A stretch of DNA of 43,252 nucleotides from a virus. Below, piece by piece: positions 1 through 43,252 of this stretch; within the stretch, counting starts at the first letter, position 1; the number at the start of each line of letters is the position of its first letter. Below the pieces are notes generated by a model. It made no database searches. It worked only from the letters and a program-made list of their open reading frames with translations, and had not been told where the DNA came from. The stretch spans positions 1 through 43,252 of IMG/VR virus record IMGVR_UViG_3300003155_000004; one strand, 5' to 3'. The translations under genes and the position numbers were made by a program.

Positions 1-8315: not shown

Positions 8316-8734
8316 TGAGTCCTGACATCCTTACGATGCCAGCCGCAGGTCAGGACTTTTACGGTAAGACGGCAGGAGAGATGGTCACGGATGCATGGGT
8401 CGGACAAAACGGGACCGTGACAGGAACATTCCATTATATGTCCGGATATACAGGATTTAATGATGCTCTTCCAGAGGAACAAGAGGGGTATTACTTCCCG
8501 TTTACTCTTATGAAATCCGGCACGACCATGACATTCAAGAAGAATGGAGAGATATCGAAAGATTCGATTCCGTGGGAAGCGAACAATGTATTCCGCATAA
8601 CACAAGGGAATACTTTTGAGGTGCTGGTTGATGGAGCCCACGTTGTGACGTTTGACTTCACAGAAGCGGTATTTGAACCAAAGACTGTGAAAACTGCATC
8701 GAAACAGCGAACGAAAAACAGCACATCGTCATAA
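8312..8734 (+). CDS. head-module protein of unknown function (possible decoration or Ig-like protein)
   Basis: 140-codon ORF whose start overlaps the capsid gene stop. The function is guessed from position only. Confidence 0.6.
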   Translation: MMSPDILTMPAAGQDFYGKTAGEMVTDAWVGQNGTVTGTFHYMSGYTGFNDALPEEQEGYYFPFTLMKSGTTMTFKKNGEISKDSIPWEANNVFRITQGNTFEVLVDGAHVVTFDFTEAVFEPKTVKTASKQRTKNSTSS

Positions 8735-8749
8735 CCGGGAGGTGAGAGG

Positions 8750-9022
8750 ATGTTCTACCTGATAAAGAAAAGACTCGGGATAGCGGAGAATGTAACCGTA
8801 TACGACGATGATATCAAGAGCTATCTCGCGGACTGCGAACGGGATATGCTTGATTCTGGGGTGCCGCAAAAGACAGTTGACTATCAGGATGACAGGGTGG
8901 TGACAGCAGCCACCCTGTATGTAAAAGCAAATCTCGGGAATGACAGGGCGGACACGGAAAAATATATGGAACTGTACAGGCAGAAAGTATTCAGGCTTAC
9001 ATTGGATCCGGAGGACAGTTAG
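8750..9022 (+). CDS. head-tail connector (gp6-like) protein
   Basis: RBS GGGAGGTGAG. 90 aa. Its position and the DDDIKSYLADCERDML pattern resemble gp6-like connectors. Confidence 0.7.
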   Translation: MFYLIKKRLGIAENVTVYDDDIKSYLADCERDMLDSGVPQKTVDYQDDRVVTAATLYVKANLGNDRADTEKYMELYRQKVFRLTLDPEDS

Positions 9023-9024
9023 AT

Positions 9025-9345
9025 ATGTGGAATGGAAGCATCTTATTAATCAGAACGATACAGCAGGGGCAGAATGAAAATGGATTTCCACAGAATCGGT
9101 ACGAATGTTCCTGCGAGATACCGGCGAACATATCTGATACAACACGAACAGACGAAGCTGTGGGAAATCAATGTGGATACAACGCTGATATCACAGCAGA
9201 GATTGCGGCGTGCAACTACGCCGGAGAATCAGCTTTTAAGGACGTTGGAACCGGGATTATGTATGATGTGAAACGTACATACAGACCTCCAAAATCAATG
9301 AACATTATTCTGACCGGGGAGGCGAGGGAGCATGGCAAAATTTGA
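9025..9345 (+). CDS. head closure / head-tail adaptor protein
   Basis: 106 aa, with synteny after the connector gene. The ending ...YDVKRTYR... is typical of SPP1 gp16-like adaptors. Confidence 0.65.
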   Translation: MWNGSILLIRTIQQGQNENGFPQNRYECSCEIPANISDTTRTDEAVGNQCGYNADITAEIAACNYAGESAFKDVGTGIMYDVKRTYRPPKSMNIILTGEAREHGKI

Positions 9346-9727
9346 CATCCACGGGATAGATGAATTCATGAAAGAGATCAGCCAGCTTGACCTTGACAGG
9401 ATCGCCCCGAAGATGCTGGAGGAATCCGTCCCGATCCTTGAGAAATCTGTGAGGACGGAATCTGCAAAGCATCATGATACGGGGGCAATGGAAGAGTCGA
9501 TCAAAGCTACCGGGGCAAGCGTAAATGCAAGAGGGCATTATATCTGTGTCCGGCCGACCGGGAGAGATGAAAAAGGCGTCAGAAACATGGAAAAGATGGT
9601 GTATATGGAGTACGGGACCAGCAAGCAGGATGCAACGCCGGTATTATCTCCGGCAGTCAGAAAAGTCGAGGATAAGGTGACGGGTAAGATGCAGGAAGTA
9701 TTCAACCGGGAGGTGGACCGTCTGTGA
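9332..9727 (+). CDS. HK97 gp10-family tail-completion protein
   Basis: 131 aa. ...HHDTGAMEESI...MVYMEYGTSKQDATPVLSPA matches the gp10 family pattern. Confidence 0.75.
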   Translation: MAKFDIHGIDEFMKEISQLDLDRIAPKMLEESVPILEKSVRTESAKHHDTGAMEESIKATGASVNARGHYICVRPTGRDEKGVRNMEKMVYMEYGTSKQDATPVLSPAVRKVEDKVTGKMQEVFNREVDRL

Positions 9728-10059
9728 CAACATTTGAAAAAATCATAAAGGCGATCACGCCGTTCGGATATCCGCATTCTCCGGGTGTATACACAGGGCC
9801 GGAGGATCACTGGTTTACGTACAACTATGCGGATGATTACGGCGACAATTACGCGGACGATGAACCGCAGAGCGTGATCAATCAGATCCAACTGCACTTT
9901 TTCCTGCCGGCGGACGAAGATTACACGGGGATTAAGAACCAGATCCGGAATGCGTTGTTTCAACAGGGATTTACATTTCCGGAGATCACGCTGCTGGATG
10001 ATCCGGATCCAAAGCTGAGGCATATCGTATTCGAGTGTGAAATTGAGGAAGAGGTGTAA
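9724..10059 (+). CDS. tail terminator / tail-completion protein
   Basis: GTG start overlapping the upstream stop. 111 aa. Synteny places it immediately before the major tail genes. Confidence 0.6.
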   Translation: MTTFEKIIKAITPFGYPHSPGVYTGPEDHWFTYNYADDYGDNYADDEPQSVINQIQLHFFLPADEDYTGIKNQIRNALFQQGFTFPEITLLDDPDPKLRHIVFECEIEEEV

Positions 10060-10062
10060 AGT

Positions 10063-10611
10063 ATGGCATACATAGGAATTGCTCGACCGGTCATCGCTGC
10101 ATACTCCGAAGAGAACGGCAAAGCCGCATATTCCGGCGGGATCCGGTTTGGGAAGGCTATAAAAATCGAGATCGATCCGCAGTATGAGGATATCAGCGAT
10201 TACCGAGACATTAACGACACCGAAGAGGATGAAGAATTCTCTTATGCAGATATCACGCTCGATACAGATGAAGTGCCGGAAGAGGCGGAGCCGATGATGT
10301 TCGGGCGGGAGATGGACGGAATAGCAAGGGAAAGTAACTGCTCCGGATATGTCGGAGTTGGCGTGAGAACCAAGCATATAAAGAACGGCAGAATCCGGTA
10401 TCTTGCAATATGGATACATAAAGCAAAATTCAAAGAGGGCAGCAGTTCCCACGAAACAAAGGGAGACTCGATCAGCTACCAGACACCATCCACTTCCGGA
10501 AAAGCTGTGCCGGACGTGGAGGGAAAGTGGAGAACGAAAAAGACATTTGAGACAGCAGAAGAAGCAGATCGCTGGATCGACACGATCGCAGGGATAGAAA
10601 GAGAGGAATAA
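10063..10611 (+). CDS. major tail protein, phi13-family-like (paralog 1)
   Basis: MAYIGIARPVIA..., FGKAI, EFSYADITL, TKGDSISYQTPSTSG. Confidence 0.8.
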   Translation: MAYIGIARPVIAAYSEENGKAAYSGGIRFGKAIKIEIDPQYEDISDYRDINDTEEDEEFSYADITLDTDEVPEEAEPMMFGREMDGIARESNCSGYVGVGVRTKHIKNGRIRYLAIWIHKAKFKEGSSSHETKGDSISYQTPSTSGKAVPDVEGKWRTKKTFETAEEADRWIDTIAGIEREE

Positions 10612-10613
10612 TT

Positions 10614-11441
10614 ATGGCATATGTAGGATTAAGGAAACCGATTATTGCAAAACTGAACAACGATGGAACGTATGATGAGCCGTTCGCATTCGGAAAAGCG
10701 ATCGGCCTGCAGGTGACACCAAACTATGCGGAAGGATCACTATATGCGGATGATGGACAGGCGGAATACGACAAAGAATTTTCCTACGCGGAGGTTACGT
10801 TAAACACCAGTACAATTCCGATCATTGCGCATGATAAGATGTTCGGGCATAAAGTGACGGAGAACAACGTTAAATTCAACGGCGATGATCAGAATAACGA
10901 TGTAGGTATGGGATGGATTTCGGTGGAGAAGGTGAACGGGGTAAGGTCATTTATCGGAAACTTCCTGCACAAAGTAAAATACTCCGAGCCGTCCGAAGAC
11001 TACACAACAAGAGGAGAATCCATTGAATACAAAACACCGTCAATCACTGGGCGCGCAAGCACGGTAGACGGCGGAGACTGGAAAGAGACAGAAACCTTCA
11101 CTACGGAAGCGGAAGCAAAGAACTGGATATACGAGAAGTTTGGAAAAACGATGGACACGTTAAATGTGCAGAGCGCGGCAGGTACCACAACGGGAAAGAC
11201 AAAACTTACTGTGACACCAAGCAAAGGGGGAACGTCTTCTTATGTGTATAAAACAGGGAAGGATGTATCGCTTCCGGGATACAACGATGTATGTAACGTA
11301 AAATCCGGATGGACTCCGTGGGATGGTACGGAGGAAATTGCAGCAAAGACAGGAGACAAAATCGTGGTGGCTGAAATACTGACGGAAGACAGCACAGCAA
11401 TCAAAGCCGGAGAAGGAACTGTAACAGCAAAAGATGAATAA
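10614..11441 (+). CDS. major tail protein, phi13-family-like (paralog 2) with a C-terminal Ig-like extension
   Basis: MAYVGLRKPIIA..., FGKAI, YADDGQAEYDKEFSYAEVTL, TRGESIEYKTPSITG. It carries an extra C-terminus of about 95 aa (TTGKTKLTVTPSKGG...). Confidence 0.8.
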   Translation: MAYVGLRKPIIAKLNNDGTYDEPFAFGKAIGLQVTPNYAEGSLYADDGQAEYDKEFSYAEVTLNTSTIPIIAHDKMFGHKVTENNVKFNGDDQNNDVGMGWISVEKVNGVRSFIGNFLHKVKYSEPSEDYTTRGESIEYKTPSITGRASTVDGGDWKETETFTTEAEAKNWIYEKFGKTMDTLNVQSAAGTTTGKTKLTVTPSKGGTSSYVYKTGKDVSLPGYNDVCNVKSGWTPWDGTEEIAAKTGDKIVVAEILTEDSTAIKAGEGTVTAKDE

Positions 11442-11452
11442 GGAGACGGAAT

Positions 11453-11899
11453 ATGTTTGAGAAAATGAATTACATAAAGTTATCCGGAGTAAAATATCCG
11501 TTCAAGTGCGATATACTCGTGCTCGAGCGGATTCAGGACAAATACAAAGATCTTGCGGAGTTCGAGAATAAGCTGAGCGGATTCATACCGGGAGTCGATG
11601 AAGACGGTGAATACACCAGAAATGATGAAGGCAGGATTATCGGATATTACGGAGAACCGAACATGGAAGCGCTTGGCGACTTTCTGGCGTGGACAATCGA
11701 AGAGGGAATTGAGATCGAGAGGGAAGAGAGTGGAGCGGAGATGGAAATCCCAGAAAGGAAGAAGTTGATCCGATCCGTAGACCTTGCGCCGCGCGAGATC
11801 ATGGAAATCCTCAGAAAGGAATTTGCACGGTGCTTTGAGAGAAAAAACGGGAAACCCACGCAGACGAAATCGAAGACGACGGAGAAGCCGGAGAAATAG
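11453..11899 (+). CDS. tail assembly chaperone (gpG-like)
   Basis: 148 aa and acidic, located between the major tail and tape measure genes. Confidence 0.8.
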   Translation: MFEKMNYIKLSGVKYPFKCDILVLERIQDKYKDLAEFENKLSGFIPGVDEDGEYTRNDEGRIIGYYGEPNMEALGDFLAWTIEEGIEIEREESGAEMEIPERKKLIRSVDLAPREIMEILRKEFARCFERKNGKPTQTKSKTTEKPEK

Positions 11900-12078
11900 A
11901 CTTTGCGTGGATCACATTCGTAGGTCTTCAGATCGGATACCGCGAGAAAGAGGTTGCTCATATGTACTTCGGAAAGTGGGCGGATCTCTTCCAGGAATTC
12001 AAGCGGATGCACAACATGAAAATGAAGCGCATGATATTCGAGGAAGAGAAAAAAGTCGTATCTCTCATGGATTTATAA
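11453..12078 (+). CDS. tail assembly chaperone G-T fusion (via -1 frameshift at 11842..11848)
   Basis: The -1 frame extension encodes ...DFAWITFVGLQIGYREKEVAHMYFGKWADLFQEFKRMH...SLMDL*. This is the conserved gpG/gpGT arrangement of long-tailed phages. Confidence 0.7.
11842..11848 (+). promoter_or_regulatory. -1 programmed frameshift slippery heptamer A_AAA_AAC
   Basis: In the gpG zero frame the codons read AGA AAA AAC. The -1 frame is open from 11839 to the stop at 12076-12078. Confidence 0.7.
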
Positions 12079-12087
12079 ACTATCCTG

Positions 12088-12096
12088 TGGTATGAT
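12088..12096 (+). promoter_or_regulatory. extended -10 promoter (TGgTATGAT) for the inserted moron gene
   Basis: TGGTATGAT lies 24 nt upstream of the ATG and is followed by RBS AAGGAGGGA. Confidence 0.5.
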
Positions 12097-12119
12097 AGAA
12101 GCACAAGGAGGGAGCGGTC

Positions 12120-12419
12120 ATGGGAAAAGTGATTACAAAAATGACAGCGGGCGTAATATCATATCTGTTCAAGTACCGGCCATACATTACAATGTGGATT
12201 GCGTGCTGCATCGGAGCCGGGATATACGAGAGCGTAAAAGACCACGACATTGGAAGACTGATCGCCTGTGCGTTGTTCGCTTTCGTTCCTCTGATTATAA
12301 AACGGATCCTGCTAATGATAAGCCGGATCGGCGGGCGAAACGGATACGACGATAAGTTCTTCGGGATCGCGCCGAAAGGAAGATTTATGAATTATATGAA
12401 TCAATATATGAGCAAATAG
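12120..12419 (+). CDS. small membrane protein (moron; candidate superinfection-exclusion protein)
   Basis: 99 aa with two or three hydrophobic helices (ITMWIACCIGAGIY, LIACALFAFVPLII). It has its own promoter-like element, an RBS and two downstream terminators. Confidence 0.75.
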   Translation: MGKVITKMTAGVISYLFKYRPYITMWIACCIGAGIYESVKDHDIGRLIACALFAFVPLIIKRILLMISRIGGRNGYDDKFFGIAPKGRFMNYMNQYMSK

Positions 12420-12421
12420 AA

Positions 12422-12445
12422 ACCGTCCGGAAGGGCGGTTTTTCT
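12422..12445 (+). terminator. rho-independent terminator
   Basis: ACCGTCC-GGAA-GGGCGGT stem-loop followed by TTTTCT. Confidence 0.75.
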
Positions 12446-12476
12446 ATGCGAAAAACAGAAAAACATAAACATATGC

Positions 12477-12508
12477 AATAAAAGAGTCTGGCAGCAGGCT
12501 CTTTTATT
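12477..12508. terminator. bidirectional rho-independent terminator
   Basis: AATAAAAGAGTCTG-GCAG-CAGGCTCTTTTATT forms a 14-bp stem with one G.U pair, flanked by A and T tracts. Confidence 0.75.
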
Positions 12509-12540
12509 GTGCTCAAATTTGAGGGAAGGCAGGCGAGAAA

Positions 12541-15500
12541 ATGCCATCGAAGAAGATAGGTGCCTATATCACACTCGACGGCGAAAAAGAGTTTAGAGCA
12601 GCGACAACGGCTTGCAATAAGAGTCTTGCGACTATGAAGTCAGAGATGAAACTTGTGGAAGCTCAAACTGCAGGAAGTGCAAACTCTCTGGGGACGCTGC
12701 AGAAAAAGCATGAGGTATTGTCACGAACTCTGGATGAGCAGAAGCAGAAAGAAGCGGCTGTAAGCGCCGGATTAAAGCACGCTCAGGAAGACTATGAAAG
12801 AGTCGGGAGCGAACTTGAAAACTACAGAAAGAAGTTGGAGCAGGCCCGCAGCACTCTGGACGATATGAAGCAGTCCTCGGAAACAACCGAGGAAGCGCTG
12901 AATAACCAAAGCGAACAGGTAGAGCAGCTCGAGTCAATTGTAAGCAAAGGAGAGCAGACATACCAGCGCGCCGGGAATCGCGTAAATGACTGGCAGAAAC
13001 AGCTCAACAATGCAGAAGCCCAGACGATACGGGCGACGAAAGCTCTGAATGAAAATGCTGCATATATGAAAGAGGCGGAGAGTGCCACTGACGGGTATGC
13101 GAAGAGCATTGACGGATTCGGGAACAAGGTTGACGATACTGCAGACAAGCTGACCAGCTTTGGGACGATCCTGAAAACAAACTTGACAAACACTGCGATT
13201 GACTTCGGAAAGGATACATTCAAAAGCGCAGTACAGGGGACGCTTGAACTGGAAGATGCCCAGAAAAAACTGCAGGCCAGCACCGGAGCTACGACGCAGG
13301 CTACAAAAGAATACAGTTCTGAAATGCAGGATCTCTATTCCGAAGGTTTCGGTGACTCGATCACCGATGCGGCGGACGCAATGGCATTGGTGAAGCAGTA
13401 TACCAACGAGACAGATCCGTCAAAGATCAAAGAACTCGCGGAAAGTGGGATAGCGCTGGAGGATACGTTCGGGATGGACTTGAGCGAATCAATCAGGGGC
13501 GCTGACGCTCTCATGAGAAACATGGGGCTTACTGCGGAAGAGGCGTTTGGCTACATCGCGGCGGGAGCGCAAAACGGCCTGAATAAATCAGGAGAACTTA
13601 CGGACAACCTCGCAGAGTATAGTCAACTATGGGGACAGGCGGGATTCTCCGCCGAAGAAATGTTCACGATTCTTCAGAATGGACTTGATTCAGGTGCGTA
13701 CAACCTCGATAAAGTCAATGATTATGTAAAGGAATTCGGAATCAGTCTTTCAGATGGAAGAATCGAAGAAAATCTGGGAGCATTTTCATCCAATACACAG
13801 GAATTATTCCATCAATGGAAAAATGGTGGAGCGACTACAAAGCAGGTATTCCAGTCTGTGATCTCTGACCTTGCAAGCATGGAGAATCAGCAGCAGGCCC
13901 TTACGATCGCGAGCAACACTTGGAGTTCTCTTGGCGAAGATAACGCCATGAAGGTGATCACTTCCCTAAATAACGTGAACAACACCTATAAAAATGTCCG
14001 CGGAACAATGGAGGAAGTGAAAAACATCCGGTACGACAGCGTAGCGAATCAGTGGAAATCACTGGGACGCACATTTCAGACGGATGTAATGTCGCCAATG
14101 CTGCAGGAGTTCCTGCCCGCAGCGAAGAGCGGGCTTAAATTTCTTACGGACAATATCGACGGGATCGCAACGGCGGCAAAGGTAGCAACTCCGATCGTGG
14201 CCGGGATGTTCGCGGTTAAGAAAGGAAATGAAATAACAAAGCTGCTGAAAGATACTCAAAAGAATATCAAAGGCGTCATCACATGGGTGACGGCACATAC
14301 GGTAGCGAAAACCGCTGAAACGGCGGCGGAGACAGCGAACACGGCCGCACAGGGAGCAAATACTACAGCGACGGTGGCCGGTACTGCGGCAACGACAGCG
14401 CACAGCGTAGTTACAACAGCGGCGACCGCGGCACAGACGGCGTTCAATGCGGCGCTGATGGCCAATCCTGCGGGAGTGGTACTCGTCGGGATCACCGCCC
14501 TCGTGGGAGGGATTGCACTCTTATCCGGGGCAATTGAAGAGACAACGACAAAGACGGATGAACTCACGGAAGCGGCAGATAAAAGCATCGAGAGAATAGA
14601 TGCAGCAGCGCAGTCGCTTGAGGAATCAACGCAGGGATGGTCAGACTCTTTAAGCAGTCTGAAAGCGCAGGAAGGCGTTGCGGACAACCTTGTGACAGAA
14701 CTCTATAATCTCGAAGCGCAGTCAGGGAAAACGGATGCACAGATTGGACGGATGAATACCATTGTTGGGGAACTCAATTCCATGTTCCCGGATCTGTCAC
14801 TGTCTATTAACGAAAACACCGGAGCACTGAGTGCAAACGAGCAACAGACGCGCCGGTCGATTGACGCGGCTCTGGAGATGTCAAAAGCGTCGGCGGCACA
14901 GGAAAAGATGGCAGATATCGCAGATGATCTCGTAGAAGCTGAAATGGCGAAATACGAGGCAGAACAGAATCTGAAAGACATCGGAGACGAACTAACAGCG
15001 TTGGACGATGAAAGAAACCGAATCCTTGAAGAAAGTGCCGAAGCCGCTAAGAAAGGGACGGAAGCATATGTAGAATACAACGGGGAGATGCTGACGTCAC
15101 AGGACGCTCTGATGGCCATATCCGAAGCAGAAGGAACTCTGCTCGATAAGCGCAAAGAACAGCAGGAATCGCTCGATGGGCTGACGGAAAAATACAATGA
15201 AGCAAACAGTCAATATCAAAGCGCATACGAATATACACAGAACCTGACAGATGGAACGGCAGCGAATACCGAGGCGACGAATCAAAACACGGAAGCGAAA
15301 CAGGCGAATGCGGATGCAGAAGCAGCAAAGCAGGGGGCATCGGCGGCAAGCATTGAAGTCCTGGGCGAGGAGACTGCGGCGTATCAGAATCTGTCTGCAA
15401 CACAGCAGCAGCTCGCGGTGGACGTGACCAACGGCGTACTGACAATGCAGGAAAACGTGCAGAGCGCCCTCGAGTCCCAGATGAATATGTTCGAGCAGTT

Positions 15501-16539
15501 CGACGGCGGCGTACAACTGTCCACGGAACAGCTGTTATCAAATATGCAGAGCCAGATTGACGGCGTGACGACGTGGGAGCAGAATCTATCCACCCTGGCT
15601 GACCGCGGGATCAATCAGGGACTGCTTCAGAAACTGGCAGAGATGGGACCGCAGGGAGCTGGATACGTCCAGACATTTTCGAACATGACGGAAAGCGAAC
15701 TGTCAAAAGCAAATGACTTGTGGGGCCAGAGCATCGATATTAAGGGCATGACAAATGACTGGGGGCAGCAGCTTCTCGAATCCGGCGCGGCAAACATTGC
15801 CGGTGGAATGTCGAATCTTACGCCGTTAATGGAAGCGAGCGGAGCCAATACGGTCATGGGACTTGTCAGAGGAATGCAGCAGGCTCAGGCGGCCGCGGAA
15901 GCACAGGGAAATGATCTTGGAGTGAAGCTGATCGACTCCATAGATGACGGACTTGGAGTACAGTCACCATCCAGAAAGACGACGCAGTCAGGAAGATATG
16001 TAGATCAGGGGCTCGCAAACGGAATGAACACCGGAAAGCCTGTAGTACAGAATGCTGCGCGCAGCGTTGCAACAGCAGTGACGGATCAAATGTCATCCTC
16101 GCTCAGCTTCGTCAAATTTAAGGGAATAGGCGGAAGAGTACCGGATGGGCTCGCGTCAGGCATCAGAGCAGGAAAATCAGAGGTGATATCTGCGGCATCA
16201 GAAGTCGCATCAGATGCGATAAAAGCTGCAAATGATAAGCTGGAAATCCATTCGCCATCTCACGTGTTTCGAAGAATGGGTTCGAATACCATGGATTCGT
16301 ACGCACTTGGCGTAAAAGATAGGAAGGCAAGCGTTGAAAGAACGGTAAAGGGAGCTGTAGATTTCAGCGATATAAGAGGGACGATGGGAAGTTATGGCGC
16401 ATCTGCATCAAGAAATGAACAGAGGGCACTGGCGGGAATGCTCGCAGAAGCTATGAAAAGCGTGAAGTTCTCTGTATATCTGGGAGACAGAGAGGTTACA
16501 AGAGCTCTATCAGGAATGAAGGTGATGTTTAGTGCTTAG
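12541..16539 (+). CDS. tail tape measure protein
   Basis: 1332 aa with a coiled-coil N-terminus, a central hydrophobic Ala/Thr-rich segment, and a position after the G/GT chaperones. Confidence 0.92.
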   Translation: MPSKKIGAYITLDGEKEFRAATTACNKSLATMKSEMKLVEAQTAGSANSLGTLQKKHEVLSRTLDEQKQKEAAVSAGLKHAQEDYERVGSELENYRKKLEQARSTLDDMKQSSETTEEALNNQSEQVEQLESIVSKGEQTYQRAGNRVNDWQKQLNNAEAQTIRATKALNENAAYMKEAESATDGYAKSIDGFGNKVDDTADKLTSFGTILKTNLTNTAIDFGKDTFKSAVQGTLELEDAQKKLQASTGATTQATKEYSSEMQDLYSEGFGDSITDAADAMALVKQYTNETDPSKIKELAESGIALEDTFGMDLSESIRGADALMRNMGLTAEEAFGYIAAGAQNGLNKSGELTDNLAEYSQLWGQAGFSAEEMFTILQNGLDSGAYNLDKVNDYVKEFGISLSDGRIEENLGAFSSNTQELFHQWKNGGATTKQVFQSVISDLASMENQQQALTIASNTWSSLGEDNAMKVITSLNNVNNTYKNVRGTMEEVKNIRYDSVANQWKSLGRTFQTDVMSPMLQEFLPAAKSGLKFLTDNIDGIATAAKVATPIVAGMFAVKKGNEITKLLKDTQKNIKGVITWVTAHTVAKTAETAAETANTAAQGANTTATVAGTAATTAHSVVTTAATAAQTAFNAALMANPAGVVLVGITALVGGIALLSGAIEETTTKTDELTEAADKSIERIDAAAQSLEESTQGWSDSLSSLKAQEGVADNLVTELYNLEAQSGKTDAQIGRMNTIVGELNSMFPDLSLSINENTGALSANEQQTRRSIDAALEMSKASAAQEKMADIADDLVEAEMAKYEAEQNLKDIGDELTALDDERNRILEESAEAAKKGTEAYVEYNGEMLTSQDALMAISEAEGTLLDKRKEQQESLDGLTEKYNEANSQYQSAYEYTQNLTDGTAANTEATNQNTEAKQANADAEAAKQGASAASIEVLGEETAAYQNLSATQQQLAVDVTNGVLTMQENVQSALESQMNMFEQFDGGVQLSTEQLLSNMQSQIDGVTTWEQNLSTLADRGINQGLLQKLAEMGPQGAGYVQTFSNMTESELSKANDLWGQSIDIKGMTNDWGQQLLESGAANIAGGMSNLTPLMEASGANTVMGLVRGMQQAQAAAEAQGNDLGVKLIDSIDDGLGVQSPSRKTTQSGRYVDQGLANGMNTGKPVVQNAARSVATAVTDQMSSSLSFVKFKGIGGRVPDGLASGIRAGKSEVISAASEVASDAIKAANDKLEIHSPSHVFRRMGSNTMDSYALGVKDRKASVERTVKGAVDFSDIRGTMGSYGASASRNEQRALAGMLAEAMKSVKFSVYLGDREVTRALSGMKVMFSA

Positions 16540-17383
16540 ATATGTAAGCGGGAGTACAGGAGAAGAAATAAATCTTACGGAAAATCATATAAAAGCACAC
16601 ATTAAAACAGCGGGACTTTACGATTACGAATATGATATTGATGAAATCGATACGGTAAACAGCGTTGAGGTGGAGCGGTTCTATCTGAAGTCAAAACAAT
16701 ACGACCTCATACTGGACTTCAGAGGGAACGGGGAAGAACGCGCAGAGGCGGCAGAGAAATTCTTCACGATAGCAAATAGAGATGTTGTATACAAGAAGAT
16801 TGGAAAACTGTATTTCAAAGACCAGTACTTGAACTGCTATATCGTGGGTTCGCAATACGAAAACGCTGAGAGGGCGAGAATCGTCAGAAAAACGATGGGA
16901 GTATACGCTCCGAAGCCAATCTGGATAACAGAAGCAAGTCGTTCCTTCACGAAGATCAGCGGATCAGGAGAGACGGAAGAGTACCTGGACTACGAATATG
17001 ACTATGATTACGACTACACTATGCCGTATGGCGGTGACGTAATCTGGAAGGTAGACCATTATGCACCCTGCGAGTATGAGATGATCATATATGGTCCCTG
17101 CGTGGATCCGCGCGTGGTGATCAACGGACATATCTATCAGGTGTTTGCGACACTTGACGAGAACGACTACGCGAAGATCAACAGCCGTGAAAATTCTGTT
17201 GTGCAGTATCTCGCAAACGGAACACAGCGGGATCTCTATGATTACCGGGTAAAGATAACCGGATCACTGTTCGAGCCGATCTCGCCCGGAAATGTACGGG
17301 TAGTGTGGTCGGGAGAGTTCGGATTTGATCTGACACTATTCTGCGAGAGGAGTGAGCCGAGATGGAAGACCCAAGGCAGTTAA
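16532..17383 (+). CDS. distal tail protein (Dit-like)
   Basis: 283 aa immediately after the tape measure gene, with a GTG start overlapping its end. Confidence 0.7.
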   Translation: MLRYVSGSTGEEINLTENHIKAHIKTAGLYDYEYDIDEIDTVNSVEVERFYLKSKQYDLILDFRGNGEERAEAAEKFFTIANRDVVYKKIGKLYFKDQYLNCYIVGSQYENAERARIVRKTMGVYAPKPIWITEASRSFTKISGSGETEEYLDYEYDYDYDYTMPYGGDVIWKVDHYAPCEYEMIIYGPCVDPRVVINGHIYQVFATLDENDYAKINSRENSVVQYLANGTQRDLYDYRVKITGSLFEPISPGNVRVVWSGEFGFDLTLFCERSEPRWKTQGS

Positions 17384-18369
17384 TCCTTGCCGATCAGAAC
17401 CTACGTGATATCCGGCCGGTGATGGATGCAGACATCGACTTTGCGGTTGGAGCGGATGAAAATGACTATGAGATCAAGATCCGGCGTGACCTGTGGGATG
17501 AGCGGTATGTATATGGGAATATATTCTATATTAAGAATACGGAATTCGGCGGGATTATCGGAAGAAAAAAGATCAATACCGCAGAAGACACAATATCCCT
17601 GTACGGCCGGACGTGGCGCGGGAAGCTGGATAAGAAGATTATCCGGCCGCCGGCCGGTCAGGATTACCGGAAAGTATCCGGAGAGCTGAATACAGTGTTG
17701 AATACGCTTGTTACGGAGCAATTCAATGATTATTTTGTCGTATCCCAGAATGACACTGGAGTAACCGTGACGAATTATCAGTTCGACCGGTACTGTACAC
17801 TGCTATCTGGAATCACGAAGATGCTGAAAAGCGTCGGATACAAGTTACATATCGAATACATCCAGCAGGAACGGGGGCAGCCGGGATACGCGGAACTGTC
17901 TGCAGTGCCGATCGTGGACTACTCAGAGCGTCTCGAGCTGTCGCAGGACAGCCGGCTGAATTTCGTTTTCGACGAGGTGAAGAACGGTGTCAATCATCTG
18001 ATCTGCCTCGGAAAAGGCGAATTGCAGGATCGGCAGGTCATTGACCTGTATGTCGGCCAGAACGGTAGTATCGGAACAACGCAGTATTATACCGGGATAC
18101 AGGAAGTCGCAGAGACTTATGAGGACACATCATCGGAAAGCGATGAACTGGAAGAGAAAGGCCGGGAGAAGCTGCAGGAGCTCATGAACTCAACCTCGTT
18201 TTCGATGGACGTTGAAAGCTTGGGCATGGAAGTTGAAATCGGAGACATTATCGGCGGCCGGGATTATGTAACGGGTATGTATGCGGCGAAGCCGATTGCA
18301 AAGAAAATATACAAGGTATCAGGCGGAAAAGTATCGCTTGAATATGAAATTGAAGGAGATGATAGTTAA
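17362..18369 (+). CDS. tail-associated hub protein (Tal-like, Sipho_Gp37-like)
   Basis: 335 aa, third gene after the tape measure gene. The call rests on pattern and synteny only. Confidence 0.65.
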   Translation: MEDPRQLILADQNLRDIRPVMDADIDFAVGADENDYEIKIRRDLWDERYVYGNIFYIKNTEFGGIIGRKKINTAEDTISLYGRTWRGKLDKKIIRPPAGQDYRKVSGELNTVLNTLVTEQFNDYFVVSQNDTGVTVTNYQFDRYCTLLSGITKMLKSVGYKLHIEYIQQERGQPGYAELSAVPIVDYSERLELSQDSRLNFVFDEVKNGVNHLICLGKGELQDRQVIDLYVGQNGSIGTTQYYTGIQEVAETYEDTSSESDELEEKGREKLQELMNSTSFSMDVESLGMEVEIGDIIGGRDYVTGMYAAKPIAKKIYKVSGGKVSLEYEIEGDDS

Positions 18370-19202
18370 TGGAACTGGTAACAGGACGTGCGGGGAGCCC
18401 GCATATTACAGCACAGCAGGACAGACAGCTCCATCAGGGCATCTGGGGCGAGGAGGCGTATATCCTTGCGACAGGAAATCAGCTCGAGCCGGAAGTACAG
18501 AGCTCAAATAAAATACTGATCAAAGACGGCGCTCTGATGTTTCAGGGTGCTCTTTTTTCGGTGAAAGTAGGGACTACAGATGAGATTACGATCAATAATG
18601 GAAATCAGGGGATGCAGAGGAAAGATCTGGTCGTTGCCCGGTATACATATGATTCAGCGCGGCAGGAAGAATCCGCAGAATGGGTTGTGATTCAGGGAAC
18701 ACCGGCTGCAAGCAATCCGGTGGCGCCGGAGGGAACGAGCGGAGACATACAGGCGGGAGATTCCACGGTGGACTGCCCGTTTATGGTTGTGAACCTGAAC
18801 GGGATCAATGTCACCGGGGTTGACATTATTCCGGAGAAGATACCGACACTTCCTGATTTAATTGGTAAATTACAGGATAGCGGATGGATTGAAATGACGT
18901 CATCTATATCATTTGCAGAAAAACCGGCGTTCCGGAAGATTGGAAAAACAGTATACGTTATGGGGACAATACGTTATTCAGACAATGGTATTTTCCGTAA
19001 TGATGAGATAATCGGGGATATACCGTCCGAATTTATTCCGTCATCGTCCTACGGTACGTATGAATGTATCATTCCATTCGCTTTCATATCCGGCAATGGT
19101 TCGCGGGAACGAATGTACATCAGAGGGAATCATGTATACTTCGCAGGAACATCAAATGCTCGGGACGGGATACTTGCCGCATCGTGCTATCTCACGGATT
19201 AG
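18369..19202 (+). CDS. tail fibre / receptor-binding protein (constant N-terminal part plus AT-rich C-terminal tip A)
   Basis: 277 aa. GC falls from about 55% to about 38% at roughly 18840. The tip has W...FRK.G..VYV.GTI...IG.IP motifs. Confidence 0.7.
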   Translation: MELVTGRAGSPHITAQQDRQLHQGIWGEEAYILATGNQLEPEVQSSNKILIKDGALMFQGALFSVKVGTTDEITINNGNQGMQRKDLVVARYTYDSARQEESAEWVVIQGTPAASNPVAPEGTSGDIQAGDSTVDCPFMVVNLNGINVTGVDIIPEKIPTLPDLIGKLQDSGWIEMTSSISFAEKPAFRKIGKTVYVMGTIRYSDNGIFRNDEIIGDIPSEFIPSSSYGTYECIIPFAFISGNGSRERMYIRGNHVYFAGTSNARDGILAASCYLTD

Positions 19203-19526
19203 CTATATCCCGAAACATTCTGAGAACCAGATCGGTGATGTTGTCGAGGGAATATCCTGGAAAGATATGATATATATTCCGCCGTCTGCACGAACATCCA
19301 CGTACAATCGCGAATCAGTCAACTGATACCTGCGTGCGTACGGGGGACGAGCTCCCTCCGGCAATGTTCCGACCCTATATCCAGTCTGCCCAGAAAAACC
19401 AGAACCGTCGATAGTGCCCTGAACATATATCTCTGTCATATATTTATTTTTACGGTAGCGAGACGTCAGACCTATGTTGGCTCCGAGATAAGTCCAATCA
19501 CTCCATGCCAAAGACGCATTTAACAC
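19203..19526 (-). CDS. inverted, signal-less alternative tail-fibre tip cassette (tip B)
   Basis: 107 open codons on the minus strand fill an otherwise empty 351-bp gap. There is no SD or ATG. The product aligns in register with the last ~116 aa of 18369..19202. Confidence 0.5.
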   Translation of the reverse strand: MLNASLAWSDWTYLGANIGLTSRYRKNKYMTEIYVQGTIDGSGFSGQTGYRVGTLPEGARPPYARRYQLTDSRLYVDVRADGGIYIISFQDIPSTTSPIWFSECFGI

Positions 19527-19553
19527 ATAGATTCTCGAAGAAAGGATGATTAT

Positions 19554-20240
19554 ATGAAGATTATTTTTAATGATGCAACAGAGATCACCGTCCAGCAGGT
19601 AGAGCCGCAGGGCGATTATCTGCGCGTGCTGACGGTAGGAAATACTCCTGAGCAGCTCAAGGTGCTGTTTACTGACTCGTCCCGTACATCTCGTATGATT
19701 GTACAGGAGCGTGGACAGACGATTACCACGTATGAGGGATATACGGCGTTTTACAGGACAGAAATCTATACAGGAAAGATTTACGGCGTCGTGATGTACA
19801 AGCCGGAGAAAACCCCGGAAGTGCAGTCAACAATGGTACAGGCAGCGGTCACTGTTGCGCAGATTCAGGCACAGAACCTGACGGAAGAGCAGGCTCTTAC
19901 CGTAAAAGATATCTACCCTGTATGGGATGGGAATGGTGTGTCATATCAGAAAGACTTCTATCTGACACATAATGGAAAGCTGTACAAGGTTCTGCAGGCG
20001 CATACGTCGCAGACAGACTGGGCGCCGGATACAGCACCGTCCCTCTTCGCAGAGGTGCTTCCGGGACAGAGCGGTACCGGGATCGGAGAGTGGGTACAGC
20101 CCGGATCTACAAACCCGTATATGGCAGGGGACCGCGTGACGCACAACGGCAAGACTTGGGAATCCTTAGTGGATAACAATGTATGGGAGCCCGGTGCACA
20201 GGGATCAGAAGCACTGTGGCAGGAAGTAGAAACGGAATAA
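19554..20240 (+). CDS. tail-fibre-module protein with two CBM5/12-like carbohydrate-binding motifs
   Basis: RBS GAAAGGATGA. Motifs: YKVLQAHTSQTDWAPDTAPSLFAEV and GDRVTHNGKTWESLVDNNVWEPG. Confidence 0.7.
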   Translation: MKIIFNDATEITVQQVEPQGDYLRVLTVGNTPEQLKVLFTDSSRTSRMIVQERGQTITTYEGYTAFYRTEIYTGKIYGVVMYKPEKTPEVQSTMVQAAVTVAQIQAQNLTEEQALTVKDIYPVWDGNGVSYQKDFYLTHNGKLYKVLQAHTSQTDWAPDTAPSLFAEVLPGQSGTGIGEWVQPGSTNPYMAGDRVTHNGKTWESLVDNNVWEPGAQGSEALWQEVETE

Positions 20241-20256
20241 GAAAGGCGGGTAGCAT

Positions 20257-20574
20257 ATGCGGACATTAAAATTTGTTGTAAATGCTCAGAAGATCAGTCC
20301 AGATCCAAACCGTGACTTTTCAGGCATCGCTCCGGGGACATCCGGATACTTAAAGGCGCAATTCTCTTTCTCTGCTGAATGGTCGGGCCTGGTAAAAGTG
20401 GCGGAGTTCCGAAAGTACCTGTGCGATGAGCCAGTATCTGTACCGATTATCAACGGCGAGTGCGCTGTTCCGGACACAGTTACCGGAGGTAAAGCATGGT
20501 ACGTAAAGATTGTCGGAAAAAGAGGGGGCGTAATAATCCCAACAGGAAATTGCAAAGTGGAGCAGGAGGGGTGA
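20257..20574 (+). CDS. hypothetical tail-module protein
   Basis: 105 aa, tightly packed between fibre genes. Confidence 0.65.
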   Translation: MRTLKFVVNAQKISPDPNRDFSGIAPGTSGYLKAQFSFSAEWSGLVKVAEFRKYLCDEPVSVPIINGECAVPDTVTGGKAWYVKIVGKRGGVIIPTGNCKVEQEG

Positions 20575-20575
20575 C

Positions 20576-21871
20576 ATGGCAACGACAGAAGAATTATTAG
20601 CACAGCTTGAAGCAGAAGCCCAGAGTGAAACGCCGGTCTGCGTCATTGATCCTGAGACACGAACGATCACTGTTCCGCCGGAGTATCAACTCTTAGGAGT
20701 CGAGAACGATAAGCTGGTGGAGCGGATTCCGTTTCAGTGCCCGAAGATCGTTGGAGACAACAAAGATTTATCACAGGATTTCATACTATTTATCAACTAT
20801 GTCAATGCCAACGGCGACCCTGACGCATATAAGATAGAAGATATGCAGGTGGATGGAGACAATATCACTTTTTCATGGTTGCTGGAAGAGAAGGCAACAC
20901 TGTATCAGGGGGATATCCAGATTTCATTTTGCGGCATCATCCCCGGAGATGAAATTGATGATCCTGACAAGAATCGTTGGGGCACTACAATCAACACTGA
21001 TTGCACTGTTTTGACCGGTTTGAAATGCACACAGCAGGTTGCAGAGAGCAATCCGGATGCGCTGGCGCAGATCTGGGCGGCGATCGATGAACTGAAAGCC
21101 GGCGGCGGTGGAAGCGGCACACCCGGGAAAGATGGAGTTGGAATTGACAGGATAGAAAAGACAAGCACACAAGGACTTGTCGATACATACACCATTTATT
21201 TGACAGATGATAGAACCTATACATTCACTGTGACAAACGGAAAAGACGGAAATCCGGGAGCAAAAGGCGATCCCGGAGAGGATGGAATCACTCCGACCAT
21301 CGGAGAAAATGGGAACTGGTATCTGGGAGATGAGGATACCGGGAAGCCGAGCCGGGGAGAGAAAGGCAACCCCGGAGACAAAGGAGATCCGGGAGATAAA
21401 GGAGACCCTGGGCAGACCGGAGCGACTCCGAATATCCAGATCGGAACCGTTCAGACGCTTGATCCCGGACAGCAGGCGACAGCGAGCATGACGGGAACGC
21501 CGGAGAATCCGCTGTTGAATCTGGGGATTCCGCAAGGAGATAAGGGAGACCCGGGAGAAGATGCTGAAAGTGGTAGTTCAGCCACACCCCGGCAGGAAAT
21601 GACTTCTTCTGACACCACAGTAACACTCGAACCGAATAAGCTGTATGTCTTTCCGGAAATGGCAAGCCTGACCGTGACGCTGACAGAGCCAAGCGATACA
21701 AATGTGTCCAATGAATATCACTTCTTTTTCACCTCTGGAGCCACGGCCACAACCTTGACTCTGAACGATGTTCTGTCAGATGCGTACAGTATAGAAGCAA
21801 ACATGAAGTATGAGGTAAGCATTCTGGAAAATGTGGCGTACATCAAGGGGGTGTCGATGAGTGAGACGTAG
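20576..21871 (+). CDS. tail fibre protein with collagen-like G-X-Y repeats
   Basis: 431 aa with GKDGNPGAKGDPGEDG ... GEKGNPGDKGDPGDKGDPGQTG ... GDKGDPGED. Confidence 0.8.
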   Translation: MATTEELLAQLEAEAQSETPVCVIDPETRTITVPPEYQLLGVENDKLVERIPFQCPKIVGDNKDLSQDFILFINYVNANGDPDAYKIEDMQVDGDNITFSWLLEEKATLYQGDIQISFCGIIPGDEIDDPDKNRWGTTINTDCTVLTGLKCTQQVAESNPDALAQIWAAIDELKAGGGGSGTPGKDGVGIDRIEKTSTQGLVDTYTIYLTDDRTYTFTVTNGKDGNPGAKGDPGEDGITPTIGENGNWYLGDEDTGKPSRGEKGNPGDKGDPGDKGDPGQTGATPNIQIGTVQTLDPGQQATASMTGTPENPLLNLGIPQGDKGDPGEDAESGSSATPRQEMTSSDTTVTLEPNKLYVFPEMASLTVTLTEPSDTNVSNEYHFFFTSGATATTLTLNDVLSDAYSIEANMKYEVSILENVAYIKGVSMSET

Positions 21872-22328
21872 GATGATGATGGATACGGAAGGAGATGAGG
21901 ATATGAAAGAATGGCAGTTATTTAAAACGATAGATTTCTCCAATGAAGATGAGCAGTTGGAATTTGCTGGTGTAGATTTTTCGGATATTTTTATTATAGC
22001 AACAGGCCTTTGTCATACCAAAGAATCAATAAATAGTGGAATGGATATCAAAATTAACGATAATGTGGTAGCTAAGATGAACACACAGCCGGTCAATGGT
22101 TCAAATACCAGAAATCAGCAACTCTTGCTCAGGTATAATGGATTATTCTGGGAGCAAACATTAATGCCACAATCAAATAATGAATTGAGTTATTACACTT
22201 CGTACAGCATTAAGCAAGCACCGTATTCTGCTATGCTCAATGTAGGTAAGTGCGAAAAACTGGCTTTTTCAGAATCATCATTATTATATCCTATAAGCTC
22301 CGGAACACTCAAAATATATGCAAGATAG
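21861..22328 (+). CDS. AT-rich fibre-module protein, N-terminus VRRRMMMD (alternative start ATG 21903)
   Basis: 155-codon ORF at about 33-35% GC. The GTG start overlaps the fibre gene end. A better RBS (AAGGAGA) precedes ATG 21903. Confidence 0.6.
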   Translation: MRRRMMMDTEGDEDMKEWQLFKTIDFSNEDEQLEFAGVDFSDIFIIATGLCHTKESINSGMDIKINDNVVAKMNTQPVNGSNTRNQQLLLRYNGLFWEQTLMPQSNNELSYYTSYSIKQAPYSAMLNVGKCEKLAFSESSLLYPISSGTLKIYAR

Positions 22329-22358
22329 TTGACACAAGAAAGGAGAGAAAATAGCATA

Positions 22359-22469
22359 ATGACAGCACAGCACAGCACAGCAAAAAACAGCACAGCACAG
22401 CACAGCACACAGGATTGTAATCTGACCGGAATAGCCTGTCAAGTCCCGGAGGTGATGCTATGTCACTGA
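22359..22469 (+). CDS. possible 36-aa leader-type sORF containing the ACAGC repeat
   Basis: ATG 11 nt after AAAGGAGAG. Encodes MTAQHSTAKNSTAQHSTQDCNLTGIACQVPEVMLCH. Its stop at 22467-22469 overlaps the next gene's ATG (22460). Confidence 0.3.
   Translation: MTAQHSTAKNSTAQHSTQDCNLTGIACQVPEVMLCH
22362..22410. repeat. pentanucleotide microsatellite (ACAGC)4-AAAAA-(ACAGC)4-ACAC
   Basis: Direct reading: block 1 at 22362..22381, A run at 22382..22386, block 2 at 22387..22406. Confidence 0.95.
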
Positions 22470-22876
22470 TGCGGAGGCGGGCAATGATGGAATGCAAGAA
22501 GGAATATGCAGGGACGCTGTATATAGATGCAGGGTTTCTTGGCGGACAGGTGCGATACGATGGAACTCCAGTATATAATGCACAATATCCGAATGCATGG
22601 GCGACGACATATGCGCCGGTTGCATTGGGAGACATTGTAAGTTGTGATGAATTAACTGCTTATAGTGACAAAGTACGAATAAGGCAGTACTATACATACG
22701 GAAATATGACATCAAACAGAGATGGTGGTGCGAAAATCACCATTAAAGAGCAAGGCGTAGGGTATATAAGACTCATGGTAATTGATGAAGTTAGTGAACA
22801 GCAAATTCCGAAGGAGATGACCGTAACCCATGCAGACGGAACAGTAGACACCTATAAAATCATAGACAGGAGATGA
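22460..22876 (+). CDS. fibre-module protein, N-terminus MSLMRRRAMME
   Basis: RBS GGAGGTGA. 138 aa. It shares the RRR-x-MM N-terminal motif with the preceding gene. Confidence 0.7.
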   Translation: MSLMRRRAMMECKKEYAGTLYIDAGFLGGQVRYDGTPVYNAQYPNAWATTYAPVALGDIVSCDELTAYSDKVRIRQYYTYGNMTSNRDGGAKITIKEQGVGYIRLMVIDEVSEQQIPKEMTVTHADGTVDTYKIIDRR

Positions 22877-23529
22877 TTAAAATATTAGCCAAGTTAGTAG
22901 GCGGAGCACTTTCCTACGCTCCGAGAAAATTAGTAATTGACGGGAAAACAATATTCAACCCGTCGGAGACCTTGCTGAAGGAGCAGGGATATAAAGATGT
23001 AGAAACATCCGAAGCCCCTACAGTATCCACGCAGACACAGCAGGCAGTCCCCAGTTGGACAGAACAGGAAAATAAGATCGTCCAGACATGGGAGCTGAAA
23101 CCGGCACAGCCTGACCCGACAGCCGCCCTGCAGGAAATGCAGACGCAGACGGTACTGGCGCAGATCGCAGAGAGCGAGGACAAGACACTCGGAATCCAGT
23201 GCATGGCATTGTTTCCGACGTATGTGCAAAACAAACAGCATGAAGTCGGAGAGGTAGCATTACACCCGGACACAGGGTATCCGTACGAATGCATGACTGC
23301 CTATGATGGCACTGTACAGCAGGACTGGACGATAGATAACCGGACACTTTGGAAGCCGTGGCACTCTCGGAAGGCTGAGTACGCTCTTCCGTGGGAAGCT
23401 CCGACCGGGGCGCATGATATGTATAAGACAGGAGAGTACATGATTTGGACAGATGGAACAGTGAAGAAGTGTATTCAGGATACCAATTTCAGCCCGGATG
23501 AATATCCGCAGGCTTGGGAAGACGCTTAA
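22873..23529 (+). CDS. tail-fibre-module protein with CBM5/12-like motifs
   Basis: 218 aa with YPYECMTAYDGTVQQDWTIDNRTLWKPW and YMIWTDGTVKKCIQDTNFSPDEYPQAW. Confidence 0.7.
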   Translation: MIKILAKLVGGALSYAPRKLVIDGKTIFNPSETLLKEQGYKDVETSEAPTVSTQTQQAVPSWTEQENKIVQTWELKPAQPDPTAALQEMQTQTVLAQIAESEDKTLGIQCMALFPTYVQNKQHEVGEVALHPDTGYPYECMTAYDGTVQQDWTIDNRTLWKPWHSRKAEYALPWEAPTGAHDMYKTGEYMIWTDGTVKKCIQDTNFSPDEYPQAWEDA

Positions 23530-23558
23530 AGGCAGGTGATCATATGAGTATCAGAGAC

Positions 23559-23583
23559 AGACCGTGAACCGGTCTTATTTTTA
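23559..23583 (+). terminator. rho-independent terminator ending the tail operon
   Basis: AGACCG-TGAAC-CGGTCT followed by TATTTTTA. Confidence 0.7.
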
Positions 23584-23611
23584 TGCATAAAATAGTATGG
23601 AGGTAGAACCC

Positions 23612-23923
23612 GTGTACATAAGCATAGGGGCAATTATTACGGCAGGCAGCCTTATCGGAGCACTGGGAGTGATCGGAGGCGCACTGATCGCGGCATATAA
23701 GTTCTTTAAAAAACCGGAAGAGCTTGAAGAAAAGCTCAAGAAGATCAGGGAAACCCATGAAGAGGATATCCGAAAGATTAATGAAGAGCAGTGCCTGATT
23801 ACCTACGGGCTTCTCGCCTGCCTAAAAGGACTCAAAGAACAGGGCTGCAATGGCCCTGTAACGGAAGCTATAAACAAAATTGAAAAGCACCTGAATAAAC
23901 AGGCGCATGATATGGAGGAATGA
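23612..23923 (+). CDS. lysis-module membrane protein (N-terminal TM helix plus coiled coil)
   Basis: GTG start 7 nt after GGAGGT. The ORF-track ATG at 23597 lies inside the RBS. TM helix ISIGAIITAGSLIGALGVIGGALIAAY. Confidence 0.65.
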   Translation: MYISIGAIITAGSLIGALGVIGGALIAAYKFFKKPEELEEKLKKIRETHEEDIRKINEEQCLITYGLLACLKGLKEQGCNGPVTEAINKIEKHLNKQAHDMEE

Positions 23924-24252
23924 CTATGAACATGGAAGTTTTAATGCAGTATATTACTTATGCACTGACTGCGATCGGCGTATTGGCATTCTTGACGAGT
24001 ATCATCACGCAGGTGATCAAAGAGATGCCGGGGCTCAAGAACATCCAGACAAACGCTGTGGCGCTGGTGATCGCGCTGATTCTGTGTCCGTTGGCGGTGG
24101 TGATCATGTGTATTTATTTGCAGATCGCGATCATGTGGTATTACATTGTCGGATCCGTGATCGCGGCGTTTATTGTTTACCTGGTCGCTACTGGTGGCTG
24201 GGAGAAGGTCGCTGAGATGTGGGCACGGACGAAATATAATAAGACAAAATAA
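23920..24252 (+). CDS. holin
   Basis: 110 aa with three hydrophobic helices and a charged C-terminus (ARTKYNKTK), directly upstream of the endolysin. Confidence 0.8.
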   Translation: MTMNMEVLMQYITYALTAIGVLAFLTSIITQVIKEMPGLKNIQTNAVALVIALILCPLAVVIMCIYLQIAIMWYYIVGSVIAAFIVYLVATGGWEKVAEMWARTKYNKTK

Positions 24253-24256
24253 ACCA

Positions 24257-24280
24257 GGGGACGGGAAACCGTCCTCTTTT
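24257..24280 (+). terminator. rho-independent terminator between holin and endolysin
   Basis: GGGGACGG-GAAA-CCGTCCTC (8 bp, one G.U) followed by TTTT. Confidence 0.7.
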
Positions 24281-24283
24281 CAG

Positions 24284-24301
24284 TGTTGCGACGTCGCAAC
24301 A
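24284..24301. promoter_or_regulatory. perfect 18-bp palindrome TGTTGCGACGTCGCAACA
   Basis: The sequence equals its own reverse complement. It ends 2 nt before the endolysin RBS GAAAGGAG. Confidence 0.6.
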
Positions 24302-24314
24302 GAAAGGAGTACAT

Positions 24315-25217
24315 ATGTCATATAGTAGAAATGCAGTAGTAAAACAGGCTCAGGCGTGGATCGGCCTGAAAGAGTCGAACGGATCCCATAAGCAGATTAT
24401 TGATCTGTATAACAGTCACAAGCCACTAGCGAGAGGGTACAAAGTAAAATATACAGACGCTTGGTGCGCGACGTTCGTGTCAGCTGTGGCCATCAAGTTG
24501 GGATATACGGCGATTATTCCGACCGAGTGCGGATGTGACAAACAGATTGCCCTCTTTAAAAAGCTCGGGGCGTGGCAGGAAAAAGACTCTTATAAACCGA
24601 GTCCGGGCGACATTATCTATTACGACTGGCAGGATAGCGGATCTGGAGACAATGTGGGCGGATCTGATCATGTCGGAATTGTAGAGAAAGTATCTGGAAA
24701 CACGATCACTGTGATCGAGGGTAACAAGAGTGATGCAGTCGGTCGTAGAACACTTGCAGTAAACGGAAAGTTTATCAGAGGGTACGGTGTTCCGAAATAC
24801 GAGGCGAGCGGAAACCCGACTCCTGCTCCGGCTCCGTCTAATCCGTCCACGCCAAGCAACAACGATCTCGGTGACATCGCAGTAGATGGGCAGTGGGGAT
24901 GTGCGACAACGAAAAAAGCGCAGCAGGTATTCGGCTGCTCTGCCGTTGACGGATACGTTTCCAATCAGCCGGCAGCGTACAAGAGTGCAAATCCCGGTCT
25001 ACTCTCTCAGACATTCCTCTGGGAATCACCTTGTACCGGATGCTCACCTTTAATCAAGGCGATTCAGAAGAAAGTCGGAGCTACACAGGACGGACGTATC
25101 GGACCGAATACGATCAAGGCCATGCAGAGATGGCTCGGCTGCTCTGTAGTTGATGGCTATGTTTCCAGAACATCGCCGATGGTCAAGGCATTTCAGGCTT
25201 GGCTGAATAAACAGTAA
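24315..25217 (+). CDS. endolysin: N-terminal CHAP/NlpC-P60-like amidase-peptidase plus two C-terminal peptidoglycan-binding repeats
   Basis: Catalytic-type Cys in YTDAWCATFVS and His in GSDHVGIV. Repeats: DGQWGCATTKKAQQVFGCSAVDGYVS and DGRIGPNTIKAMQRWLGCSVVDGYVS. Confidence 0.88.
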   Translation: MSYSRNAVVKQAQAWIGLKESNGSHKQIIDLYNSHKPLARGYKVKYTDAWCATFVSAVAIKLGYTAIIPTECGCDKQIALFKKLGAWQEKDSYKPSPGDIIYYDWQDSGSGDNVGGSDHVGIVEKVSGNTITVIEGNKSDAVGRRTLAVNGKFIRGYGVPKYEASGNPTPAPAPSNPSTPSNNDLGDIAVDGQWGCATTKKAQQVFGCSAVDGYVSNQPAAYKSANPGLLSQTFLWESPCTGCSPLIKAIQKKVGATQDGRIGPNTIKAMQRWLGCSVVDGYVSRTSPMVKAFQAWLNKQ

Positions 25218-25224
25218 TAATTTA

Positions 25225-25257
25225 CCCCGGGGCTATTGCTCCGGGGATTTTTTTATT
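25225..25257. terminator. terminator shared by the convergent endolysin and minus-strand operon
   Basis: 9-bp stem CCCCGGGGC-TATT-GCTCCGGGG followed by ATTTTTTTATT. It overlaps the 3' end of the minus-strand ORF. Confidence 0.8.
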
Positions 25258-25418
25258 GTCAATATTCCATTTTTACAATCGAGGATTACGGATCTGTCCT
25301 CTTCTGTGACTCCCAGTTCTCGAATCATGTCTGCCGGGATTGAGACACGGTAGTTTTTGGTATTTGCGCCGGAATGTCCACCAGCTTTGTTAATCATTAT
25401 ATTGCGTTTTACTTGCAT
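25233..25418 (-). CDS. AbrB/SpoVT/MazE-fold DNA-binding protein (moron operon gene 3)
   Basis: YRVSIPADMIRELGVTEEDRSVILDCKNGILTIKK is the swapped-hairpin AbrB-type pattern. The ATG lies 1 nt after the upstream stop, with RBS GAGGAGGG inside the upstream gene. Confidence 0.75.
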   Translation of the reverse strand: MQVKRNIMINKAGGHSGANTKNYRVSIPADMIRELGVTEEDRSVILDCKNGILTIKKSPEQ

Positions 25419-25419
25419 A

Positions 25420-25752
25420 TCAGCCCTCCTCTATCTCTCTACTGCAATAATTCATATACCTCATATACAAGTCCGCAAGATCGTCAAAGTCGCCTTCGCT
25501 TGTCAATAAATATGTCCCGTATTCACCAAAGCCGTGGTTTTCTGTAATTTCGTAGCAAAATGCTTTTCCTACATTCTTGCTGTCGTAGACATATTTTGTC
25601 ACGAAAACATCTGTTGTGATATACGGAACCTTAATTTGTTCCTCTCTAATTTTCGTGAGCACAATTCCGTTTTTCTCAGCAGCTTCTTCTGCGGTTCGCT
25701 CTCCGATTATTGTGTCTTTCACATAATTCCCGTTGTAATTAAAATCTTCCAT
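25420..25752 (-). CDS. acidic protein of unknown function (moron operon gene 2)
   Basis: ATG 4 nt after AAGGAGGA (MEDFNYNGNYVKD...). 110 aa. No recognisable motif. Confidence 0.7.
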   Translation of the reverse strand: MEDFNYNGNYVKDTIIGERTAEEAAEKNGIVLTKIREEQIKVPYITTDVFVTKYVYDSKNVGKAFCYEITENHGFGEYGTYLLTSEGDFDDLADLYMRYMNYCSREIEEG

Positions 25753-25853
25753 TTCATCCTCCTTGTTAAATTTCACATTGCGTATTGCTTGCATTGTATG
25801 CCATCCTGATATATAATCATATATGCGGCGCGCAGTAGATCCATAGTGGAATG

Positions 25854-25873
25854 TAGATATAATATTGTATCTA
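25854..25873. promoter_or_regulatory. 20-bp near-perfect palindrome TAGATATAAT.ATTGTATCTA (candidate operator)
   Basis: Symmetric at 9 of 10 positions. It lies between operon genes 1 and 2, inside a GCGGCGC...GCGCCGC long-range stem. Confidence 0.45.
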
Positions 25874-25886
25874 TAAAAAGCGCCGC

Positions 25887-26273
25887 TTATCTAATGATTA
25901 TATCTTCGAATCTTTTTTCAAACTCCTCTTTCATGTGATTAAATCTCGTTCCGCTCATGTTGAGAACAAGAACATCAGTTACATAATTATAATATATCTG
26001 AGTTCTCCTGTACGCTTTTGGGTTATCAAACCCGAAAACATCAGCTATACGTTCCACGTCATTAATATAGATCCTATCCTGTGCAACAGAACCATCTTCA
26101 TTTTTCTTAGTCCACCTTTTTCCACCGTTTTCCATCAAAAAATCTTCTAACGCTTTTGTCATTTCTTTCGCTTCCTTCCACGCTTTTTTGAGTCCAGCGG
26201 AAATTGTCATACCCGCTTTTTTAACAAGCTCCCATGCTCTTTTCATGATGTTTGATAAGTTGTATTTTTTCAT
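25887..26273 (-). CDS. protein of unknown function (moron operon gene 1)
   Basis: ATG 7 nt after AAGGAGGA (MKKYNLSNIMKRAWELVKKAG...). 128 aa. The helical N-terminus has a KRAWE...KKAWKEAK pattern. Confidence 0.7.
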   Translation of the reverse strand: MKKYNLSNIMKRAWELVKKAGMTISAGLKKAWKEAKEMTKALEDFLMENGGKRWTKKNEDGSVAQDRIYINDVERIADVFGFDNPKAYRRTQIYYNYVTDVLVLNMSGTRFNHMKEEFEKRFEDIIIR

Positions 26274-26311
26274 TTCCGTGTCCTCCTTGTTTATTTCCTT
26301 TCTGTGATTAT

Positions 26312-26340
26312 ATAATAACATACTGGACACCAGTAGTCAA
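26312..26340 (-). promoter_or_regulatory. sigma-70-type promoter TTGACT-17 nt-TATTAT for the moron operon
   Basis: On the minus strand the -35 is at 26340..26335 and the -10 at 26317..26312, about 40 nt upstream of the gene 1 ATG. Confidence 0.65.
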
Positions 26341-26354
26341 GAGGAAAATGAAAG

Positions 26355-26387
26355 AAATTTAAAAATCCCGGAGCCATCAACTCCGGG
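26355..26387 (-). terminator. minus-strand rho-independent terminator downstream of attP core
   Basis: CCCGGAG-TTGATGG-CTCCGGG (7 bp) followed by ATTTTTAAATTT on the minus strand. Confidence 0.7.
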
Positions 26388-26419
26388 GTGGGATATTGTA
26401 TCATCTTCATGTTTTTATG

Positions 26420-26665
26420 TTGCATCGTATTGCATTTCATATTGCATTGTGTTGCATAATGTTATAAAAATTCTAATATTTGAGAATTATTATTAAATAA
26501 CTAAAATCAAGAAAACCGCGTATTTACGGGATTTATCGGCATTTCCCATAAACTCACGGTTTCTTAAAATACTGGAGTATACGGGATTCGAACAGACTCA
26601 CTAAACCGCTATAAACCGCGTATTTAGTGGGTTTGTGAAATTCCGTTTTGCATTTCATATTGCAT
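26420..26665. other. attP region (core plus arm-type repeats)
   Basis: AT-rich and adjacent to the integrase 3' end. TTGCAT occurs six times (26420, 26430, 26442, 26452, 26648, 26660). AAACCGCGTATTTA occurs twice, exactly 100 bp apart (26513, 26613), flanking the tRNA-like core. Confidence 0.7.
26573..26593 (-). other. tRNA 3'-end mimic (putative attP core)
   Basis: The minus strand reads GTTCGAATCCCGTATACTCCA: T-loop TTCGAAT, T-stem 3' half, a 7-nt acceptor 3' strand and a discriminator. The 5' T-stem partner is absent, so this is only a gene fragment. Confidence 0.65.
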
Positions 26666-27712
26666 ATCGTTCTGTAATTCTGAGAAGTGAGCCATAATCT
26701 GTTTATTAAATTTGGCAGCTTCGTCAGATATTTCCCCGAAATATACCCTCTTCATAACATTGTCCGTTGCCCAGCCTCCCCGCGCCATTATGTATTGATC
26801 CGGTATGTTCATAGCATGGAGAATGGAAGCGCAGTAGTGGCGCAGGTCATGAAAGCGAAAGTGCGGCAGTCCGGAAAAGCGGATCGCCCTGTTGAAACGG
26901 CTTGATATTTGCCCGGGAGTAGCCTTAACGATTTCACCTTTGATACCGCTGATCCGCGCAATTACAAAGTCTGGCATAACGATGATCCGGTTACTAGAGT
27001 CTGTCTTGGGAGAATGTTTCAGTACCCATTTATTATTCCTATCCAGAACATATACTTTGTTTACCGATACTGTATTCCCGATAATGTCCTGATCAGTCAG
27101 CGCGCAGATCTCTCCGCGCCGCATCGGCCCGAATGCTGCAAGCAGAATCGCTATCTCAAGCTCCTTCCCCTGTACGTGCTGGAGCAGGCGCTTCACGTCC
27201 GCATCTGACGGAGTATACAGCTTTTTTCTTTGATTCTGTGGCAGAGACACAGAAAAGTGCGCTCCCGGTATGAACATATCCAATGTGGCAGAGATCAGGC
27301 CGTAAATATTCCGTACAGTCTTTGGCGTCCGTCCGACAGAGAGCTTTTGGATCCAGAGCTGCAGATCTTCCGAAGTGAGATCCCTCAGTTCAATCTGGCT
27401 GATATCGTCGAGGTAATTCCGCAGGATGCTCTGGTATCCCCGGATTGTTGCCGGTGATAGAACTCCGTCCTTGGAATCAATATACTTTTGCACTGCCTCG
27501 ATTACTTTGATCCGATCCGGTCGTTTCATCCGGTTCTTTTCGTGGGCAAACAACGCTGCCTGTGCCTGCACAGCCTTTTTGTCATATCCGGTAAATGATT
27601 CATATACGCGGTGTTCATCCCACGCTTTTTTATCAGGATTCCAAGTCCGTTCAGTGTGGCTGTACACCTGACAATGCCATGATCCGGATGGGAGCTTTTT
27701 GACTTTTGGCAT
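26624..27712 (-). CDS. int: tyrosine recombinase integrase
   Basis: ATG 8 nt after AAGGAGA (MPKVKKLPSGSW...). Catalytic pattern: MRRGEICAL (R), FRFHDLRHYCAS (H-x-x-R ... H), GGWATDNVMKRVYF (Y). Confidence 0.92.
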   Translation of the reverse strand: MPKVKKLPSGSWHCQVYSHTERTWNPDKKAWDEHRVYESFTGYDKKAVQAQAALFAHEKNRMKRPDRIKVIEAVQKYIDSKDGVLSPATIRGYQSILRNYLDDISQIELRDLTSEDLQLWIQKLSVGRTPKTVRNIYGLISATLDMFIPGAHFSVSLPQNQRKKLYTPSDADVKRLLQHVQGKELEIAILLAAFGPMRRGEICALTDQDIIGNTVSVNKVYVLDRNNKWVLKHSPKTDSSNRIIVMPDFVIARISGIKGEIVKATPGQISSRFNRAIRFSGLPHFRFHDLRHYCASILHAMNIPDQYIMARGGWATDNVMKRVYFGEISDEAAKFNKQIMAHFSELQNDMQYEMQNGISQTH

Positions 27713-27844
27713 GGTAATCATCTCCTTTATGGTATAAAAATGACAGCCAGACAATGAACGGATGTTCTGGATTGTGTGGCTGCCCCGAAGATGATACAAT
27801 ATTCTTGGAACGTACTGTAGTATCTTCGGAGCTATGGTCTATCG

Positions 27845-27878
27845 CCGCTCTGGTGTTGGCGCACCGGGGCGGTTTTTT
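27845..27878 (+). terminator. plus-strand rho-independent terminator between two minus-strand genes
   Basis: 11-bp stem CCGCTCTGGTG-TTGGCG-CACCGGGGCGG (two G.U pairs, so it is stable only on the + strand) followed by TTTTTT. Confidence 0.65.
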
Positions 27879-27880
27879 AA

Positions 27881-28234
27881 TTATGCTGTTTTATTGCCTT
27901 TGATAAGTGATACAATAGCTAATACAGCGCAGATCAAGCACCATGTTGCCCAGATATAGAGATCTCCATAACTTCCAGCCATTGTATAGCCACAAAGCGC
28001 ACCGATTCCGAATAGCACGATCAAAGCGATATTTCCGCCTTTTCCACCTTTGCGGGTAGCTATTGAAACAATGCCGCCTGCCAGAAGCATAATAGCAACA
28101 ATGATGCCGGCAGATCCGCCAACTTCCCCATTGGCTTCAAGTGTGTTTGCAACACCGGCTGCGCAGGACTGGAATGTTACGAAAACAAACAGTACGATTG
28201 ATAAAATTCCGGATACGAGTTTCCAAGTTTTCAT
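27881..28234 (-). CDS. polytopic membrane protein in the lysogeny module (candidate superinfection exclusion)
   Basis: ATG after AGAGGAA (MKTWKLVSGILSIVLFVFV...). 117 aa with about four hydrophobic helices. Confidence 0.75.
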   Translation of the reverse strand: MKTWKLVSGILSIVLFVFVTFQSCAAGVANTLEANGEVGGSAGIIVAIMLLAGGIVSIATRKGGKGGNIALIVLFGIGALCGYTMAGSYGDLYIWATWCLICAVLAIVSLIKGNKTA

Positions 28235-28306
28235 TTTTCTATTCCTCTCTTTCCTCTTTTTGTTCCTTGAACACCACATATATGTTATCACGCACCTGTG
28301 TAATAA

Positions 28307-29032
28307 CTAAAAATCATACAACCATTTTAGATGCTGACGCTGCAATATACAGTCGTTGTCATCATAATATCCACCAATATATTGATACTGTTCTTTTGGA
28401 GCTGGCGGAAGAGAGCATATCTTGCAATGGCTTTCCATCGAATTATATAGAACTCTACCGCAGAAGCAGCAGTTCTGCTTACTCCAAACAAAACATTTCT
28501 GATCTTTATTGTAAAAATGTGCGTACATTGCTTTGTCAGCAGCAGACATCTTATACATCACTACATTCCGGTGCCAGCGCCGGTAATCTATAAAGGCGTT
28601 GTCAGCGGCCTCGAAGGACATATCAAATAATCTTGCCACGTCATTCGCATTTTTGCATCTGGAATAGTGGATTGCCATCCGTGGAGCCAGTATGTGACTG
28701 GCAAAAGCATTTGCCTCTTTTTCGTTCTGATCAGATACCCCATTGTGCCCCAGAACATGATGCCCCAGTTCATGCATCAGTGAAAACCGGATACGCCCAT
28801 GAGGGCGATCGGGATTGTACGCTACGATCTTCGACGCACCTGCTCGGAAAGCATCCTCAGAGTACCCAAGACTCAGACTATACAATTCTGGGTTCCGGTC
28901 ACGTAATTCCTTATAGGAAAAAAGCCGGTACCCGTAATGCTTGAGTAAATCCTCACAGTCGATCGGAAACGAATGGACACCACATTTCCGGAACACTTCA
29001 ATGGTTGCAGTAACAATTTTGTTGTAATCCAA
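28307..29032 (-). CDS. ImmA/IrrE-family zinc metallopeptidase (anti-repressor protease) with a C-terminal Cys-rich region
   Basis: HELGHHVLGH HEXXH motif, located directly downstream of the XRE repressor. Confidence 0.88.
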   Translation of the reverse strand: MDYNKIVTATIEVFRKCGVHSFPIDCEDLLKHYGYRLFSYKELRDRNPELYSLSLGYSEDAFRAGASKIVAYNPDRPHGRIRFSLMHELGHHVLGHNGVSDQNEKEANAFASHILAPRMAIHYSRCKNANDVARLFDMSFEAADNAFIDYRRWHRNVVMYKMSAADKAMYAHFYNKDQKCFVWSKQNCCFCGRVLYNSMESHCKICSLPPAPKEQYQYIGGYYDDNDCILQRQHLKWLYDF

Positions 29033-29048
29033 ATAAATCAGTCCTCTA

Positions 29049-29381
29049 CTAATCTATTTCGGACAAAAGTTTGATTAATCTCATTTTTTGCTCTGTCGAA
29101 AAGTCCTTCCCGTTACGAGCAATAAGCTGTTCTACATCCTCATATGACGGCTCAAAATTGCTTTGTATGACTGTTGTTTTTGTGGAGGAACCCAGTAAAT
29201 AGTTCATATCAACATTAAAAAAGTCAGCAATTTTTTCTAGTGTCTCAAAATCGGGTTCTCTATTTCCGTTTTCGTACATACTAACAGCACTACGCGAAAG
29301 TCCGAGGGCTTCAGCCAAACCATCTTGAGTGTATCCAGCTTTTATTCGTAAATTTTTAAATACATTTTTGAAGTCTCCCAT
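29049..29381 (-). CDS. XRE-family HTH repressor (CI-like)
   Basis: LRIKAGYTQDGLAEALGLSRSAVSMYENGNREP HTH. Divergent from the Cro-like gene across an operator-rich region. Confidence 0.9.
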   Translation of the reverse strand: MGDFKNVFKNLRIKAGYTQDGLAEALGLSRSAVSMYENGNREPDFETLEKIADFFNVDMNYLLGSSTKTTVIQSNFEPSYEDVEQLIARNGKDFSTEQKMRLIKLLSEID

Positions 29382-29406
29382 TTCGCACCTCCGTATTCAT
29401 ATCTTA

Positions 29407-29520
29407 ACACGATACGTGAATAAAGTAAATGAAAAATGACACATAACGTGAAAAATCTATATAAAAAGTATTGACACGCTATGTGTAGTGTGGTATAACA
29501 TCTTTAGACACGAAATGTGA
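29407..29520. promoter_or_regulatory. immunity operators O1-O4, consensus ACAC-N5-GTG(A/T)
   Basis: ACACGATACGTGA at 29407..29419, ACACATAACGTGA at 29439..29451, ACACGCTATGTGT at 29474..29486, ACACGAAATGTGA at 29508..29520. Confidence 0.75.
29471..29499 (+). promoter_or_regulatory. early rightward promoter TTGACA-17 nt-TATAAC (TG-extended)
   Basis: -35 at 29471..29476, overlapping O3. -10 at 29494..29499, preceded by TGG. Confidence 0.7.
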
Positions 29521-29537
29521 CAAATAAATAATAGGAG

Positions 29538-29774
29538 GTGTACAATTTGAACAAAAATGCAATAGCTAATAGATTAGTTGAACTCCGTGGGAATCGTTCT
29601 CAGGAGGAAGTGGCAAAGGCTGTAAACATCAGCACTTCAGCGCTTTCCATGTATGAAAACGGAAGTAGAGTACCACGGGATGAAATTAAAATCAGATTAG
29701 CTGCTTTTTATGGCAAGTCGGTTCAGTTTATTTTTTTTAATAAAAATGACACGAAACGTGACGATACCATATAA
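29538..29774 (+). CDS. XRE-family HTH protein (Cro-like)
   Basis: RSQEEVAKAVNISTSALSMYENGSRVP HTH. RBS AGGAGG at 29533..29538. The likely true start is TTG at 29547. Confidence 0.85.
   Translation: MYNLNKNAIANRLVELRGNRSQEEVAKAVNISTSALSMYENGSRVPRDEIKIRLAAFYGKSVQFIFFNKNDTKRDDTI
29749..29761. promoter_or_regulatory. distal fifth operator copy ACACGAAACGTGA inside the cro 3' end
   Basis: Same ACAC-N5-GTGA motif and the same AAAAATGACAC left context as O2. Confidence 0.55.
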
Positions 29775-29891
29775 AACCAAACATTTGTTCGATAAAATTA
29801 CTATAGCATTTCCGTAACAGGAAATCAACTGGTAATTATCGTAACAGAATGTATGTCCGATAATACGGACTTTGAATGGGAGGAGGAAGAG

Positions 29892-30056
29892 GTGGAAAGT
29901 TATAAAATTGCAATAATCGTTGCAGTCTGGATATTGGGGGCAATATGTGTGTTGGCTATGAAAAAAATAGAACCCAAAAACAAGATATATCCTGTATGGG
30001 TTCTGTTTATATCATTGATATTCACTGTCTTCACTATCTACGACTGGCTTAGTTGA
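29892..30056 (+). CDS. small two-TM hydrophobic protein
   Basis: GTG start 5 nt after GGAGGAGG. 54 aa (IAIIVAVWILGAICVLA..., VWVLFISLIFTVFTIY). Confidence 0.5.
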   Translation: MESYKIAIIVAVWILGAICVLAMKKIEPKNKIYPVWVLFISLIFTVFTIYDWLS

Positions 30057-30536
30057 TTCAAGATCATTGCTGAGGGCATTAGCTAATGCAGATACTTCGT
30101 TGCTGTAAGATATTCGCTCGGATTCAGATAGACCATCGCCGAAAAATGTTTGATCTATCTGTTCAAGAAAATAATCTAAATAACTTCTGGTCCCGTATGA
30201 ACAAAAAAGAAAAGCGGTATCAATGGCTGAATGTAGATTTTTGTATTTTTCGGTACTTTTCTTATTTGAAGCAAAAGTTCCGGCGCATCTCAGAACTTCA
30301 GAGTACGCGTTTTTCTTATCAGCATAGTAAATGTCTGCTTGACGGATTATTGCCTGTTGCTTTAAATTAAGCTCTTTTATCTGACGGTCATGATCGAGTT
30401 CTATTTTTCTCATTTTGGCTTGGTGAAGATTGTTGATTATGGCAACGGCGATAGGAGACAGAAACGAACTTACGGCAATAATAGCAGTGATTGTCCATGT
30501 GACATCAATTTTCAAGATTATCATTCCTTTCATCAT
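30012..30536 (-). CDS. N-terminally membrane-anchored protein of unknown function (candidate exclusion/abortive-infection factor)
   Basis: 174 aa. TM helix WTITAIIAVSSFLSPIAVAII followed by a helical soluble domain. TGGTATAAT extended -10 lies just upstream on the minus strand. AT-rich. Confidence 0.65.
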   Translation of the reverse strand: MMKGMIILKIDVTWTITAIIAVSSFLSPIAVAIINNLHQAKMRKIELDHDRQIKELNLKQQAIIRQADIYYADKKNAYSEVLRCAGTFASNKKSTEKYKNLHSAIDTAFLFCSYGTRSYLDYFLEQIDQTFFGDGLSESERISYSNEVSALANALSNDLESTKPVVDSEDSEYQ

Positions 30537-30580
30537 TTGATAGGAAGATTATACCAGATTTTAACAGGAGGTGGTACGAA

Positions 30581-30832
30581 ATGCCGAGATCAATGGTGAG
30601 AAATATTCCGGAAGAGCAGAACTGTATTTTCCGCGGATGCATCAAGAATCAGATGGAGATCAGGCGGACGAACGTTGCGGAAGTAGCCAGAAAAGCCGGT
30701 ATGAAGGAAAGCACATTGTACGCAAAGATCCGTGACCCGGCGAAGTTTACTCTGCGGGAACTCAGAGGGCTGTATAAGGCTCTGCAGATTCCGGACGAGG
30801 AGAAAGAACGACTTGCAAGGGAAGCGATGTAA
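30581..30832 (+). CDS. HTH DNA-binding early protein
   Basis: RBS AGGAGGTGG. Putative HTH: RRTNVAEVARKAGMKESTLYAKI. Confidence 0.7.
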   Translation: MPRSMVRNIPEEQNCIFRGCIKNQMEIRRTNVAEVARKAGMKESTLYAKIRDPAKFTLRELRGLYKALQIPDEEKERLAREAM

Positions 30833-30847
30833 GAAAGGGGTGAGAAC

Positions 30848-31066
30848 ATGAGTGATGTAAGGGAACTGATCCCGGAGCTGGATCTTATATCTGTTGAGCG
30901 GACAAGCCTGATGCCGGCCAAGGAGCCGAAGCGGGTTGATCCGGCGCCGATCAGGAAGAAGCGCAACAGAGCAATCCGCGGTATTGAGATTACGGCTGCA
31001 GTGTCGCTGGCACTGAATGTGATCCAGTCGGTGATCATATATGTGCTGCAGGCAGGACCGATCTGA
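30848..31066 (+). CDS. small protein with a C-terminal TM helix
   Basis: 72 aa. ITAAVSLALNVIQSVIIYVL. Confidence 0.6.
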   Translation: MSDVRELIPELDLISVERTSLMPAKEPKRVDPAPIRKKRNRAIRGIEITAAVSLALNVIQSVIIYVLQAGPI

Positions 31067-31072
31067 GAGGAG

Positions 31073-31345
31073 GTGAGGAAGGTGCAGAATTATACATTAT
31101 CAGAGCAGGACATCAAAGTATTAATCGGAGTTGCAGGAAACGCAATCTGCGAAGATGAAATATTTCCGCCTGAATTTGATGGGATCATTATGAAAATATC
31201 AGCAGGAATCGCAATGAGACTTTTAGATCATTTGTCCTGTGAAAATAAGTTTTCGAAAGAAACAATTGAGATGACAGAAAAGATTTTCGGGATCGTAGGA
31301 GGTGATCAGAATGGCAGCAAGAATCATGGGATATGCGGAATTTGA
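31073..31345 (+). CDS. hypothetical early protein
   Basis: GTG start; an alternative GTG at 31082 has better spacing from GAGGAGG. Confidence 0.55.
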   Translation: MRKVQNYTLSEQDIKVLIGVAGNAICEDEIFPPEFDGIIMKISAGIAMRLLDHLSCENKFSKETIEMTEKIFGIVGGDQNGSKNHGICGI

Positions 31346-31511
31346 GAGATATTACGAAGCCACGAAGAAAGAACTGGCGTATATGAAACCGGGAGATACG
31401 AAGCGAATCGCACTGATTGGCGCTGTAGAGGGTGCAGGCGGATGCGAGATAGCATTTACAGGTGCACAGCTCCGGAAGATCTTCGATCTTGGTTTCCCGG
31501 AAAAAGAATGA
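31311..31511 (+). CDS. hypothetical early protein
   Basis: ATG 5 nt after GGAGGTGA, in frame with ORF-track entry 31302. Confidence 0.55.
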   Translation: MAARIMGYAEFERYYEATKKELAYMKPGDTKRIALIGAVEGAGGCEIAFTGAQLRKIFDLGFPEKE

Positions 31512-31542
31512 GTACCCACATGAGCCGGTGAGCTCGGGTACT
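31509..31542 (+). other. intergenic stem-loop (no U tract)
   Basis: Outer 8-bp stem GAGTACCC...GGGTACTC, with an inner GAGC/GCTC stem. Confidence 0.5.
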
Positions 31543-31585
31543 CTGATAGATAACCAATTACATTCTAGCAGAAAGGCGGTAAAAA

Positions 31586-31951
31586 GTGAAGCAGAAAACA
31601 GTAAAAGTAACGACTGATAACAAGATCTCACTGATCGATGTTGATTTCAGTAACTTAAAAAGTATCCAACAGGCTATCGGCGGCTATTTCGAGACGGTCC
31701 GTACTCGGCTCATGGTGGACTACTTCCACGATCCATCCGTGATCATGCTGGTTGACGAAGAAGGGCTTATCAAGGGGCTTCCTGAGAATGTGTTAGGATG
31801 CGCCCTGTACGACACACTGCAGCATGGATGCCCGATCGTTGGGGACCTGATCTTCGCGCGGATTGACGGCGAGGACATTGTGGCGCCGGATGATCCGGAA
31901 GCGCTAAAAGACAAACTGTTACATACATTTATGGGATTACAGGAGGAATAG
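31586..31951 (+). CDS. DUF3846-like protein
   Basis: IGGYFETV...VDEEGLIKGLPEN...IVGDLIFAR pattern. Confidence 0.65.
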   Translation: MKQKTVKVTTDNKISLIDVDFSNLKSIQQAIGGYFETVRTRLMVDYFHDPSVIMLVDEEGLIKGLPENVLGCALYDTLQHGCPIVGDLIFARIDGEDIVAPDDPEALKDKLLHTFMGLQEE

Positions 31952-31954
31952 AGG

Positions 31955-32188
31955 ATGGCGAAAACAATCTATGAGCTTAAAGAAAACATCCTTACCCTTC
32001 CGAAGATCAAGGAAACGGATGTGTACCACACAGAGCTGAACCGGGTCAGTTGGTTTGGGAAAGAACCGAAGCTGGATATCCGGGGATGGTCAGATGACCA
32101 TGAAAAAATGACAAAAGGGATCAGCCTCACTGAGGATGAATTTATAAAAATCGCCCAGGCAGGGCTTGAAAAATTAGGAGGTAAATGA
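31955..32188 (+). CDS. PC4/YdbC-like ssDNA-binding protein
   Basis: ELNRVSWFGKEPKLDIRGWSDDHEKMTKGISLTEDEF matches the YdbC-type pattern. Confidence 0.7.
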   Translation: MAKTIYELKENILTLPKIKETDVYHTELNRVSWFGKEPKLDIRGWSDDHEKMTKGISLTEDEFIKIAQAGLEKLGGK

Positions 32189-32601
32189 TTATGGCACAGA
32201 TCACAGTAGTTTACAAGGATTTTGAGGAGATGAAAGCAGTTGCAAGAGAGCTTCTGAAGGATGAACTGAAGGAAAGCCAGGGAGTGGCCGGGCAGAGGCC
32301 GGCTGCGCCTGTAACACCGCCGGCACCGGTTCCTCCTGCACCCGCTGCGGCCCCTGCGGCGCCCACAGCTCCCACGCAGAATGCACCCACAGCTCCAGCA
32401 CCCCCCGCAGTGCCGACTTCTGCACCGAGCTATACGCGAGATGACCTCTCACGGGCCGCGATGACGCTGATGGATAAGGGAATGCAGGCACAGCTACAGC
32501 AGCTGATCCAGAGCTACGGGGTAAACTCCCTGGTTGAGCTCCCCCAGGACCAGTATGGGAACTTTGCGACCGCACTTCGGGGAATGGGGGCTCAGATCTG
32601 A
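32185..32601 (+). CDS. Pro/Ala-rich linker protein of the replication module
   Basis: 138 aa with a central PAAPVTPPAPVPPAPAAAPAAPTAPTQNAPTAPAPPAVP segment. Confidence 0.65.
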   Translation: MIMAQITVVYKDFEEMKAVARELLKDELKESQGVAGQRPAAPVTPPAPVPPAPAAAPAAPTAPTQNAPTAPAPPAVPTSAPSYTRDDLSRAAMTLMDKGMQAQLQQLIQSYGVNSLVELPQDQYGNFATALRGMGAQI

Positions 32602-33782
32602 TGAAACATGAAGAAAGAGACCATGCACTTTTGAGCGCTTCTGGGGCGCACAGGTGGCTACTGTGTACCCCGAGCGCAAAGTTGGAAGAGCAGTTTCCAG
32701 ATACGACGTCCGAAGCTGCAAAGGAAGGGACACTTGCACATGAGCTCGCTGAGCTGAAGGTGAGAAATTATTTCAACCCTGATGAAGTGTCAAAGAGGAA
32801 ACTTACATATGCGGTTAAAAAGCTGAAAGAAAATGAACTATGGCAGGATGAGATGATCACCCATACGGATACATACCTGGATTATATCCGGGATATATCG
32901 GTAAAGCTCCCATCACAGCCAGCGGTAGAGGTTGAAAAACATCTGGACCTCGGGGCATATGTGCCGGAGGGCTTCGGGACAGCGGACTTCATCATGCTCC
33001 AGGGCGGGGATCTATATGTCGTAGATTTCAAATACGGAAAAGGCGTCCCTGTTTCCGCAGAAGAAAACCCTCAGATGATGCTGTACGCCCTGGGAGCCTA
33101 CCGCGCTTATTGTTTCCTGTACCCGATCCGGGATATCCATCTGGCAATCGTACAGCCGCGGCTGGACATCATATCGGAATGGAGTTGTTCGTTGGATGGA
33201 CTGCTTAAGTTCGGCATCTATGTGACAGAGCGAGCATCACTTGCGATCAAAGGAGAGGGAGACTTCTGCCCGGGAGAAAAGCAGTGCAGGTTCTGCAGGG
33301 CGAAACAGCAGTGCCGCGCCCGTGCGGATTATAACGTGCAGATGGCTTTCAGCCCGGACAAAGGGAAACTACCCCCACTCATTACGGCTGCCGAAGCCGG
33401 GGAATACCTCACGCGTGGGGAAGACGTAGAAAAGTGGCTGAAGGACCTGAAAGAATGGGCGTTGGCTGAGTGCCTTGCAGGAAAGAGCGTGCCTGGATGG
33501 AAAGCCGTAGAGGGGCGCGGATCCCGCGATTGGACCGACATGGATGCCGCATTTGACAGGCTGACGAAGTCCGGCGTGACAGAAGAGGCGATGCTGTGGG
33601 AAAAGAAGCCGCCGACACTCGCTCAGGTAGAAAAACTGGTAGGAAAGAAAGACTTCCAGGACGCGGTCGGGGAGTTTGTCGTTAAGAAGCCAGGGAAGCC
33701 GGCCCTGGTAAAAGAATCCGACAAGAGAGAAGCGATCACAAACAAAGTAACCGCCGCAGAGGCGTTTAAGGAGGAGAAATAA
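32601..33782 (+). CDS. PD-(D/E)XK nuclease, DUF2800 / Cas4-like with Cys cluster
   Basis: GTADFIML...LYVVDFKYGKG nuclease core. LLCTPS ... CPGEKQCRFCRAKQQC four-Cys pattern. Confidence 0.8.
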   Translation: MKHEERDHALLSASGAHRWLLCTPSAKLEEQFPDTTSEAAKEGTLAHELAELKVRNYFNPDEVSKRKLTYAVKKLKENELWQDEMITHTDTYLDYIRDISVKLPSQPAVEVEKHLDLGAYVPEGFGTADFIMLQGGDLYVVDFKYGKGVPVSAEENPQMMLYALGAYRAYCFLYPIRDIHLAIVQPRLDIISEWSCSLDGLLKFGIYVTERASLAIKGEGDFCPGEKQCRFCRAKQQCRARADYNVQMAFSPDKGKLPPLITAAEAGEYLTRGEDVEKWLKDLKEWALAECLAGKSVPGWKAVEGRGSRDWTDMDAAFDRLTKSGVTEEAMLWEKKPPTLAQVEKLVGKKDFQDAVGEFVVKKPGKPALVKESDKREAITNKVTAAEAFKEEK

Positions 33783-33783
33783 C

Positions 33784-34452
33784 ATGAGTTTTGGAGATAT
33801 CACAAACGTAACTACAGGAGAAGCGAGATTATCATATGTGCACCTGTTTAAGCCGTATGCGCACCAGCCGGGGGCAGAAGAGAAGTTCAGCTGTACAATC
33901 CTTGTCCCGAAATCAGACACCGCCACAAAGGCGCGGATCGACGCTGCGATCGAAGCGGCAAAGCAGAAGGGGATCTCGGGGAAGTGGAACGGGGTGTGCC
34001 CGCCGATCGTCCCGAATCCCGTGCATGACGGCGACGGCGTGAGACCGTCAGACGGGATGCCTTTTGGGGCGGAGTGTAAGGGGCACTGGGTATTTACCGC
34101 CAACACCAGCGTCGATTATCCCCCGGAAGTCGTGGACCAGAACGGGAACCCGATGATCAACCAGTCTGAGATGTACAGCGGGGTGTACGCCATGGTAAAC
34201 GTAGAGTTCTTTCCGTATATGTTCGGAGGGAAAAAGGGGATTGGGTGCAGTCTCGGACCGGTGAAGAAAGTGAGGGACGGGGAACCTCTCGGAGGCAGTG
34301 CCCCGACTGCAGCGCAGGCTTTTGGCGCACCGCAGCCGGCACCCGAAAAGAGTACGGCGGGGGCTGCTTATCAGTCACAGGGGGCGACACCGCCCTGGAC
34401 TCAGAATCCGATGACAGGGAATATCAATCCGATCACGGGACTCCCGATGTAA
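33784..34452 (+). CDS. DUF2815-family ssDNA-binding protein
   Basis: TGEARLSYVHLFKP N-terminus, with synteny after DUF2800 and before the DNA polymerase. Confidence 0.75.
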   Translation: MSFGDITNVTTGEARLSYVHLFKPYAHQPGAEEKFSCTILVPKSDTATKARIDAAIEAAKQKGISGKWNGVCPPIVPNPVHDGDGVRPSDGMPFGAECKGHWVFTANTSVDYPPEVVDQNGNPMINQSEMYSGVYAMVNVEFFPYMFGGKKGIGCSLGPVKKVRDGEPLGGSAPTAAQAFGAPQPAPEKSTAGAAYQSQGATPPWTQNPMTGNINPITGLPM

Positions 34453-34455
34453 CTT

Positions 34456-34475
34456 AGAGGGGCGAAAGCCCCTCT
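34456..34475 (+). other. perfect 8-bp hairpin with GAAA tetraloop
   Basis: AGAGGGGC-GAAA-GCCCCTCT with no U tract, between the SSB and polymerase genes. Confidence 0.7.
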
Positions 34476-34495
34476 GATAGACTGGAGATGATTTT

Positions 34496-36469
34496 ATGCA
34501 GCACTTAAGCATTGATATAGAGACAAGAAGCAGTGCGGATATTGGCAAGACCGGTCTGTACCGGTATGCACAGGACAAGGATTTCGGGATCCTGCTGTTC
34601 GCGTATAAGCTGGATGGATCTCCTGTTGAGATCGTGGACCTTGAATGCGGGGAAGAGATACCGGATCAGGTTATCCGGTATCTGGAAGACCCATCGGTCA
34701 TAAAGCACGCCTACAATGCAGCGTTTGAATGGTACTGCCTGAACCAGGCAGGATACCGGACGCCGCTGGAACAGTGGAAGTGCACCATGATCCACGGTCT
34801 ATACTGCGGTTATACCGCCGGGCTGGATGCAACAGGCAAAGCGATCGGGCTACCGCAGGATAAACAGAAACTGACGACAGGAAAGGCCCTGATCCGGTAT
34901 TTCTGTGTGCCGTGCAAGCCGACTAAGAGTAATGGCGGACGATCCTGGAACCTTCCGAAACACGCCCCGGAAAAATGGAAACTTTTTAAAGAGTATTGCG
35001 TACAGGACGTTGTCACGGAAAACGAGATCCTCAAACGCCTGAGTGCGTTCCCGGTCCCGGAAGCAGAGGAGAGGCTCTGGCAGATGGACGTCCGGATGAA
35101 CGCATTCGGGGTAAGGGTGGACACCGGGCTTATTTCCGGTGCCCTTGCGATAGACGGGATCAGCACGCGGGAGCTGACAGACGAGGCGGTCGGAATCACA
35201 GGGCTTTCCAATCCGAACAGCACAGGCCAGCTCCTTCAGTGGCTGACGGAACAGGGAGTGCAGATGGATAATCTCCAGAAAGCGACCGTTGAAGAAACCC
35301 TGGGACAGGATACACTCCCCCAAAATGTGCGGCGCATTTTAGAGATACGCCAGCAGTTGGGGAAAACTTCTGTCAAGAAGTATACAGCTATGCAGACTGC
35401 AAAGTGTGAGGACGACAGGATCCGGGGGCTGACCCAGTTTTATGGGGCGAACAGGACCGGACGGTGGGCCGGGCGGCTTGTTCAGTTGCAGAACCTGCCG
35501 AGAAACTATCTGAAAACACTGGATTATGCAAGAAACCTTGTGAAGGCACAGAACTATGAGGGAATCCGGCTGCTGTACGGCAATGTGCCGGATACGCTTT
35601 CCCAGCTGATCCGTACCGCGTTTATCCCGTCAGAAGGGCATAAATTCGTAGTGGCAGACTTTTCTGCTATTGAGGCGAGGGTGATCGCCTGGCTTGCCGG
35701 GGAGCAGTGGGTGAACGAGGTTTTCGCCACCCACGGGAAGATCTATGAGGCGACCGCATCGCAGATGTTCCATGTCCCGATCGAGAAGATCGTGAAGGGC
35801 AGCCCGGAATACAGCCTGCGCCAGAAAGGGAAGGTTGCCACCCTTGCCCTGGGATACCAGGGCGGCACGTCTGCACTGATCGCGATGGGCGCCCTGAACA
35901 TGGGGCTTACAGAAGAGGAACTGCCCGATATCGTAGCCCGGTGGCGGAACGCAAACCCGCGGATCCGGGATCTGTGGTACGCAGTGGAGGGGACTGCACT
36001 TGCTGCTATGACGACAGCAGAGCCACAGGCTATGCGCGGGCTGATCTTCCGCCTGGAAGGGGACCTGCTGTACGGGCAGTCTTTCCTGACTGTGCAACTG
36101 CCGAGCGGGCGGAAGCTGTTTTACCCGAAGCCTTTCCTGCAGGAGAACAGGTTTGGCAGGATGGCGATCCACTATTACACGGTTGGACAGCAGACCCGGA
36201 AATGGGAAGTGGATTCCACTTATGGCGGGAAGATGACGGAAAACATCGTCCAGGCGATCGCAAGGGACTGCCTGGCAGAAACACTCAGGAGGATCGACCG
36301 CCTCGGGCTGCAGGTAGTGTTCCATGTACATGATGAGGTGATCATCGATGCACCTGCGGACGTGACAGTAGATCAGATCTGCAGTCTGATGGCCGAGCCG
36401 ATCCCGTGGGCCCCGGGCCTGATCCTGAAAGGCGCGGGATTTGAAAGTAATTATTATATGAAAGATTAG
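34496..36469 (+). CDS. family A DNA polymerase with 3'-5' exonuclease domain
   Basis: LSIDIETRS (Exo I), VADFSAIEARVIAWL (motif A), RQKGKVATLALGYQGG (motif B), HVHDEVII (motif C). Confidence 0.92.
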   Translation: MQHLSIDIETRSSADIGKTGLYRYAQDKDFGILLFAYKLDGSPVEIVDLECGEEIPDQVIRYLEDPSVIKHAYNAAFEWYCLNQAGYRTPLEQWKCTMIHGLYCGYTAGLDATGKAIGLPQDKQKLTTGKALIRYFCVPCKPTKSNGGRSWNLPKHAPEKWKLFKEYCVQDVVTENEILKRLSAFPVPEAEERLWQMDVRMNAFGVRVDTGLISGALAIDGISTRELTDEAVGITGLSNPNSTGQLLQWLTEQGVQMDNLQKATVEETLGQDTLPQNVRRILEIRQQLGKTSVKKYTAMQTAKCEDDRIRGLTQFYGANRTGRWAGRLVQLQNLPRNYLKTLDYARNLVKAQNYEGIRLLYGNVPDTLSQLIRTAFIPSEGHKFVVADFSAIEARVIAWLAGEQWVNEVFATHGKIYEATASQMFHVPIEKIVKGSPEYSLRQKGKVATLALGYQGGTSALIAMGALNMGLTEEELPDIVARWRNANPRIRDLWYAVEGTALAAMTTAEPQAMRGLIFRLEGDLLYGQSFLTVQLPSGRKLFYPKPFLQENRFGRMAIHYYTVGQQTRKWEVDSTYGGKMTENIVQAIARDCLAETLRRIDRLGLQVVFHVHDEVIIDAPADVTVDQICSLMAEPIPWAPGLILKGAGFESNYYMKD

Positions 36470-36479
36470 GAGAGCGGGC

Positions 36480-38888
36480 ATGCAGTATAACCGGAAATTA
36501 ATGATCAGCACAGCGGGAAGCCGAAAGGCGACTTACTGGCCGAAAAGCGAGATCATGTGGTCCGACTTCGCTGAAAAACTAAAAACGCCGGTACAGAGCC
36601 CGGAGACAATGGAGCAGTACCTGTCCATGCCGAAGAACCGACAGTCGGAATTAAAGGACGTGGGCGGGTTCGTAGGCGGAACGTTCACAAACGACCGGAG
36701 AAAAAGCGTCTATATCCAGGGCAGGGATCTCCTGACCCTTGATCTGGATAATATCCCGGCAGGACAGACAGGAGATCTCCTGAAGCGTGTGTCCGGACTG
36801 GGATGTGCCGCTGCAGTATACAGTACCAGGAAGCATACAGGGTATTCCCCGCGGCTCCGTGTCATCCTGCCGTTAGACAGGACTGCAACCGCAGATGAAT
36901 ATGAGCCCGCGGCGAGAAAGGCGGCGTCCCTGATCGGGATGGAATACTGCGACCCGACGACATTTGACCCCTGCCGGCTGATGTACTGGCCAAGTGTCTG
37001 CTGCGATGGGGAATACATATATGAGGTCTATGACAACCCATTCTGCAGCCTTGACGGACTGCTTGCTATGTACGGTGACTGGAGGAATGTGGAGGAGTGG
37101 CCACAGGTTCCCGGTTCGGATGCGGTCCAGCGGCGCCGCGTGGCGAAACAGGAAGACCCTACCTCAAAGCGAGGGATCATCGGGGCTTTCTGCAGGACTT
37201 ATACGGTTTCCCAGGCAATGGATAAATTCATCCCCGGGATGTATGAACCTACTGACATCCCCGGGAGATATACCTATACCGGGGGATCCACGACCGGCGG
37301 AGCAATCGTGTATGACGGAGACATGTTCCTGTATTCACACCACGCGACAGACCCGTGTTCCGGGCAGCTGGTCAATGCGTTCGACCTGATCCGGCTGCAT
37401 ATGTTCGGGGACAGGGACCATGAGTCAAAGGAAGGGACTCCGGTAAATAAGCTCCCATCATATGTAGCTATGAGCCGGCTTGCCAGCGAGGATAAAAACG
37501 TGTCCGGGCTGCTTGCAAAAGAGCGGATCGAACAGGCAAAAGAAGTATTCGGGATCAGCCAGCAGGAAACCGGACAGGAAGAGGATACAGACTGGGTGCT
37601 GAGGCTTACGAGGGATGGTAACGGGCGTGTGGAAAAGACGATTGCGAACGTGACGCTTGTACTGGAAAATGACCCTCTTTTAAAAGGGAAGATCGTGACG
37701 GATGAATTTGCTTCCTGCGGGATGACTACCGGCGGACTCCCGTGGGACCTCCACAGTGGCAAGCGCAGGTGGAAAGATGTGGACTATGCGGGATATTACA
37801 GATACATGGAGACATTCTACGGGCTGACTGGGCGTGAGAAACTGGACAACGGGCTCCTGATCGTGAGCAGCCAGAATAGGATCAATGACGTGAGGGAATA
37901 TCTCCAGGGACTGAAATGGGACGGCGTGAAGCGCGTGGACCGGCTCCTGCAGGATTATCTGGGCGCGGAAGACAACGCATACACCCGGGCGGTCATGCGG
38001 AAATCCCTGTGCGCAGCTGTGGCCCGGGCAGTAGAGGGCGGCGTGAAATACGACTACATGCCGATCTTTACAGGGCCGCAGGGGATCGGGAAGAGCACCT
38101 TCCTGTCCATCCTGGGGAAAGACTGGTTCTCGGACTCCCTCACGACATTTGAGGGGAAAGAAGCAGCAGAATTGATCCAGGGGACATGGATCAATGAGGT
38201 GGGCGAGCTGACGGCGATGACGAAACAGGAGACGTCTGCTGTAAAGCAGTTCCTGAGCAAGACCCATGACATCTACCGGGCGGCATATGGGCGCACAACG
38301 AACAAATACCCGCGCCGGTGCGTGTTCTTCGGAACGTCCAACGACAGTGAGTTCCTGAAAGACTCTACCGGGAACCGGAGGTTCTGGCCGGTGGATGTGG
38401 GGCTGCACAGGGCGAAGAAATCCGTGTGGAACGACCTGCCCGGTGAGGTGGACCAGGTCTGGGCGGAAGCATACTGCTACTGGATGCTGGGGGAGCCCCT
38501 GTATCTCCCAAAAGAGGTGGAGAAGCTGGCAGAGGAGCAGCAGGAGAACCACAGGGAGGCTTATGCCAAGGAGGGCGTGATCCGGGAATTCCTGGACCGT
38601 GAGATCCCACAGGACTGGAATACGATGACACTGATGCAGCGTCGGCAGTTCTACCAGGGATCCCTCCATCTCCCGGAGGGGTCGGTGTTGGTCCCCAGGG
38701 AAAAGGTATGCGCGGCAGAGATCTGGCAGGAATGCTTCGGGAGCGACCTGAAGTATATGACAAAGCGGGACAGCATGGAGATCAACAGCATCATGCAGTG
38801 CATTCCGGGATGGAGAAGGAACAGGTCTTCACAGAGATATGGGTTCTACGGGACACAGAGAGGGTTCGAAAGGGTGTCAACAACTTAA
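36480..38888 (+). CDS. primase-helicase, VirE-family P-loop NTPase with an N-terminal prim-pol-like domain
   Basis: 802 aa. Walker A is FTGPQGIGKST. The VirE-type C-terminal half and synteny support the call. Confidence 0.85.
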   Translation: MQYNRKLMISTAGSRKATYWPKSEIMWSDFAEKLKTPVQSPETMEQYLSMPKNRQSELKDVGGFVGGTFTNDRRKSVYIQGRDLLTLDLDNIPAGQTGDLLKRVSGLGCAAAVYSTRKHTGYSPRLRVILPLDRTATADEYEPAARKAASLIGMEYCDPTTFDPCRLMYWPSVCCDGEYIYEVYDNPFCSLDGLLAMYGDWRNVEEWPQVPGSDAVQRRRVAKQEDPTSKRGIIGAFCRTYTVSQAMDKFIPGMYEPTDIPGRYTYTGGSTTGGAIVYDGDMFLYSHHATDPCSGQLVNAFDLIRLHMFGDRDHESKEGTPVNKLPSYVAMSRLASEDKNVSGLLAKERIEQAKEVFGISQQETGQEEDTDWVLRLTRDGNGRVEKTIANVTLVLENDPLLKGKIVTDEFASCGMTTGGLPWDLHSGKRRWKDVDYAGYYRYMETFYGLTGREKLDNGLLIVSSQNRINDVREYLQGLKWDGVKRVDRLLQDYLGAEDNAYTRAVMRKSLCAAVARAVEGGVKYDYMPIFTGPQGIGKSTFLSILGKDWFSDSLTTFEGKEAAELIQGTWINEVGELTAMTKQETSAVKQFLSKTHDIYRAAYGRTTNKYPRRCVFFGTSNDSEFLKDSTGNRRFWPVDVGLHRAKKSVWNDLPGEVDQVWAEAYCYWMLGEPLYLPKEVEKLAEEQQENHREAYAKEGVIREFLDREIPQDWNTMTLMQRRQFYQGSLHLPEGSVLVPREKVCAAEIWQECFGSDLKYMTKRDSMEINSIMQCIPGWRRNRSSQRYGFYGTQRGFERVSTT

Positions 38889-39047
38889 GCCGACAAAGTG
38901 CGGACGCGTCGACAAAGCAGGGTGTTTTGTCAACAAAACCGGGAAAAATCGAGTTTGTTCACAAGTTGACAGGAATGTTGCGGAGACGTTAACACGGAAA
39001 ACCCAGTAAATACGCTGTTTTCTATAATATGTCAACAATGTCAACAA
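38875..39047. repeat. iteron array TGTCAACAA (4 direct copies, 2 abutting) plus an inverted partial copy and CGACAAAG x2
   Basis: Direct copies at 38875, 38928, 39030 and 39039. GTTGACA at 38965..38971. CGACAAAG at 38891 and 38910. Confidence 0.8.
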
Positions 39048-39127
39048 ACTTTACATAGAAAGAAAAAATATAATACCTAGGTAATAAATATATACCGCCT
39101 AATATTACCTACGTGACCTAATACGGG

Positions 39128-39158
39128 GTATATATACGCGTGCGTGCGTGCGCGCGCG
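39128..39158. other. 31-nt perfectly alternating purine-pyrimidine tract (Z-DNA-prone)
   Basis: GTATATATACGCGTGCGTGCGTGCGCGCGCG, ending about 11 nt before the VRR-NUC RBS. Confidence 0.9.
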
Positions 39159-39185
39159 GGTGGGATCGTAAAGGAGGCGCAAGGA

Positions 39186-39473
39186 ATGCTGGAGAAAGAG
39201 ATAGAAAAAATTTTGGTAGCAGGGGTGAAGAAGTTAGGTGGCAGGGCTTACAAGTGGACCAGCCCTGGAAACGACGGGGTGCCGGATCGGATCGTAATCC
39301 TTCCCGGAAGGCCACCAGTGTTCGTGGAGCTAAAGACGGAGAGTGGCCGGCTGTCATCTTTGCAGCGTGTCCAGTGTAAGAGACTTAAGGAGCTGGGGCA
39401 GGAAGTAAAGGTGCTGTACGGGGAAAAAGCGGTGAGGGATTTTTTAGAGGAGTGTCAGGAAGATGGAGTTTAA
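39186..39473 (+). CDS. VRR-NUC domain nuclease
   Basis: ATG after AAAGGAGG. GVPDRIVILPGRPPVFVELKTESGRLSSLQ is the VRR-NUC D...ExK...Q pattern. Confidence 0.85.
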   Translation: MLEKEIEKILVAGVKKLGGRAYKWTSPGNDGVPDRIVILPGRPPVFVELKTESGRLSSLQRVQCKRLKELGQEVKVLYGEKAVRDFLEECQEDGV

Positions 39474-40857
39474 ACCACATACCTATCAGGCGCACTGCAT
39501 CCAGAAGATCGAGGAAATCCCAAAGTTAGGTCTATTCCTGGATATGGGATTGGGCAAGACAGTGACTACGCTGACAGCAATCAAAGACTTGAAGTATAAC
39601 CGGTTCGAAGTCAGGAAGGTGCTAGTGATCGCCCCAAAGAAGGTGGCAGAAGGAACCTGGACGAAGGAAAAGGACAAGTGGGACCATACGAAAATGCTTC
39701 GGGTTTCCCAGGTGCTTGGGAGCCAGGCGAAACGGATCCGGGCCCTGAACACGCCGGCGGACCTGTATATCATCAACCGGGAGAATGTGGTGTGGCTGGT
39801 GGATTATTACCGGAATAGCTGGCCCTTTGACATGGTGGTCGTGGATGAGAGCAGCAGTTTCAAGAGTCACAAGGCAAAAAGGTTCAAGGCGCTTTCCAGT
39901 GTGGGACCGCATATAAACCGGCTGGTGGAGTTGACGGGAACGCCGTCACCGAACGGCCTCGATGACCTGTGGGCGCAGCTGTACCTGTTGGACGGAGGCG
40001 AGCGTCTGGGGAAACGGTATACCCAGTTCCGGGAACGGTATTTCCAGCCGGACAGGCGCGGGGCAGACGGTATGATTTACAGCTATGAGGCGAAGCCGGG
40101 CACCGAAGAGAGCATCCTACGGAAGATATCGGATATCTGCATCTCCATGAAGGCGGAGGATTACCTGGAACTTCCGGAGATCACATTTCACCAGATCCCA
40201 GTCGTGTTGGACGCGAAGGCAGAGAAAGCGTACCGGGAACTTGAACGCAAGATGGTACTTGAGCTTCCTGGGGATGAAGAGGAGATCAGCGTTGCAAGCG
40301 CCGCGGCACTGAGCAATAAGCTGCTGCAGCTTGCGAACGGCGCGATCTATGACGACGACCGGAACGTCCATGAAGTCCATAACTGCAAGATTGAGGCGTT
40401 CCTGGAGCTGATCGAGTCCCTGCAGGGAAAACCGGCATTAGTATTTTACAACTACCAGCATGACCGGGAACGGATCCTGCAGGCACTGGAAAAGTCAAAG
40501 CTGCGGATCCGGGAGCTGAGGAACACACAGGACGAGGATGACTGGAACGCAGGCAGGATCGATATCCTGCTTACACACCCTGCCAGCAGCGCCTACGGCC
40601 TGAACCTGCAGCAGGGCGGGAACCATGTCATCTGGTTCGGGCTGACTTGGAATTACGAGCTATATACTCAGGCAAACAAAAGGCTGCATCGGCAGGGACA
40701 GACCGAGAGGGTGATCATCCACCATCTTGTGTGCGAGGGGACGCGGGATGAGGATGTGATGCAGGCATTGGAGAGAAAAGACGGCGTCCAGGAGTGGGTG
40801 ATGCAGAGCCTGAAAGCAAGGATCAAAGCTGTTAAGGAGGGAAAATATCTTGGCTGA
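39463..40857 (+). CDS. SNF2-family helicase
   Basis: LDMGLGKT (motif I), VVVDESSSFK (motif II), and a C-terminal helicase domain with HRQGQ. Confidence 0.9.
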   Translation: MEFKPHTYQAHCIQKIEEIPKLGLFLDMGLGKTVTTLTAIKDLKYNRFEVRKVLVIAPKKVAEGTWTKEKDKWDHTKMLRVSQVLGSQAKRIRALNTPADLYIINRENVVWLVDYYRNSWPFDMVVVDESSSFKSHKAKRFKALSSVGPHINRLVELTGTPSPNGLDDLWAQLYLLDGGERLGKRYTQFRERYFQPDRRGADGMIYSYEAKPGTEESILRKISDICISMKAEDYLELPEITFHQIPVVLDAKAEKAYRELERKMVLELPGDEEEISVASAAALSNKLLQLANGAIYDDDRNVHEVHNCKIEAFLELIESLQGKPALVFYNYQHDRERILQALEKSKLRIRELRNTQDEDDWNAGRIDILLTHPASSAYGLNLQQGGNHVIWFGLTWNYELYTQANKRLHRQGQTERVIIHHLVCEGTRDEDVMQALERKDGVQEWVMQSLKARIKAVKEGKYLG

Positions 40858-41050
40858 GAAAAAGGCAAAGGGCATGACAGATAAAGCGAAAAAAAAGATA
40901 ATAGCAAACCACAGAAGCCCGGTAATATGCCCGGGATGCGGAAAGGTGATTGCGGAGAAAGAGGATTTGGGCAAGGTTGAGTATGTGAGGACAAAAAGAG
41001 CGACGGATGTATTTTTCCATACGGCGTGTATGGAGAAAGTGTGGAGGTGA
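40850..41050 (+). CDS. small zinc-ribbon protein
   Basis: TTG start 9 nt after AAGGAGGG. CPGCGK ... HTAC. Confidence 0.55.
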   Translation: MAEKKAKGMTDKAKKKIIANHRSPVICPGCGKVIAEKEDLGKVEYVRTKRATDVFFHTACMEKVWR

Positions 41051-41056
41051 GAATAA

Positions 41057-41332
41057 GTGTTTACAGGAGTAAGTTTTGAACAGGCTATTGAGTACTGGAA
41101 GAAAGGCAGGGAAGTGATCGTCTTAGATCGTACAGTAAAGTCTCCGGCTGGAGGTTATGAAACCTATTCGTTAGACGAACTTTTTAAAAATCTTGAGTTG
41201 CTGGTTGATGTGCCGGCAGTGGAGAATCCAGAGTTTGGCCAAGCTGTTGCGGAAATGGTTGGTCAGAAGCAGGAAGAAACCTCCGGGGAGAAAAGCAGTA
41301 CCCCCCCCCCCAACGGGGCCGGAGGTGAGTGA
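41057..41332 (+). CDS. hypothetical protein ending in the poly-C-encoded PPP
   Basis: GTG start. 91 codons. Confidence 0.55.
   Translation: MFTGVSFEQAIEYWKKGREVIVLDRTVKSPAGGYETYSLDELFKNLELLVDVPAVENPEFGQAVAEMVGQKQEETSGEKSSTPPPNGAGGE
41301..41311. repeat. C11 homopolymer
   Basis: Eleven consecutive C read directly, located in the 3' end of 41057..41332. Confidence 0.95.
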
Positions 41333-41333
41333 G

Positions 41334-41723
41334 ATGCTTCCGGCCGGAAAGACGAAGAAAGAGGTTGCGCTGCAGCTGGCAGCACAGGGGAAGACAACTG
41401 CGGAGATCGCGAAAGAGACAGGATGGGCTTATAACACAGTGTATTACTATCTGAATCCGGACAAGTGTAAGCCGAAGAAACAGACTGACATCATCCCTGT
41501 GGATTACAGGAATCCCGATGCACGCCCGGGATGGAATGCCGATCGGAGGAAGTGCAAGACCTGCCAGTACCGTCAGGCGCACAACAATCCGACTGATCTG
41601 AATAAGGGGAATTGCAATTACATTGAGATTGTCGGGCATAGCCGTGGATGCGCTGTGGAGGACTGTGATCGGTACGTGAAGGGGGCAATTATGAGAAAGG
41701 AGCGGAAATGGATAGACAGGTAA
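41334..41723 (+). CDS. HTH plus Cys-rich (zinc-binding-like) regulator
   Basis: ATG after GGAGGTGAG. KKEVALQLAAQGKTTAEIAKETGWAYNTVYYYL HTH, followed by KCKTCQY...GNCNY...GC..EDCDRY. Confidence 0.7.
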   Translation: MLPAGKTKKEVALQLAAQGKTTAEIAKETGWAYNTVYYYLNPDKCKPKKQTDIIPVDYRNPDARPGWNADRRKCKTCQYRQAHNNPTDLNKGNCNYIEIVGHSRGCAVEDCDRYVKGAIMRKERKWIDR

Positions 41724-42085
41724 AAGAACCCTCAGATGTTCTATCGGAATTTCTGAATTACATAGACAGGATCCGATACGACTACAAGGAGGCTTACGAT
41801 GCGGTGAAGAAAGAAGAGAAGCGTCTTCAGGATCTACTGCATGAGTTGGAGTTTGCTGAGGGAGAAAACGAGAAGCGGCGCGCCGGGACAAAGCTGCAGC
41901 AGAGCAGGCGGAATCGGCGCAGACAGAAAGATGAGATGATGCGTCTGGAGCTAGTCGTGCAGTTTTTCGATGATCCGACTCCGAAGAGTACGATCAATAA
42001 GATGCGGCAGCTTCTCGGGAAACAGAGAAAGCAGGAAGAGTTTCTGGACGGGGAGCGGCACTATAATCCCAGGGTAAGGGAGTAG
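41708..42085 (+). CDS. coiled-coil protein of unknown function
   Basis: 125 aa, with a basic RRNRRRQK segment. Confidence 0.6.
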   Translation: MDRQVKEPSDVLSEFLNYIDRIRYDYKEAYDAVKKEEKRLQDLLHELEFAEGENEKRRAGTKLQQSRRNRRRQKDEMMRLELVVQFFDDPTPKSTINKMRQLLGKQRKQEEFLDGERHYNPRVRE

Positions 42086-42181
42086 CAGGAGAAAACACTT
42101 TGCAACGTAACAAAAATCTGAAGGAATATTCAGAGGTTTGCAACATTTTTCTGAAGCAGAACAAACGAAAGGAGAGCGGAG

Positions 42182-42520
42182 ATGGAACGAATAACGAAGC
42201 GAATAGATGAAACTCATGCCTGCTATGCAATATGTGAGAAGGAATGCCCTGATGGGATATACGAGGATAATCCGGCTTGCAAATGCACAGCTTCGCATAT
42301 GGCACTGAAGCGCTTGCTGGAGTACGAGGACACCGGTCTCACCCCGGAGGAGATCATGGAGCTAAAGGAGCGGGATACGGCGAAGCCGCCTATTGACATC
42401 GAAGACAATTACGGATTCTTTGTATGTCCATCCTGTGGAAATTCGATATATGCGAGCGATGATTTTGAAAGCCATAAGTTTTGCCTGAATTGTGGCCAGC
42501 GGATAAAGTGGGAGAAATGA
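42182..42520 (+). CDS. zinc-ribbon phage protein
   Basis: RBS GAAAGGAGAG. CPSCGN...CLNCGQ. Confidence 0.65.
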   Translation: MERITKRIDETHACYAICEKECPDGIYEDNPACKCTASHMALKRLLEYEDTGLTPEEIMELKERDTAKPPIDIEDNYGFFVCPSCGNSIYASDDFESHKFCLNCGQRIKWEK

Positions 42521-42521
42521 G

Positions 42522-42722
42522 ATGTGGAAGATATTTATAACATACGGCGATAAGTCAAAAGTAACGCTGACGGGAAAACATAAGGATATTCCGCTGAGAT
42601 TGGCGCTGAAGTACCACCGTGAATATGTCAGTGGTAAAAGGTGTCGAGCGGTATATCAGCAGTATCCCAAAAAGGAGCATGAGAGCATGGATCTGATGGA
42701 AAAGATTGACCAGTTGGAGTAG
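42522..42722 (+). CDS. hypothetical small protein
   Basis: 66 codons. The ATG lies 1 nt after the upstream stop. Confidence 0.55.
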   Translation: MWKIFITYGDKSKVTLTGKHKDIPLRLALKYHREYVSGKRCRAVYQQYPKKEHESMDLMEKIDQLE

Positions 42723-42733
42723 GAGGGATGATG

Positions 42734-42901
42734 ATGCAAGAAAGCGACGGGAAGATGCTATTTACGAACAACAGCAGAAAGATGGCAGGCATCCCTCTTC
42801 GAAGAAAGAAAGACAAGCGTAAACGGGTATACACCAGGAACAGGGCGGAAGAGGATACGGAAGCGCTTATAGATTGGTGGAACGGAAGGTGGGAGAAATG
42901 A
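42734..42901 (+). CDS. hypothetical small basic protein (below the ORF-track length cutoff)
   Basis: ATG 6 nt after AGGAGGG. Encodes MQESDGKMLFTNNSRKMAGIPLRRKKDKRKRVYTRNRAEEDTEALIDWWNGRWEK. ATGA overlap with the YopX start. Confidence 0.5.
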   Translation: MQESDGKMLFTNNSRKMAGIPLRRKKDKRKRVYTRNRAEEDTEALIDWWNGRWEK

Positions 42902-43252
42902 ACAAGAGGGAAATATTATTCCGCGCAAAGCAGACGGACAATGGCGAGTGGGCGGAAGGGTACTTTGCAAAAGGCAAATGGTATCTTGATGAAAAAGAAA
43001 AGTATGCTATCTTACCGATTGATCTTTGCTTTTATCCGCATTGCGAAATAAACGAATGGATAGAAATAGACCCCGAAACCGTCTGCCAGTATACCGGGCT
43101 GAAAGACAAGAACGGTAATCGGATATGGGAGAATGATATTGTAAGAATTGAAAATTCGATGAATGAAGGAATTGGAAACATTGAATTTTATGACGGAATG
43201 TGGTACGTGGACGGAGAACCAAGCGATAGCCTGCGTGACATTGTGGAATATG
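42898..43252 (+). CDS. YopX-family protein, N-terminal part (continues at 24..91 after the 23-nt overlap)
   Basis: MNKREILFRAKQTDNGEWAEGYF ... CQYTGLKDKNGNRIWENDIV ... is the YopX pattern. The ORF is open to the contig end. Confidence 0.8.
   Translation, partial: MNKREILFRAKQTDNGEWAEGYFAKGKWYLDEKEKYAILPIDLCFYPHCEINEWIEIDPETVCQYTGLKDKNGNRIWENDIVRIENSMNEGIGNIEFYDGMWYVDGEPSDSLRDIVEY
43230..43252. repeat. Terminal overlap, identical to 1..23
   Basis: Direct comparison of both ends. Confidence 0.95.

Follow-up and report, generated by a model that had tools for sequence, protein, structure and literature searches.

A Receptor-Binding-Tip Inversion Module, Most Likely Locked in One State, in a Chicken-Gut Siphophage Genome

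The R64 shufflon, in which the tyrosine recombinase Rci acts at sfx sites in pilV, is a multisegment inversion system whose asymmetric sites are conserved mainly on one side. In the phage segments Mu G, P1 C, and p15B Min, inversion exchanges the C-terminal part of a tail fiber or receptor-binding protein (RBP) behind a constant N-terminal part and produces alternative host ranges; these systems use serine invertases (Gin, Cin, and Min) at gix or cix sites with a Fis-dependent enhancer, and they carry tail fiber assembly genes inside the invertible segment. [quoted passage not shown] 2018, PMC6109161; PMC8778435). A two-segment inverted locus lacking a flanking recombinase was reported as well, and an enzyme acting in trans was suggested for it (Mavrich et al. 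2018, PMC6109161).

Here we analyze a stretch of viral DNA of 43,252 nucleotides (the window). ORF domain and PHROG scans identify it as the complete genome of a temperate siphophage, with small and large terminase subunits, portal, and capsid among its head and packaging genes; a tape measure, Dit, a phrog_538 minor tail protein, a 277-amino-acid (aa) gene, and a CBM_5_12 protein in its tail region; and a CHAP lysin, an integrase, an M78/HTH pair, and a replication module elsewhere. Positions 18855..19533 are the invertible module of a tyrosine-recombinase switch for RBP tips, in which two head cassettes, A (on) and B (off), converge stop to stop, each placed after a short crossover site. By asking how related phages arrange the same cassettes, we could separate what this module is in the family from what it can probably still do in the window.

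A modular receptor-binding gene and its inverted neighbor

The 277-aa protein is encoded on the plus strand at 18369..19202, with TAG as its stop codon. It matches PHROGs 9994, 13141, and 25635 over approximately their first 169 positions only, and most of its 977 homologs align over the first ~61% of the query at ~85 to 94% identity and then diverge completely, breaking off exactly where the first-pass annotation had drawn the line between constant and variable parts. The gene is a modular siphophage RBP gene, made of a conserved N-terminal part (aa 1 to 162, 18369..18854) and a swappable C-terminal head, the expressed tip A (aa 163 to 277 plus the stop codon, 18855..19202). Against it, on the minus strand, lies the tip B ORF (19203..19526, 107 codons plus the stop, opening with GTG), and the two stop codons adjoin as TAG/CTA at 19200-19205. 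A constant 5' part, a plus-strand tip A, and an inverted, signal-less tip B were thus found as first described, down to both sets of coordinates and the abutting stops. The proposal that inversion of 18855..19526 would be in frame also agrees with codon arithmetic, because codon 163 begins at 18855.

Upstream of the tip B start, the minus-strand frame stays open to at least 19604 and contains no other start codon, and the ORF has neither a Shine-Dalgarno sequence nor start signals of its own. A short junction with a ribosome-binding region (19534..19553, plus strand, from alignment to related contigs L014 and L015) leads into the right-hand neighbor, a plus-strand tail-associated gene at 19554..20240 (Pfam CBM_5_12, E = 1.3e-17), which is equally placed in contigs L011 to L018, L020, L022 to L024, L041, and L046.

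The G+C content is 52.5% in the constant part, 42.5% in tip A, and 47.2% in tip B, with 48.2% for the whole window. These values keep the direction of the contrast first reported and correct its figures of 55, 38, and 50%. The accompanying view of tip A as a foreign module did not survive: A and B are kept together as a conserved pair in L008 and L011 to L015, and the tip A copies of L008, L011, and L014, which are invertible cassettes there, are 95 to 97% identical to that of the window. A resemblance between the two tips, also proposed from the window, is weak for the single pair (BLASTP, 29% over 38 aa, E = 0.022) and is upheld when the homolog profiles are compared with each other (hhalign E = 6.9e-5, probability 63%), the profiles running in register over 60 columns that start at residue 1 of both tips.

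Structure prediction gives tip B the compact beta-sandwich head fold of the TP901-1/p2 type. Its AlphaFold2 model (pLDDT 92.9, pTM 0.83) had 24 Foldseek matches in the PDB at E<=1e-3, all of them TP901-1 or p2 RBP heads (top match 2f0c_B, E = 7e-5; query-normalized TM-score 0.58 to 0.68 across the matches), at a sequence identity to the lactococcal heads of just 14 to 18%, and a comparison with BFVD returned tail fiber or RBP proteins. To our knowledge, inversion switching is not known for the lactococcal TP901-1 and p2 RBPs themselves. The AlphaFold2 model of the full-length window RBP was poor (pLDDT 47), and its tip A portion alone was used, cautiously; this portion, of moderate to low confidence, has weak similarity to the RBP heads of lactococcal and Listeria phages (E 2e-3 to 1e-2), and the model weakly suggests that tip A may have a TP901-1/p2-type head like that of tip B.

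Homologs of tip B are 59 to 96% identical to it and always occur either as a cassette or as the C terminus of an RBP. The cassettes are annotated as short orphan ORFs whose N termini are arbitrary and nonconserved, and their dN/dS of 0.04 to 0.13 (dS up to 0.8) indicates that the silent tip B cassettes are selected as protein. An antisense ORF lying against an RBP gene, even one that lacks signals of its own, can be a real, selected coding cassette, of a kind that automated annotation turns into short orphan genes in the relatives, just as deposited records name similarly placed recombinases "integrase."

Crossover sites and flipping in related loci

In every contig long enough, tip B homologs adjoin a tyrosine recombinase of ~329 aa within the tail fiber module. 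The enzyme is armless and Xer-like, with subthreshold matches to XerA, XerC, and XerD, and it is present in L001 to L003, L005, L007, L008, and L011 to L014. The first-pass annotation had called for a search of related loci for nearby invertases, and these recombinases are what such a search finds; the Gin/Cin/Hin-like enzyme it had in mind is replaced by a member of the tyrosine family. In L008, the same pair as in the window (tip B 92% and tip A 95% identical) is convergent and nearly stop to stop, has a 45-nt inverted repeat at its boundaries, and is preceded by the recombinase. The closest relatives of the whole RBP gene, L011 to L014 (87 to 93% protein identity), have the order 277-aa gene, tip B (-), recombinase (+), two cassettes (+,-), and CBM gene, and this locus is a four-cassette shufflon.

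In the family, a site inside the expressed gene recombines with an oppositely oriented one that precedes a silent cassette, the segment flips, and the other head becomes fused in frame to the constant N-terminal part. Such a flip swaps one TP901-1/p2-type head for another and presumably changes the host range; that the tips alter host range is our inference. Joining the constant part to tip B predicts a protein of 269 aa. A search with the tip B protein by itself returned only short orphan ORFs, and the 269-aa isoforms surfaced in the search with the full-length RBP: the flipped isoform predicted for L015, a type 2 locus in the classification given below, is matched at 97.8% identity by P0062 (269 aa), and the one predicted for L011, a type 1 locus, at 96.7% by P0056 (269 aa). 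In L045, tip B (88% identity) forms the C terminus of a 201-aa protein with a different N-terminal part and a type 1 junction. The flipped constant-plus-tip-B form that was to be sought in relatives thus exists, and together with the inverted-site pairs of the relatives these fused proteins bear out the original reading of tip B as the silent, inverted alternative receptor-binding tip of an inversion-type host-range switch.

Two classes of crossover site occupy the constant/tip junction in this family. Type 1 is TAAWTGGYRAWTTA, present in four copies, in +,-,+,- order, in the recombinase-bearing L011 to L014; type 2 is TAAATGCGKCTTTGKC, with the left flank ATC.AT.YG. Among the RBP junctions of the 120 closest homologs, 57 are type 1, 41 are type 2, and 9 have type 2 and type 1 in tandem, with 12 of the 120 left unmatched by the motif patterns, most of which resemble type 1 variants. 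The constant-side flank tracks site class strictly (62 type 1 flanks and 52 type 2 flanks). Site cores are identical inside each locus and differ between loci, as in the central bases TGGCAA in L011, TGGTAA in L014, and TGGTGA in L001 and L041, and wherever a switch is demonstrable or plausible, the locus has sites of a single class. Matched pairs, with the same site direct and again inverted before silent cassettes, occur in L001, L005, L008, L011 to L015, L017 and L018, L020, L022 to L024, L041, and L046.

Several of these loci have paired type 2 sites and no recombinase: L015 and its extended version, L040, have a perfect 13-nt inverted repeat; L046 has type 2 cores at both ends, with 0 and 1 mismatch; and L017, L018, L020, and L022 to L024 have a 31-nt inverted repeat of 87 to 90% identity. 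In the type 2 two-tip loci, the 6 kb on either side of the start of the RBP gene contain no recombinase, and L040 lacks one over 10 kb downstream. Flipping of type 2 loci nevertheless occurs in nature. Contigs L017 and L018, of the phage type to which IMG/VR UViG_2806310958_000001 and 3300045988_044469 belong, have flanks of ~9.6 kb that are 99.3 to 99.98% identical; what sets the two contigs apart is a precise inversion of 746 bp (6486..7231), whose segment is 99.6% identical in reverse, and the inversion swaps which of two unrelated tips joins the constant part. In a second sublineage, L025 compared with L022 to L024, both states are also present. Since type 2 loci flip without an adjacent recombinase, a trans-acting enzyme must exist somewhere. 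The phage integrase was considered as the enzyme acting at type 2 sites and rejected, as no type 2-like sequence lies elsewhere in the window or in L040; a scan of the window integrase against viral contigs gave no match. Two site classes at the same junction, and flipping of type 2 loci without a local enzyme, are new observations.

State of the switch in the window

The window has one site of each class. At the constant/tip A junction, on the plus strand at 18859..18872, lies the type 1 core TAATTGGTAAATTA, which codes for D-L-I-G-K-L-Q within the RBP, has 0 mismatches to the type 1 consensus, is identical to site s1 of L014, and is the sole copy in the window at <=1 mismatch. On the silent side, the minus strand at 19507..19533 carries a type 2 site with its flank, AATCTATGTGT/TAAATGCGTCTTTGGC, coding for I-Y-V-L-N-A-S-L-A; its core (19507..19522) has 0 mismatches to the type 2 consensus, and a second copy is absent from the window. 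The sequence preceding tip B is TTAAATGCGTCTTTGGCA, and the site and flank recur in L015, L046, and L041. A search for a convincing inverted repeat flanking the window segment found none, in keeping with what had been noticed at the outset, and the same site in direct and inverted copies is absent. Of the 10 central positions, 5 are not the same in the two cores; they have TTAAWTG in common, and a GATTGGA-like sequence follows the site in both tips. The idea that this site on the right had once been type 1 and decayed after the recombinase was lost was rejected, the same sequence being a conserved, actively flipping second site class.

The enzyme is missing as well. Pfam analysis of 37 window ORFs agrees with the earlier statement that the genome has no serine invertase and a lone recombinase: none of the 37 has a serine invertase or Resolvase domain, and the sole recombinase is the lysogeny integrase (26624..27799, minus strand). 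When six shufflon recombinases were compared with the window by tblastn, the best match had an E value of 0.02 and lay on the wrong strand of another gene, and the Xer-like tyrosine invertase encoded at the relatives' loci is not present. The first-pass annotation had treated the missing invertase as a puzzle of a hidden enzyme; alignment dissolves it. Window 16001..19505 aligns to L014 3633..7137, and the window from 19554 onward aligns to L014 from 8952 onward, and the ~1.8 kb of L014 with the recombinase, two cassettes, and two sites is simply absent from the window. The short junction left in its place is also that of L015. In sliding comparisons, L011 matches 18911-19205 at 100% identity; over 19256-19405, L014 and L015 each reach 99%, whereas over 19456-19555 L015 reaches 94% and L014 61%. 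Mosaicism of this kind is spread over 17362-19555, with more than one switch point. The region is a mosaic of two parental types, one L011/L014-like (type 1, carrying the recombinase) and the other L015-like (type 2, lacking it). An origin by clean deletion between two direct type 1 sites was discarded, since the retained flank is type 2 specific and common to L015, L041, and L046.

Tyrosine recombinases generally require matching overlap regions, and imperfect partner sites are tolerated by some of them. Because of this requirement, and because sites are homogeneous within each locus, we infer that the window pair cannot recombine productively. From its sequence, then, we read the window copy as a genuine switch that is most likely locked with A on, its cognate enzyme absent and its site cores mismatched. 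If 18858..19523 were to flip, the junctions ...CTTCCTGATTTAAATGCGTCTTTGGCATGGAG... and ...AATCTATGTGTTAATTGGTAAATTACAGGATAG... would be created. Tip B is intact, and part of it shows ~99% identity to relatives, which would fit a recent mosaic origin and continued use equally well; it may serve here as an intact silent cassette that could be used again only via recombination with related phages. In practical terms, the host range of the window phage would be fixed, with a silent spare head obtainable only through such exchange.

A broader scheme is that the family runs two orthogonal site classes at one RBP junction, with type 1 served by the cassette-embedded Xer-like recombinase and type 2 served in trans by an enzyme of the host or of a coresident prophage; the window hybrid would then be a locked or rewired switch whose tip B could be mobilized in a suitable lysogen. 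We regard this scheme as doubtful, and were it true, the window would be a natural case of mosaic exchange locking or rewiring a host-range switch.

It is also conceivable, if unlikely, that the switch is still active, with a recombinase of the host or of a coresident shufflon prophage acting in trans to invert 18858..19523 through the TTAAWTG microhomology or relaxed site recognition. The flipping of type 2 two-tip loci that have no recombinase nearby, including L040 over its 10 kb, speaks for an active switch, as do the perfect 16-nt type 1 inverted repeat that L041 keeps without a recombinase and the trans invertase proposed for a similar recombinase-less phage locus (Mavrich et al. 2018). 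In an active locus, however, all sites are the same, and neither window site has a matching partner in the window; none of the 120 closest RBP homologs has a hybrid type 1/type 2 junction. Moreover, the same sequence is found in three chicken-gut metagenome assemblies, as a 43,340-nt k127 contig, a 4,240-nt NODE contig (coverage 23), and a Logan contig, which are 99.96 to 100% identical across the region and show one orientation in all three.

The same assemblies bear on whether the type 1/type 2 hybrid could be a chimera of two coexisting strains, joined within a shared stretch of ~150 nt, with the real sites being matched. The source is a metagenome, with reads under SRR789046 (PRJNA193217), and the window interval 19256-19405, close to L014 and to L015 alike, is longer than the k of 127 used in the source assembly; yet three different pipelines yield the same sequence across the whole region, and the mosaicism extends well beyond a single switch point, so we consider a strain-chimeric assembly very unlikely. 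It is extremely improbable that the promoter-like element at 19578..19549 instead drives 19203..19526 independently, as a gene of the minus strand or as an antisense RNA. Although TTGCAT-18-TATAAT is present on the minus strand there, as first noted, and the 107-codon ORF is intact, the stand-alone promoter role is unsupported: the -35 hexamer fits TTGACA at 3 of 6 positions, a consensus scan omits the element, L011 and L014 lack the TATAAT, the ORF has the weak start described above with N termini that are not conserved among homologs, and the same sequence forms the C terminus of 269-aa and 201-aa proteins. A most likely locked, A-on switch therefore remains our preferred reading of the window.

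Relation to described inversion systems

No paper describing such a system in Lachnospiraceae-type phages was found in the literature. Among deposited phages, megablast of 17362-20574 gave no match and tblastn of the RBP gave only distant matches (<=46% identity). The sole related metagenome-assembled genome in a genome collection scan is a Candidatus Mediterraneibacter at 59% identity, and because the host assignment depends on this single genome at this identity, it is weak; chicken-gut bacteria, probably Lachnospiraceae, are the hosts that we have in mind. Separately, the deposited phages TPELB_ph1 and phiCp-D have an Xer-like "integrase" between their tail and lysis genes, which may be an unrecognized relative.

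With Mu G, P1 C, and Min, the locus has in common the logic of inverting a C-terminal RBP part behind a constant N-terminal part. The first-pass annotation had placed the window with Mu G, P1 C, and shufflon segments, and that host-range switch logic stands, whereas the Gin/Hin-type mechanism does not: the relatives use a tyrosine recombinase, the window lacks a serine invertase, and instead of a ~26-bp inverted pair of gix/cix type, the window has sites of other sequence classes. The R64 shufflon resembles the relatives' loci in being a multisegment shufflon driven by a tyrosine recombinase, but it varies an adhesin of a conjugative pilus, not a phage RBP, its site sequences are unrelated, and the NCBIfam scan gave no match to an Rci-type model.

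The likeness to Rin is the most extensive. Both systems combine a constant RBP N-terminal part with several short, alternately oriented C-terminal cassettes that carry a TP901-1-like RBP head; both have short, asymmetric crossover sites; and both have an armless Xer-like tyrosine invertase at the locus, distinct from the lysogeny integrase, which in our case is found in the relatives. They differ in host, in the site itself (TTCCCTAACCC for rix compared with TAAWTGGYRAWTTA or TAAATGCGKCTTTGKC here), in the sharing of one junction by two site classes, sometimes in tandem, and in the position of the recombinase, which in the relatives is embedded between cassette pairs; the window copy differs further in having no recombinase and mismatched sites. 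Placed beside Rin by architecture rather than by sequence relatedness, the system may be regarded as a further form of the Rin-type phage shufflon, and with 977 RBP homologs, Rin-type switching of RBPs by tyrosine recombinases would reach a large group of gut siphophages.

Inversion and crossover sites in related phages

Exchange of receptor-binding protein (RBP) tips by inversion was captured in a comparison of two IMG/VR contigs from related phages, L017 and L018, which differ by a precise 746-bp inversion (6486..7231 in both) within flanks that are 99.3-99.98% identical. A 31-nt inverted repeat is the site of the inversion, which exchanges one RBP tip for another, unrelated one. In both contigs, the 6 kb on either side of the start of the RBP gene contain no recombinase gene.

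At four other related loci (L011, L014, L001, and L041), the central bases of the crossover sites appear as TGGCAA, TGGTAA, and TGGTGA variants. All sites inside a given locus have the same core, and the cores differ among loci, a pattern that looks like concerted homogenization by recombination. A further site variant, TAAATAGCAATTTA, lies near the recombinase of a relative, L006, where a 231-aa protein (7046..7741) adjoins a cassette resembling tip B, the silent inverted tip of the window. This recombinase spans only residues 1-235 of the 329-aa shufflon recombinase family and is probably truncated.

Besides its two-tip RBP inverton, the related phage L041 has a gene for an RVT_1 reverse transcriptase (6016..7158) downstream of a 563-aa gene; the reverse transcriptase may mark a diversity-generating retroelement within the tail module that holds the inverton.

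Other features of the window

Downstream of the RBP gene, the same operon encodes what is probably a second fiber (20576..21871), 431 aa long and containing collagen-like Gly-X-Y repeats; these repeats generate many spurious overlapping minus-strand ORFs. A tandem repeat, (ACAGC) x 9.6, occupies 22362..22409 between ORFs 21861..22328 and 22460..22876. Farther along, a 125-aa ORF (41708..42085) has a sub-threshold match to the Acb2/Tad1 hairpin domain (E=7.5e-4; 20 bits versus a cutoff of 27) and could be an anti-defense sponge.

Xer-like genes in deposited phages

Genes annotated as "integrase" in Terrisporobacter phage TPELB_ph1 (L047; record 17645-18640) and Clostridium phage phiCp-D (L048; record 21639-22616) encode Xer-like proteins with 30-34% identity to the shufflon recombinase. 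Both genes have tail genes on one side and a holin on the other, and TPELB_ph1 has a second annotated integrase distinct from the Xer-like gene. These loci may represent unrecognized RBP inversion systems.

Follow-up and report, generated by a model that had tools for sequence, protein, structure and literature searches.

A counter-oriented cassette between lysis and integration genes

The window analysed here is a stretch of 43,252 nucleotides (positions 1 to 43,252 of IMG/VR virus record IMGVR_UViG_3300003155_000004). Between an endolysin gene and an integrase gene it carries a compact minus-strand unit of three small genes, referred to as g1, g2, and g3. The original prediction described a promoter, hairpins, three genes each led by a ribosome-binding site (RBS), coupling of g2 to g3, and a low GC content. 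All of these were present, with an endolysin on one side and an integrase on the other, at the following coordinates:

24315-25217, CHAP/PG-binding endolysin, neighbour of the cassette
25225..25246, plus strand, hairpin (25225..25256 with its T-run), overlapping the g3 stop
25418..25233, minus strand, g3, 61 aa, with GAGGAGG inside g2
25752..25420, minus strand, g2, 110 aa, pI 4.4, with AAGGAGG upstream
26273..25887, minus strand, g1, 128 aa
26274..26311, minus strand, 5' UTR with the g1 RBS (GGAGG at 26286..26282), part of the conserved left block
26321..26335, in the -35/-10 spacer, dyad TACTGG-TGT-CCAGTA, the proposed g3 operator
26340..26312, minus strand, sigma-70-type promoter TTGACT-17-TATTAT, with TG at 26320..26319, score 10/12
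26387..26358, minus strand, terminator-like hairpin CCCGGAG..CTCCGGG of 9 pairs, followed by a T-run
26624-27715, tyrosine integrase, neighbour of the cassette

The promoter, which has an extended -10 element (TG), is the top minus-strand match within 24200-28400. Over the whole stretch, promoter-like matches numbered 15 compared to 9.5±2.7 in shuffled sequences, and terminator-like matches 12 compared to 3.9±2.1. An upstream ATG at 25794 would extend g2 to 124 aa, but the position of the RBS favours the 110-aa start. The g3 ATG lies 1 nt past the g2 TGA with its RBS within g2, and the two genes are translationally coupled. GC content is 38.4% in the cassette and 48.2% in the window, placing the cassette in the lowest 3.8% of equal-sized segments.

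The cassette is insulated from integrase-side transcription by the upstream hairpin. At its other end, a shared bidirectional terminator had been proposed, of which one half is supported: the T-run lies on the plus strand, so the hairpin at 25225 terminates the convergent endolysin gene, whereas read from the minus strand it overlaps the end of the g3 coding sequence and lacks a clean U-tract. A 34-nt imperfect inverted repeat (25224-25257 and 26356-26389) brackets the cassette, with the upstream hairpin as one arm. Toward the integrase, a stretch resembling a tRNA 3' end (26572-26592) has direct repeats on both sides, and it is plausible that attP lies near it. A possible structured RNA, the stem GCGGCGC...GCGCCGC between g1 and g2, folded no better than shuffled sequences (z = 0.15), and no Rfam family reached its gathering score within 25100-26750.

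Constant ends, a replaced middle, and the proteins encoded there

We compared the cassette across 56 related loci. Four elements are constant among them: the promoter, the 13-bp dyad (ACTGG-N3-CCAGT) in its -35/-10 spacer, the start of g1 (~37 codons), and g3. These elements fall into a left block (hairpin, promoter, UTR, and g1 codons 1 to 37) and a right block (g3 and its hairpin), both 70 to 97% identical in DNA sequence between loci, while the ~730 nt separating them are replaced from locus to locus. In many relatives the upstream hairpin marks the left border of conservation, with conserved DNA beginning at ~26409 or ~26365. The hairpin at 25225 forms the right border, and similarity to relatives stops at 25215, at the endolysin stop, whichever endolysin type is adjacent. 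At least eight unrelated alternatives occupy the place of the g1 C-terminus and the middle gene or genes. Many of these alternative cargos are very acidic (pI 4.0 to 4.6), some contain DNA-binding domains (AP2, zinc ribbon, HA, or a second AbrB domain), and one cargo domain is also found fused to a helix-turn-helix (HTH) regulator.

Co-occurrence of the three genes, suggested with the original prediction as a check, was found at other loci (L001-L013, L021, L030, L031), where the intact triad adjoins GH25-LysM or CHAP endolysins and serine or tyrosine recombinases. The triad is not obligate, even though it recurs intact beside different endolysins and integrases. The cassette is missing from most related phages, in which the same lysis and integration modules join other cassettes. 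The view of the region as a self-contained unit that moves horizontally and occupies the slot between lysin and att is borne out, and the cassette is a mobile unit of gut Lachnospiraceae phages and prophages. A megablast search against isolated phages returned only two short matches, both in unannotated faecal contigs. Relatives of g3 are rare on plasmids, and the N-terminal module of g1 was absent from the plasmids searched.

Parts of the cassette also occur in other settings. Genes with the g1 N-module stand first in counter-oriented mini-operons whose last gene encodes an HTH regulator (L058, L062, and Flavonifractor phage Cormatin), and the promoter spacer of each contains a palindrome of its own. 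N-module genes and g2 relatives also occur in the early regions of phage contigs and of one isolated phage, on the stretch that separates early genes from the terminase; at two loci (L069 and L070) such early-region g2 relatives are not accompanied by g3, and at another (L027) g2 is paired with a different first gene.

The g1 protein consists of a basic helical N-module (codons 1 to 37, 26273..26163), a W54-x-K56 ... R67-x-Y69 hairpin, and a small, variable alpha/beta C-terminal domain. The N-module has a charge of +7.5 and at least 637 relatives, in which the shared part is mainly the first ~37 to 45 aa, and it is under purifying selection (dN/dS 0.07 at dS 1.2). An AlphaFold2 model of g1 (pLDDT 84.6) has a helix at residues 6 to 48 and no fold match in the PDB at E≤1e-3. 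As the original prediction had found, neither g1 nor g2 can be assigned to a family: both gave only chance-level matches to PDB sequences and none above threshold in Pfam, PHROGs, NCBIfam, or PADLOC, and no enzyme, nuclease, toxin, or defence family in Pfam, NCBIfam, or PADLOC was matched. Below threshold, g1 resembles PF07410 (Phage_Gp111) over residues 8 to 74 only (14.2 bits; cutoff, 27.1) and NF033948 (AcrIIA3_fam) over its N-terminal part only (15.4 bits; cutoff, 70). PF07410 was matched at E≤0.01 by 3 of 28 g1 relatives, and some relatives, such as P0014, carry a precomputed match to it; weak matches of g1-type proteins to the N-terminal half of AcrIIA3_fam recur (E, 4e-4 to 0.014; ~15 to 20 bits), and g2 does not match that family. 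With both families g1 shares two amphipathic "K-x-A-W" helices at its N-terminus; it differs from them in that the match is sub-cutoff and confined to the N-terminal part (the first ~40 to 60 residues, up to 74). The literature on Gp111/PF07410 provided nothing useful. We also considered whether g1 shares a W-x-K...R-I-Y domain with the other first genes found ahead of g2-like genes, and rejected this when pairwise BLASTP was not significant.

The g2 model (pLDDT 86.7, pTM 0.82) is an antiparallel sheet with a C-terminal helix and has no match in the PDB or BFVD at E≤1e-3. The best fold match, the SciW/Eag chaperone (TM 0.55, E 6e-3), was not taken as evidence. The distribution of g2 is narrow, with 13 close relatives and 21 matches when 1.8 billion representatives were searched exhaustively with its profile. 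The large proteins among these 21 are He_PIG Ig-repeat proteins that matched g2 on a strand pattern of ~30 residues only, and they were judged nonhomologous.

g3 and the promoter dyad

The assignment of g3 to the AbrB/SpoVT fold is supported at the family level. The protein itself falls below the cutoff of PF04014 (20.3 bits, E 5e-4; cutoff, 24.7) and matches TIGR01439 weakly (E 0.018), while relatives 78 to 90% identical to it carry precomputed PF04014 matches and a 44%-identical plasmid relative is named AbrB/MazE/SpoVT by NCBI. Among PDB sequences it matched C56 (7xi6; E 3e-3), on which the literature yielded nothing useful, and archaeal AbrB-family regulators (E ~0.5). The AbrB domain match spans residues ~20 to 57 of 61, leaving four residues over, and no toxin-binding extension lies beside the DNA-binding domain. 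g3 is under purifying selection (dN/dS 0.15) and occupies the final position in every cassette. It has at least 196 relatives, and it stays 65 to 98% identical between loci while the upstream partners are unrelated.

The window contains one perfect copy of the dyad, at 26321..26335, and no second operator copy was found. Since the site is not transcribed, the natural reading is that of a protein-binding site. In 29 distinct relatives both the placement and the sequence of the promoter are conserved, while the DNA further upstream diverges abruptly; the dyad sits in the spacer of all 29 promoters, among them those of loci without the g1 N-module. Its symmetry is preserved in 94.8% of cells, compared to 86.8±1.2% in shuffled controls and 34 to 51% in slid controls. 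The third position has been occupied by all four bases (T:A 14, C:G 7, G:C 5, A:T 1), each time with the symmetric partner. Its state follows that of g3 residue 16 (S or A), and g3 residues 15, 18, 19, and 20 divide along the same line. The covariation of operator and g3 is confounded by linkage, as both lie on one short DNA segment. We consider it likely from these sequence patterns that g3 binds the promoter dyad.

The dyad covaries with g3 as its constant partner, which points to g3 as the regulator of the cassette and to g1 and g2 as interchangeable cargo. The covariation, the missing toxin-binding tail, the lack of a toxin fold nearby, and the empty PADLOC search (PADLOC-DB v2, no family at E≤1 for g1, g2, or g3) together make g3 most likely an autorepressor of the cassette and not an antitoxin.

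A proposed self-repressed accessory cassette and its alternatives

The explanation we favour, at roughly even odds, is that of a self-repressed accessory cassette, expressed as a burst and then shut off, similar to acr-aca operons and with a cargo that may serve anti-defence; taken separately, that role for the cargo, argued by analogy, is somewhat less likely than even. A near-consensus promoter with the 13-bp operator in its spacer would drive the g1 leader, an exchangeable section of one or two cargo genes (represented in this cassette by the g1 C-domain and by g2, which is acidic), and the terminal g3. On entry of the DNA into a cell without g3, the cassette would be expressed in a burst; as g3 builds up, its dimer on the dyad would block RNA polymerase, bringing expression down to a low set level, and the same state would persist in the lysogen. 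By analogy, g1 and g2 would most likely be small protein inhibitors of host defence or of other host functions.

The layout resembles that of acr-aca operons: on a mobile element, here a phage or prophage, a single operon places small, fast-evolving, often acidic cargo ahead of a conserved, putative DNA-binding repressor, behind a strong promoter with an inverted repeat as its proposed operator. Cargo-regulator fusions are also shared: Acr-Aca fusions have been reported (PMC8934645), comparable to the cargo domain fused to an HTH regulator described above. The cassette differs in its hosts, which are gut Lachnospiraceae, in its cargo, which includes no recognised Acr and is linked to one only through the sub-threshold match of the N-module to AcrIIA3_fam, and in its regulator, whose predicted AbrB/SpoVT fold lies outside Aca1-14. 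The Aca families in the Aca preprint are HTH regulators, with Aca14 a ribbon-helix-helix (RHH) protein, and the words AbrB, SpoVT, and MazE do not appear in its text. A burst followed by shut-off has been described both for Aca and for repressors of the pLS20 family. In the establishment genes of pLS20-family conjugative plasmids, strong promoters are likewise shut by a small repressor after a transient burst upon DNA entry (PMC8708921), but there the repressor is an RHH protein, the location is a plasmid leading region, and other genes are controlled. AP2, zinc ribbon, and HA domains, present in some of the alternative cargos, are untypical of Acr proteins.

Prophage hotspots carry variable defence genes, and the slot between lysin and att is also home to lysogenic-conversion and prophage defence genes, for which a constant low level of expression in the lysogen would be equally suitable. 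A lysogenic-conversion cassette, in which g1 and g2 protect the lysogen through superinfection exclusion or a small defence system, or alter host physiology, and g3 merely sets the level, would fit a counter-oriented unit of low GC content that has a promoter and terminators of its own and lies where the prophage ends, between endolysin and att; negative autoregulation would also give stable low expression in lysogens. The empty PADLOC search, which likewise argues against the defence module raised in the original prediction, the lack of enzyme, nuclease, or toxin families in Pfam and NCBIfam, and the small size and strong acidity of the cargos count against this reading. Neither g1 nor g2 contains a long hydrophobic stretch, and the early-region placement of g2 and N-module relatives better suits early functions that serve the phage. 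We regard lysogenic conversion as unlikely. A cargo with a phage-internal or host-takeover role apart from immunity, such as replication, transcription, or the lysis-lysogeny decision, would account for the AP2, zinc ribbon, HA, and second AbrB domains of several alternative cargos, and the basic, strongly constrained N-module is what would be expected of binding to a conserved host component or nucleic acid. The fast turnover of the cargo, its narrow distribution, and its low GC content are traits expected of conflict genes more than of core regulatory functions, however, and the absence of the cassette from most related phages sharing the lysis and integration modules tells against such a role, which we judge to be quite improbable.

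A reversed or tripartite toxin-antitoxin or abortive-infection module, in which the AbrB/MazE-type g3 neutralises g1, g2, or both and represses the operon, was also raised in the original prediction. Like type II loci with AbrB/MazE antitoxins (mazEF, vapBC), the cassette is a compact operon with a putative AbrB-fold DNA binder, a putative palindromic operator in its promoter, and translational coupling, here of g3 to g2. The weak match of g3 to Pfam MazE_antitoxin and the toxicity of AcrIIA3, which the g1 N-module weakly resembles at its N-terminus, in bacteria and yeast (PMC6331597) would agree with this reading. However, g3 is tail-less, comes last, and stays 65 to 98% identical beside at least eight unrelated partner sets; g2 occurs without g1, and its relatives occur without g3; and neither g1 nor the strongly acidic g2 matched MazF, PIN, Doc, or any other toxin in the family and fold searches. 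We therefore consider the toxin-antitoxin reading very unlikely and prefer the self-repressed accessory cassette.

An AbrB-type regulator has not yet been described for an anti-CRISPR-like operon layout. We tentatively suggest, as a possibility well short of even, that g3 represents a new class of AbrB-fold, Aca-like autorepressors and that the near-invariant, 37-aa, AcrIIA3-like N-module of g1 is a common anchor or effector on hundreds of different C-terminal domains. In the abundant Lachnospiraceae phages of the gut, anti-defence genes have hardly been charted, since the customary anchors (HTH Aca families and known Acrs) are seldom present. Should g3 and the N-module mark anti-defence operons, their relatives (at least 196 and 637, respectively) would allow guilt-by-association mining; the suggestion, if true, would add these two new anchors, point to a large and still unexplored store of anti-defence genes among Firmicutes phages of the gut, and provide ready-made orthogonal operator/repressor pairs (ACTGG, ATTGG, AGTGG, AATGG). 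The rules of DNA recognition by the AbrB fold are poorly understood, and whatever the cargo does, the co-varying series of repressors and operators offers a compact example of recognition specificity evolving in that fold.

Organization of the cassette and its surroundings

The cassette is a compact minus-strand unit flanked by a CHAP/PG-binding endolysin and a tyrosine integrase, in which three genes, referred to as g1, g2, and g3 in transcription order, are arranged as follows.

Features of the cassette and its flanks (window positions)
24315-25217, plus strand: CHAP/PG-binding endolysin
25225..25246: downstream hairpin, with a T-run that serves the convergent endolysin
25418..25233, minus strand: g3, 61 aa, with its ATG one base past the g2 stop
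25752..25420, minus strand: g2, 110 aa, pI 4.4
134 nt, minus strand: g1-g2 spacer
26273..25887, minus strand: g1, 128 aa
26340..26312, minus strand: promoter TTGACT-17-TATTAT with a TG extended -10
26387..26358, minus strand: upstream hairpin and T-run
26624-27715, minus strand: tyrosine integrase

The original prediction of an autonomous three-gene operon described these elements accurately; the promoter, the hairpins, the GGAGG-type ribosome-binding sites ahead of all three genes, the g2/g3 junction, and the low GC content (38.4% versus 48.2% for the window, within the lowest 3.8% of equal-sized windows) are all present. Its shared bidirectional terminator is canonical on the plus strand but not on the minus strand. 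No Rfam family reached threshold in the cassette region.

The adjacent putative attP region (26413-26678) is repeat-rich, with a 22-nt tandem (26413-26457), a 22-nt direct repeat (26513-26534/26613-26634), a 35-nt direct repeat with its second copy within the integrase 3' end (26426-26460/26644-26678), and a tRNA-3'-end-like stretch, TGGAGTATACGGGATTCGAAC (26572-26592). They probably represent arm-type sites together with the att core. Elsewhere, the window carries a tRNA-Ile(TAT) followed by a tRNA-like gene (2092-2164 and 2198-2270), the second of which ARAGORN reports as "tRNA-???" with an abnormal anticodon loop and anticodon "aa," and, in the interval separating tail from lysis genes, a microsatellite of (ACAGC) x 9.6 (22362-22409). 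The structural half has a GC content of 44 to 50% and the cassette one of 38%, whereas positions 32000-39000 reach 53 to 57%, which suggests a mosaic genome origin.

Constant ends and exchangeable cargo

Numerous contigs from gut metagenomes and one Mediterraneibacter MAG contain the intact triad. Endolysins of the GH25-LysM or CHAP type adjoin it, as do serine recombinases, a tyrosine integrase, or host genes, so the triad is a mobile cassette located at a prophage end. Fetching loci by g3 instead of by g2 (56 loci) altered the picture. The constant elements are g3 and the first ~37 residues of g1 (the N-module), while the g1 C terminus and the middle gene(s) vary. At the DNA level, a left conserved block spans the hairpin, promoter, untranslated region, and g1 codons 1 to 37 (from ~26409 or ~26365 down to ~26160), and a right block spans g3 and its hairpin (~25430 to 25215), with its edge precisely at the endolysin stop. 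Between the two blocks, ~730 nt are swapped for at least eight unrelated gene sets, and alternative cargos include a 96-aa "MYIKGIG" protein, a 108-aa "MKKEKLLEKK" protein, a zinc-ribbon protein, AP2-domain proteins, an HA-domain protein, and several proteins of 76 to 104 aa with pI 4.0 to 4.6. One locus (L027) has the same promoter and a different first gene followed by g2 and g3, and more distant g2 relatives lie in phage early regions without g3; the three genes are therefore not an obligate triad. Of the 48 loci with enough downstream sequence, 35 have a convergent open reading frame (150 aa or longer) whose end is no more than 200 nt from g3.

The conserved blocks stop at the two bracketing hairpins (25224-25257/26356-26389), which together make an inverted repeat, imperfect at 71% complementarity over 34 nt, and could be shared recombination joints for cassette exchange. 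A stretch of ~60 nt just upstream of g2 (25758-25817) is ~79% conserved in cassettes that have an unrelated second gene instead of g2 (L022, L035, and L040); an internal signal and a recombination joint are both possible roles for it. Related prophages also carry RVT_1 reverse-transcriptase genes, possibly diversity-generating retroelements, that are separated by a few genes from the lysis module (L008, 5542-6753; L009, 3528-4679).

The g2 protein is almost an orphan, with 13 close relatives and 21 profile matches in all among 1.8 billion representatives. Its model is confident (an antiparallel sheet and C-terminal helix; pLDDT 86.7, pTM 0.82) and matched nothing in the PDB or BFVD at E<=1e-3. 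The g1 model (pLDDT 84.6) pairs a long N-terminal helix with a small alpha/beta domain and had no fold match in the PDB.

The promoter dyad and the proposed terminal regulator

By sequence, g3 is probably a member of the AbrB/SpoVT family: it matches phrog_2329 (E 9e-13), the PDB entry for C56 (7xi6; E 3e-3), and, slightly below cutoff, Pfam MazE_antitoxin (E 5e-4). Close relatives carry PF04014 matches, and a plasmid relative bears the NCBI name AbrB/MazE/SpoVT; relatives number at least 196. In two loci (L018 and L019), a 292-aa AP2-domain protein with a C-terminal second g3-like AbrB domain (phrog_2329, E 2e-14) lies directly upstream of the stand-alone g3 and overlaps it (about -847..+31 relative to g3).

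Conservation of the promoter reaches from about -45 down to the start codon, with abrupt divergence farther upstream. The -35/-10 spacer contains the dyad TACTGG-TGT-CCAGTA (26335..26321), the sole perfect copy in the window. Across 29 distinct promoters, 94.8% of cells are complementary, compared with 86.8±1.2 in shuffles (0/500 reach the observed value) and 34 to 51% in slid controls. The third position occurs in all four states with its symmetric partner (T:A, 14; C:G, 7; G:C, 5; A:T, 1). The class of this proposed operator tracks g3 sequence, and g3 residue 16 partitions perfectly with the variable base (S with C, G, or A; A with T).

Proposed operator classes and the accompanying g3 sequence
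ACTGG: GG[HN]SG[AV]NTKNYRVS
ATTGG: GGNASKNAxTYKIN or GGTAGKNSKNYKIS
AGTGG and AATGG: GG[TS]SGKGTKNYRVS and further changes

Because the dyad precedes the transcription start, its natural ligand is a protein that binds DNA as a dimer; the dyad is also found in loci without the N-module, and the sole DNA binder that always accompanies it is g3. The correlation between g3 and operator is confounded by linkage on one short DNA segment, but the symmetric double changes inside the dyad are not. We therefore infer, with good support, that g3 most likely represses its own promoter.

N-module leaders and the role of the cassette

The N-module (MKKYNLSNIMKRAWELVKKAGMTISxGLKKAWxEAK; at least 637 relatives) is basic, with a charge of +7.5. 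Its dN/dS is 0.07 at a dS of 1.2, versus 0.15 for g3; this strong purifying selection shows that it is a functional protein module, more than a recombination flank. N-module proteins repeatedly but weakly match the N-terminal half of NCBIfam AcrIIA3_fam (E 4e-4 to 0.014) and Pfam Phage_Gp111, in both cases far below the curated cutoff. AcrIIA3 has been reported to be toxic in bacteria and yeast (PMC6331597). Our guess is that the N-module targets a conserved host component or nucleic acid.

Further counter-oriented mini-operons also begin with an N-module gene, and a separate palindrome occupies the promoter spacer of each. The terminal gene is an HTH_3 regulator with a C-domain homologous to the 96-aa cargo in loci L057 to L061, an MqsA-like HTH protein with the dyad CCACCAAATTGGTGG in L062 to L066, and an annotated transcriptional regulator in Flavonifractor phage Cormatin. 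This design (a strong promoter with an operator, an N-module leader, cargo, and a regulator) is therefore a general one in which the regulator can be exchanged. In L058, the 150-aa HTH_3 regulator (4449-4901) after the N-module gene has a C-terminal domain homologous to the "MYIKGIG" cargo of AbrB-type cassettes, so this protein is a cargo-regulator fusion. In L060, a Tad2-like (PF11195) gene (586-1074) lies just upstream of the endolysin, with the N-module/HTH cassette on the endolysin's other side.

An accessory cassette that represses itself is the best-supported reading. Entry of the DNA into a cell without g3 would set off a burst of expression, which would then settle at a low level set by g3. 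Analogy suggests that g1 and g2 are anti-defense or host-takeover proteins: the cargos are acidic and small, turn over fast, and are confined to mobile elements, one cargo forms a fusion with a regulator, and relatives lie in early regions. An anti-defense role for the cargo is a tentative proposal. Lysogenic conversion or defense would fit both the genomic slot and steady expression in the lysogen, but the cassette has no defense signature (PADLOC returned zero matches for g1, g2, and g3) and relatives lie in early regions, which leaves this reading unlikely. Some relatives carry DNA-binding cargos, which favors a regulatory role outside immunity, though we consider such a role rather improbable. 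A toxin-antitoxin module, which the original prediction had raised, is very improbable given that g3 has no tail, no toxin family or fold was found, and the partners are interchangeable.

For the self-repressed cassette, the proposed burst and shut-off follow the same logic as acr-aca operons and pLS20-family establishment genes, and this regulatory logic is already known. A preprint surveyed HTH Aca families and added the RHH Aca14 (bioRxiv 10.64898/2026.07.27.740549); the words AbrB, SpoVT, and MazE are absent from its text, and we found no description in the open-access literature of an AbrB-fold regulator in an Aca-like role or of the N-module leader family. These two features appear to be new, the former accompanied by a natural series of co-varying operator/repressor pairs.
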